A DNA stretch of 64,000 bases, from NCBI RefSeq assembly GCF_011386835.1, contig NC_088807.1:3472001-3536000 (forward strand), given 5' to 3'. A program made the position numbers and the translations under genes. Under the pieces are notes generated by a model. That model was not told the origin of the DNA, did no database searches, and saw only the letters and a list, made by a program, of their open reading frames with translations. This document shows, one piece after another, positions 1 to 64,000 of this stretch; the stretch's first letter is position 1, and each line of letters opens with the position of its first letter. This DNA is from Chrysemys picta bellii (Eukaryota).

Positions 1-870
1 CTGGGGACTGCTGCTGTCCACAGCCTTTCTTTACCATTTTTCTCCTTGTCTTGTCCTTCCCCCCCACCCCCCCAGAGTATTCCCTCTGGAGTTAGTGGCA
101 TTACTTGCAGGAGTAAAGTTTGCCTGCTAGAGGCCTAAGTTGTCCAGCAAGTCAGAAGGAGAAGGAGAAGCTCGAGTCCTTATGCAGTTCTGCTGCTTGA
201 CCAGTACGTTTAACCGTGTTTCTGTGTGTTGCAGATGCCGATCCAGACATACTCCTGGTGCCTCATGATGGCGCATCTGCTTTATGTTCACTGTTAAGCC
301 CCCTGACCTCTGACCACTAACTAAGACCGTGGTGCCCACCCACTGCTGCTTTGAGGAAGCCGGGATATTTGCAGATGTTTTTCTTTGTCAGGTTAATGCA
401 TTCAGCTGATAATTCACCAGCAGCAAGTGTTACACCAGGGACGAACGTGGCTCTGGATTTTTCCTAAGAAGGTGTAGATTTCCTCTTGCTTTCCCCCTTC
501 TCTCCCCACCCCCATTACAAAATTTGGCCCACGTCTGTTTTTTGAGGTAGCTTTTTGTTCAAAAGTGGAAACTCTTACTAGCTTGTTTGTTCATACTGCG
601 CACTTAACTCGCCTCTTCGAAATGTGCGCAATTGAATCTGGGGATTTTTTGATTTGAGATCGATTGCTTTGACAAGCGCCTACATCTCGGTGTCCCTGAG
701 AAACTTGGGAAAGGGGTTGCCGCATATGCTCGCCTACACCAGAGGAGCCAGCCAGATGACTGAGTCAACCAGTTGCATTTAATAACTTTTGTACTATGGA
801 ATTGGCTAGGGTGAGCCAGCTGATGGGTTGTCGCCTGTTCTGTAGTTTATTAACTTCCCTCTATTCCTCT

Positions 871-993
871 TAGGGTGACCAGATGTCCCGATTTTTATAG
901 GGACAAGCCTGATTTTTTGGGTCTTTTTCTTATATAGGCTCCTATTTCCTCCCCCCCGTCCCGATTTTTCACATTTGTTGTCTAGTCACCCTA
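871..993. mobile_element. hAT (Blackjack/MER81-like) MITE
   Basis: Termini TAGGGTGACCAGA ... TCTAGTCACCCTA; 8-bp TSD attcctct/gttcctct (1 mismatch). Confidence 0.85.
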
Positions 994-1399
994 GTTCCTC
1001 TTCTGACCCGGGACTGTGGCGTGTGGTTTTTGGTTTTGTTTTTAAATGAAGTATCCTTACTATGCATTCACTGGATGGTCCATATCGGCTTGACGATGAG
1101 CAGGTGACTATAAGGCCACCAGCGCTGCCTATAATAGTGAGTAGAGGGAGTTGAAGCTCAGGTTTGTGTCGATGACCAGATATTTTCTTGTCTGACCAAG
1201 GTGGCTGGTGTAGGGAACACTGGGTTACAAGGGCTGTGCATTTACCAGCTGCTAGAAGAGTTGCCTTTCAGACATAGAAACATATTGTTATACCGAGGGT
1301 TTCTTTCTTGTCCGTTTGGATTGCTAACTCCTCAAGGAATGCATCGGTCATTATTTTTATCGTGTGTAGGGTTGGGGCCATAGTTGGTACTTTAACAAA

Positions 1400-1780
1400 T
1401 GAGAGTTTGGAAAACAGGTTTGATATCCATCCCCTCTGTCACATTATCAATGGCCAAGAAGATCTCTCTCGTGTGCTCACTTTCGTCTTCGCTCCAGAGT
1501 GGACTATAGCTCATTGGGTTGGCTTTCCTTTCCTCCAGATATAACTTGTCTGGTCCAAAGGAAGGAAGAGGATGGGTAGGTGAGAGGATGGTGCTTGTCA
1601 GAATCATCTTAGATGGACAAACTCTTCATTTTCTCTGTGCCAGTTTCTGGAAGATTTCTTTGTTTCAGCAGCGATTTGCCAGCACTTTGAACTGCAACTG
1701 GGCAGGACCAAAGCTGTATCTTTGATTTTTAGAGGACACAGATGCTTAATGGTGTAAACAGACTTTCATTGTTGCCTGGC
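1400..1780 (-). mobile_element. Highly degenerate L1-clade LINE ORF2 fragment (tentative)
   Basis: Interrupted minus-strand translations SKMIL and LPLDQTSYIWRKGKP recall the L1 ORF2 post-RT region (KMxILP...FIWxGKKP). Stops and frameshifts are present. Confidence 0.35.
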
Positions 1781-2282
1781 TTTGTTTATAAAACCAAAAC
1801 AAAACACATTTGGGTCCACCCCATGGCCAGATTTCCTGTGTAATGCCAATCCAGAGCACAGCTCTAAGCCCTCTGTAAAACCCTCTTGAGTCCGCTTTGA
1901 ACTTTGCGTAGTGGAGTTACTGAAATGGTAATAACAGACTATCCAGTGTCAAATTCCTGATCTGAGTCTGTATTTTAAAAACCCCAACCCAGAACACTGA
2001 TCTGGAAACACTATCTGGAAATCTGACGCTCTGTTTTAAAAACGGTGCCTTCCCCCCACGTAAAGGGGAATATGGGCACTTTGATTTCTGCCCAAGATCA
2101 ACAAAACTACACCCAAGTAAAAGTGTTTTGTACTTCACTAAAAAGGAATGGGATCAGGCTGTGCGGCTCACAGCTGCAACCCCTGGACTCCCTGGCACCG
2201 CAGTTCTGACCCCAGCTGGGTCAGCTCAGCCCCTTTATTCTTTCGGAGGCAGATAAACTGGCATCCAGGAAGGGAGTCAAGG

Positions 2283-2620
2283 GACATAGGACTGGAAGGG
2301 GCCCTCCTGCCTCAAGTCCAGTCCCTGCTATCACCGTCAACTCTGTGAGATCATCCCATTCAGAAACATACCAAGCGCCAACTTAGAACAGGTTTGGTGG
2401 TTTGCCCCCGCTGCTACTGTTGCAAGGTTATTCCAGAACCTCCCTCCTCTGATGGCTAGAAACCACCTTCTCCAGCCTCCATTGATCCCTGACTAGTTTA
2501 TCCCCATTTGTTCTTGTGCCAGCAGCGTCCTTTAGCTTCAATAGCTCTTCTCTCTCCCTGGTGTTTACCCCCCCCCCCCCCTTTTCAGCCTCTTCTTATG
2601 AGGCGTCCTGTCCAATTAAA
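2283..2620 (-). mobile_element. CR1 LINE 3' fragment
   Basis: Typical antisense CR1 3' sequence (ggactggaagggg..., ttccagaacctccctcctctgatggctagaaac, ccccatttgttcttgtgcc). Confidence 0.7.
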
Positions 2621-4989
2621 GGCCCGTCGTATCACTGACCTGAAGTAACACTCGGACTTCAGTGGTTCAGGAGCCAAGAAAGAGCCACGGTAGTGTGACC
2701 TGATAGTAAATGAACTAATCTATGTACATACATACTGTGAATGTGTGTGTAACATTCTCACCGCAAAATGACTGACCAGCTATTCTATAATTGGTTAAGA
2801 ACATAGTAAAGGCATCCTGATTGGCCAGTAACTTGGATTGGTTGGTTGGTTAATTGAATCGGTGTTTTAATATGTGCTGCAAAGAGCCATTTGCGGGTCC
2901 CGAGCCTCAGTCTGAGTATCACTGCCTTTAGGTGCAATATATGGGCCCGAAGAGTCAAAGGCCTGTAACTGTCCAACATTAAACCGTTTTAAACAAGGTT
3001 CAGGCTTTGCTAGACGGAGACCTCTGCCTGTTGAGTACCATGGTGCAAACACCGTTAGAAATCCGTTCGAACCTTTAATAAAAGAAAAACCGATACAGCA
3101 TTTGAAATGTAAAGTACTAAATAAGGCAACATCCCTTGTCCCTTTCGATCTACCCAGAGAGACTTTTTTAGAAAGACACCTCCACCCCCCGTTTGACAGT
3201 CTCTTAGATGGCTTTACACATGGTAATAACTGTCCTTTTGGGGAAAAGGAAGACACTTAGTTGAGATGGGCTGGAGCTGTTGCTGTTAGTCTGTTCCTGT
3301 TTCCTAGAAGGCAAAGCAAGACCAACACCCACCAGGGGAAAGAAAAGAACAGCAAAGCTAGAAAATGCAGCGTCTGTCTCTGGTTCTGATTCTCACTTGC
3401 AACCTTGCTGCTGGAGGAGGAATAGGCCCACCATATGGTCTGATCAGCCATTCTGAAACCTGGCAAGTTGCTGCCAGCATCAGACTAGGGAACAGCTGTT
3501 TCTGCAGAATCTATAGTCTTGGCCGGCTAAGCCCCATATTAGACAGAAGGCAGGGCAGGGGGTGCGGGGAGATGTGACTAGAGGTGTCTAATGTGTGGCT
3601 TACATCACAGGTGGTGATCAGGATTTAGCCAGAGCCGGTAGAGACGGCACTGTCATCTGGCTCTCTCTCTGGCCCAGTCTAGTTGGGACATCTCTCAGGA
3701 TCAGGATGAAGAAGGTCCATGGTCCTAGGAGGTGGTGGGGATGGCAGCCATATGATGGTGAAGCTCTCTTCTTCCTCTTCTTCTCTTTTCTTTCAGTCAG
3801 CCAGCATCGCGATAGCCTCTCTGCCCGTCCATCTCTAACTTCCCCAAAAGTTTGTTCTGTTTAAGAACCCAAAAGGGAATGATGGGTGGAATAGCCCTTC
3901 CCCTCATTATTTTGCTCACCCATTCGGCCGAGTTTCTGACCCATCAATTTTCGTTCATTGACTTCCAGTCCCACCCCCTCTTGTTTGCCAGGCACAACTT
4001 TAACACAGTCCTTGAGTTATATCTGTAGGCCTTTTTGTTTGGACTAACCTAGCTCCCCCCCCCCCTCTTTTTTCGTAGATTTTCTCATCAACATGTTATA
4101 AGTTAGTGTGACACTTTATAAACTTTCTCACCGTTGAGCTCGCAATTTAAGGTGTATTTGTAAGCCCAGTTATCACTACAGGCACCACCAGGAATCTCTT
4201 TTTGTGGTGCTGTTTGGGTCATTACCACGTGGGCTTTCCTTCTGAGCAGCATCTCTGTGATCCCACAGCATGCGAAGACTTGTACATCAGTCAGATCTAT
4301 CCCTGATTCAGTCCGCTAGCGGTGGAGCAGCATACACATTACTGAAACAGATACTTATTCTTATCAATTGACTGGGATTTGGAAAACTTTGAGAGCTAAT
4401 CCTACAAACAATACCTCATACGAGCCTGGAAGCCTTTGGGGTCATTTTATCTAACGATTGCTCATATGAGGATTGGGTTCTTGGTTGCTTCAGTTGTCCC
4501 CATGCAGAGGAGCGCCCCATAAACATCTGCAAAGCTACCCCCATGTCCTCCTTTGCCGTCATGCCTACGAACACTTGGCAGGAGAGGAACCTGGTGTGCT
4601 GTGACCGATACCGTCTCATAGTTTCCTTGTGCGCCTCTGTTTGTCTACCACTTGTTATCTCTTGTCTTATCGGTAGATTGACTCTCCCTGCCCTATAAAG
4701 ATTATGTTTTGGTCTGTCTGTACGCTACCTAGCACAGTCGGGTCCTGGGCCATGATTGGGATTCCTAGGCACTACCACAGTAGAAATAAGTTTTACCACT
4801 GAAGCCTTTCTTACCTACTGTCTATATCTGTGTAGCGTGAGTGCCCCTCAGAAGTTACGTTTCCCTGCCAGCAGAGGTAGACCTGGACGATCGATGGAAT
4901 GTTTGCGTGGGTTCGTGAGTAGCGTGTATGTATGCAGAACTTTGGGGGGGAAGGCAACCCAAAGAGGGGATTTCCTCCATTAGTCAAGA

Positions 4990-5291
4990 CAGTAGAACCT
5001 CAGAATTATGAACACCTCGAGGAATGGAGGTTGTTCTTAACTCGGAACAAAACGCTACGGTTCTTTCAAAGTTTGCAGCTAACATTGACTTAATACAGCT
5101 TTGAAATTTTACGATGCAGAAGAAAAATGCTGTTTCCCCCTTTATTTTTTAATAGTTTAACACAGAACTGTACTGTGTTTGCCGCTTTTGGGGAAGGGGG
5201 AGGGTGTTTGTCTCTGCTGTTGCCTGTGTGCTTCTGGTTCCAAATGAGGGGTGTGGTTGACTAGTCGGTTCGTAACTCTGAGGTTCTACTG
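4990..5291. mobile_element. Tc1/mariner (Tigger/pogo-like) MITE
   Basis: 24-bp TIR CAGTAGAACCTCAGAATTATGAAC versus reverse-complemented end CAGTAGAACCTCAGAGTTACGAAC (22/24). The expected TA TSD is not intact (ga / tg). Confidence 0.7.
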
Positions 5292-7126
5292 TGGGGGAGG
5301 AACGGACCTGCCACCGGAGGCTGTGGTCCTTCAGTGGCTAGGGTCGTAAATAACTTTTAAACTATTAAAACTGTACCGGTTAAACACTTAACCGTTAGGC
5401 TCCGCTGCCATCCTTCATGCCCAGGATTCCCTTCCTCTTAGTAATTTTTTACTTACCGGCACCCCCTCTTCCCCCCCCCCCCCCCCCCCCCCACGTACCG
5501 GATTAAAAAAAGCTTTTACTGTCCTTCTATTTAGACACCTAAATATTTATTTATTTAGGCACCTAAACTTTTATTTATTTATTTTTATTTAAGGAGCAGA
5601 AGTTTGAAAACAGGGGCTGTCATTTTTTCCCTGACAGTTTCTTGTCAAGTTTGCAAGCAGATGACACAACAGGACATGAAGTATGTCTAATATTTTAAAG
5701 TAACTCTACTCTGGGAGACCCCAGGAGGCGGCTACCCCTGTTTTTGTAGGAAAAGTTGAATTTGCTCAGTGGCGGCGAGGTCCAGGGGCGTCTCGCTGTT
5801 CTAGACGTTGTGGTATCTTTATGACCCATCTAGTTTTCAAGCTGTTTGGCCTTTTTCTCCTCAACTATCCACTCCAAAGAGCCATGAACACAGTTCAGCT
5901 GAGCGCTGCTCCATGTGCCAGTTTGAGCGATAAGGAGGGCAGGTGTCGAAATGTCACCAGATCTTGGCACGCTCGGACTCGGGCTGTGCAAACATTAGGC
6001 AATGCTGCCTGAAGTTGTTCCTGTCACAAAGGAGCAAGGCCATGCTCTGGTTTTAATCCAGGAGACGATCTCCTTTCTTTATACGGTATTGCCCCTCCAG
6101 TGCCTGTAACTACCTCAGAGTCCACTGATTTTCTCGGCTCTCCCCTGGGTCCCAGGCAGAGTGACCCCACCCCCCAGCTCATTACGACAAGCACTGAACC
6201 AATGGTCTAGTGATGTGGAAACATCCAACGTCCACAGCCCGCAGGAGGGAATAGCTTGTTGTAGGGAACCCCTGTACATGTCAGTAGCCATTGGGGGGGG
6301 TAGGTATTGGGTCGGACTGAGCTGCAGTGCTCAGAGCCATCGCAGGGCGGCTGGTTCCAGTGGCAGTCGTGTTACTTGGCATACGTTGCCATGTGGTCTC
6401 AGGAGGGTGTTGCTTTCTGACCACGTTAGTGTCCCGGCCTGATCGTTCACGCATACTGCAGACCATCTGCCTGGTACAGCCTGGAGGGAGAAGTGGGTTG
6501 TGTTTGCCAAAGATTAGATAGGGCGGATGCACTCTGAATATCCAGGGCTGAAGACCCTCTTCTGCTTTTTGAATTTGGGACACATTTTCTCCTGACATTG
6601 GGAGACGCCTCTCCTAAAACGCACCATAACATTCTCCTCCCCATCCCGACTGGCCTGAACACCAGCTTTCCCAGACTTCAGCTTGATTCTGGATGAACTC
6701 CCGTGACTAGTAATGGAGGGATTCCTGCTCCCGTCTACATGTGGCTGAGATCTTCTCTGTTCTCTAAGCAGTCAGGATGAGAGTTGTGGGAAGAAGGCTT
6801 AAACATAATGCTTTTGTGAAAGCTTGTACCGAGCACCTTCTTGGCCTTGCCCCTCTAGGAGCCAGGTTGTAACAGAATGTGGTGCTAGCATCCTTCCCCT
6901 TTCAGAGCATGTGCCTTTTCAGTTGATATCAAGCTCCGTTTCCCAGGTGTGCTATGGTGCATTGGAAACCCGGGCTCACCCTCATATTGTCCACACACAC
7001 GCATCTGTCTGCTTTGGGTCAGCAAGCACTCGGGTCCCAGGCCCCGTCCAGGGAGGATGGGGGTCTAAGCACAAGTCCTGCTGAGACTCTGGTCCAAACC
7101 CTATCATTTTGCAGTGTGGACACGTC

Positions 7127-8259
7127 TAGGGTGACCAGACCACAGGGATGAAATATCGGGACACGGGGGGGGCGGAGCAAAAAAAAAATGGCGGCGGAGC
7201 CAAAAAAAAAAAAAAAAAAAAAGCAGTTTCGCAGGGGCGGGGGGGGCATTAGCAGGCCCCAGCCGCGCCGGGCGCACGTGCTGCCCACCCCAGGGCAAAA
7301 GCTGGCCCCGATGCAGAAGGGGCTAGGGATAAAGAGGGCAGGGGGGGGGACAAGAAACAAAGTCCGGGGCTGGCCACGGCGTGGGCGTGCAAGGGGCCAG
7401 GGCTGGCACAGCCGAGCCACAGCAGCGGCCGGTCACCTGTGGGGCTCCAGGCTGGGCAACGGGCAGGAGCCAGGGCTTTTCCCAGCCCTGCAGAGCCTCC
7501 TGCCCCCCAGCCTGCCGTGGGCACATGCAGCGCGTCCCGCCGCCGGCAGGGAGCCCCACGCCTCTCCCGCTCGGCTGCGCTCCAGCGGCTCCTTCCAGGC
7601 GGGGCGAGCCGCTGGAGCGCGGCCAAGCAAGAGAGGCGCGGGGCTCCCTGTCAGCAGCGGGGAAGTTTATGGGGACCCCGGCTGGCCCCTCGCCCCTGTC
7701 CGCCGGCCTCCCTGCCTGGGACAAGTCTCGCCCCCGCAGCCTCTCTTCGCCGCGTGTCTCCGGCGGCCCACGCTGCCCACCCGGGCCAGAGCCAGCCCCG
7801 GCTGCTGCCTCCACAGCAGCGGCCGGTCTCCTGAGGGGCTCTCCGGGGCTCCAGGCTGGGCAACGGGCAGGAGCCAGGGCTTTTCCCAGCCCTGCAGAGC
7901 CTCCCGCTCCCCAGCCCGCCGTGGGCACATGCGGCGCGTCCCGCCGCCGGCATGGGAGCCCCGCGCCTCTCCCACTCGGCTGCGCTCCAGCGGCTTCTTC
8001 CCGGCGGGGCCGCGGCAACTTTCCCTTCCCCTCCCAGGCTCCTGGTAGTTGCCCGACCCTCCTCCTAACCTCCTCCCTCCATTGAGAGATCCAATGGGGG
8101 AAGGAGGGGGCGGAGTCGGGGTTGGGGGGGCGTGAGCGCCGGAGCCGAGGGTAAATTTCCTTCTTTGTCCCGCGTCCCGACCGAACATCGGTCGGGACGC
8201 GGGACAAAGAAGGAAATATCGGGACTGTCCCGATAAAATCGGGACGTCTGGTCACCCTA
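7127..8259. mobile_element. Non-autonomous hAT (Blackjack-like) element, 1133 bp, GC/CpG-rich with an internal duplication
   Basis: TIR TAGGGTGACCAGAC ... GTCTGGTCACCCTA; 8-bp TSD gacacgtc/gacgcgtc; internal block at about 7441-7640 repeated at about 7845-8010. Confidence 0.9.
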
Positions 8260-8451
8260 GACGCGTCTCAAGCCGCAGAAGGTCTGTGTGGTTCAGTAGG
8301 GACTCGTTAGCCCCGTTGTAAGACCTGGCTTCAGCAATTATAAACCCAGGTTTACAACGCAGTGTGGATCCTCAAGTACGGGCTTAAAAATACCAAGTCC
8401 TCATGGCCAAGTCCTACAGATGAGAGTCCATAATGCAGTGTAGACGTACCC

Positions 8452-8640
8452 ATAGAGCCTTTCATCTCTAGGCCACTGGTTCTAATCCAGGTCAGTACTG
8501 AAACTGGGGGGCTATCTGGTGGTGGCCTATGTGAAATTAGTTGCTGAGGCTCGGACCAATTCCCATTGTATCTGTATCATGAACAATACCCACAGTTGAC
8601 GTTAACGATGTCCCATTGTCAGCCCTCGTTAGAGACGAAC
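8452..8640 (+). mobile_element. LF-SINE relic (partial)
   Basis: agagcctttcatctctaggccactggttctaatccag...ggtggcctatgtgaaattagttg matches the remembered LF-SINE core. Confidence 0.6.
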
Positions 8641-8710
8641 ACCCTCTCCCCCCCCCCCCCCCCCGACCTGTAGAATCGGTCCCTTTATGCTCCTAGCTGA
8701 TATCCTATGG

Positions 8711-9432
8711 CAGGGGTGGCCAACCTGTAGGTCTGCAGCCACATGCGGCTCTTCAGACGTGAATATGCGGCTCCTTGTGTAGGCACCGACTCCAGGGCTG
8801 GAGCTACAGGCGCCAACTTTCCAGTGTGCTGGGGGGAGCTCCCTGCTCAACCCCTGGCTCTGCCACAGGCCCTGCCCCCACTCCACCCCTTCCTGCCTCC
8901 TCCCCAGAACCTGCCGTGCCCTCGCTCCTCCCCTTCCCCCCAGAGCCTCCTGCACGCCAGGAAACTGCTGATCGGGAGGTGCAGGCGCTGATCAGTGGGG
9001 CTGCGGGTGGGCAGGGGCAGCTCTGTTGTTTGGCTGCCCTAAGCCCGGCAGTCAGGCGGCCTTCGGCCGGACGCCTGCGGGTGGTCCGCTGGTCACGCGG
9101 ATTCGGCGGCATTTCTGCGGATGATCTGCCGGTCCCACGCCTTGGGTGTACCCGCCGCCGAAGCCGCGGGACTGGCGGACCTCCCGCAGGCATGCCGCCG
9201 AAGGCTGCCTGACTGCCGCCCTCACAGCAACTGGCAGGCTGTCCCCCGCAGCTGGCCACCCAAGGCACGCGCTTGCTGCGCTGGTGCCTGGAGCCGTCCC
9301 TGTGGGTGGGCGGGAGGCACTGGGAGTGGGGCGGGGGAGCTGATGGGGGGCTGCTGACATATTACGGTGACTCTTTGGCAATGTCCATTGGTAAATTCTG
9401 GCTCCTTCTCAGGCTCAGATTGGCCACCCCTG
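8711..9432. mobile_element. Non-autonomous hAT element, 722 bp
   Basis: Perfect 13-bp TIR CAGGGGTGGCCAA / TTGGCCACCCCTG; 8-bp TSD tcctatgg/ccctatgg. Confidence 0.9.
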
Positions 9433-9808
9433 CCCTATGGGCTGGGTTTACAGGATTTCCGAGAGGGGGTGGGTTTTAGGCTTCTGGAATATTGGATTGT
9501 GCCTGACATCAGTCTGAGCAGCATGTACCTAGCTATCCAGAAATGGACATGCTGCCTTCAGGCAGTCTGACGTGAGGGGTAGCCTGGGGAGCAAATCCAG
9601 CCTCTTCGTTCTACGTCGTTGTGGTGCAGGCAATAGTCTAGAGTGCCAAAGATGTAATTTGCCAGGAGCTGCCGTTAATAGCCTCTATAGTCACTTATCG
9701 TATAGCGAATAACTGCACAAGGAAAGGCCAGTTCTCTTTCCGCTCAAGTGGGGGGGAAACTTCAACAGGTTTCAGTGGGAGCAGGGTCTGGCTCAGCGCT
9801 TACAGAAA

Positions 9809-9885
9809 TCATAGACATGTAGGACTGGAAGGGACCTCAGTAGGTCATCTAGTCCAGCCCCCTGTACTGAGGCAGCACATAATAT
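9809..9885 (-). mobile_element. Short CR1 or CR1-mobilised SINE 3' tail fragment
   Basis: tcatagacatgtaggactggaagggacctcagtaggtcatctagtccagccccctg is the antisense CR1 terminal motif. Confidence 0.65.
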
Positions 9886-11041
9886 CGCGAGATAGATGGG
9901 ATTAGAAATTGCTGCTGGGTGAACAGCTCTGTTCTCAGCCTGGGGTTTGCACAGGGAAGGTGTGGATCCGCTCCTGCCTTGCATTGGGTTCTAGCCCTAC
10001 TTCTAATCCTAGTTCCTTCTAGTCCTTTTTACGTAGCTGCTTGGAAGCCAGAAAAGGGGCAAACGGGACAGCGAAAGAAAGAGTCTGTTTTCTAAAGTTG
10101 GTTCCTCTTGGAAAATGCTTAAAGCCATAAAGGGATTATTCTTGAATTGCTTGATTAGCTTCTAAACATCGGCACTTCAAATGTTTGAGATATTTAGTTA
10201 TCACGCGAAATATAAGGTGCCTCGTGGCCCAGGAATCCTTTTGCCTTTCTCGCTAGCACCTTTCATCCACGTTCTTTGCAAATGCCTCATTCTTGTGAGT
10301 TGGACTAATTAGCACCTTTTTTACAAGTAGGGAAACCGAGGCTGAACGGGGCAGTGGCTTACCTGAAGCCACATAGTGGCAGAGCAAGAAATAGAACCCA
10401 CAATTGCTGACTCCAGTCTCTTGTTCCAACCACTAGAGATTGTGCATCTGTGCTCCTGGGCTCTCTTCCCAGCGATCTGTGCTGACGGCTGGACTCTCTC
10501 CCACAGGCAGGAGCAGTGCCTGAGAGAGGAGGACAGCTCTGTGAAGTTACAAGCAAGAGATTGCCTGGTCGGTCACTGCCAGATTTAGATTCACATTCCA
10601 GAGCGGCTTGCCTTTCTGCTCTTCTCCTTGCATCTTAATTGTTAAACTTTATTTTAATGGTTTTATTTTCTTCCTAGTTTAAATATTAATCCAAAATCAG
10701 GGACAACTGGCAAGCAAGTAAGGCAAAATGCCTAGAGGTCAGCTGTTCTGTTGGAAGAATAACAACTCAAGTACAAGCTATTTAATACGGGGAGCGGAGA
10801 GTAAATGAAGGAAGAAAACACAGGAGCACTTTGACTGGGAATATATTTATCCTGTGCCTTTGAGATCTCAGGGCTCTAGAATAAGACTGGTCTTCTCTGT
10901 TCAGACCCAGAGCTGGCCGCCTTGGGATTCTGCCCCCATGTGAAAACGGGGAAGTGACTGGCCCAAGATATCGCAGTGGGTTGGTGGTACAATTGCAAAT
11001 GGAACCCATATCAATCCCGAAACATATATTTCCTTTGCAGA

Positions 11042-11200
11042 AACAACAAGGAGTCCGGTGGCACCTTAAAGACTAACAGCTTTATTTGGGCATAAGCTTT
11101 CGTGGGTAAAAACCTCACATCTTCTTGCATCTTTACCCACGAAAGCTTATGCCCAAATAAATCTGTTAGTCTTTAAGGTGCCACCAGACTCCTTGTTGTT
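11042..11200. mobile_element. Penelope-like pLTR-derived palindrome (two 69-bp inverted arms, 21-nt spacer)
   Basis: 11042-11110 and 11132-11200 are reverse complements with 2 mismatches. The arms match the 3' terminus of the Penelope element at 36781-36850. Confidence 0.85.
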
Positions 11201-12323
11201 TTTGTAGATACAGACCAACACGGCTACCCCCTGATACTTTCCTTTGCAGGTTACTTTTAAGCTATCTGTAGCCTTAAGAAATGAAAATCAAAACTAACAT
11301 AACGGGCTTCTAAGGGTCTGTCTTCACTGCAGAGTCAACTTGAGCTTGCTCCAGTGAGAGCAGCCGCGCTCTGAAATAACACCCGAGTTGCTGCGTCCAC
11401 ACGGGTACTGCGCTCGTTTATATGTGGCACTAAGATTTGAGGGCGCATCCATCCCATGATTCTTAGCACTGCAGTAAGTTGAGCCGAACCATGAATTCTC
11501 CTGCAGTATGTTGTGGGAGAACGTGTGTGTTTCTTCTGGGCACGTGGTGGGGCTAGCGGGAAGGCACTGGAGGCCCCAGCAGCAGTCAAGTGGCGCTCGC
11601 AGGGTGGCTGTGTTAGCTGGCAGGCTGTGCCCACTCGAGCTCTGGTCTATACGCCTTCTCGGGCCAGCCAACCCTAGTTAACAGCACTACCGTGGGCGAG
11701 TGAAGGGCTACCTGCACGTGTTAAGATCAACGCTCCCTGCAAACAAGCCCTAGTAAGCAATCACACGTGCATTCATTGCAAAGCCTCCCTTGCCCCGAGT
11801 TGGATAGGTGACCCCGAACTCCCCGGTCACCCCTGGCAGAGGTCCCTCGAGGTCAGGGTTGGGGGGAGGAAGCATGCTGTGTCTTTTGCTGTGTACCTGC
11901 TCTCTAGATAAAGGCCTTCGCTCTCTGGGGCTGTCAATCCAGCACCATTCACTGGAGCTAGCTTAATTAGGTAAAAATAAATGACTTTTTTTTTTTTTCC
12001 TTTGGTACATTAATTAGTTTTACATTAGACACTGGAGCTGCATATGGTGGCTGGTTCCCATTAATTAAAAATGCTTATTTTTAAGCAGAAAAGCATGATG
12101 TGAGACGGGCCAGATTTTTCATCCTACGGTATCAGCGCTGAGTTGAGTTTTCTAGGTGCCCAGGTTGCATCGTGTGTGTGAGAGAGAGGGCGAGCGAGCT
12201 GCTCTCTGGGATGGCCCTGGCTGTTTTCAACTACTGTTGGGTTTAGGTTTTATTTCCCAGTTGATTCGGGGCTGCTTGAGACTTGCAGGAACAAGGCAAA
12301 TAGCATCTAGTACTGGAGGCAGA

Positions 12324-12504
12324 TTATTATTATATGGAGATATACCTCTCAGAGAGCTGGAAGGGACCGTGAAAGGTCATCGAGTCCAGTCCCCTGCCTT
12401 CACAGATTTTTGCCCCAGATCCCTAATGGCCCCCTCAAGGATTGAACTCACAACACTGGGTTTAGCAGGCTGATGCTCAAACCACTGAGCTATCCCTCCC
12501 CCCC
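12324..12504 (-). mobile_element. Turtle polIII/Cry-type tRNA-derived SINE with CR1-like tail
   Basis: Reverse complement reads GGGAGGGATAGCTCAGTGGTTTGAGCATCAGCCTGCTAAACCCAGTGTTGTGAGTTCAATCC (A and B boxes), followed by a CR1-type tail. Confidence 0.9.
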
Positions 12505-13095
12505 AATGTAGCTGTAATTAGAACGGTCTTGGTGTAATTGTCACTCCAGTGCACCACCTGAGTGACCATACATCAGAAACCTCTGACGGCAGCACATCGC
12601 CCATCTCTAGCACTTCCCATTTGGGGGCTCAAAGTTCCTTACAAACAGGAAAGACTTTGGCCTCCTAAGATGTCCAACATAGAGGAGAATTGTCCCTATT
12701 CTGCAGAGGGCTAAGCAAAGAAAGGAGAGGCGAAGTGACTTCTTTAAAGCTGGCCTGCGAAGGGGTTGAAATTTTGGATAGACGGGACCTGGATTTCTAA
12801 TGTGTTGGGGAGGCTGTTAGCTAGGGAGACCTGCTCTCACTCCAAGGCGGGGTAGATCAAGCACATCACAGAACTCCCAGTGCCCGGCAGCAGGGTCTGC
12901 GCGAACACTCAATGCGTGGCAGGCCAGCACGGGGTAGATTTACATTGCAGCTTGCTGCGAGCTAACAGACAAGCCCCAAGTCTCTCTCTGCCTCAGTTTC
13001 CCATTGGATGATAGCACTATCCTACCTCGCAAGGGGGGGCATTGTGAGGCTAAATTGGGAAGATTGGGGGCCCACGATGAGGTCAACATAGATAT

Positions 13096-13305
13096 GGGGG
13101 GGGGGAGATAGCTCAGTGGTTTGAGCATCGGCCTGCTAAACCCAGGGTTGTGAGTTCAATCCTTGAGGGGGCCACTTAGGGATATGGGGCAAAATCAGTA
13201 CTTGGTCCTGCGAGTGAAGGCAGGGGGCTGGACTCGATGTCCTTTCAAGGTCCCTTCCAGTTCTAGGAGATGGGATATCTCCATTAATTAATTAATTTAT
13301 TTATT
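13096..13305 (+). mobile_element. Turtle polIII/Cry-type tRNA-derived SINE
   Basis: GATAGCTCAGTGGTTTGAGCATCGGCCTGCTAAACCCAGGGTTGTGAGTTCAATCC head, ggactcgatgtcctttcaaggtcccttccag tail and an AT-rich end. Confidence 0.9.
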
Positions 13306-13387
13306 ATGGATGGGGATATAAAAACAAGCCATCAGGCTACCTTTGTACCTCATATAGAAGCATGAAAAGGGCACACTTTATTTAGAT

Positions 13388-13784
13388 CAGTGGTTCTCAA
13401 CCGGGGATACACGTACCCCTGGGGGTGGGCAGCGGTCTTCTGGGGGTACATCAACTCATCTAGATATTTGCCTGGCTTTACTACAGGCTACATAAAAAGC
13501 ACTAGTGAAGTCAGTGCACACTAAAATTTCATAGACCATGACTTGTTTATTCTGCTCTATAGGCACTGAAATGTCAGTACAATATTTATATTCCAATCTG
13601 TTATAATGACCTGATTAAAAACAAGAGAGTCGGCCATTGGTCAGTAACAGTGGGGCTGTGGCACTTTTGTGTTAGGACGTCTGATTTTTGTAAGCAAGTC
13701 GTTTTTAAGTGAGGTGAAAGTTGGGGTACACGAGCCAAACCCGATTCCTGAAGGGGTCCAGTCTGGAAAGGCTGAGAACCTCTG
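13388..13784. mobile_element. hAT-Charlie-type non-autonomous element, 397 bp
   Basis: TIR CAGTGGTTCTCAAC / GCTGAGAACCTCTG (12/14); 8-bp TSD atttagat/atttagac, resembling the Charlie NTCTAGAN target. Confidence 0.85.
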
Positions 13785-15970
13785 ATTTAGACCCACCTGG
13801 ACGATCCCACGGTAAGCAGCAGGAGTAGAGCGTAGACCTGGGAGATGGTGTTTCTGTGTCGCAGTAGCACCAAGAAGCTCAACGGTGCTGGACATTGTGG
13901 ACCTGTGACTCGCAAAGGTGCTGTCCCAGCCCCGTAGTAACCCAGACAGCCATCCGTCCTCTCCTGGGTTAGGTGACGTCTCTCTCCCCAGTGGGTGGCT
14001 GGGGAAAATGATCGCTGTCCGTGACTTGTGTGCTGTGTGTGTTCAGTGTACCAGACAAAACAAGTTAGTTATTGGCTCCTCCCCTGTCCTAGATGGTGTC
14101 TGTGCTCATTTGCCTCCCAGAAACTTCTTACTTGTTTAGAACCACTCCTGAATCAAAACTGGTTTGGTGTGGTCTCTCGGGCAGCTGGTACTGGCAGCGT
14201 GGAGGAAACAGGAAGAGAGATTGTCTTCAGCTGTGCTGAGCCTTAAGTGGAGAGCTGGTTCAACCAACGAACCAACCCAGGAGGAAGGAATGATGACATG
14301 GTGACATGTCAGCAAAGCAGAACAATTGAGGTGGAGGTTCAGTGTGTCGAGGTGACCTTTAAATGTCTGCACAGCTGTTCTGATTGGTGCCAGAAGTGTG
14401 TGTGTGTGTGTGTGTGTGTGGTACTTAACAGAAATAGATATGCTCCCTCCCCCGAGAGAGTGAGCCTGTAAAAACGACACGTGAGAGGGGGTTTCCAGGA
14501 TCTGCCTCCAAATTAGGCTGACATAGGAAGGAAGTGAGAGAGTTTGAGGGGAAACTAACGAAGATGATGCTAACTGGCACCCAGGACAAGAAAGAGAAGC
14601 AGGTGGCTGTAGAGGTGAGGTCATCTGGGGAAAGGCCATCGGAAAGTGAGAGGGTTTGAAGGTGGAAAGACACACGGGCAGGAATATTGTTCTGACCAGG
14701 AATGGCATATGAGAAATCCCAAAGGTGGAAGAGGTGGTAGGGACAGGATCGAGGTGAGAGATTTCGCACTGTTCCTTCAATATGAGCTGGTACAGCGGTA
14801 CAAGTGAGCGGCCAGGAGTCCCGAAAAGCTCCATGTTGCTTTGGATGTGTAGCAGTTGTCATGTGGCTGCATCATCTTGACTGTGGGATCAGGCAAATGG
14901 AGGGACCTTAAATGCGACTGTCTCTGGTGAGGATTGGCTTCGTTGCATCCTGTCTTTGGCATCAATGCTGCCTTACCTGCCTGTGTGGGGATCAGAAACG
15001 TGTGCTGCTCTGTCTCGTAAATCTCTCTCTTTTTCTGAGCTTTGGCAGGACAGACGTAGCACAGAAGGGTTGGATTTCTCCTGGGCATTTCCCATTCATC
15101 TGTCTCGTGCACGCAGCAGGCATCTCCATCAGAGCAGAACCCTTCAGGCTGCTGAGATGTCTCATTCATGAAGCAGGAGCATGCTCGGGCCACGCTGCTC
15201 CCATCTGCCATGACATATGTGCCATCTGCACCGCATGGCTGTGGTGGCTCAGTGGGTGGGGTTCTTCTCCATTTCTTCTAGCTGGCTGACCAGGTGCTGT
15301 GGGGATGAAGTCCTGGCTGTTTGTTTCCTGTCTCCCTGTGAGCTCTGAGACATTGAACGTTTTGGGTAAGGGTGTATAGGGAAGGGAGATGAGACTGTCT
15401 CTAAGACCAGGAGCCAAGTGGGAGAATTTTAGCTGGTTTGTCCCAGATATTCTGACTTATTAGGCGGAGTGGAGTCCAATTAGATATTTCCTCCAAGCCG
15501 CGGAAGGAGCATGAGGACCAATCCCATAATTGTCTCAGACACTTGTGCAAACCAGATTTATAGATCTGTCTAGCAGGGGGACCTCTGTGTCTGGAAACTT
15601 ACTCCTCTCCCATGTCAAGGGTTGTTTTGTTTGCTCCCTTGTGCTCGGCGCTGTACAAACACAACACAGCCACTTCTTGCCCCAAAGAGCTTACAATCTA
15701 AGGAAACTTCTATGCCTTACGCTTTCAAAAGTGACTGATTTTTGGGTGCCCAAGTTGGGGGACTCCTTAAAGGAACCTGATTTAAAGGAGCGCTTAGCTC
15801 CTGCCCCCTCAAATTCCGGCCGTATCTCAAGGTGGGCACCCAAAATAACTTCTGGAAATGTGTGCCCATGGATCCGTTCTGGGGTAGTTCGGCAGCTAGA
15901 TTGTTGCAAATACAGCAGCAAAATTGGAGACTGACTAAAAATCCACCGCTCGCTCTTTTTAAACGAATGC

Positions 15971-16271
15971 GTGACTAGCTCCAGGCATTGGTAATGAGCG
16001 AGAGCCTCTTGCATCTGAGTTACCAGTTCAAATCCAGCCCATGACTGTAGTGACTAAAAGTTGTTTCCTATCTGATGACACTTGGACCTGTGTGAAGTGA
16101 GTTGGTGAGTCTCTGCCCGGTTCGTAGTGGACATGCATCCCCATCTCAAACCTCCCCCATAGCTGGTGCAAACTGGCCACCCCTTGTTGGCCACCTCAGC
16201 AGAGGCCAAGAATTGAATGGGCCTTCACGACTGAGCTGTCTTATACCTCACAAGGGGACCCCATCCCAGAG
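15971..16271 (+). mobile_element. LF-SINE relic, about 300 bp
   Basis: Collinear match to the remembered LF-SINE consensus: ggtaatgag..agagcctc..cagttcaaatccagccc..gtagtgactaaaagttg..tgtgaagtgagttggtg..cccttgttggccacctcagcagaggccaagaattgaatgggcc. Confidence 0.7.
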
Positions 16272-16454
16272 TATGGTGGGGCAATGACCTAAATCCATTC
16301 TCTACCTGATTGGGTGGCCAAGTTATAATAACTTACTGCTTAGGACTGTCAATCAAACTCCTTTCCCAAGCACTAAAAATCAGGTTAGCCTATATAAAAA
16401 AACCCAAACAAACTCCCTCCTCCCCCGTCTAGTTTGTCCATACATAACTGGGGC

Positions 16455-16615
16455 AGTGGGAGTCAGGAGATCTGGGTTGTTGTCCCAGGTCTGCCACTGA
16501 CCTCTGTAAACTTGGGCGTGTCAGTTCAGGTCTCTGGGTGCCTCAGTTTGCTGCTCTGGGGATAGTATTTAATAGCCTTTTGAGGCTTAATACTCAAGTG
16601 CTTTGTGATGTTCTG
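16455..16615 (+). mobile_element. MIR/CORE-SINE relic
   Basis: gggagtcaggagatctgggtt...ctgccactgac...gtgcctcagttt core motif. Confidence 0.55.
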
Positions 16616-16942
16616 ACGGAGGATGTGAGAGACGTGCAAATCACCATCTCTGGTCTGTTGTAGAAGAGCATCCCCGTCCGGAAAGGGAGTTGGTAAAATG
16701 GTATCGAGGTGCTATGGGGTGACACAATTCTAAATCCTGTCTGACTGTATTTAGCTTGCCACATGATCCCTGATGGGCGACTTGAGTATTCTACTATACA
16801 GTCACCTTCTATTCTATAAAGGAGCTTGATAGATTTTTGTAGCCTCCCGTGATTCTCAGGCAGTTCCACGATGGTACATCCTCCCCTTCCTCCTTGACGT
16901 TGATTTTTCATTCCCCTCTCAGGTCTTGTAGCCAACGTCACC

Positions 16943-17146
16943 ATGTTCAGCAAGAAGAAGAAACGCGTTGAGATCTCTGCTCCCTCAAACTTCGAGCACC
17001 GGGTCCACACTGGGTATGACCAACAAGAGCAGAAGTTCACCGGGCTGCCGAGGCAATGGCAGGGCATCATCGAGGAGTCGGCAAAGCGACCCAAGCCACT
17101 GGTGGATCCCGTGTACATCACGGCTATTCAGCACGGCTCGCAGAAG
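16943..17146 (+). CDS. PAK4: PAK4 coding exon 1 (204 nt; exon starts at 16923). Contains basic NLS, CRIB/PBD and the RPKP autoinhibitory pseudosubstrate.
   Basis: [24 protein letters not shown]...KRPKPLVDP...SQK; acceptor ccctctcag|gtc at 16922/16923; Kozak caccATG; donor AAG|gtaggt. Confidence 0.97.
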
Positions 17147-19479
17147 GTAGGTGGCCTGGTGTACCTTCACGCGGGCTCTGGTGTCTGCAAGAGCGAGGGG
17201 AGTTCTGGTGAATGAGGTCAGGTCGAGAGACCCTATAGTCCCTCCTTTCCCTAACAGAGCAATGGGGTCTGTCAAGGGGCCTCCGTATCTAGGGGTTCAT
17301 ACTTGTAACACAGGAATAACACCCCCACAGGACTCAGCACCTGCACTCTTAGCTTCAAGAAGTGCCACGTTGACCGCCCTGAAGGAGAAGGAAAACTTGG
17401 CCAGGGGCAATTTGTTCTCTTCCTTTACGTTTTTGAGGTGCCAGTTTGGCCAAGTAACATGGCAACTTGTTCTCCACAGCCCATTCCGTGTTTCTCCACC
17501 TCTCTCCTCAGGCTGCCAGCGAGGGGGCAGGTTTCAACAGCACCTTTATGTCCATGATGCCCTGCCTTCTTACTAAGAACAGGAGTGACCCCCGCCAAAT
17601 CGCCTCTTGCTAGTCACCGAGAGCCATCGGTGGTTCCCAACGTGGGTCGATTTTAAGCTGTTAGGGCCAAAGGCTCCGTATTCCCTTCCCTGAGCCACCT
17701 GGTTCAATGGAGAGTTTAAAGATGTGTGAGGGGAAACACAGGTATTAAACGGCATTTACCCCCCTGCATATCACTCAATTCCCCTTTCCCAGTGCTTGTC
17801 TCTTCCATCATTCCTGTCCTTCAAACTTGGACCCTGGTGTGTCCGTTTGCTTTAGTCAAGAAGACCCAGCATCTGGAGATCACGCCTGCTTCCACGCTAA
17901 CCCTAACGAATTATTTCTAAACCTATCCAGGTGAACGTGTCTAAATGAAGCATTAGTCCTTAGCAGGGAGAACTTGCCTGCTGTGACAGTGGCACGAAGG
18001 CTCTAGTATTTGCGTCGCTAATCGTCTGCTGCGTGTTTTCATGCACTGTTTCCTCCTCCCCCCCCCCCCCCGGCGTATGATTGCTCATAAAAAAGGAAAA
18101 CCATTCAACTGGGTAAGGCACGGGAAGCAAGCAATTTAAAGGCCAGCCTGAAAACCAGAAATAGCGACATCTCCGACTCAGAGGTGTGTGTGTGGGAGGG
18201 ATGGAGAAAGCTTGGTAATCTTGAATCCGTCTATTTCCAGGAGTATACGGAAGTCTTGCAATGCCTGGCCTTGCATCTCAATCCTGTGTGTGGGGAATTA
18301 GAAGTTCCCAAAGGTACACTGGAGAAGACTGATCGAGAACCTTAAATGTCACGGAAGAGAATTTCCTATGGCGTATGGAACTCAATGTGCTACCAGTTCA
18401 ATCCCTAATGATGGGCTGGGTAGTTGGGGGCGAGTGGGGATGCCGGGGGATAGGGGCCATTGTGGGCTAGTAGGTGTAGAGCGGGACTGGAAGTCGGGGA
18501 GAGAAGTCGAGTCCCAGCTCTGCTACTGACCTGCTGCGTGACCTTGAACTAGTCACTTAAAGCTCTGTGTCTCAATTACAGGGAGGAGGCTTTAAAAAAA
18601 ACAAAACGGGGGAGGTAGATCGACTCCCCTATTTAAAGCACTTTAGATACGCAGGTTAAAAAGTGCCGAGTTCCAGCAATGAGGGAGGTTGCTGGTAAAG
18701 ACAAGCCTGTCATTTAACGCTCTTCTTGGCTATGTTTAAACAGCCCTCTGCGTATATTCGTTACAGACGGCCGAACTGGCTTTTATTCTACGTATGCACC
18801 TTCCCTTCAGCAGCAAATTGCAGGGCGTGTGAGGTCCGAGTCAAAGAAAGGACGAGGGAGCCCAACAGATGTTAAGGTCCCGCCTCAAAGGAAGCCAGCT
18901 CCAGCTTGGAGGACAGAGAGTCTTGTGGTGAGAGCATTACCTGGGCTGTGAGAGACCTGAATTCAATTCCTGCTCCACCACAGCCGTCCTGTGTCATCTC
19001 TGTGCCTTGGTGTCACACCTGTAAAAGGGGGATCTTTGCAGATTCCTTCCTAGCAGGGCGTTGAGCATAAATGTTAGAGATTGAGAGGGGCTCAGATATG
19101 GGGGTCAGATGAGAACCGTAGGCCAAAGTTCACTACTTCCAAAAAGTCCTTACTCAAAAGACGGCATGCTGGACACTTTCAGGAGCTACCTTGCATTGCT
19201 TTGATATGACATGGTAGCTCGAAGTCCAGCGCCACTCAGGGACCCAGCCCTCAGTTTTTCTCTCCAGCAGTTTGTATGCTGATTGCGATCTTCCCAGGAG
19301 CAGCCCTCCCTTGGATGGTGCTTGGAAGTAGGACTGTTTTAAAACCGGAGGCGATTTCTGGGATCATTCATTAAGTTGATGGGAATAGACAGTGCTCGGC
19401 ACCTTGCAGACTAGGCCTAGATGAATGAAGGTATGTTAATGGTATTAAATGTAACGCTTCCAGGAGGTACCCAGCTTTG

Positions 19480-19860
19480 GGAGACACCTTGCTACCACCT
19501 GCCCTGAGCGTGAGAACTCATAGCATGTAGATAGGTTTATAGTGATAACAAGTAAAAGTTTATTTAAGAAAGTCTAGAGATTCAAATGATCGCAAGTAGA
19601 AGGATTGGAAACAAATGTTTACATAGAAACTAAAACCGTAACATGCATTCTAGAGCCTAGACGTACTTAACAAGGTACTCTCCTGTCTAATGAAGTATTG
19701 CTCGCTAGTGTTTTCCAGCCAGGCAGGCTGTGATCCCTGTTCCACGACACAAGCGATGCTGTCAGCTTGTCTCTTCAGGGAAGGATTCTGTGGGTCTCTT
19801 TGTAACCCCAGATACATCAAACCAGTCCTTTGATCTTCCTTCATAAACCAGGCACCGTTC
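19480..19860. mobile_element. Possible degenerate LTR fragment (tentative)
   Basis: Composition and phrases (aagtttatttaagaaag...catgcattctagagcctagac) resemble turtle LTR sequences as remembered. No paired LTR or TSD was found. Confidence 0.3.
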
Positions 19861-20419
19861 TGCTGTGTTCCTTCCTCTAGATTCTGCTGTCTCTTGTGGA
19901 TTTAGCAATTTCGATTAGCTGGTGGCTTAATATGAAAATAGACTTGCATTGTGAGAGAGACAATGACTAGCCAGAGAGAGAAGCGTCTACTATCCCCTGC
20001 CTGAACAGAACCAGAGGCATTTCACTACCTGCTGACCAGCCTTTAACATCAAGGCTCTAAGAACGTAACTTTTAGAATATTTGTGCACACACTTTGCAAT
20101 GGCTAACTGCTCTTGGTAGATACCTCGCATGCCACCCTTGGGTGAATTGCTGGCCATATGCTTGACCCAGGGGATGCCTGTAAAACTCTCTCTGCTTGTT
20201 AGCACATAAAGAGGTTCCCGGAAGGTAAAGTATCCATCTCCAGTGATACCTTTCTCTTTCGGAAGCCAATGTTGCTCTTCCAGAAGCGGGAGGTTACAGC
20301 CGCTCGTCCAACCTGTGTCCCTTTGGCCCCCACCCTGACCTGCCTGAGCGCTCCAGCATTTTGATCTTTTGGACACCAGCATCCTTCTGTGGTAAACATT
20401 TAAGTGTAGCAGCAGCAGA

Positions 20420-20670
20420 GGTTTTGAAGCTAAAGAACTAGATAAGTTCATGGAGGATAGGTGCATCAATGGTTTTTAGCCAGGATGGGCAGGGATGGTG
20501 TCCCTAGCCTCTGTTTGTCGGAAGTTGGGAATGGGCGACAGGGGATGGATCACTTGATGATTCCCTGTTCTGTTCATTCCCTCTGGGGCACCTGGCACTG
20601 GCCACTGGCGGGAGACAGGATACCGGGCTAGATGGACCTTTGGTCTGCCCCAATCTGGCCGTTCCTAAGC
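20420..20670 (+). mobile_element. CR1 LINE 3' end
   Basis: aaagaactagataagttcatggaggatagg...gatggacctttggtctg...ggccgttc; reverse-complementary to the copy at 54114-54442. Confidence 0.85.
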
Positions 20671-21416
20671 TTGCATTCCTGCAGGGCTGGCCGGCCTCCT
20701 TCCCTTGGCTCGTCCGGTTAATAATGCTGCGGTGGAGCTGCTCCAAATGCTCTGCAAGTCTTCTGCTCGAGCGGCTTTACCAACAGCCCGCAGCCTCGCA
20801 GCGCTGGCTCCGTCCTAAGGGAGCTTGTCCCAGCCTTGCTCGTAGGTCTCTGTGTCTGCGGGAGGCCGAGTAGCAATGAACCTTCTTCCATCCTATCGAT
20901 CCTCAAAGCACTTCGAGTGAGCCACAAACCCTGCACAGGCATTGCACCGCCCGCATTCAGCCCCCGAGCGGAGAACGGGTCCTGTGTTACTGTAACCCCT
21001 AGGAGCCCTCGTCACAGACCTCCTCGGTGCTGTGCAGACAGAGCCAAAAGACAGTGCCTACCCCAAGGAGCTTGCAATCTAAGGCCAGAGACAGACTGGG
21101 GAGCACGAGGAAACAATGAGACAGTCTTGGTCGGGATGACTGACTGTGGTCTCAGGGCTGGGACCGCTGGGTTGATGGATTTGCATCATCGTTGCTGCTT
21201 TCCACTAGCTTTCAGGGCCCGCCTCTCCCGCTGACCGGGTTGTTCAGCACATGGCAGGGTCAGGCCTGTGGAGACAGACTGTGATGTAATCCCTCGCCTA
21301 GGTGTCACGGGGTCAGACCGAAGGTAGGGCGGGCGACTCTCCCTGCTGGGGAGGATCCGTACGGAATCCGTGCCGGCAAACCAGAACCCGAAGGGCAAGC
21401 GGGATCTCTTTCCACA

Positions 21417-21756
21417 CATAGGCACGGACTCCATGGGTGCTACGGGGCTGGAGCAGCCACAGGGAAAAATTGGTGGGTGCTTTGCACCCACCAGCAGCTC
21501 CCCCGCCCCAACTTGCCGCCGGGTCCTGCTTCTCCCCCCTCCCTCCCAGCGCTTGTGCCACAAAACAGCTGTTTCGCGCGGCAAGCCTGGGAAGGGGGGG
21601 GCGGGAGGAATGCGGCGCGCTTGCGGGAGGAGGCGAGGCCGTGGCGGGGATTTGGGGAGGGGTGGAGTTAGGGCAGGGACTTTGGGGCAGGGGTGGAGTC
21701 AGGGCAGGGCCGGGGAGGCAAGCACCCACCGGCGCAGAAAAAAGTTGGCACCTGTG
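21417..21756. mobile_element. Non-autonomous hAT-type element, 340 bp
   Basis: Perfect 8-bp TSD tttccaca on both sides; degraded TIR CATAGGCACGGACT / AGTTGGCACCTGTG (9/14). Confidence 0.8.
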
Positions 21757-24700
21757 TTTCCACACACGCTCCGCTGGGTTCTTGCAGCACTGGCCGAGCC
21801 AGCACTGGGAACTGCGGAGCCAGGGGTGTGACCGAGGGGAGGGAGGGGATTCACCTGTTGAGGAAACAGTCTCCCTAGGGGAATCAATTGCAGAGAGGGG
21901 TGGAGGGAGAATTGGTTGGACTGGGGAATTGCTTGATCCCCTTCCACACCACACCCACCGGTACTAGTTTGGCTCTGGCGGTGCGCCGGCGCCTTCTACC
22001 TGCTCTGATCTGCTGAGCTCAGCAGCATGGGAATCCGGAGGGGGACTGGTGTTTGCCCTGCATGAGTTGCTGTGGCAACAGGGGAAGAAAAAGCAGGGAT
22101 TATGAGACACAAACAGGTTGAGCTGCGCTAGTTTTGTGGCGGAAGCGAAGATCTTTCCCTCCTCCCCTTCGTTTAATGTGACTGGGTGGAAAATGGGACT
22201 TGCCTGTCACTGAAAACCCTTCTCGGCTTTCCAGGGGGCCCCCACCTCCCCTGGGTTAGCAGTGATCCCACCCCCTCAATAGCACTGGAACATGATCTTT
22301 GTCCCCGGTTCAGCGGCCCTGACCTGGAAGGTCGTCTGTGATTCCTGCCCCGCTAGCCTGCCGCTTAAATCAAGGAAAGTGGCCCGCGGTCTCCTCAAAA
22401 GGTAGCCGGTGGCGACCCCTTCCCTGTAACTGCGTGGACAGCGTCGCTCAGTGGGAGTTTATTAAGCAACCCCAGCCGACGAGTAACGTAAGTCGGGCAA
22501 GCTCCAAGCACCAGCCGCTCTGGGTGCGAGCGTTTTATTAGGGCTACATCATAGGCCCGTATGTGTGCCAGCGGGGTGCTCCTGACGAATTCTGAATGGG
22601 GCCCTCAACCGGCACTGAAACTGGTGCCGCTCAGCGCAGGGGTTTGAAGGGGGAAAGCAACAGGCGACCCATGGACCTGAGTGTGTCAGAGTCCGTTCCC
22701 ACAAGCCCACGGGAGCGCTGGGGGGGGAGGGGGGGCAGCGGCTGTGCGGTGTTGGGCTCCACCAGCCAAGCCCATCTCCTCCTCCTCCTTCTCACGGCAG
22801 CAGACCCCACAGGGTGGGAGGAGAGGAATAGGTGTATTACAGAGCACCTTGCTACACGTGTGTAGCACAGGGGAGGAGCCCTGGGACTCTTTCTGTCCTC
22901 CGGAGCATTGTCTTTCCGCTCCAGGCGCCTTTGGAAATCCAGTTAAAACCTCACCCCCTGTGGAGCCCAGGTGTTGTTGCAAAAACATGCCCAGGCCGAC
23001 GGGGGGCTAATGCTTTTCGTGGGTGCCCAACCGGAAGTTTAGTTTACACTTAAAACATGTACTGGTCTAGCGACACCAGGCAGTTGGAAAATGAGGGCCC
23101 TTTCACAGAGATCCGAAATCCTTAATGGCTTTAAAATCGTCCCGTGAGCCACCTGATGGAGACCCTCCTTCCTGAGGTCTCAGCAAAACCCTTTGATCAG
23201 TCCGATTTTTCTCTTACCTCATTGGGTCCTCTCCACCCTGTCCCCTTTCTCCTGCACCAGGCTGTGGGTGGTTTTCGTTTTGTGGGCTGCAGGCATGAAA
23301 GCGCTGCCCTCCTTCGTCTGCTGCCAACCGAGCTAAAAATAAAGCCCCGTCCCAGACAGACGAGGAAACAGCCCTGGTTTTTTCGGGTCGCAGAGGCTGC
23401 TCCATCTTGTAAATTTTGCAGAGAAAATTGCCAGTTACCGTGCCGGAAGAGTGTTTTTCGTGGCACCCTGCTGCATTCCTGCTTTGGGTCACACGTGTCT
23501 GCCAGAGCTGTATTCCTGTGCTGACAATCTAGGCCGCAGACCTAACCATGCACTTGTCTGTCATGCCACCTTCAGCAGCTTTGTCCGCAGCTGTACGAAA
23601 GGCTGCCCTTCAGCTGGGGATGGGGCGTCCATAAACCTGATACCAGCCAGCAGGAGCCCCAATTCTATTACTGTGCCCACTAAACCAGTCTGGTTGGGGC
23701 ATCGATTTCCTCTGCCTCACCCCTGCCTTTCCAGCGGCACACATTTTCCATGTGCACCAGCAGGAAGCACTTGTGCTGGCATTATGTGCTTACCTCTCCT
23801 CTGCTGGCTTAGAGGAGTGTGCATCCTCTTGACCAAGGTTGGGGGGGGAAGTGATGTGCCCAAGGTTACGCCAGTTTCAACTTGGAAACTCGCGAGTCAG
23901 TGGCAGAAGTGGGTTAGGTCTTAGGAGTCCAGATTCCCAGTATTTTCTGCGTAACTTCTGGGTTCTTCCACCCACAGCATTGCTGGTTTATAGTCTCGCG
24001 TAGCCACATGAAAGCTGGCTGCGTTGTGTTTGCAGAGCACAGGGGCCACACGGCGTCCCGGTTTGGCTCTCATTCAGCTGGGCCTCTTCGGGTTTCCTCT
24101 GAACTTTTGGATTAGGTGTGAAGGGGCTTGGAATGCATTTGATGATTTGCACTGAGCCGTCCCTCCCAAGAGGAGGGAGAGCCTGCCCACGTGAGGAAGC
24201 TGGGTGGATTTGTCGGAGCTGAAGAGTTGGATTCGGGGTAGCTTATGGGCTTGTTGATAAATACACTTGGGTATTGTTTGCTGGCTGAGTTCAACCTGCT
24301 CCGTTCCCGCATGTGGTGAGGCTGGCTCTGAAGTAGTGGCCGATTGCTGACTATCTGTGGCATCTGTTGCCTGCCTTCGTGTACAAAACGAAGCAACCGC
24401 CTCACTCCCATCCTCAAAGAGCTTCCCCTAGGAGCCGGTGGGAAATTGCCATCCTTGGGAGTTCATAAAGTCCACCACGGAGCTGCTCCAGTGCATCTTC
24501 GCTCCTAGCCTCCCCTCTCTGTCCCTCGGCGCAGTCTCCCTGCTGGGGTACGGGAGAGCCGTCTCTGCAGCATCCGTGGATCAACTGCCGTGTACTCCTC
24601 TCTGCCTCACCTACTCCGTCGTATTTGAAACCAGTTAGCTCTGATTCCCCTCTGGTTTAAACTGGTGTCAATGGATAGTAACGCCTTGACTTCATTAGAG

Positions 24701-24766
24701 GTGCACTGGCTGCTTACCCCTGTGAGTAGAGAGTTAGGGGACTCCTGCTGACGTTTGCAGTTCGGT

Positions 24767-25345
24767 CATAGACTATAAGGCCACAGTGGGGGCTGAGATC
24801 AACTTGTCTGACCTCCCAAGCCAGAGACCTGCCCCAAATAATTCATGTCTGAACTGGAGCAGATCTCTTAGAAAACCAGCCATGATGGGGAGTCCACCGC
24901 AAGCCTTGGTAAGTTGTTCCAGTGGTTAATTACTCTCTCTGTTTAAAAAAAAAAAAAAAAGTGCACCTTATTTCTGGTCTGAATTTGTCCCGTTTCAACT
25001 CCTAGCCACTGGATCTTATTTAGACCTTTGTCTGCAAGACTGAAGACCCCATTATCCAGTTTTTGTCTCCCATGTGTAGGTGCGTATAGACTGTGATCAC
25101 GTCATTCTTTATCCTTCTCTTTGTGAAACTAACTAGATTGAGATCCGAGAGTCTCACTACAAGGCCGGTTTTCCAGTCCTTGAAATCATTCTCGTGGTTC
25201 TTTGGCCCTCTTCAGTTTATGAATGTCCTTCTTGAATTGCGGATACCAGAGCACACATTCCAGCAGCAGTCGCACCAGCGCCAGATACAGAACTCCTATA
25301 ACTTCCCTGCTCCTACTTGAGATTCCTCTCTTTCTACATCCCTTT
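24767..25345 (-). mobile_element. CR1 LINE 3' fragment including the ORF2 C-terminal part
   Basis: Minus-strand translation SRSREVIGVLYLALVRLLLECVLWYPQFKKDIHKLKR resembles CR1 SRSREVIxPLYSALVRPHLEYCVQFWxPxFKKD. Terminal motif tcatagact at 24767. Confidence 0.85.
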
Positions 25346-28320
25346 TGGCGCCAGCGTAATCGCTGGCCCCGTGGCGGCATTCCTCTGTAAACAAGCGCCG
25401 GAATTCCTCGTCTTCCATCCTGATCTGTCCGAACCAAGAGCGCTGCTGAAACTGAACAAGTGTTGCTGGAAGTTGTTGCTGGGTTTGGCTGTGGGTCTCC
25501 TCGTTGCTAATCTCGTCCTGGCACGTACCGTGGAGCGACGACGTCAATCCGGCGTGCCTCGGCTTTCCTCAGTGCCCCCGGTTCACCGCCGAGCGGTAGA
25601 GTTGGCATAACTGTGTGCGGTTCTGTAGGACTGTAGCTTTGTAGCTCGGCATCGCAGTGTCCCCACAGAGACTGCTGATGGGCATGAAACATGGCAGCAG
25701 CTGCTGCTCCTACATGAGCATTCTCCACGTGGGTCATCCGGTATTGACGCTGTTGGATGCTTGCCGGTAATCGTTAATATACAACACCATAAATGGCTGG
25801 CCTGCTGGGCCAGACAGATAACGGGTCTCTTCCCCACAGGGCCTTTGCCTGCACCACTGCCTTCTGCTCAGAGTAGAATGTAGCTATTGAGAACTTGTTC
25901 GGCCGTTTGAGGTTGGCCAGGGAAGGCCTATTTGAAACAGGGCAAAGGGCCAGGCATTTGGTCAGACTCGACTCTGTTCTTCATTGCCAGGGACCTCCTC
26001 TGAACCTTTCACCTTTCCCCCAGCTGTCCCCAAGACTGGGATCCATCTGTTAACAGCACAGCCCTAGCTTGGCTGCCCCCTTAGTCACATCTCCTTGCTG
26101 TGGTGAAAGTGTCTTCCTAGGCCCACGGACTCCTGAGGAGCAGGGGGTTCTTGCATCTGCATCCAAAGCCACTTTCCCTGGCAGCGTGGGACTCCAAGCT
26201 TATGCGGACGGGGTTGCTTGGATGAGATTCAGCTGCTCCGGCCGGAGTCTTGCCTGTCGGCCACTAGGCAACCGTGCGCTCTGCGGGAAAGACGCTACAC
26301 GGTATAAATCCGTGTGCTGTGCAGGCAGAGGCTTGGCGCAGACGCCTGCGTATTGATCTGGCGGGGGAGCAGCTTTGAGGACGGCCTGCGGTGCTCTGGG
26401 GGTGCTGGCGACCGCGTGGCAGGGGACGGGAGGCGGGTTGCCGCATTGCACTGCAATAGGTGCTTAAAAATAAACCCCGTTGTTGTTCCGTGTGTGACGC
26501 TGCCCCCGTAATTTACCCAGTGCTGTCAGTCACCCTCCCCACTCCTCACCCCAGTCGCTGAAAGCAGGGCTGGGGGGGAGAGGGCAGCCGGGAGCTGCCT
26601 GTGAGAGCCATGGAGAGGACTGCAGCAGTGTGCAGTGAAGACAGGAGCAGAAGGAGGGAGCAGGCACCTTTGCAGGACATGACCCCACCACACTGATCCG
26701 TTCCTTAAGTGCCTTTTGGATTCCAAGGCTATAGAACCACTTGCCTGGGGATATGATCTGTGTTACGAGAACTTAGAACCTCTCCCTCCACTTTGCTGCC
26801 TGTTCCGCACCATAGCAGAGGCAGGATACGTGCAAGAAAAGACCATACAATCTACAAATAGTCTGTTTCTTTTGTGCCTCCTGCTTTGAGGTGGCACCTT
26901 CTTACTTTTCTGGAGACCAGCGGATCATCGCAGCCTGGGTCAGCCACCGTGCGGGAACCTCAGGGTGTAGGACACTGGTCTTCCAGATATCTAGATTCAC
27001 ACGGGAAGGAAGTCCTAGGTGAGTGGCTAGAGCAAGGTCTGCGATTGGACTCTCAAATATTCCTGGATTGAGGAGGAAGTGGTTAAAAGTCAGGACACCT
27101 GTGTTCTATTCCCTGGGTGCCCGTAATCTCTCTGTGCCTCACTTCCTACTCTAGAGAAAGGAGTGTCCGGCCTCAAAGCCTTTCCCGGGAGTTCTCAGCA
27201 CCAAGCGGGCTCACAAGTGTGTTACAAATGCGACGGTCACTGCGTGAATTTCCAGTGATCCCAGAGGCCCTGGCACGGGCAGGTCTCTGGAGGACATGGG
27301 CCTCGAAGCATTAAACAGCCTAAATGTATTCCACCCCTCCTCTTACCGCTCTTAAATGGAGTTCGAGGCTTCAGCCTCTTCCTCCAACCAGTACCGGGGA
27401 GAAGGCAGCGTCCTGCGGAGAGCCTGCTGCAGCTGGATGTCGGCCAGGCTTCCCCTGGGAGAGAGAGCTGCTGCCGCTGCACATTTTGTTAACAGGCGTG
27501 TTTGTGGCAAAACAAAGGCCTCTCCGCGCTCGCGTCCGAGACGCTCGCCAAGGCCATCCAACGCAGTCCCCAGAGTCTGCTGGGGCTCCAGCCCTGAGGC
27601 GGAGCGGCCCTCCGATCTTCCCTAGCGAGTTGGGGACTTCTCTGGCAAGACTTATTCTGGCAGAGGGCCCGTTGACCTCGCTGGGAGTCTTGCCCCACAG
27701 ACTCGAGGCCTTGTCTTCCTGCGTGCAGGCAGGGTTTCGTGCAGTACAGAGATGGGGAGGGGGAACAGGGGCGTAGGCCAGGAAGAAAGGAGTTGTGTCC
27801 TTAGCTGAGACTTCAAACGGGAAGGAGAGGTGGACAGCTACAGGAAGGCCGCTCCTGGTAGCGGCTGCTGCAAGGAAGAAGACTTTTGTGGCGAGGGGTT
27901 GGACCGCCGGGGGCTGGTGAAGCAGCTGCCGGTAGGGAAGCCAAGTTGGAGACGGGCGGAGAGAAGGCAGAGCTGGGGAAGAGCAGCTTGGCACAGGGCG
28001 GCCCAGGGAGTTGGCTGCGGGGGCGTTTTGTGCTCCCTGGGACACAGGAGGGTGAAGAAGTGTAAACAAGCAATGGGAGGGAGGGGCGAGGTTCTCTGCC
28101 GAGCGGCTTAAAACTCAATGGCTGGGAGGCTTTATAATCTGTGATCCCAGGAATTTCTGGCCGTGGGGCGGCTGGTGACTACAGCCCAAAGTGCCTCTGG
28201 CTTGTAGTAGCAATTCTTCGCATTCCTCTTCCCTCTGAGGGTCATCAGGGCTTGACAAAGAGCTTCACAGCGCCCCCTCTTTAACGAACTCGGAGTATCC
28301 CCAGCTCTCTTACACGGGGC

Positions 28321-28412
28321 TAGGGTGACCAGATGTCCTGATTTCCCCCCCCCCCTCCCCCCCCAAAAAAATCCCCATCCCGATTTTTCACACTTGCTGT
28401 CTGGTCATTCTA
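28321..28412. mobile_element. hAT (Blackjack-like) MITE, internally deleted relative of 871-993
   Basis: TAGGGTGACCAGATGTCC ... TCTGGTCATTCTA; perfect 8-bp TSD cacggggc. Confidence 0.85.
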
Positions 28413-29659
28413 CACGGGGCACGCCGAGGCCCTGACTCCAGTCCCCTGCTCCAGCCACTAACAGAGCCGACCTCTCAGCACGCCAGGCTGGGGGGCCTGA
28501 AAGCGACTGCAGTTGACCAGCAGAGACGCAACTGCTCTGCGCCACTTTCTGCATTACGCTTCAGCTCTTCTCCCGCATGGTAGCTGCTGCTGATTGCAAG
28601 CCCCCGAAGCGGTCAGTGGGATTCGGGCACCAGCTGAGCCGTTGTGGAGATGGTTCTGACCTGAGCTCGAACGCGGCTGGTGGTTGCATTCACGCTGTCT
28701 GCATTACAGACCCTGCTCGCCTCTTCGGCCCCATGGATGGAGTTTCTCTCCCCTCTCCCTCTTTCTTTCCCTAACTAGCTTCCTGGCGGGGGTCCTAGTG
28801 TTGCCAGGACGGGTCCCTCTGCTGTAGCCGCTAGCAGGATGGGTTTGTCTGGGAGGACCTCGTGCCTGCACGGCTGTATTATCACCACCTACAGCCCCGC
28901 TGTGCTAGACACCTCTATCACCCCTGCCACAAATTGCTTACGGACCCAGTAATCTTTTCTCCTTTCTGCTGTAAAAGGTTGGGGCTCTGTCCTGCTACCT
29001 CCCACAAGCCTGCTATCACATTACATCCAGACCTGCGGCACCATCTGCTCTTCCAGCCCTGGGCTCCCACACAGCTCTGCCTCCAGTCCCGAGCTGCTGC
29101 GCCCTAGGGCGGCTCAACCAAATGTCAGTCGTTCTGAGTTACGTGGTGTCTGTGGGTTGTTTTGGTGACGTTTTCATGTGCACCATCCCAGTTCGTTTTG
29201 TCAGCAAACTGCAAACACGCTCAGGTCGGGCCGAGGCGCAGGCCGCGGTTTTGTAATTGCTGCGTGTCCCTGCGTGATCAGACAGGCGAGCAAGCCCTTC
29301 CGTTTCGTAACTGGGGGGTGCCCAGAAACCCGCAGCCCATGCAAAGCCTCTGCCTCTCCAGGCTGGAGTTGGTAAGACAGGGCAGCCAGGTGAGAAGGGG
29401 AGGGGACTGGGCCATCATCCGACACAGCTGGAGGTGGGGAAAAGTCACGTCCTGCATAAATGAGCAGAGATGACGCCGTTTAGATAAAATACGTTCCCAT
29501 AGGAGGTGGGGTTGGGAGTGTTAAACTCCAGGCTTTTCTAACCTGCAGAGAAAAGACATCAGTCAACGTTGCAAGGAAAGATGTAAAATCCCCCAGCCTA
29601 GCGACTGCCTGGCTTGGAGGCAGGCTCAGATCTATCCCGGGTTAACAGCGAGCTGGTTT

Positions 29660-29829
29660 CATAGAATATCAGGGTTGGAAGGGACCTCAGGAGGTATCTA
29701 GTCCAACCCCTTGCTCAAAGCAGGACCAATCCCCAGACAGATTTTTACCCCAAATGGCCCTCTTAAGGATTGAACTCACAACCCTGGGTTTAGCAGGCCA
29801 ATGCTCAAACCACTGAGCTATCCCTCCCC
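29660..29829 (-). mobile_element. Turtle polIII/Cry-type tRNA-derived SINE
   Basis: Complete antisense head-to-tail copy; about 8 mismatches over about 170 nt relative to the copy at 41965-42137. Confidence 0.92.
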
Positions 29830-30175
29830 ACTGAGCCTCTGCGGTGACTCCTGCCTGAGAGGAGCTGGTGGGGATCTCCTCTCCGTCCGGAGCGGGCACC
29901 ATACCCATTAGCAGTGCCTTTGCTGGCAGTAGCAGAGAGGCCAGGTGGATAGGACCTGGAGACTGTGAGCACATTGGGGGTGTGTGGAGGCGTGTGCTTG
30001 CACTGGTAGGTGTGAAGAGCCTGCCCCTTGTTTGTCCCTGTTGGTGTGTCTCCCAGTTGAGCCGCGTGGCTGCCACCCGGCACGTCATGTTCACCACCAG
30101 ACGTTTCATTTTCCTTTTTTTTTTCTTTTCTGTGTGTCTGTGTGTTTTTTTTTCCATCCCATGTCCTGCGCGAAG

Positions 30176-30871
30176 ACCATCGTGCGGGGCAACAAAACCG
30201 CCAAGGACGGCTCCCTGACCTGGCTGCTGGATGAGTTTGAGAACATGTCGGTGTCCCGCTCCAACTCGCTGCGCCGGGACAGCCCCCCCCTCCAGCCCCG
30301 CCGTGACCAGCTCTTCCACCAGAACGGCCTCAACGAGGGGCCGGGCAAAGCCCAGCCCCTCGAGGACAGGAATAAGGACCACAAAGAGAGGGCTCACCAC
30401 CAGGCCAGGAACGAGCTGGATCGGGACAGGGAAAGGAACCGGGACAGGGAGGAGAACCGGGCCCACCCACAGCAGCCCCGAGGGCAGGAGCCCAGCGGCA
30501 AATCCACCAAGCACCCTGGCGGCAGGCCGCCCCCTCCTGAGTACCACAAGCCCTCTAAGGAGGGCAGGCCCAGGGCCCATGACCGGGATGGGAGGCGGGA
30601 CTACCCGGCGGAGCGGGACTACAGCGAGCCGGCCGACCGCGTGGTCAGGCGGGATCGCAATGACGCCTCCGATAAGAGACCCAAGTCCACGTACACCGGG
30701 GAGAAAAGCCCACAATCCCCGCGGGACAAGCGCCCGCTCTCCGGGCCCAATATCCGGACTCCAAACATCCCAGTCTCCGAAGGGGTGATGAAGACAGCTC
30801 AGCAGACTGGCCGGCCTTTTAATACGTATCCACGAGCTGAGACTGACCCTGTCAGGGGCACAGGTTCTCAG
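30176..30871 (+). CDS. PAK4: PAK4 coding exon 2 (696 nt, phase 0-0)
   Basis: TIVRGNKTAKDGSLTWLLDEFENMSVSRSNSLRRDSPP... to ...FNTYPRAETDPVRGTGSQ; acceptor gcgaag|acc; donor CAG|gtaaag. Confidence 0.93.
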
Positions 30872-31757
30872 GTAAAGGTTCCCCCACCCCTCAGGCCATG
30901 ATCCAGGTTAGGTAAGAACCGAGCCCTCCTGACAATCCGGCAGCTAAGGCTGAGCTGTGTTCGGGCTCGGTTCGCTCCCAGCCTGCCATCAGTGCCCCCA
31001 GAGCAGATGCACTCTCCCAGGCAAAGCACCCCCCCTCCTTTGCTTCAGAAGTTAATCCTCCGCTAAGCGGCTTCTTCCATAAGGTATATCCCCTCGATCG
31101 ATGTAAGGCCTGTCGAACCAGGTGTTTCTGGCAGGCTGCTGGCGTGGGTGGCGGGATGGTTTGGTGGACGCTTCTGTGCATCGTGGCGCTAAACGTCTAG
31201 CGTGCAGCGAAGATGGCTCGTTCCTTTCGAACAGCTGCACGCTCTGCAGGAGCCGGGTCCCTGGACCGCTGCCTCTGAGCCCTGTAGCAAGCCGACGCCA
31301 CCGCTACCCTGGTCTCCTTCAGCGGCTGCATGCTCTGCATCACCACTGGCTTGGCTCCCTGTCCTCCTCTCGCAAGCCTTGCACTGCCGCACCGCGCTGT
31401 CATCCGGACGCAGCTTTGCTCCCTGCACTGTCTCCTGGAACTGCACCTGTCTCCTCTCCACGCTCTGCGTTCTCGGTAGCTCTCCCGCCCTGCGCACCTT
31501 TCCTGCTGCCGCCGCGCTCCCCATAGCAATCCTGCACCACCGCTGCCCTGTCCTTCCAGCTGCAGCCCCGCGCGGTGCGTTAGGAATGCTGACGGACGCT
31601 TGAGGCCTCTCTCGCAAGGCCGTGTCCGGTAGAAACACCTGTAGCTGCTGTCTGGATGTCTGGTTTTCTTTTTCCTTTCCTCGTACCTACTCCCTCTCCC
31701 CCACAGCCATCCCAGTGCAGATCTCTCTCTCTGTCTCTCTCATTCAGCAATAGGTAA

Positions 31758-32528
<771 letters not shown>

Positions 32529-33449
32529 TAGCGGGGAGCCCCCCTTCTTCAGAGCCCTGCCTTACGGACAGGGGATAGTGGGGACCGCAGTCCCCTTCGG
32601 GCCGGAGGGTGTGCTGTCAGCGTGGGGCATGCAGTCAGCGCCACTATTGGGGTGCAAACTTGGAAGGGGAGCAGTCCATTTGGCCAGTCTCTTTGAAGTT
32701 GGTTCTGTCATGCTGTCCCCTGGGTGGAAAGTGTCTGGATTTGGGGGGAAAGTGGGGAGGGGGGATGTTTTGGAACGTCCTGTACACATGTGCGTTGCTA
32801 TGTGTTGGAGAAGGAATTCACCCTTCGTTCCTGAGGGAGTTCGTTCTGCAGTCTCAGACCAGGCCCTGAAACGGCTTCGTCTCCTGGCCAGATGAGCTTC
32901 ACCCTTATTGCAGAAACTTGTTCATAGTGACAGAGGGGTGTCGCTGATGACCGCGAACTTCATTGCCGAGTTTTAGTCCGTCTTTTAGCTATCCTGGGCC
33001 CAGGACATTGAGTGCCTTGAAGATAACGGCAGAAAGGTCTTTGGCCAACTCAAGATGCAGGCGGGCGTTCAGCAGGGTTTTCAGAAACGCCTGAGCGAGT
33101 TAGGTGCCTGACCTGCTTAGATGATTTTGAAAAATCTCACTAGGGGCCCGTCTGCATCTTTAGGTGCATAAATTCCTTCACAGGGCCGGCCCTTGGGCTC
33201 CCAATTCCCACTGACAGGTGATGAGACTAGACTCAGAAATCACTTCTGAAAATCGATGTAGGCTCCCCAGTTACATAGGTGCTCCTGGTCCCTGCCCCCT
33301 TCTCCTGATGAGTTTCCAGTCTGACATTGGCTGTACCAGGTCTTAGCGAAGGTTACGGCCGTGAAGTCACCCAGTGGCAGGTTACGGGTACAGGCACTTG
33401 TCTGTTCAGGGAAAAGGGCTGGCTTCTGGCTGCAGTGGGGAGAAGAGAA

Positions 33450-33620
33450 GGGCTCAGATAAACCTCCAGGCGTTGGGAGGGCGAACTTAAAGGAGCAGGG
33501 AGCATCCTTTAGGATGATCCTAAGGGGATTAATTAGGAGAAATGGGATGCGGTTAAACCGTGGAATATTTAGGCTGAATCTCAGGAGATGCTTCCTAGCC
33601 TTGGACTCTGTTACCGCAGC
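33450..33620 (+). mobile_element. Degenerate CR1 ORF2 C-terminal fragment
   Basis: Translation RRNGMRLNRGIFRLNLRRCFL resembles CR1 RxNGxKLxxGxFRLxIRKxFL. Confidence 0.6.
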
Positions 33621-34620
33621 TTCTCTCGCACCGTGGTTCACACGGTACAGACTGGTCACGTGGCGATTGGCTCCTCCTCGTTTCCAGCTGCGAAACTGTA
33701 AGGAGCTAAAAATGCATCGGGCGCAGCGAATGTCACTTCTCTGTGTGAGCAACTGCAGCAGATTCCATTGGGAAACAGGGTGGCCTTGATTGGAAAGGGG
33801 GGTGAGTGACAGGGAATGGGAGGGGGCAGGGAGCCAGGAGGCAGAGACATGGCCGTGCTGTGGGGCGCTTTGGGAGCCCTGCTGTATGTAGCTGCAGAAA
33901 TCGCCTTCCCTGTGGCAGCCCCGTTGCCTGAATCTCTTTAATCTGGGCTGGAGAAGGCACCACAAAACGCACCTCCGGGGAATGTCGCTGATCAAACAGG
34001 CCTGTTAATGCGGCGCTGTTACGGGTCCTTGTTAACCCTGGGCCGTCTGTCTGACCCTGAGCTCCCCAAGGGCAGCCACCCGATGCTTGAAGGTGCAGTG
34101 CGACTTCCTCCTTTCAGTTCGCTGCTTGGCAAAGCCCCTGCGTTCAGCTGAGTCTCCGGACTGCGCGGGCGGAGGCAGGATAGACGCTGGCTGCTCGCTG
34201 AGCCCTCTGCACTACCCCGGGTCAGCTAATGGGTTCGGATAGACACTCCCCATGTGTGCCTAGCATGGGCTCATTAGGGCGGGACCCCGTTAGCCTCGTT
34301 CCTCCCCGATCGCCGAACCAGCAACGCCCAATCCTCCCCCACTAAGCACTTACTGTTACCTCTCCCTCTGTGACTTCGGTCGCCCACATGGCAAATGCCA
34401 CAGGGATACAGTCTCCTTGTAGAGCGAGTGCCACCCGAGCCGATCTCTAGCTAGGCTCTAGGGTGGAATTTCTGGTGGGGTGAACCCACATTCAAGTCAG
34501 GTTTCTTTTCCCCTCCTTTCTAAAAAGGCTTTTCTTCTATACGTCATGGAGCTGCGTCCTCGTTTGCATTGCCGGCTCTTAAACCCCACAGCCCCGTTCC
34601 TCTGCCGGCACCGGCCGTAA

Positions 34621-34956
<336 letters not shown>

Positions 34957-36291
34957 TAGCTCCAGCTCAGGAGTGTGAAAAGCCGGAGGGCAGGAGAGGA
35001 GAGGGTTAGGGAGATGGAGGGGTAGGTTATGTTTGTGGGTCTCTCTCCGCCGCAGGGTTAACTCGGGTGCTGCCCCAACTCTCCCCTGAGTTCAGTGGGG
35101 CTGTGAACCCAGGCTAGCTGGCCCATGCGGACCCGAGTGAGGCTTTCATGCAGGCTGGTAACCTGCCCACTTCACAGTGAGGACGCAGGCTAAATCACCG
35201 AGCACGGATAATCTTCCAGTGCCTACCCACAATTCTCTCTGTGCGCCCAGGACAGACACATTCGCTGCGAAAGAGGTGTAGAGCGGCTCCGCTTCCTGCA
35301 GCGCGAAGACCCATGGGGTGTGCCCCCCGTAGCCCTAGCGACGCCCCTGGGGGGGGAGCGCAGCACCCGTGACTGGCTACACTAACCTGAGTGTGGCTGC
35401 CCTCACGGGGGAGGCTAGCGCGGGACTGTATCGCTCTGCAGGGATGACCCACCCAAAGAGACTAGCGCCAGCCCCAGACAGGCTACATCTGCACTGGCCA
35501 ATCAGCTCGGATGACTGGCCTGGACTCCCTGGGCCAGCCCGGCCCGCGTGTGAGCAGCCACTCTGCAGGGCCGTACCCGAGTTACTGTCTCTCTGCGCTG
35601 TCTGAGGACCCAGCCCAAGGTTCTCTGGGAAATACTCCTGGTGTCTCAGCACAGTCCCTTGGGGGAGAACTCATCTTTCCTTCGGGGGATTTGTGGGAAG
35701 GGCACTGGAGGGTTATCAGGGCTCCAGTGACTTAGCCGGTGTCCTCGCTTTAGAGTGCACGGTTCCAGCTCAAGTTAAAGCAGAGCCGAAAATCTAGGGC
35801 CAGAACCCAGGAATCCTGACTCCCCAACCCCCACTGGAGCTGGGGACAGAACCCAGCAGACCTGACTCCCAGCCACGCTCCTGGGTCAGCTAGCTGGGCT
35901 TAAAACCCCTCCAAACCCAGGCCAGAGGTCTTCCTGTGTAGACGGTAGGGCTAGAGCCCAGGTTCCGTGTGTAGCATAGCTGTACCCCAGAGGCGAGTTT
36001 GGGGTGCAGGCATATCCTGTTCTAGGGGTGGGACTGCCGAGTAGCTCTCTGAGTTGCTTTTCTGCCTAGCACCCCCGCCCCATTGTGCGTGGGTCTCCCT
36101 TGCGGGTCTGCAGTTCTCCGTGAGCCCATTGCGTTCAGGTAGTGATCAGAGCTGGGTGTATCTGCTAAAGGCAGGCTGGGACTTTCCATCCTGGCTCTGC
36201 CAGACTCGCTGTGTGACCGTGAGCAAGTCCTTCCTCGGTTTCCCCATTTACGAAGTGGTGATAATGCTTCCCCCACCTAGGGTGGGTCTGA

Positions 36292-36762
<471 letters not shown>

Positions 36763-36780
36763 TAAATTGCTGGGTAAAGA

Positions 36781-38312
36781 TAACAAGGAGTCCGGTGGCA
36801 CCGTAAAGACTAAAAGATTTATTTGGGCGTAAGCTTTTGTGGGTAAAAACCCCACTTCTTCAGATGCATGGAGTGAAAATTACAGCTGCAGGCATTAAAT
36901 ACTGACACATGAAGAGAAGGGAGTTACCTTTCCAAGTAGAGAACCAGGGTTGACAAGGCCAATTCAGTCAGGGTGGATGTGGTCCACTCCCAATAATTGA
37001 TGAGGAGGTGTCAATACCAAGAGAGGGAAAATTGCTTTTGTAGTGAGCCAGCCACTCCCAGTCCCTATTCAAGCCCCAATTGATGGTGTTAAATTTGCAA
37101 ATGAATTGTAGCTCAGTAGTTTCTCTTTGCAGTCTGTTTTTGAAGGGTTTTTTTGTTCAAGTATGGCTACTTTTAAATCTATTGTTGAGTGTCCAGGGAG
37201 ACTGAAGTGTTCTCCTACTGGCTTTTGTATGTTACCATTCCTGATGTCCGATTTGTGTCCATTTATTCTTTTACGTAGAGACTGTCCAGTTTGGCCGATG
37301 TACATGGCAGGGGGGCATTGCTGGCACGTGATCACATATATCACATTAGTAGACGTGCAGGTGAATGTGCCCCTGATGGTGTGGCTGATGTGGTTGGGTC
37401 TCTGATGGTGTCGCTAGAGTAGATATGGGGACAGAGTAGGCAACGGGGTTTGTTACAGGAATGGGTTCCTGGGTTAGTGTTTCTGTGGCGTGGTGTGTAG
37501 TTGCTAGTGAGTATTTGCTTCAGGTTGGGGGGTTGTCTGTAAGCGAGGACTGGCCTGTCTCCCAAGGTCTGTGAGAGTGAGGGATCGTTTTCCAGGATAG
37601 GTTGTAGATCGTTGATGATGTGCTAGAGAGGTTTTAGCTGGGGGCTGTACGTAATGGCCAGTGGTGTTCTGTTATTTTCCTTGTTGGGCCTGTCCTGTAG
37701 TAGGTGACTTCTGGGTACGTGTCTCGCTCTGTCAATCTGTTTCCTCACTTCCCCAGGTGGGTATTGTAGTTTTAAGAATGCTTGATAGAGATCTTGTAGG
37801 TGTTTGTCTCTGTCTGAGGGATTGGAGCAAATGCGGTTGTATCTTAGGGCTTGGCTGTAGACAATGGATCGTGTGGTGTGTCCTGGATGGAAGCTGGAGG
37901 CGTGTAGGGAAGTATAGCGGTCAGTAGGTTTCCGGTATAGGGTGATGTTTGTGACCATCATTTATTTGCACGGTAGTGTCCAGGAAGTGGCTCTCTTGTG
38001 TGGACTGGTCCAGGCTGAGGTTGATGGTGGGGGTGGAAATTGTTGAAATCTGGTGGAATTCTTCAAGGGCCTCCTTCCCGCGGGTCCATATGATGAAGAT
38101 GTCCTGCAAGTAGAGGGGCGCTAGGGGGCGAGAGCTGAGGAAGCGTAGTTCTAAGTCAGCCATAAAAATGTTGGCATACCGTGGGGCCATGCGGGTACCC
38201 ATAGCAGAGCCGCTGACTTGAAGGTATAAGTTGTCCCCAAATCTGAAGTGGTTGTGGGTGAGGACAAAGTCACAAAGCTCAGCCACCAGGTGTGCCGTGG
38301 CCTCATCAGGGA
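36781..38312 (-). mobile_element. 5'-truncated Penelope-like retroelement (partial RT, GIY-YIG endonuclease, pLTR)
   Basis: Minus-strand frames FVLTHNHFRFGDNLYLQVSGSAMGTRMAPRYANIFM (RT), YRKPTDR...SQALRYNRICSN, and IYVITCQQCPPAMYIGQTGQSLRKRINGH (GIY-YIG). Frameshifted and internally deleted. Confidence 0.93.
36827..36868 (-). ncRNA. Minimal type I hammerhead ribozyme of the Penelope pLTR, mutated
   Basis: Minus strand: GCAU-CUGAAGA-A-GUGGG-GUUUUUA-CCCAC-AAAAGCUU-ACGC. The core GAAA reads AAAA and stem I has one mismatch. Confidence 0.7.
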
Positions 38313-40215
38313 CACCATCCTAGGGTTCTTGCCATTGGCTACGGCTCCCCTAGAGGGCTCGTCTCCACCGCAGCGTTAGCGTGAGTGTTGCCCCTAAGCC
38401 GACTCCCAGAAATCTCGAGCTTGGGTTAAGTGGCACTTTAAGCTGGTCCATTAGAGGGGGGTTGTTCATGGCTGAGGGTTGCTGACGTTGGAGTTTCAAG
38501 GGGGAATATTGCAGTGGAGACTCAGCGGCTCGCGCTACAACAACTCAGCTGCTAATCCGATCGCTCTGCGTAGCTGGAAGGGTGTTACGCACTCTAGCCA
38601 CGCTCACTAGAACTAGCTAGACAGCGGTAACTCCAGGCTACTAACTGTTAGAGTGCAGATAAGCCCTTATCAATGTGCTAACTCGCGTGAGAACTCCACA
38701 CTGCCCTGTCGTCACTAGGGGCTTGTGTAAGACACTACTACGCCAACAGGAGACCTTCTCCCATCACCGTGGTTAAGCCACGTCCCTGAGAGACGGTAGC
38801 TATGTCTCCCATCATCGCAGCACTGTCTACACTGGGGATTAGGTGGGTATAACGGTGTCGCTCAAGGGTGTGGATTTCTCCAAATTCTCCTGTTTTTGTT
38901 TTTACAACCTCCTTGCCTATTGATGTAGAATATGCTTTTTCCATCGTATGGGGAAGACGAGGGGAGCGGGCTGTGCAGGGGAAACCATCCAATTGACTGC
39001 GCCCTGCGAACAAATGTGGGGAAAGAAGTGGCGTGTTCTCTAATCTGGTTCAATTACCATCCTTTTAAAAACGGTTGTAAAAAGTAGGTTAAAAAACCCC
39101 TTCAGATAGTGTAAGCGGATTGTGTCCCCTTTAAAGCGGAACAAAAAAAGCTGTTTTTCACATGTACGTCTTCAGAGCGTGGTAGAAATGTGAGCTAAAT
39201 GTCAGACTGGTAATGGAATATCCATGTTTTCTCTTTAAATAACCCTTCCGTTTTAAAATCAAGTTGTTCATCTTTTTAATTTCCTACCAGAGCCAAAGTA
39301 ATTGGCTCTTTTTCCCTTTGTGGCTCATGGTGAGGCTTTGTTCTAGGTCTGAACAGCATGGTTACAAGTCTTAAGCTCACCTTCTTTCAGAACCTAACCC
39401 AGCCCACGAGAGCTAGAAACGATTGTGTAATGAAACCGACCAGTCTGTTTCAATACGGCACGCGTCTTGGCCTTTCCATGCCTTTCCGGGCAGTCCATCC
39501 GATTCACCAGGCACCCCTTTGGATACAAATCTGACTTCCTCACGAGCGAATCATACGGAAGCGGCGTCAGTCCCTCATGCAGATTTGCATTTGGTGTGCT
39601 TTAAATTAAAAAAAAAAAAAAAGCCCGAATGATCTTTCCTTTGGCTCCGTTTTCCGTCTGCCTGTGCAAATCCGCCTCATTTCTCAGGGTGTTTGCCAGC
39701 AGGCCCAGCAGATGCCGTTCAATAGCAGATTTTGAAATCTCAGTAACTCCCTGTGTCTCTTTTCCCCCCGGCTATCCTGGAGTAATTGCCTGCCAAGCTT
39801 AGCTTTGAATCTGAGCCATTTTGGAGTTATGCCGATGTGAAAAGGGTGTTTTGTTTACACCGATAAACTCCTGTGAAGCTCTTACACTTCTGAATATGGG
39901 GATTGTAAATCTCCTACTTGGGAGATTCCGATCACGGCGGGTGGAGGCTGGGGAGGAATTAGGGACTTCAAAACTAAACAACTTTGCAAACCGGCGTTGA
40001 TCGCTGAAGTGTTGAGTAGCTTAGGCTATTTTTAGAATTCAACTTCAGACTCCTCTATGCTGCTTCTTCCTGGGTCTCATTTCAGTTGCATGTTTGGTCC
40101 CTCTTCCTTGCTGGGGGTCAAGGATTGCTCTCTGTGGCGTTGCAGGCCGGTATGGCCGCTGCCAGCCGTTTTCCCTGTGCTAACTCTCAACCCTTTTCCT
40201 TTCCTCTCTCCCTAG

Positions 40216-40437
<222 letters not shown>

Positions 40438-41452
40438 TAGAGAAGGGAGATGGGAGCAATGGAAATGACGGAGTGTCAGGGAAACGAACACCCAGGGCCT
40501 GGGCGATCCCTAGTTTAATAAGCTGGTAACTTATGCTTCCCTCCCCCCAAATCGGGGATACAAACGGGGGCCTCGGCACAGCCAAGGGCGTTCTGATCCA
40601 CCTGTCCACCCTGCAGGGAGATGAATAGATGGTAACCCCCCGGCAGTGCTAAACCCTAGAGGCTGCGGGACGGAAAGGTGGATGAAGCTTTTAGCTTCTC
40701 AGGTGCAGAGGGGAACAGCAAGTTCCCAGAGCTCGTGTGGCATGAGCTGGCAGGAGCCAGTCCACGTCCCACTGACGCTAACTGGTCCTTGGATCAGCAG
40801 CTCTGTGAGAATGCCGGTGGGTCACCAGGTCGCCGGTGGGGCAGAATTCAGTTTGTCTTGTTCTACAATTTTGATGCTGATGATTGCTGTGTATATGTGC
40901 ACATTGTTTCCAATTTTTTGTAGACCGAAAGGTTCACAGTTGGGGGGGAAGTTCAGAAAAGCAGGGGAGGGGGGCAGTTAATTCTTTAACGACGGTAGAG
41001 GTTGAGATTCAAAAAGTTAAAGCTTTGTGGCTCTTAACCTGCAAATTGTCAGCATCACATGTCAAAATCGACAAAGTCAATAGCCTTAAACCAAACTCTC
41101 TCATACGTTCTCAAGCAGCAATTTCCTGACTTTGCCTGCCTGTACGTTTCAATGATCAGCAGTGGAAATGTTTCCCCTTGGTTTGTGGGTGTGCAGTGAA
41201 CTTGACGGTTACACCCTAAAGGGTGGGTGGGTGGGTGTGTTTTTCTCTCCGTGCTCCCAAACCCCGGGGGCTTGTCTTGACTAGGAAAAGCAGATCATGT
41301 AAGGCGGAGTTAAATCAGATGTGCGGACTAAGCCTTGCTTGAACCTCTCTCACTTTTCCTAGGCAGGACAAACCCTGCAGAGGGCCAATTATTCCTGTAG
41401 CCGTGAAATCCGCTTGACTGTTCGTCTGCTTCTGGCACGTGTGTAGCAACAA

Positions 41453-41471
41453 AGGCCACTAGGTGGCGCTG
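41453..41471 (+). promoter_or_regulatory. Candidate CTCF binding site
   Basis: AGGCCACTAGGTGGCGCTG is a near-perfect match to the CTCF core CCAC(C/T)AG(G/A)(T/G)GGCGC. Confidence 0.65.
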
Positions 41472-41964
41472 TGTATAAATGCAAACTCGCCATAAGTGCG
41501 TTTGGGTCCTAAGAAGGGAAGTGCTCATGCTAACAGGCGCGGACGCGGAATGTGGTCCCTGTCTTTGGAAGACCTCCCTGCTTGCTTTCAGTTCATGGCA
41601 TTCGTTCCTGTGCATCTATGTCGTAATAAAGCACTAGACACGCTTACGTCCCTGCTAATCAAGGGGCAAACTGTAGGGGGGGCGGGGGTTGGATTCCTGC
41701 GGTGACAGATTTAGAAACACGCCAGTCATCTGGTGTAGCAGGCTAGGCTCTGGGTTTCTATACCAGATGACTGGTGTTTCTAACGTGCGGCTGCCGTCTC
41801 TGTCGGATCCAGACTCCAGGCTGCCTTGCCTGGGGGAGTGTGGCCTAATCGCTCTCTCAGTGAGGCCCTGTGGTGCTTTTCACCTTTGGCGAGGGCACCG
41901 GTCTTTCTGATTTAAATAGGACACCGATGTGCTGCCCAGGGAACAGTGTCTAGCGACTAGAACA

Positions 41965-42137
41965 GGGGGAGGGATAGCTCAGTGGTTTGAGCATTGGCCT
42001 GCTAAACCCAGGGTTGTGAGTTCAATCCTCGAGGAGGCCATTTGGGGCAAAAATCTGTCTGGGGATTGGTCCTGCTTTGAGCAGGAGGTTGGACTAGATA
42101 CCTCCTGAGGTCCCTTCCAACCCTGAGATTCTATGAT
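41965..42137 (+). mobile_element. Turtle polIII/Cry-type tRNA-derived SINE
   Basis: Complete copy: GGGAGGGATAGCTCAGTGGTTTGAGCATTGGCCTGCTAAACCCAGGG...GAGGTCCCTTCCAACCCTGAGATTCTATGA. Confidence 0.92.
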
Positions 42138-42219
42138 ACTGGGCTGGGAGCTGTTCCTGGACCGGGCACTTCCCCTCTGTGCTTCAGTTTCCCCTCCCTT
42201 TTGTCTATTTATGCTGTAA

Positions 42220-42762
<543 letters not shown>

Positions 42763-43964
42763 TGACTCTCTCACGTCCGGGAATGAGACGCAGATCCAGT
42801 CCCATGCGCGAATGCGCCCCTGGTGGGAGTGGCAAGAACCCGAGGGAGGCAGATTCCCAGCTCTGCCACCGCGCTGCCGAATGACCCTGGGCAAGTCCCT
42901 TCTCTCCCCGTTCGATTTCATGAAGCTGTCGGTACAGGGTGGGTGTGGAACAGGATAACGACAGGACCTGCGGACGTGTAGCAAAACCCTCTGTCTGCAT
43001 TGAGAGAATATGCAACTATGACGTTGTGAGCTCTCCATACACGTCGTGTATGTGATATACGTGTGCGCTCGCACTCCTGCCGTTGGCTCTCCAAGTGAGA
43101 GCATGGGTGAACCATTGCCGCGTCGTGCCTCGGTTTCCCCTCCCACCTATTGTCCATTCTGAGCGCTTCGAGGCAGGGACGCCCTGTATGCACACAAGGG
43201 AGCAGTTCGTACGTGATCTACCGAAGGGCTTCCCTTGGTCGCGGCCACAGCTGGGGGCTGAGCTCCACGGGCCTGCGCAACCTGCCCTTTTTTTGGCCTG
43301 CTGAACCATGGAGCCTCCATGCGAGGAGTTAACAGCAACCACCCGTTTTACAGACTCGCTTCCGGCCGGCGGAGAGAGGTGCCCAGGAGAGCCGAGGCAG
43401 AGAGCTTTCTGCATTCTGCTCTCCCCTGGGGAACCCTGCCTCCATGTGCTCCGGCCCCCTCTGAAGAGCGGGGGGGACGGATGCTATAAAACCCGAAGAG
43501 CGGAGTCACTTGTTAGCATGGGTCTCTCTGGGTGCATGGAGGAGGGGTGTCTCGCGTGCACTCGGGTTTGATGTCTGGGGATGGATTGCTCTGTGGGTAG
43601 GGAGATGTCTTCCAGGAACTGTAACATTCTCTGTGACTCATTGCCAACTGCCCTGTTCCGCATCTGACTTCAGTGCCCAGATGACTTGGCACTTAAGGCC
43701 TGGGGTGAAATAAGGCGAGCTCAAGAGGCCTGTGCCCGCGGGAGGGAGGTTGTGCCAGTCCATAGCTTCTCCCCGTTCCCTTCCCCACCTCCAGCCCGTC
43801 CAGTCCCTGCCTGCTGCAGGATCCGGGTGGGTGGGTGGCCGACCCAGGGGAGCCTAGGGCTGATGTCCTGCTCCTCCAGCAGTGGCTTCTCTAATTCCCA
43901 GTGGCACTCGCTCTTCTCAGCCCCTGACTCACGACTGCTCCTTCCTCCTCCTCCTCCTCAACAG

Positions 43965-44120
43965 GTTTCTCCTTCCCTGAAAGGATTCCTGGACCGCTTG
44001 CTGGTGAGAGATCCGGTCCAGCGGGCCTCCGCCAGCGAACTCTTGAAACACCCCTTCCTGGCGAAGGCCGGGCCTCCTTCCAGCATCGTGCCGCTCATGC
44101 GGCAGAACCGGATGAGATGA
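43965..44120 (+). CDS. PAK4: PAK4 final coding exon (156 nt including TGA)
   Basis: [51 protein letters not shown]; acceptor tcaacag|gtt. The eight exons total 2052 nt = 683 aa plus stop. Confidence 0.97.
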
Positions 44121-47100
44121 GAGCGCCGGCTGCACCGGAGAGAGAGAGAGAGAGACGCGTGCGCCGTCTAACCGCTCCCCACACGGCCGGCCACGTCCCT
44201 GCCTCGGCCCCCGGCCCTCCGTTCTCCAGGGCGCCGCTGCCGTTCCCTTCGGCCGCCGCGCCAGGGACGGCGGGTCCCGACAGCCAGAGCAGCGGCACGA
44301 GCGTCCGGCTCTCTCGGTCCCTCCGGGGTCCCGGCGGGGCCAGCGGTTCCGCTAACTGGATTTACAACTGTGCCACTACTGTCGTGACTGTGGCAGGAGC
44401 TCTCCTGCCCGTCGCACCATGCTGCTGAGTGGAGGGGAGGTGGGGGGGCCAGCTAGGCGGGGTGGGGGTAGGTTTTTTTAAGGACTTTAAACTTTCTGAT
44501 CAAAACGGTAGTTTTTACACACACACAGACGAGGCGGGGCCGGGAGCGACAGACACTAAGCAACTCAACACTGGAACTGGTAGCTTCGGGGTCTTCACCA
44601 CACCGTCCCTCGCAGGAGACTAGAGGCTGCTGTTGCAGGGTCTCCATGCTGCCCCCGTGCCCCTCTCCCCGCTCGTTCTGCCTTGAGGTCTAGACGCGTG
44701 CTCCTGCTCGGTCCCTGGGATTGGGGGAGCAGGGAGCCGGCCCCCTGGCCTCTTTGCTTTATGGGTTCTTTTCCAGCCGAGTAGCCCCAAGTGCATGGCT
44801 CACCCGTCCCCCGGGGCCTCCAAAACGCAATCCACTCCGGCCCCCTGCGTCTAGACTGGTGGGGAGAGACTCTGGTATCCCAGCGTGCAATGCCCCTCCT
44901 TGATCTGTGCAGCCTTGCATGCTGGGATACCTGGCGTCTCTGCAGTGGAGGGGGAGGGAGGTTCCCAATGCTCCCGGCCTGTTGCCCTCTGTTTTGGGCA
45001 GCCTGTGGGGTCAGAGAAATGAAGGCCCCAGCGGCCTACGGGGACCAGAGGACGTTGTAGATCTCTGGTGTAGTCTGGGCTTTGGGGCTTGCTGGCTCAT
45101 CCGCGAGAGATCCTGCCCGAGGGGGCTCCCCGTCCCTGGCAGGATCTTCCCCCTGCGTCCAGCTCAGCGCAGGGAGGAAGTGACCGGGTCTGGGCATTGG
45201 TGTGGGAAGGGAGCTCGGAGCTCAGCATCGGGCGGGGGCTGGCCTGAGCTGTGATCTCCGACACCAGCCAGGAAAGGGGGGCGGCTTCCCTACCCCTTAG
45301 AGAGACTTTTTGGTCCGAGGCTGGCAGGCCAGCAGCCCGCTCCCCGGCAGTGCCATGACGTGGCTCCGAAGGAAGAATCGTCCCGAACGTGGGCCAGAGT
45401 TTTGTTGCTTCTACTTTCCATTCTGCCAGGGGCGCCAGGGGGGGCTGCTCGGGGAGGGTCCCGCGTGCGGAAACTGAGCCATTTTGAGGAGGATCCCCCC
45501 CCCCCCCCCCGCGACATGCAATGAACATGCATGTCTCCTCTGCATGCTTTCTGGGGAGTGGGAGGGGCCCAGGGATGGTCTTTCTTTACACGCTTTTAGA
45601 TACTTCAGTTAGAGCAACTGGTTCGCTGCCTTTTTTTCTTCTCTCCGGGAGCCCCCCTAATGCATCAGGAGTGGGCTAGTTACAGGCACAAGGGGATTGT
45701 TTGCGGTTATTTTACCTGGTTTCCCTGGCCCCTGGTTTCTTCTCTGCAGAACTGCCCATCAGTCGTGCTTCTCGCTGCAAGAGAACTACAGGGCAACCTG
45801 CCTCTAGAGGCTGACGGGGGAAGTGGGGGGAACGTGGGTCCAATCAGGTATTTTTATTTGCTGGGCCTAACCCTGCCATGGATGGGAATTGGCCCCCCTG
45901 AACTCACTGGGGAGAGCGGAAGTCGGTCCACGTGGGAGCCAGCCCCGGAAGTGGTGGAAGTCGGCTAATGCGTGAGATCTTCCAAAGCGCTCCGTGTCGG
46001 CCTAGCTCCGCTCTTACTGCGCCAGTGTCTTCCCGGGGTTTTTAGGGAGAGCAGGTTTGACCAGTGCTGCTCGGTCGGCCGAATCCGTGACCCGTTCTGG
46101 CTGCCTGGGGCGACTCGGAGGCTGTCTAGTTCATGCTCTTTCCCCATTGCGCTTTAGCCTTAGTGTTTTGAAACCTTTAAACTACTTCACTAAAAAACCC
46201 TGGCCGTGCCCGGCAGCGTGCCCAGGATGTGTGGATTCACACCCACCCACAACTGACCATGAGGCAAAGCTCTCCGGCCCCCGAACCCGGAGCTCCACCC
46301 AGACGGATTTACGGTGTGGGGGTGGGTCTTGTTCGATACAGCCCCTCGGGCACCGCGCTGTACCTCGGCTCTCCCTTCTCATCCCGGGCCCTTCGCCCAA
46401 CTCCTGCCTGGGCTCCTGGGGGTTTTCTCAGCTTTGACACCTGCCGTTTCTCAGCCTGCTTGAATTGTAGCGAAGCCCGGGGGTGTGAGCCAGTCCCGTG
46501 CTGTACAGGACACACAGCCTTGCCACTTCACGCCCCTGGTCTGCTCTGACATAAACCACGTCGGCCGGCTCTGACTTCCTTCCCCCCCCGCGTAATCCAC
46601 TCCCCTGATCTCCCCACACGGGAAGGTTTAACCGCCGTTTATTTTCGTTGGGGTTTTCAGATCAATGAGACAGACCTTTGCCTGTCTCTCTTGCTTCACC
46701 CGGTCATGATGTGTTACTGGGTGCTCAGACCCCTAACCTCTCACTGAGCTTCCCGGGGAGCGTGGGAGCTGGCGGGGGGGGGGGGGGGGAGAGAGAGACA
46801 CTTTAGGGCTCAGAGACTGGAGCAGAAGGGCTTTGTGGGTCACACTCAACGTCCCTCTGGGCTGGCTCAGCATCTGGGGTCTCCTTTGAGCCAGTGGGAC
46901 CTGGGGTGTGTGGTCGAGCGTTCCCAGGGGGCACGAGGACTGGGGGGAGGGGTTGTCCTTCCACTGGCGCCGGCGTTCGTCCCAATTTCTGCCACTGTAC
47001 CAGCATCTGCTCCTGGGCGTGCCGGGCCAACTCCCCTCCTGGTTAAATCAGCCTCACGCGCGTGGGGCCTGCTCCCCAGCGGCTGTCGACCCATTGCAGG

Positions 47101-47690
47101 CCCCCAGTTTACATCAGCTGAGCATCCACTCCGTTCGCTCGCTCCTTCTCCGGGTGCCCCCTGCCACCAGCGCTGGGCTCTGGCCGAAGAGCTACTGCCC
47201 CTTTTTCTGAATCAGTCCCTCCCGCAGCGCCTGCTGCTGTGGGGAAAACCCCAGCGGCAGTTTGCTCACTGAATGACCGGGCAGTCCTGCTTCCCCACGC
47301 TACGGCAGCGCACGCCACCGGCGGACTTGTGACAATCGGCACCGGCTGTTACGCACCCCTGTAAGACACTAGCGCCCCCCTGCATCACAGCCTTCCCGGT
47401 GCGCCAATCCTCTGAGAAACCAGCCTATAAATGCCGAGGGGGGGCGGAGGGGATCCTGGCGAAGCGAACTGGTGAACTCTGTCTAGAAACAACTACTGAT
47501 TTGTTTTCTTGTTACTATTTTTTTTAAAAGACGCTATTTATATTGTCATTTTGTAACACTACAGTATTCCCGATTGGGGGGGCGGGGGGTTGCGGGGTTG
47601 GCCAGATTTGCCGTGACACTAAAGGCTCCCAGCACCGAATCAGCCACGGACTGACTTGTATAAAACGGAATTGGTTCTTGCGCTGTGAGT
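44121..47690 (+). other. PAK4: Inferred PAK4 3'UTR (3' end approximate)
   Basis: Follows the stop codon. AU-rich block at 47490-47570; variant signal TATAAA at 47659-47664 followed by a GU/U-rich tract. No canonical AATAAA was seen. Confidence 0.55.
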
Positions 47691-50032
47691 TTGGGTTTGG
47701 GGGACTTTCTTGTTTTTGTTTTTGGTGGGCCTCAGCCAGGCAAAACTTTTCCACGAGTGTTGAGGTTAGTATGACAATTACAGGCTTTCTTTTTTTGGAG
47801 GAAAACGAAACGCTGGCCTTGTGTGGTTTTTGTCGGGGGAGGGTGGGGGGCGTATGTGCAGTTTCACGTGCTGCGGGGACTAGAGCTGGGGGTGGGGGGG
47901 TGCGGCCCGTTGCTTGCTCTCGATATGTTACAGATGGGCTGGAAGTTGAAGCCAGAGTCCAATTAGAAAGAAGACACCGCTTTATGATTACCCCTGGGCC
48001 CGAACTCCTGAGGGACGTACTGCGTTCTCCATCTCTTGCCATCTTCAAATCCAGGCTGGGGCCCAGCCCCGCCAAGCCTCGGAGTTTTCACTGATTTCAA
48101 TGGAAACTGATTTCTTGGGGGGAGAATCTTGGGCTCCCCACGCAGGGGACATGGGTGGAGGCCTTCAGCCTCGGATCTACAGGTGATCCGACCTGGCTCT
48201 TCCTGGCCTAGCTGGTGTCAGTAACCGCCCCGTGGGGCTGTAGCGGCATGGTTTGAACATGCAGTGGGATCCCATGCTGGCCTGACAGGCCTGCCCTAAT
48301 CAGCGCTGTAGAGAGAGAAAACGGGGAGTAAGGAGCAGGAGCCCCCCCTTAAGGGGGTACAGCTCCTGCTCAGCATCCCAGACTTCTTTAAAACAATACA
48401 AGGGGCGGGGGAGGGAATCACACACACCCCAGTGCCCTTTTAAAGTCATCAATCCCTCGGTGTCCCCAGTGTGCACTTTTAAAACAGAAAGTAACAGTCA
48501 TCTTCAAAAATACCCTCCGGCCGTCTGTTCCCCCACATGGCTGGGAGGAAGGAAACTACAGATTTCCCAACTAGCCTCTTGGGGGGGGGGGGTGTCTGCT
48601 AGAGGTCCCACCGCACCAAGAAGCATATGGTAGAGAGGGTGTAAATGTCTCCTTCCCAGGAAGCTGGGCTAAGATCTGGCTCTCGCCCACCCCAGGCGGG
48701 CTGGGTCTGAAGCCCCCCTCCAGAGCGCACACGGAGTTTCAGGGCTGGGCCAGGCCCATCGCAAAGGGCACAGGCGCCGGTCCGGCTGTCCCAGTTCAGG
48801 ATTGTTTCGGCTGGATAGCGCCTAGCCCAGATAGCGGCTGGTCCGTGCCGCCTAGAAGCCAGCGTCGTCTGTGCTAACCCCCCTTGTAGAGAATCCGCTG
48901 AAGAGCGTCCACACGCGCAGTTGCACCCAGCTCTGGTGAGTGCAGGACAACCAGCCACGGGTGGAATCACCCAGCGTTTCACCAGGACAAGGGCTAGGCC
49001 CCGAGCTCCCAGCACCTGCTGGTCAGCTAGATTAACCGAACCTGAAGAGCCAGGAGGCCTCTGGACAACGGAGCCGACAGCGTCTGCCCCAGTGGAGGGC
49101 AGGGGCCAGCAATGGGCTACAGCAGCCTCCCCCCCACCACGCCCGGCCCCCTCCGTGTTGCCATAAGTCAGACATGTGGTCAGGGGCCCAGGGTGAAATC
49201 TATTCACAGCCCCCCGTGGAGTTCAAGCCATGCGGCTCTGTACCTAGCCGCAGGCCCCGTCCGCACTGCAAAGGGCTGGCTTAGCGCCGTCGGCCAGGGC
49301 TGTGATCGCTGAGCGAGGCAACCCCCCCCCAGCGCAGACGCAGTTATCCCAAAGTTACGCTTTCCCGGGGACAGTTTGTCTTGCTGGGCAGGGCACTAGA
49401 ATGAGGCAGGCCAGCCCATGCACTCGTTAGCCGGCATCCGTAGGAGTTTTTTGCTGGCCTAATAGCCTGGTGATGGCTCTGCGGGCAAAACACTCCTGGT
49501 GTAGACAGACCAGGTCAAATTCAGCCACTGGGTCAGCGAAGCCGGGGCTGGGCCCCGGGGCTCAAGGGGAGCGCGTTTGTGTGTAGACAAGGCCTCGGTT
49601 CCTGCAATTTCTCAGTCTCTATGACCTGCATGTTTCACAACGGCGCCGCGGGTCACAGCCTCCCCTTCTAGACAGGAACTGAATTCTTGCGGGGAGAAAA
49701 TCTGTCTCATGAGTCTGGGTGCAATCAGGGGGCCCTGATCTCTGTCGGGGTTTGTTCAGCACCTGGCTCCATGGAGGCCCTGGACTCCACTGGGGCCAGG
49801 AGGTGCTGCCAGGATGGAACTATCCTCATCCTAAAAGGAGAGAGGCCGTTCCCCGACCACCGGGATTATGTTTGGCTTTCAAAGGGAGCCAGATACCACC
49901 ATGATGGGCCCTGGCTATTGACCTCTTTTGACTAGAATAATTTTTGTAATAACCTACTGTGTCCTCACGGGGTGATTTTTAGCTGTAGGGTTACGGGGGG
50001 CGGGGAGGGGAGGAGGGGGGAGTCAGGTTCTG

Positions 50033-50559
50033 CTGGGTTCTGTCCCCATGCTGGGAGGAGTGTGGGGGTGTATTGGGTTCGAGAGGGGAGCTGGAAGCCA
50101 GGACTCCTGGGTTCTGTCCCCGTGCTGGGAGAGGCGTGGGGGTGTATTGGGTTCGAGAGGGGAGCTGGAAGCCAGGACTCCTGGGTTCTGTCCCCGTGCT
50201 GGGAGAGGCGTGGGGGTGTATTGGGTTCGAGAGGGGAGCTGGAAGCCAGGACTCCTGGGTTCTGTCCCTGTGCTGGGAGGGGCGTGGGGGTGTATTGGAT
50301 TCGAGGGGGGAGCTGGAAGCCAGGACTCCTGGGTTCTGTCCCCGTGCTGGGAGGGGCGTGGGGGTGTATTGGGTTCGAGGGGGGAGCTGGAAGCCAGGAC
50401 TCCTGGGTTCTGTCCCCGTGCTGGGAGGGGCGTGGGGGTGTATTGGGTTCGAGAGGGGAGCTGGAAGCCAGGACTCCTGGGTTCTGTCCCCGTGCTGGGA
50501 GGGGCGTGGGGGTGTATTGGGTTCGAGAGGGGAGCTGGAAGCCAGGACTCCTGGGTTCT
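50033..50559 (+). repeat. 74-bp minisatellite, about 7.1 copies, derived from a SINE-like 5' head
   Basis: The motif TATTGG(G/A)TTC recurs at 50071, 50145, 50219, 50293, 50367, 50441 and 50515. The array runs into a MIR-like SINE continuation. Confidence 0.95.
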
Positions 50560-52116
50560 ATTCCCAGCTCTGTCCCTGACTGTGTGACTTGGCGGCTCGG
50601 AGAGGAGGAAATGACTTACCCAGTTTCCCTATCTCTGGGGCAATAATACTCCAGCTTGGGGACCCCGTGAGGATAAAGTCACGCCTGGTTGGAGAACTCT
50701 GGCTTTGGCTGCAGCTCAGAGCTCCACAGGAACCTACGTGTTCTGGGTGGCAGCCGGAGATACCCTAACATCCTGTTCTGCCCGGGCCGGGCCTCGCGCT
50801 CGCCTCCTACCCTGACGCTAGCCAGAGCGAGGGGATCCCCTACTGCTCTGCTGGGGGAGTCACAGCAGGCAGGGTCCTGTAGCCCCTGACACACAGCGGG
50901 AGCCTTGAAAGCCCGGGGAATTTCTGACCACCTGAGGCTTTCCCCAGGCTAAGGAAAGCCCCTTTCTTTCCCCAGCAGCACCAGTAGCGCTGAGATCTCT
51001 CCCACCACCCTCACGCGCTTTAACACGCCTGGTGGTGTCCTGCCTGCAGGGCCTCGGGGAGATCACAGTCCAAACCCACCTGCTGCAGCACCGAGCCTTC
51101 GCTTGAAATTCCATTCCCCCCACTCCAGGGGTCCTGTAGCCCCCACCGCCGCCTCCCCCTATACCCGTGGCCCCCATTTCCCCTCCCCACTAGTAGTAGT
51201 GATCTTTTTGGCTGGTTGGGGTCTGGGAAGTGCTGGTCCTGATGGGGGGGGGCGGGAAATGGGCAATGCCCCGACGTAGGGCCCTAATCTTGGCCAGAGT
51301 CTGTGCAGCGCCTGGCGCAATGAGGGCCCTGATCTCGGCTGGGGTCCGGGCTGCACCCAGCACACCGGGGCCCCAATCTCGGGGACTTCAGGTGCTACCG
51401 TCATGCATGTGATACCCAATATTTTCATCACCTCAGGGAGCGTTTGGATCCTCCCCATGTTCCGGTCATGGCTGTAACGATCTGGGTTCAGGGTGGGAAA
51501 GGGGCCCCGCGTCCCAGTGCCTCATGGGGAAGGTGCTGCTGCGTGAGTTGCTCCGGCTCAGCTCCCCCGCTGCCTCCCAGACCGAGGAACTGTTGGGGCC
51601 CAGTTGGATTCAAGGCAGCAGGTTTCGGCTCCTTGGCGTGGAGCCCTGCCCACGCCCGCTGTCGGCACCTCGGGAAATCGGTGCCGGGCTGAAGAATTCC
51701 AATTTCTTTTCCATGTGAAATTTTGAAAAATTTGGGGGGGTTCCCCCTTAAATTTCCCATGGAAAATTTTGGTGCTTTTTCAACCGCCTTCATTTTCAGT
51801 TTCCCCTAAACGTTGTCAGTAACCGCAGCCCTTTGAAACAAAACCCCGAGGATTTCACCGGGAAAGCGCCCTTGTTCCATGACATTAAACCACCGGAAAA
51901 TCGTCAGCGGGGACGAACAAGGGTCACCTCCATCAAAAAGCCATTTACAGAAAAAACTCCTCCGATGAACCGAACCTCATGGGGCTCTAAGCAGGACTCA
52001 TGGGCCGTGCCCGGGCTAGACAGCGGGGCTGCTTTAATCATCCTGGGGTAACTTGAGGGTCTGACTGCCCCAGGTGTGGAGGCATAAAGCACTCACACCT
52101 TGTTAGCATGAATTAC

Positions 52117-52590
52117 ATTACTGTAGTGCCTAGGAGGCCGTTGTGCCAGGCGCTGTACGTTTGTATTGCTATTGGGTGTATTATGGTAGCACCTAGGCGC
52201 CAGTCATGGAGCAGACCCCATCATGCCATGCGCTGTATATTATTATCACTATTTATTACGTGTATTATGGTGGCACCTAGGATCCCACTCACGGACACGG
52301 ACCCCATTATGCCATGTGCTGTATATTATTATCATCACTATTTATTATATGTATTATGGTAGCACCTAGGAGTCACAGACATGGACCCCATTGTGCTAGG
52401 CAGGGGATACATTTTTACTGCTATTAGGTGAATTACAGTAGCACCAAGGTGTCCCACTCATGGTCCGGGACCTCACAGAGCTAGGTGCTCCCGTAATACA
52501 CCTAATAGCAATACAAATGTACAGCGCCTGGCACCTTGGGGCATCTAGGTGCTATCGTAATAGACCTAATAGCAATATCCCAGTGCTGAC
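52117..52590. repeat. Degenerate tandem array of about 65-90-bp units (tattacggtagcacctagg...ggcgctgtac family) with inverted terminal units
   Basis: About five forward units, then reverse-complement units from about 52481. Confidence 0.8.
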
Positions 52591-53041
52591 ACCCAGGCCC
52601 CTGCCCACCCAGGGGCAAGGCGTCAACCCAGATCACTTCACACCCAGTGAGCTTTCCTAGAGCGGCCTGGAGGATCAGCTCCCTTCGGGGCACTTCCTGT
52701 CCCATTCTTCGCTCACCAGAGCGATTCCTGAAGGTGACGACGCAGCTCAAAATCCACCCTCCCCACTGCATGTCTGAGTCCTAGCCCAGATCTAAAAATA
52801 GCCAGGCAGATGGCGAGATGGGCCGTGACTGACGAAGGAGGAAACAACCACCCTAGAGCTCGTGGAAAAGAGCTGTGAATCAGGCGGTTGAGGCACCCCG
52901 CCCCATAACATCCCGTTTCACCACATTTAGAGTCCGGGCCTCTACCGCATCCCTGCCCACCATGGGGCTCCGCAGCTTGGGCCAGGCACGTCGCAGCCAA
53001 CAGGACAGCACGCTTGGAAGGTGCTGGGCACTGCTGGGGAG

Positions 53042-53220
53042 AGTGGCCCAGGGTTAGGATGTGAACCTGGGACTTGAAAGACCCTGGTTCAATTCCTTGC
53101 TCTGCCACAGACACCCTATGGGCAAGTCACTTAGCTGCTCTGTGCCTCAGTTTCCCCACCAGTACAATGGGCATAACAGCCCCACCTTACACAGGACAGT
53201 GTGAGGGGCTCAGAGATTAG
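53042..53220 (+). mobile_element. MIR/CORE-SINE relic
   Basis: gacttgaaagaccctggttcaattcc...gggcaagtcacttagctgctctgtgcctcagtttcccc core. Confidence 0.65.
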
Positions 53221-54113
53221 GAGAACAGGGGCCAGGTAAGTACTTCAAATAATAATCTAGTTCTTATATAATAATCCCCAGCTCTAGTGCTTTACAGAGA
53301 GGTCAGTTGCCTCATCTGTTTTACATATGGGGAAACTGAGGCACTGGGTGGGGGAAGTAACGTTCCCAAGTTCCTAAGGGCAGTGGTATAGCTGGGGCTA
53401 GATCCCAAGATTCCTGATTGTCTAGCACTCTGTCTGCTAAAGGCAGAGGAGTTGGGGCCACCGATGACCCATGCTGCGAGTCTTAGACGGTCGGTGTTTT
53501 CCTACAGTCCCAGCTCCTGGAGACCTATTAATTCAATGTATTACGGTAATACCCAGTTGAGATCTGTGTCTGTACCGCGCCTGGCACAGTGGGGCTCTGG
53601 GCCATGACTGGGACTCCTAGATGCTACTGTAATACCTATAATAAATAATACAGGCTAAACAGACCAGATAGAAAAAAAGAATTATTCCCATTCTCCACAT
53701 GGGGAAACTGAGGCACACGTCTGTCTAAAGACTCAAAAAAAACCCAAACAAAAACAGAGCGTCCAGAAAATTAGAACATCCCCCTGAGCGATGTCCTCAT
53801 CCCTCACCTTGCTTGAGATGTGACTCAACAATTCTCCTTGTTCTCGCGCAATGCATCAATTCTCTTCTTTTTAGGCCTTATCTCTGTGGGGGACCTTGAC
53901 TGGCATAGGCTAGTCCGGAGTAACCCGACACCGTTTTATAAAGAAGAAAGCAATAGACCAGTGCTTCCCTGGTAGGAGATCAACCCGTTATTCCTCTCCC
54001 AATTGTGGTTGGTTCAGAATCGCAGGAAATTCTCTGGTAGCATATTCACAGCCCATGCACCAATAAGCCAAGCTGCAAGGCAGAAGTTCTCCCTACTGGA
54101 TCCCTTGTCTAGG

Positions 54114-54442
54114 GATAAGAACATAAGAACGGCCAGACTGGGTCAGACCAAAGGTCCAACTAGCCCAGTGTCAAGTCTTCCAATGCCAGGTGCCCCAGAG
54201 GGAATGAACAGAACAAGGAATCATCAAGTGATCCATCCCCTGTTGCCCATTCCAAGCTTCTGGCAAACAGAGGCTAGGGACACCATCCCTGCCCATCTTG
54301 GCTAATAGCCACTGATGGACCTATCCTCCATGAACTTATCTAGTTCTTTTTTTGAACCCTGTTATAGTCTTGGCCTTCACAACATCCTGTGGCAAGGAGT
54401 TCCACGGGTTGACCGTGCATTGGGTGAAGAAATACTTCCTTT
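54114..54442 (-). mobile_element. CR1 LINE 3' end
   Basis: ataagaacataagaacggccagactgggtcagaccaaaggtcc... terminal repeat and 3' region in antisense. Confidence 0.9.
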
Positions 54443-55531
54443 GATAGCATCAAAACGGGTCTGTTTATAGATGTTTAGCAAGCGCTCGAAGAATGTTTTG
54501 AGCTATACTTGGAAGTCGGCCTCCTATAGCGATGTCTGTCAGGGGGATGATATTTTTTACCAGTCTAGCTATACTGGTATAGTCTGCTAGTCTGTAGGTG
54601 CAGTTATGGGGGATATAGGTGCCTCACACCTGGATAGCTTATTCCTCGTCCCATATAGGAATAGTGCTACGCTCTAGCTGGTGGAGTTGCTTTAACTAGG
54701 CCAGAATAGTTCAAACAGGCCAACTTTAAAGCGCAGTGAAGCATTTCAAGAATGGAGCACTCTGTTATTAATAGCCCGAAACCCCGGTGGCACAGTTATA
54801 AACAACTTACTAACCCACGGGGTCGAACTGATTGAAAACGCAAATTTTTAACTAAGAAAAATTGGGGAGGAAATGAAAACTGTTTGGTTTCCATAACAAA
54901 ACTTTCCTAGACTTTTTTTTTTTTTTTCCTTTCAGTTTTTGGCCACCGAAAACTGAGGAGAGGGGACAGTTGGAAGCCAAAAAGATGTTAGTTTTTTTGC
55001 CAACGAAACCCCCCAATTTTGTATTTTATTTATTTATTTATTTGGGGGTTTGGCTGATCGAAAAGTGACGTTTTTAAAGGGCCGGAAGCCAAAAGCGTCT
55101 TAGGGTTTTCTTCCAAAACCAGAACCAAAACGCCCAAAAGATTTTGAGGGAAAAAGGACAATTTCAGGGAAACAAAAAGTTTCTTCCCCCCAAAAAACCA
55201 TGTAGGGGTGGAAAAAAAAAATGTGGGAAAGAAGAAACTAGCATGAAAGGTTCATAGACCCACTGTGCTCATCTGGTCTGACCTGGATAACCCAGGTCCT
55301 AGGACTTCTCTGAGTGAATCCCTGTTCCAACGAGGTAGCTCTTTTAAAAACCGGGCCAGGTGGTGGGTTTTCTTTTGCCAAAGTGTGTCCCACCCCAGCC
55401 CTGATTGCCCCTGGGGATGTCCTGTCCAGCACCGTCACCAACCCCAAACCTGGACGGGTTAGAACTTGCCCTGGGAGATGCCCTTTAGTTGCTCCTTGGG
55501 GGCCTTTCCTGGCCTCTTGTCCCCGTGGGAA

Positions 55532-55752
55532 GGGCTGGCTCAGGCGGGGGAGGGAGAAGGGGGGCAGTAGGGGGCTGGCTCAGGCGGGGGGAGAAGGGGG
55601 GCAGTAGGGGGCTGGCTCAGGCGGGGGGAGGGGAGAAGGGGGGCAGTAGGGGGCTGGCTCAGGCGGGGGGGGCAGTAGGGGGCTGGCTCAGGCGGGGGGG
55701 GGAGAAGGGGGGCAGTAGGGGGCTGGCTCAGGCCGGGGGGGGGGGGAGAAGG
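55532..55752 (+). repeat. G-rich VNTR, 6 units of about 29-42 bp (GGCTGGCTCAGGCGGGGGG-GGAGAAGGGGGGCAGTAGGG)
   Basis: GGCTGGCTCAGGC is counted six times; the G-run lengths vary. Confidence 0.9.
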
Positions 55753-55769
55753 AAATTGACTCGCGCTGG

Positions 55770-56018
55770 GAATTACCCCCCGCCCGCCCCACTCGGATTT
55801 TCCAGCCGCCCCTAGGGCGGAGCCGCCGCTTTAAAACCCGCCCCCGGGCCGGCGCCGGCTCCGCTTTGCGAGTTGCTCCTGGTGCCTGTCGGAGCCGGAG
55901 CCGGAGCTGCCGGGGGGACTCGCCCCGCGCCCCGTGCCCTGCGGGGTGACCCCGGCTCCGGAGCGGCCCCGGCCTGGAGGGGAGACGCGGCCGCCGTGAT
56001 CCGGAGCGCCAGGACCCG
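55770..56018 (+). promoter_or_regulatory. CpG-island promoter and non-coding first exon of the SUSD6-like gene
   Basis: Dense CpG; GC boxes (GGGCGG at 55815, CCGCCC near 55780 and 55838); TATA-like TTTAAAA at 55830-55836; donor CCG|gtgagg at 56018/56019; no ATG in the exon. Confidence 0.75.
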
Positions 56019-56890
56019 GTGAGGGGGGGTCTCTCCGGGGGCGGAGGGGGACCCCAATGGGGAGCAGCAGGGACCCCGGCTGGGGCTGGGGCGAGAGACT
56101 GGGGGGTAGAATCTCTAGGGGCGCGGGGACCCCGGCGTGGGGTCTCCTGGGGCGCAGACGGGGGACCCCAGATGAGGTTGGGGTGCAGAAGTTGGAGAGG
56201 GGAAGAACCTTCGGGGTGCAGGGACCCCGGGATGGGGGTGGGGTCTCCAGGGGCGCAGGGATGGGGTTTACTGTCTTTCTTTCTCCAGGGGTGCAGGGAT
56301 CTATTTGTCCCCATTTGAAGAGAAATGCCTGACCCCCTCCACTCCCCCGAGCAGCGGGCTGGGACCGGGACCCTGGGCATATCGGGGTGTGTGGATGCCC
56401 CTTGACAGTGGGGTGGGGGAATCGCTTCAGCTGTTGCTGGCTGGATCCCCCTTGAGACGCCTTGTTGGCCCGGGGCAGGGAGAGCCCTTTGGGGGCGTGG
56501 GGGTGTAGCCTTGAATCCTGTCCTTAACTCTGGCCCTGAGGCTAAGTGGCTCCTGGCATGGCCAGCCCTTTTTGGGGGGACCTGGGTGGGGGGGTCCCTC
56601 CTGCTCCAGGCCGCTTTGAAAGCCAATAACCTGTGGAGCCCATGGCTGCTCCCCATTTCCCTGCGTCTCAGAGTGCCGGGAGGCCGGGTGGGTGGCCAAG
56701 CCAAAGGGGAGATCTGGGTGCCCCCTGCCCCCCCGGCTGCAGAGAAAGGAGCTGTGACTTACCAGGGCACAGGCTGGCGAGTAGGGGGTGGCAGGTGGCC
56801 CCCATGTCCAAATCCAGCCCCAGCTGCTAGAGACCAGCGGTTATCAAGCCCCGTTTATCTAAAGCATTTTTGATGAACCTCTAACTAAAC

Positions 56891-57570
56891 CAGGGGTGGG
56901 CAAACTTTTTGGCCCGAGGGCCACATCTGGGTATGGAAATTGTATGGCGGGCCATGAATGCTCACGAAATTGGGGTTGGGAGTGGAAGCGGGTGTGGGCT
57001 CTGGCTGGGGGAGCGGGCTCTGGGGTGGGGCCAGAAATGAGGCGTGCGGGAGAGGGCTCAGGGTGGGGATAGGGGGTTGGGGTGTGGGTGGGGGCATGAG
57101 GGCTCTGGCTGACGATGCGGGCTCTGGGGTGCAGGAGGGTAGGACTGAGGGGTTCGGAGGGTGGGAGGGGGATCAGGGCTGGGGCAGGGGGTTGGGGTGA
57201 TAGAGGGGGTCAGGGGTGCAGGCTCTGGGTGGCACTTACTTCAAGCAACTCCCGGAAGCAGCGGCATGTCCCCCCTCCAGCTCCTACATGGAGGCGCAGC
57301 CAGGCGGCTCTGCGCCCTGCCCCATCTGCAGGTGCCATTGGCCGCGGTTGCCGGCCAATGGGAGCTGTGGGGGCAGCACTTGGGGTGGGGGCAGCATATG
57401 GAGCCCCCTGGCTGCCCCTATGTATAGGAGCCGGAGGGTGGACACGCCGCTGCTTCCAGGAGCCGCGGCATGTGCAGAGTGGGGCAAGACCCAGACCAGG
57501 AGCTCAAGGGTCGGATTAAAACATCTGAAGGGTCGGATGCGGCCCCCGGGCCATAGTTTGCCCACCCCTG
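56891..57570. mobile_element. Non-autonomous hAT (Charlie/MER58-like) element, 680 bp
   Basis: Perfect 16-bp TIR CAGGGGTGGGCAAACT / AGTTTGCCCACCCCTG; perfect 8-bp TSD aactaaac. Confidence 0.95.
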
Positions 57571-57751
57571 AACTAAACCCATTTCTCCAAAGCCAGTGGG
57601 TGTGTCCCTCCAGGTTCTGACCCATAGCTTGGTACTGGGAGGGAGAGGGGTGGTGCTCACTTTGTAAGATGGATTATCAAGTCATACAGGATAGTAACGT
57701 GTTGGCTTATTACAGCTGGTTCTGCAGCTCTGGGCAGAGGCTACCGGTGAG

Positions 57752-57860
57752 ATGGTGAAGGCGCCGGGATGTCCCGGGCTGCGCCGGCCCTCGGGTTACC
57801 TCCCCACGGCTCTGTTCTTCGCGGCACTCTGCGGCTCTGATGCTGGCCTCAGGAGGAAAG
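57752..57860 (+). CDS. SUSD6-like gene, coding exon 1 (signal peptide)
   Basis: MVKAPGCPGLRRPSGYLPTALFFAALCGSDAGLRRK; strong Kozak gagATGg; acceptor candidates at 57715 and 57727; donor AAG|gtactg in phase 1, matching the sushi exon. Confidence 0.7.
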
Positions 57861-57929
57861 GTACTGGCTGGTTCTCACTTTCCAAACCTGCTCGTCTGCC
57901 TTTCCCTCCCCACCTGGGTGAAACCTTCC

Positions 57930-58390
57930 CATCAAAATGTTTTTGATGGAAAATCGGGTATTCAACAATCGGGTATTCGACAATTTTTTGGCAAAAAAAA
58001 ATCTGCCTCCCCCTGGAAAACTTGGATGTTTTTTTAACTGAAGAACTGAGCACCTGAAAAGCAGAATATTTTCATTTGGCTAGGCTGCTGTGGGACCTCA
58101 TGGGAGTTGTAGTCTGGGTGTCCCCTGCTCCTGTTCTCCTCTATAGGCCAGTTAGACTACACTTTCCATGATGCAACATGGTGTCCGTTCTTGGACACTG
58201 GAGGTGGGGAATTATGGGCGATCCTGGCTGTGGTGTATCATGGGAGTTGTAGTCCGGTCAGGCAGCCCGGCCTATAGAGGAGAATGAGGAGCATGAGGCA
58301 CGTGAACTACAACTCCCATGAGGTGCTGCAGTAGCATTTCCGAATTGAAATATTTGGGTGCTTGAATCAAAAATGTCCAAGTGGAAAAAC
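57930..58390. mobile_element. Probable MITE remnant with internal inverted repeat
   Basis: 58096-58150 and 58267-58323 are reverse-complementary (cctcatgggagttgtagt...ctcctctataggcc). Confidence 0.6.
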
Positions 58391-59266
58391 CTATTTCCTG
58401 ACCGTCTCTGCAGCCTGCCCCATAGCTCCTGCCTTGGTCCCCAATGCCGCAGCTCTAGGAATAGGGGGGTGAGAGCTGGGCTGGCCGCTGGTTGGTCTCC
58501 CACCCCTCCCGCCGTAGATCGAGCCAACCCCGTAGCTAAGATGCCAGTAGCTGGCTGAAGTTAGGTGCAACGGCTGGTGCTGGGGGGAGCTCTCGGGAGA
58601 GAGCTTGATGGAGATGAGGAACGTAAAAGCCCAGACAGCTTCGCCGTGGGTTTGCGGGCAGCGGGCATTTCGTGGTTGGTGAGTCGCTACTTCTCCATCC
58701 CTTCCATGGAACCAGGAAGCCCCCTGCCATGCTGGTCTTGTGGCCAGCCCGAATCAGGCTGAAATCTGGAGCAAAGCTGGGGCGGGCGGGCGTCCTTCCC
58801 AGAGCAGCCAGACGCCGCAGGGAGCGGCATGGGGGACTCGGCGCCTCCGGATCTAACCTCTCTCTGCCCTGGGGGAAATTTGGGGTGAGGGGAGACGATC
58901 CAAGGGCAAGAGGGAGGAAAAAGAAGGGGCTGGAAGCATGCTGGGGTCCGGAGGGAGGGGAGAGAGAAACCAGCACGCTGCCCTTTGCCATCCCTGCGAG
59001 ATAAGATATCCCCATCCTAGAGAGGTCATAGATCACCAGTGACTCTGCTGGGGAGAGATGCCCCATCCCTTTGCTCTAACCCGCTGGACCTCCCCTCCTC
59101 GCCCCTCCCAGAGCTGGGGAGAGAACCCAGGAGTTCTGGCATCCAGCAACCCCCCTACTCTAGCCACTAGTCCGCATCATGCTTCACTGCCTTCTTACCC
59201 CACTGAGGGGCTCCTGGTCCCCCTTGCCCCATTTTAACCCTCGATGTGCCTGTTCGTCCCTTCCAG

Positions 59267-59479
59267 ATTGCCAGTTCCCGGACCCTTCCGATCACACTAC
59301 CTACAGGTGCGCGTCCCCGGCGTGCAAGCTATCTCTGGGCAGCGGCGCGTTTAAGGCTGGCTCCATGGTGCAGCATTTCTGCGAAGCCGGCTACACCCTG
59401 GCCGGCCACCCTGGGGTCTCTGTCTGCAAGGGCGGCCAGTGGAGCGTGCTGAAGCCGGTCGTCTGCAAGCCCCTGGAAG
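59267..59479 (+). CDS. SUSD6-like gene, sushi/CCP-domain exon (213 nt, phase 1-1)
   Basis: DCQFPDPSDHTTYRCASPACKLSLGSGAFKAGSMVQHFCEAGYTLAGHPGVSVCKGGQWSVLKPVVCKPLE: six Cys plus the CxxGYxLxG and CxxGxW motifs; acceptor ccttccag|at; donor AAG|gtcagt. Confidence 0.9.
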
Positions 59480-59708
59480 GTCAGTGCGTGCCCAGCCCGG
59501 CTGTCCCTCTCCTGCTGCGATGGGCAAGGACCTCTGCCAGAGACGTGGCACCTACTGGACCCCTGCTGCAGCTCGCAGGGCCTGTTTGCCCAGCCCGGCA
59601 GCAGCGGCGAGTGTAGGCAGATGTGGTGCTGCCCTGGTGCTGAGAAATGGGTGCTGGGGGAAATGCAACCTCTGTGCCGCTTACGTCCTCATCTGTATTA
59701 TCATTGTA

Positions 59709-60105
59709 TATTGCAGTCGCACCTAGGAGCTGCCATCCATGCCCCTGGCTCCCATTGCGCCAGGCGCTGTACGTTTTTATTGCTATTAAGTATATTACGG
59801 TAGCGTGTGGGTGCCCCAGTCATAGACCACACTGTGCCAGGCGCTGTACAGTATGATTGCTATTAGATGTATTACGGTAGCACCTAGGCCCCCAAGTCAT
59901 GGCCCAGGTCTCCATTGCACCCGGCGCTGTACGTATTTACTGCTATTAGGTGTATTACGGTAGCGTGTGGGTGCCCCAGTCATAGACCACATTGTTCCAG
60001 GCACTGTACAGTTTGATTGCTATTAGGTGCATTATGGTAGCACCTCGGACCCCACATGGCCCAGGTCCCCATTGTGCCAGGCGCTGTACAGACACCGAAC
60101 AAAAA
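59709..60105 (+). repeat. Tandem array with alternating 84/77-bp units (about 160-bp higher-order repeat)
   Basis: Unit starts at 59709, 59793, 59870, 59953 and 60030. Confidence 0.85.
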
Positions 60106-60868
60106 GAGGGCCCGACAAAGCCTAAAATCCAGGTATTAGCCCCATTCTGCAGCTGGGGACTGGAGGCCCAGGTTTACCAAGGTCCTTCGATGCCCGACTC
60201 CCGTGTAAAATCTGAGCCTTAGAGTGACTCGCCCCAGGCCAGCACCCTCCCCACCGTGTCCCGTCTCTGAACCCCGGGCCGACGGGCGCTAACCAGAGCT
60301 GTGGATTCATTCAGGCTCCGGCAGGAGCTCTGGCTCCCGGGCCCACCACCTCCCTAGGCGTCAGAGCCTGAGCCGTTATGTCTACACGGCTGCATTTAGC
60401 GCCGGAGCTCCAGGCCGGGTGGGAGTGGGGTTCTGAGACAGGCTGGGTAGACGGACCCACCCAGGCGCTTGCCAGCGGTCGCTCCCAGGCACGCCTTTGC
60501 CTTCACTCAGGAAACTGCGTCCCGCAGCGCGTGGGCGTCTCCCTGTGGCCGGGCTGCGTTTCCTCTCCGTTACGCTCCTCTTCTGGGGGGGGGTGGGGAT
60601 GTGTGAAGCTGCTGGTGGAAACTTCCTCCTGCTCCGCGACCGGGGTACGCAGCCCGTGTGACACCTGCTGGGTGGGGGGGAGGCGGGATGGTGGACGCAC
60701 AGAGGAGACCCCCAGCCATCATGGCCCCATCTGCCCCTGAGCTGTTCCCTCGCCCCCTGCCCTCGCTGGCATCCCCATCTCTGTTCCAGGAGGGATGCTG
60801 GCACCCACAGAAATTGGGGTGTGCTGTCCCCGCTCCAGACCACTAACCTATTAACTAAAGAGAGGCTG

Positions 60869-60985
60869 CGTGGCCTAGTGGATAGAGCACTGCGACGCGG
60901 GAGACCTGGTTTCTGTTCCCTTGGCCAGCTGGATGACCTTGGACAAGTCACCGCATCGCCCTGTGCCTCAGTTTCCCCACCCACC
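60869..60985 (+). mobile_element. MIR/CORE-SINE relic
   Basis: gtggcctagtggatagagcactg...gaccttggacaagtcac...ctgtgcctcagtttcccc. Confidence 0.65.
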
Positions 60986-61383
60986 CTTTGCCTATTTAGA
61001 CTGAGCTGTGAGAGACCGGTAAGGGGGGGCGGGCAGTGTCCCTGGGTCTGGGCGGCGCCTGGCACAAGAGGGGGACCCCCATCTTGGCTGGATTCTGTGC
61101 AACCAAGGTCCCCCAGATCTTGGTGTTGCCAGGTGCGGTGGGATTTCCCTCTATAGAGGCACCTGCCTTCCTGGCACCTGAGAGCCATCTAGGGCCTGGA
61201 GGGTGCATGTCTCCCATCTGGGTTTCGAGTCCCTCTGGCTGCTTGTTGTTTAATGCATCCCCTTGGGGGTCGGGCTCGAGTTTGGGGGGGCTGGTACCGG
61301 AGATCTGGCCGCCTTGAGCTGCAGGTGGCTGTGAAATGTCCCAGCTGCTGTGTGTGACCCGCTGACCTTCTCCTCCCCCCCAG

Positions 61384-61531
61384 GATCCCCGGTGCCTCAC
61401 CCCGGCTCGGTCATCACTGTCTCCTCCATCCCCATGGTGGCTGCGGCCTCGGTGACGGCATCCGCCCTGCTGCTGGTGGCCATGGTGTGTGTCCTGGTGG
61501 GGCCGAAACCCTGCAGCCACAGGTGCTGGAG
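61384..61531 (+). CDS. SUSD6-like gene, transmembrane exon (148 nt, phase 1-2)
   Basis: GSPVPHPGSVITVSSIPMVAAASVTASALLLVAMVCVLVGPKPCSHRCW; acceptor cccccag|ga; donor GAG|gtgagc. Confidence 0.88.
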
Positions 61532-61875
61532 GTGAGCTCCGCCGCCTTACTGGGGTGTGGGGGGGGGTTCCCCGGCTGCAGCAACGATGCTGGGGGGGCA
61601 GGTGCAAGCCTGTGCTCCCTTCTCCCATGGGTTGATGCTCCCCCAGGGGTCCAGCCCCCATCCTCTGTCTCTCCCCTTCCTACCCAGCCCCTCGGGACGC
61701 GTGGGTCTGACTCGCCCTCGGGCCTCGACTCATCTTGGCCCGTTCAGTCCGTGTGACCCCGAGGCGGGACTAGGGGGCACCACGCTGCAGGGGACGGGGC
61801 TGCGCAGAGGGTGCTGGGGAAACTGACGCCCACCGAGAAGGGAAGTGACTTGCGCAGGGTCAGTGACAGGACCAG

Positions 61876-62057
61876 GGCTCTCAGCTCCCCTGCGCTAACC
61901 ACTAGCCCCCACACTCCTCCCAGAGCCAGGGAGAGAACCCAGGCGTCCTGGCTCCCAGCCCCCCCCGCGCTACCCACTAGCCCCCGCACTCCTCCCAGAG
62001 CCAGGGAGAGAACCCAGGCGTCCTGGCTCCTAGCCCGTGCTCTAACCACTAGACCCC
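61876..62057 (-). repeat. 72-75-bp tandem repeat of a tRNA-like SINE head, about 2.3 copies
   Basis: ACTAG recurs at 61901, 61976 and 62048. The minus strand reads (G/T)CTAGTGG(T/G)TAG...GCCAGGACGCCTGGGTTCTCTCCC. Confidence 0.85.
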
Positions 62058-62197
62058 TTGCACCCTACCCCCACTACTTCCTATTGTCATGGCAGTCCTA
62101 CCCCCCCTTGCAGTGGGGCCCCAGCGGGGGGGGGAGAAGGGTCTGGGGCCCTGGGGCGCAGCTGTGAACTTGACGAGGTCTCCCCGTCCCTGAGCAG

Positions 62198-62522
62198 GTG
62201 GTACGAGCCCATGGAGGAGTCCGAGGTGAGCACCGTCGACAGCTGCCCAGTGCCGCTCCCGTCTTACGAGGAGGCCGTCTATGGCTCCCAGGGGTGCCCC
62301 GTGCCGCCCGCTCCCCCCACGCCGACGCCCCTCATCCTCTCCAGGGGCCTGGCCCCCCCATCGGAAACAGCCGAGCCCTGTTGGAGTCCGGAGGCCGCCA
62401 CCCCGCCCCCTTCCTACCAGGAGAGCCAAGCGGCAGCTGCGGGCGGCTCCGGCCTGGCCCGGCCCACGGTGCCCCCTGCCTGGTTCCTGTTCCCCGGGGC
62501 TGCAAAGGACCCGCGCAGGTAG
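62198..62522 (+). CDS. SUSD6-like gene, final coding exon (cytoplasmic tail with LPSY and PPSY)
   Basis: (R)WYEPMEESEVSTVDSCPVPLPSYEEAVYGSQGCPVPPA...TPPPSYQES...KDPRR*; acceptor tgagcag|g in phase 2. The four coding exons total 795 nt = 264 aa plus stop. Confidence 0.88.
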
Positions 62523-64000
62523 CCGGGGGACTGGGGGTCCCCGGCAGGGCCCCGACACTACAGCAGAGACGCCTCATTTGAAGCACATGCAGCCTGCTCC
62601 ATCTTTTAACTTGCTGGGTGGGGGGGGAGAGGACCATTCCCCCCCTCCCCAGTTACTCAGCATCTCGTGAAGCTGATGGGACCGAAGCAGCCCCCCTCGG
62701 AGGGGCGTGTGCAGCCTTCCGCCTGGATGGGGGCCCCCGGGGCTGAGGGACCGGCCTTCTGCCCCCCCCCAAGCTAACGGCTCTGTCTCCGAGGGGCCGA
62801 CCTTTGCCAGCCGGCTGGTAGCCGCCGGCTCAGCGTGTCCTGACCTCTCTGCACTGCCGCCCCGTGGGATCCCACTTTTCCCTGCCCCCCCCCCCCCCCC
62901 CCCCACCGGGGTGTCAGTTCCCAGCAGAGCCGTCAAGGGTTAACTCAGGGAACGGCTGCCACCTCCCTCCAGCTGTGAGGATGGGGGGGGGGGGGCAGAT
63001 TTCTCCCCCCCCCCCCCCCCCCCCCGGGTTCCTAATGCTCTGGTGGACATCCCCTGGGCTTCTTCCATTCTTGGGGGGGCCTCCTCTGTGGTCAGCAACC
63101 TCCCCCCACCCCCCAAAAAGAGACCCTGCTCCCCCCAGCTTTCCTGTGCTCCCCTCACCCCCCCCCGCCACCGTCCGTGGGTCCCTGCTGCCCCCTGCTG
63201 GAAGGAAGGAGCCCTGCCCTGTGTGTGTGTCTGGGTCCCCATCCATGACCTTACTGGAGGGGGTGAGCCCTGCCCCCCCTCCCATGTCCGTCTGTCCAGC
63301 TCCATGCACTTTGTGTGTGTGTGTGTGTGTGGGGGGGGGGGATTAAAACAACCCAGGCTGCTGTATCCCTGGGCCATACTGATGCCCACCCAGGTCGCAG
63401 GTGCTGCTCCATGGCACCGGGGCTGGCAGGCAGGGGCAGTTGCACCCACATCCCAGCTGGGGGTGCCGTAGCTGCACCCTGCCTCCCTAGCGCTCCCCTG
63501 GGCGGGTGGCTCTTGTCTCCTTCCCCCTCCCTGTCCCTGCCCTTCCCACCCCCATCACCCGCGCTCCCTGGCTTGGCTACAGGGGGGTGAGCTGGCACCC
63601 CTGGTGGGGGGAGCAGAGGGTGGGGGGAAGCGGCTGCAGGTTTGAATCCCGGCTGCCCCCAGGCCCATCCCGCACAACAACCGCTGGGTCCTTGGCGGGT
63701 GCTGGGCAGGGGTGAATCTTGGGCTATTCCTCGACGGGGGGCCTGGCTTCCTGTCTCCGCCCCCCCCCCCCGCCCTCCTCTCCCCCTCGTCACATGTCAC
63801 AAGGGGGCTTGTGGCTGCAAGTGTCCAGTGGCCCAGGGGCCAGGTAACCCCACGAAGCTCCTGTTAAAGCCGGGTCAGGTGCTAGGGCTGACGTGCCAAC
63901 ACATGGGCACAAACACACGCGCGCGCCTGCCCGCCACGGGGCTGGTTTTGCACAAGCTTGATTGTTCTAGGTTGGTATTTAATGACTCTGGGTTTGTTTT

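Follow-up and report, generated by a model that had tools for sequence, protein, structure and literature searches.

SUSD6 (also known as TMPS, DRAGO or KIAA0247) is an LPxY adaptor that, together with TMEM127 and the ubiquitin ligase WWP2, clears MHC-I from the cell surface, which is then degraded. Its relative SUSD4 binds ligases of the NEDD4 family and controls the degradation of GluA2 (AMPA receptors). Residue Y177 within the LPxY motif of SUSD6 is required for WWP2 binding (PMC12720080). For the binding of SUSD4 to NEDD4 ligases the LPxY motif is essential and the PPxY motif is partly needed (PMC7972451), and relief of WWP2 autoinhibition by NDFIP2 takes several PY motifs (PMC12720080).

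The window, by which we mean the whole stretch of 64,000 nucleotides of Chrysemys picta bellii DNA that was analysed, carries a gene related to these two proteins, with all of its parts on the forward strand. Four coding exons (57752-57860, 59267-59479, 61384-61531 and 62198-62522) join into an open frame of 795 nt (264 codons and a stop), with GT/AG borders at every junction and intron phases of 1, 1 and 2. All coding joints (57860/59267, 59479/61384 and 61531/62198) were seen exactly in RNA contigs from four runs belonging to three studies; the first was carried by contigs X1, X5 and X9, and each of two contigs, of 1342 nt and 1153 nt, covered all four coding exons. A non-coding exon 1 was seen in the RNA of one run (contig X5). 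This contig has 134 letters 5' of 57715, the last 30 of which have a unique match to 55988-56017, which puts the end of exon 1 at 56018 and its joint with exon 2 at 57716, the borders of intron 1 being GT at 56019-56020 and AG at 57714-57715. Exon 1 (55885-56018; the 3' end is exact, the 5' end a minimum) has no ATG, and the transcription start is bounded by the RNA, which extends 5' to at least about 55885. Upstream lies a G+C-rich promoter region (55770-55885; 75.6% G+C in the 500-nt bin 55500-55999) in which a TTTAAAA box can be read at 55831-55837. Exon 2 (57716-57860) contains 5'UTR, the ATG at 57752 and the code for the signal peptide (residues 1-36), while exon 3, of phase 1-1 and with RNA joints on both sides, encodes the entire sushi/CCP domain. 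Exon 4, whose joints appeared in all four runs, encodes the stalk, the TM helix and a cysteine-rich juxtamembrane stretch, and the coding part of exon 5 the cytoplasmic tail up to the stop at 62520-62522. The 3'UTR runs from 62523 to approximately 63365, with an ATTAAA signal at 63342-63347; contig X5 reaches 62897 and then has 235 further letters. The promoter, non-coding exon, four coding exons and 264-residue product that an earlier note on this DNA had proposed from the letters alone were all borne out by the sequence and the RNA contigs, and the gene is intact and expressed in the turtle.

The protein is predicted to be a type I single-pass membrane protein with a signal peptide, one TM helix and a cytoplasmic tail. 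The exon-3 translation matched the Pfam Sushi profile with 27 bits (E 5.8e-6), above the cut-off of 20.7. In the AF2 model this domain has a pLDDT of 70-89, helices are placed at residues 14-28 (signal peptide region) and 123-145 (the TM helix, 61428-61496), and the tail is disordered. Two PY motifs lie in the tail of the spliced model, LPSY at residues 177-180 (62256-62267) and PPSY at residues 227-230 (62406-62417). The same note had named a single sushi domain, a TM helix and a PY-motif tail, in agreement with Pfam, AF2 and the sequence. It had also singled out an extra cysteine pair (CASPAC, residues 51-56, 59308-59325), which is present but occurs in SUSD6 as well: within the family, conservation of C51 and C56 is 90% or more, and the two cysteines line up with the CHPxPC of SUSD6, which has the same C-x-P-x-P-C signature. 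With Foldseek there was no match in the PDB at E up to 0.001; the top rows were all CCP modules, and a PDB sequence search gave weak CCP matches only (E at least 0.007).

Family members were collected by searching with the stop-free frame around exon 5 and then with the full-length turtle proteins that it retrieved. Comparison of the resulting family alignment with a SUSD6 alignment by hhalign (probability 99.9%, E 1.8e-34, 170 columns) supported the relationship to SUSD6 that the earlier note had suggested. The homology is collinear and extends from the sushi domain past LPSY; LPSYEEAVYG falls on the LPSY motif of SUSD6, and the cytoplasmic LPSY(E/D)EAV motif sits column for column at SUSD6 L174-Y177. 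As in SUSD6, a single membrane-proximal sushi domain precedes the TM helix in a type I protein, and a VxLPSYEEAVYG motif is followed by a hydrophobic 'LVLS' patch. The first three introns share both position and phase (1, 1, 2) with SUSD6 (Carettochelys SUSD6 was compared), and a retrogene origin was rejected because of these shared introns. The gene differs from SUSD6 in having a second invariant motif, PPSY/PPPY, about 50 residues downstream of the first, and in a different TM helix that holds an invariant cysteine and is followed by juxtamembrane cysteines. The C-terminus DDIPLLKEA, invariant in the SUSD6 alignment and encoded by a 26-nt last exon, is absent from 24/24 family members, as is that extra exon from the gene. 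With SUSD4 the gene shares two WW-binding motifs in the tail, LPxY and PPxY, but its one sushi domain (Pfam, AF2) against the four of SUSD4 speaks against SUSD4 orthology.

The gene evolves far faster than SUSD6, with a mean column identity of 36% in the family alignment against 76% in that of SUSD6. The best conserved parts are the TM/juxtamembrane region and both PY motifs, ahead of the sushi surface. L177, P178, Y180, A183, P227, P228 and Y230 do not vary among 24 family members, and outside both PY motifs the tail is barely alignable over the 24 species. The frame is intact, and exon sizes are identical, in four turtles spanning both suborders. Pairwise dN/dS values were 0.39-0.61 and a codon model gave an omega of 0.41, significantly below the neutral value of about 1 (omega = 1 rejected with 2dlnL = 45.8, p = 1e-11). 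The gene is fast-evolving yet under purifying selection, and this likelihood test and the intact frames rule out that it is a pseudogene or a decaying copy. For a conserved adaptor one would expect an omega lower than 0.4, and the ectodomain may be moving toward a lineage-specific role.

The automatic names of the family members (SUSD6, SUSD6-like, SUSD4-like) and the fairly high omega would fit a plain orthologue of SUSD6 or SUSD4, or a decaying copy transcribed without function. We regard this as extremely improbable, since it is contradicted by the coexistence of true SUSD6, by separate clades in the tree and by the omega test and frames described above. Indeed, SUSD6 (about 302 aa) and the present gene were both found in Carettochelys, Pelodiscus, Gopherus, Ambystoma, Pleurodeles, Heteronotia, Paroedura, Lerista and Latimeria; in the first of these species each has a chromosome record of its own. 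Identity between the protein encoded here and turtle SUSD6 is just 31-33% across some 150 aa. In a maximum-likelihood tree of 69 proteins, which contains no bona fide gnathostome SUSD4, the family formed one clade (98/97), with an internal order that resembles the species tree, and SUSD6 grouped with cyclostome genes in another (97/96). The 120 listed matches of the SUSD6 search contained no true gnathostome SUSD4, and no recognisable one was among the best 150 profile matches. The gene belongs to the SUSD4/SUSD6 family without being the SUSD6 orthologue, which upholds the earlier judgement that it is too divergent for one, and it is probably no SUSD4 orthologue either; it represents a separate paralogue lineage that predates the split between ray-finned fishes and tetrapods. 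The family's long branches could draw it artificially toward the root of this tree. For the SUSD4/SUSD6 family this adds a further old branch, marked by LPSY plus PPSY, a TM cysteine and the lack of a DDIPLLKEA end.

The upstream neighbour in the window is PAK4, as had been claimed. Its coding exons span 16943-44120 on the forward strand, the exon at 16943 holds a PBD domain (E 7.6e-18), and the kinase exon has PAK4 as its best PDB match (86 bits; PAK5 reaches 79 and PAK6 70). In a skink the order is PAK4, the present gene, an NCCRP1-like FBA gene and syncollin, and in three turtles the FBA gene lies 3-4 kb downstream of the gene. A PAK gene is adjacent in a teleost, a sturgeon gene model fuses PAK4 with the tail of the family gene, and a Phrynosoma model has a C-terminal extension that appears to be FBA. 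The lineage has stayed beside PAK4 and in reptiles lies between PAK4 and NCCRP1/SYCN. The published human 19q13.2 gene list around PAK4, NCCRP1 and SYCN has no SUSD gene (PMC2937017), consistent with what the earlier note had stated for this interval.

That note had described the gene as retained in turtles, which proved too narrow. Models named "SUSD6-like" (a label that it had anticipated), "SUSD4-like" or "SUSD6" at NCBI come from turtles, lizards, salamanders, a caecilian, coelacanth, sturgeons, bichirs, gar and teleosts, so that the range comprises teleosts, gar, sturgeons, bichirs, coelacanth, caecilians, salamanders, squamates and turtles. The protein searches returned no mammal, bird, crocodilian or frog member among the matches listed. 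The proposed loss in mammals agrees with the lack of a mammalian member in either protein search and with the human gene list, and the absence from these searches points to a loss in mammals and, it would seem, in archosaurs and frogs too. In terms of comparative genomics, such an absence would add a dated gene loss to the mammalian PAK4–NCCRP1–IFNL interval. The absence in birds may stem from poorly assembled G+C-rich microchromosomes rather than from loss. Sharks, rays and cyclostomes, in which an ohnologue could also occur, contributed no member to the best 150 of 752 matches.

We infer that the genome duplications of early vertebrates probably gave rise to the gene as well as to SUSD6 and SUSD4. 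The rooted tree, from which SUSD4 is absent, is consistent with a duplication node between invertebrate chordates and the gnathostome radiation, and the timing relative to cyclostomes carries an AU p-value of 0.198. This is the value for a gnathostome-only clade of the family plus SUSD6 with the cyclostome genes outside, an arrangement which the AU test left standing and which would suit a later duplication of SUSD6 at the DNA level: a segmental or translocated copy, formed in the bony-vertebrate ancestor, would have landed beside PAK4 and diverged fast, with no whole-genome-duplication copy involved. Such a duplicate would also fit the lack of cartilaginous-fish and cyclostome members among those best matches, the family branches that are 5-10 times longer than those of SUSD6 and favour long-branch artefacts, and the intron positions shared with SUSD6, as left by any DNA-based duplication. 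However, in the best tree the clade of SUSD6 and the cyclostome genes excludes the family, and the two genes occupy different chromosomes in Carettochelys. The neighbourhood of PAK4, ZFP36, ACTN4, SAMD4B and GMFG presumably also has paralogues in the SUSD6 region of human 14q, which would argue against a later duplicate, and the ACTN/TGFB/SIPA1L/ZFP36 paralogon may link the PAK4, SUSD6 and SUSD4 regions. On balance a later duplicate appears unlikely to us.

Taken as a whole, the data are probably best explained by a functional five-exon gene for a type I sushi membrane protein, a PAK4-adjacent paralogue of SUSD4 and SUSD6 with a putative ohnologue origin and a putative PY-adaptor function. A literature search found no publication on the gene under its SUSD6-like names, as expected from the earlier remark that it lacked functional characterisation. 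By analogy with its relatives, the protein is likely to serve ubiquitin ligases of the NEDD4 family as a PY-motif adaptor. The ectodomain and/or the TM segment would engage a membrane cargo or partner, LPSY and PPSY would recruit and help activate a HECT ligase of the NEDD4 family (WWP2, NEDD4 or ITCH type), and the cargo would then be ubiquitinated and routed to lysosomes. With its two PY motifs the protein is nearer to SUSD4 than to the single-motif SUSD6, and it may need a co-adaptor such as TMEM127 less. There is also a presumed functional likeness to the Ndfip-type adaptors (NDFIP1/2, TMEM127), which activate HECT ligases of the NEDD4 family and are small membrane proteins whose cytoplasmic PY motifs bind WW domains, although no sequence relationship exists and the Ndfips are multi-pass proteins without an ectodomain.

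A different emphasis would place the ectodomain in the lead, with the protein acting as a cell-surface receptor or complement-type regulator whose PY motifs control its own turnover only. The CCP module is the sole globular part, its best structural matches are complement proteins, the sushi exon has an omega of about 0.5, as is often the case for immune surface proteins, and SUSD4 is reportedly a complement modulator. To our knowledge, though, complement regulators need several CCP modules for C3b/C4b binding, while only one is present here, and the top conservation falls on the PY motifs and the TM/juxtamembrane region rather than on the sushi surface. Furthermore, PY mutations in SUSD4 left its own protein level unchanged (PMC7972451). 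We consider an ectodomain-led role distinctly improbable. Returning to the adaptor function, we tentatively suggest, as a possibility that we hold with considerable doubt, that the gene is a 2R ohnologue and the third surviving member of the SUSD4/SUSD6 set, encoding a dual-PY adaptor that can activate WWP2- or NEDD4-type ligases without TMEM127 and that, in fishes, amphibians and non-avian reptiles, tunes the surface levels of immune receptors, MHC-I for example. Were this so, the separate losses in mammals, archosaurs and frogs would mark a rewiring of the pathway. The gene also offers a natural comparison for the effect of one versus two PY motifs on ligase activation.

These results also bear on gene names. 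The genes named 'susd6' in bichirs and several teleosts (e.g. Parambassis XP_028276446.1) are orthologues of the PAK4-adjacent gene and not of SUSD6, and their annotation is corrected here. True SUSD6 of the bichirs and those teleosts is a protein of about 480 aa, the extra length of which we take to be further sushi domains. Teleost 'SUSD4-like' proteins (Chanos, Stigmatopora, Odontesthes, Monopterus) were rejected as SUSD4, as they fall inside teleost SUSD6 in the tree, and two lizard orthologues of the present gene carry the NCBI name 'SUSD4-like' as well.

The SUSD6-like gene downstream of PAK4 (55770-62522, plus strand; hereafter the PAK4-linked gene) is real and correctly delimited. Splicing of 57752-57860, 59267-59479, 61384-61531 and 62198-62522 yields a 795-nt frame of 264 codons plus a stop, with GT donors and AG acceptors throughout the coding introns (phases 1, 1 and 2), and translated exon 3 exceeds the curated Pfam threshold for Sushi (E 5.8e-6). 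To this model we compared RNA contigs assembled from four public runs of three studies, using window positions 57000-62900. Every coding joint was found, the three joints coinciding exactly with the predicted introns (after the '+2' cut offset of the tool), and all four coding exons run into the 3'UTR within the single contigs X5 (1342 nt) and X9 (1153 nt). Upstream of 57715, X5 carries 134 extra letters, the last 30 of which match the window once, at 55988-56017. The non-coding exon therefore ends at 56018 and joins exon 2 at 57716, the intron between them being bordered by GT at 56019-20 and AG at 57714-15 (plus strand). No ATG occurs in exon 1, which makes the start codon at 57752 the first; it has G at both -3 and +4. 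The promoter/exon-1 bin has a G+C content of 75.6%, and the 3'UTR extends past 63130, with ATTAAA at 63342-63347. The gene model of the earlier note was thus exact to the base, and both the sushi domain and the non-coding exon that it had claimed were borne out. RNA contigs of several runs and studies also differ from the window by A-to-G changes at 57826, 59365 and 61460, most simply explained as between-individual variation.

Codon substitution agrees with the proposal that the gene is intact. Pairwise Nei-Gojobori dN/dS among four turtles was 0.39-0.61, with the signal-peptide exon least constrained, and a Goldman-Yang codon model gave an omega of 0.41; fixing omega at 1 was 22.9 log-likelihood units worse (2dlnL 45.8, p 1e-11). 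Mean column identity is 36% in the PAK4-linked family (24 species) versus 76% in SUSD6. Invariant across these 24 species are three of the four core sushi cysteines (C38, C75 and C90) and the sushi tryptophan, a cysteine within the transmembrane (TM) helix (C143), and L177, P178, Y180, A183, P227, P228 and Y230; the fourth core cysteine, C103, is less than 90% conserved. The gene thus evolves fast, yet is clearly constrained, above all at the two PY motifs.

An AlphaFold2 model was built for the orthologue from Chelonoidis, which shares 87% identity with the window protein, using the 24-sequence family alignment. It contains an N-terminal hydrophobic helix (residues 14-28), predicted to be a probable signal peptide, a beta-rich domain (37-107, pLDDT 70-89), a TM helix (123-145) and a low-confidence tail with a short helix right after each PY motif. 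The top Foldseek matches in the PDB were all CCP modules (C1r, MASP-2, factor H CCP19-20), with weak E-values from 1e-3 up, as is usual when a domain of 60 residues is only part of a query of 264. The cysteine pair CASPAC, described in the earlier note as extra, is present; it aligns with CHPxPC of SUSD6 and is a family trait rather than a novelty.

The gene is already known to NCBI as automatic models in dozens of genomes, under many names. Turtle proteins are called 'sushi domain-containing protein 6-like' in Chelonoidis, Gopherus, Carettochelys, Emydura and Pelodiscus (263-264 aa; Pelodiscus model 316 aa) and are unnamed in Lepidochelys and, as a fragment, in Chelydra. The label '6-like' recurs in salamanders (Ambystoma, Pleurodeles, Lissotriton), the caecilian Microcaecilia, the lizards Heteronotia and Paroedura, Latimeria and sturgeons. 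Other lizard models are '4-like' (Elgaria, Sceloporus) or hypothetical (Lerista, Phrynosoma). The gar Lepisosteus protein is 'uncharacterized', bichirs and teleosts (Polypterus, Erpetoichthys, Parambassis, Hippocampus, Betta, Dunckerocampus) have plain 'SUSD6', Anabas a 'CCP domain-containing protein' and Menidia an 'uncharacterized protein'. Identity to the window protein is 90% in Gopherus, 69% in the pleurodire Emydura, 37-41% in lizards, salamanders and caecilian, and 31-34% in fishes. Three public gene models contain errors: a sturgeon 'PAK4' protein (P0123) is fused to the TM and tail of the PAK4-linked gene, the Phrynosoma model (P0019) has a C-terminal extension that is presumably sequence of the downstream FBA gene, and Pelodiscus isoform X1 (P0008) has an N-terminal extension of ~50 aa found in no other turtle. 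Full-text literature searches returned no paper on a SUSD6-like gene.

As the earlier note had argued, the PAK4-linked gene is not a SUSD6 orthologue. The window protein is only 31-33% identical to turtle SUSD6 over about 150 residues. Among the matches listed for a frog SUSD6 query was a canonical SUSD6 of ~300 aa in those turtles, lizards, salamanders and coelacanth in which the PAK4-linked gene also occurs, as well as in mammals, birds, alligator, tuatara, snakes and more than 20 frogs. In Carettochelys they map to separate chromosome records (CM066714.1 and CM066698.1). A maximum-likelihood tree (LG+C20+F+G4, 184 columns) was computed from 69 proteins: 29 of the PAK4-linked family, 32 of gnathostome SUSD6 type, three from cyclostomes and five from invertebrate outgroups including amphioxus, tunicate and nemertean. 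The PAK4-linked family forms one clade (98/97), with ray-finned apart from lobe-finned lineages and turtles next to squamates, and SUSD6 with the lamprey and hagfish genes forms a second (97/96). This tree places teleost proteins that bear a 'SUSD4-like' label within teleost SUSD6.

The two families are nevertheless related, as profile-profile comparison aligned them with a probability of 99.9% (E 1.8e-34) over 170 collinear columns, which begin at the first sushi cysteine and extend beyond the LPSY motif. Coding exons of the PAK4-linked gene measure 109/213/148/325 nt in turtles, 100/213/154/295 nt in a skink and 100/204/145/340 nt in a teleost; the phases are 1, 1 and 2 in each case. The first three introns of Carettochelys SUSD6 (exons of 121/198/139/425/26 nt) match these in place and phase, which argues for a DNA-based duplication and rules out a retrocopy origin. 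SUSD6 differs in having an extra last exon, encoding the invariant end DIPLLKEA. In tetrapods, canonical SUSD6 has a single sushi domain and ~300 aa, but it reaches ~480 aa in teleosts and 362 aa in a coelacanth isoform; the extra teleost length presumably represents further sushi domains, which may have been lost on the tetrapod stem. Within the SUSD4/SUSD6 family, the PAK4-linked gene represents an old, separate and so far unstudied branch, here recognised as a family in its own right and defined by its synteny, its motif layout and its pattern of loss.

The upstream gene had been identified as PAK4, and its exons (16943-44120, same plus strand) indeed encode a PBD domain (E 7.6e-18) and a kinase exon scoring best against PAK4 structures. 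In the skink Lerista, a PBD and kinase gene of PAK4 type (740 aa) is followed by the PAK4-linked gene, an FBA-domain gene of NCCRP1 type and syncollin. The FBA gene lies 3-4 kb downstream on the same strand in Chelonoidis, Emydura and Carettochelys. In the teleost Parambassis, a PAK-type gene is directly upstream on the same strand and a HIF-alpha-type gene downstream. The fused sturgeon and Phrynosoma models, joining PAK4 to the PAK4-linked TM and tail and the latter gene to a presumed FBA extension, are concordant with this order. The PAK4 adjacency is therefore as old as bony vertebrates.

Absence was examined by a word-seeded search with the tortoise protein and an exhaustive profile search of 1.84 billion representatives, whose single-stretch matches were all identified. 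Neither search of annotated proteomes (for the profile, the best 150 of 752 matches) revealed a family member in mammals, birds, crocodilians, frogs, cartilaginous fishes or cyclostomes, whereas SUSD6 of these groups was readily found with the frog query. An archosaur copy at least 50% identical to those of turtles should have been revealed by the word-seeded search; the G+C-rich, 19q13-like microchromosomes of birds are a known blind spot. This is an absence from annotated proteomes, short of proof of loss. For mammals, where the earlier note had proposed a loss, the absence agrees with a table of the human 19q13.2 amplicon, which lists PAK4, NCCRP1, SYCN, IFNL genes, LRFN1, GMFG, SAMD4B, PAF1, MED29, ZFP36 and PLEKHG2 and no SUSD gene (PMC2937017). 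Retention in turtles was correct as far as it went; the protein searches extend it to squamates, amphibians, coelacanth and ray-finned fishes.

The rooted tree, which covers the PAK4-linked family, gnathostome SUSD6-type proteins, cyclostome genes and the invertebrate outgroup, has the shape expected of an early-vertebrate duplication. An alternative tree uniting the PAK4-linked family with gnathostome SUSD6, cyclostome genes outside, was 5.9 log units worse and unrejected by the AU test (p-AU 0.198), which leaves room for a later, segmental origin; we regard such an origin as unlikely. Whole-genome duplication, as originally proposed, is the fairly probable source of the gene. The paralogon argument for such a duplication draws on ACTN4/1/2, TGFB1/3/2, SIPA1L3/1/2, ZFP36/ZFP36L1, SAMD4B/A and GMFG/B. 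In Lethenteron reissneri (CM027306.1), a SUSD4/6-type gene follows immediately downstream of a calpain gene; human SUSD4 is beside CAPN8/CAPN2 and CAPN12 is near PAK4 in 19q13.2, and the lamprey neighbour is a small extra lead on the ohnologue question. The lamprey gene occurs at two loci (L007, L008) 7.2 Mb apart on the same chromosome with identical protein, the result of recent duplication or else of duplication in the assembly.

Binding of SUSD6 to WWP2 requires Y177 of its LPSY motif, and SUSD6 and TMEM127 together relieve WWP2 autoinhibition, unlike NDFIP2, which requires several PY motifs (PMC12720080). In SUSD4, LPxY is essential for binding NEDD4-family ligases and PPxY contributes (PMC7972451). 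The PAK4-linked tail carries LPSY at the SUSD6-aligned position and an invariant PPSY/PPPY 50 residues downstream, and so resembles SUSD4 in having both motif types. This layout suggests that the protein is most likely a membrane adaptor, by analogy with its relatives: the sushi or TM part would bind membrane cargo, to which the PY motifs would recruit a NEDD4-family HECT ligase. The TM and juxtamembrane cysteines might, speculatively, serve palmitoylation or intramembrane contact.

Several repeats surround the gene. Between the PAK4 3' end and the PAK4-linked gene, there are 7.1 copies of a 74-bp unit, 97% identical (50033-50559), which create long spurious ORFs in three frames, and a G-rich array of ~40-bp units (5.6 copies, 55532-55742) lies immediately upstream of the promoter. 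Intronic interspersed-repeat copies at 58970-59166 and 61876-62121 share the core ...CCAGAGCCAGGGAGAGAACCCAGGCGTCCTGGCTCC...; in each of the four runs their summed RNA-contig depth lies between 800 and 20,000, and chimeric joints are numerous. The repeat is an abundant transcribed family, probably a SINE. In intron 2, tandem units of 77/160 bp (59751-60091) are similar to a tandem unit of 89 bp located 7 kb upstream (52176-52371); both contain GTATTACGGTAGCACCTAGG and look like one dispersed repeat family. On the minus strand of a PAK4 intron (37069-38286), one of a string of ORFs matches the GIY-YIG nuclease above the Pfam cut-off (E 2.1e-5) and its neighbours resemble remains of a reverse transcriptase, so that the string may be a fragment of a Penelope-like retroelement.
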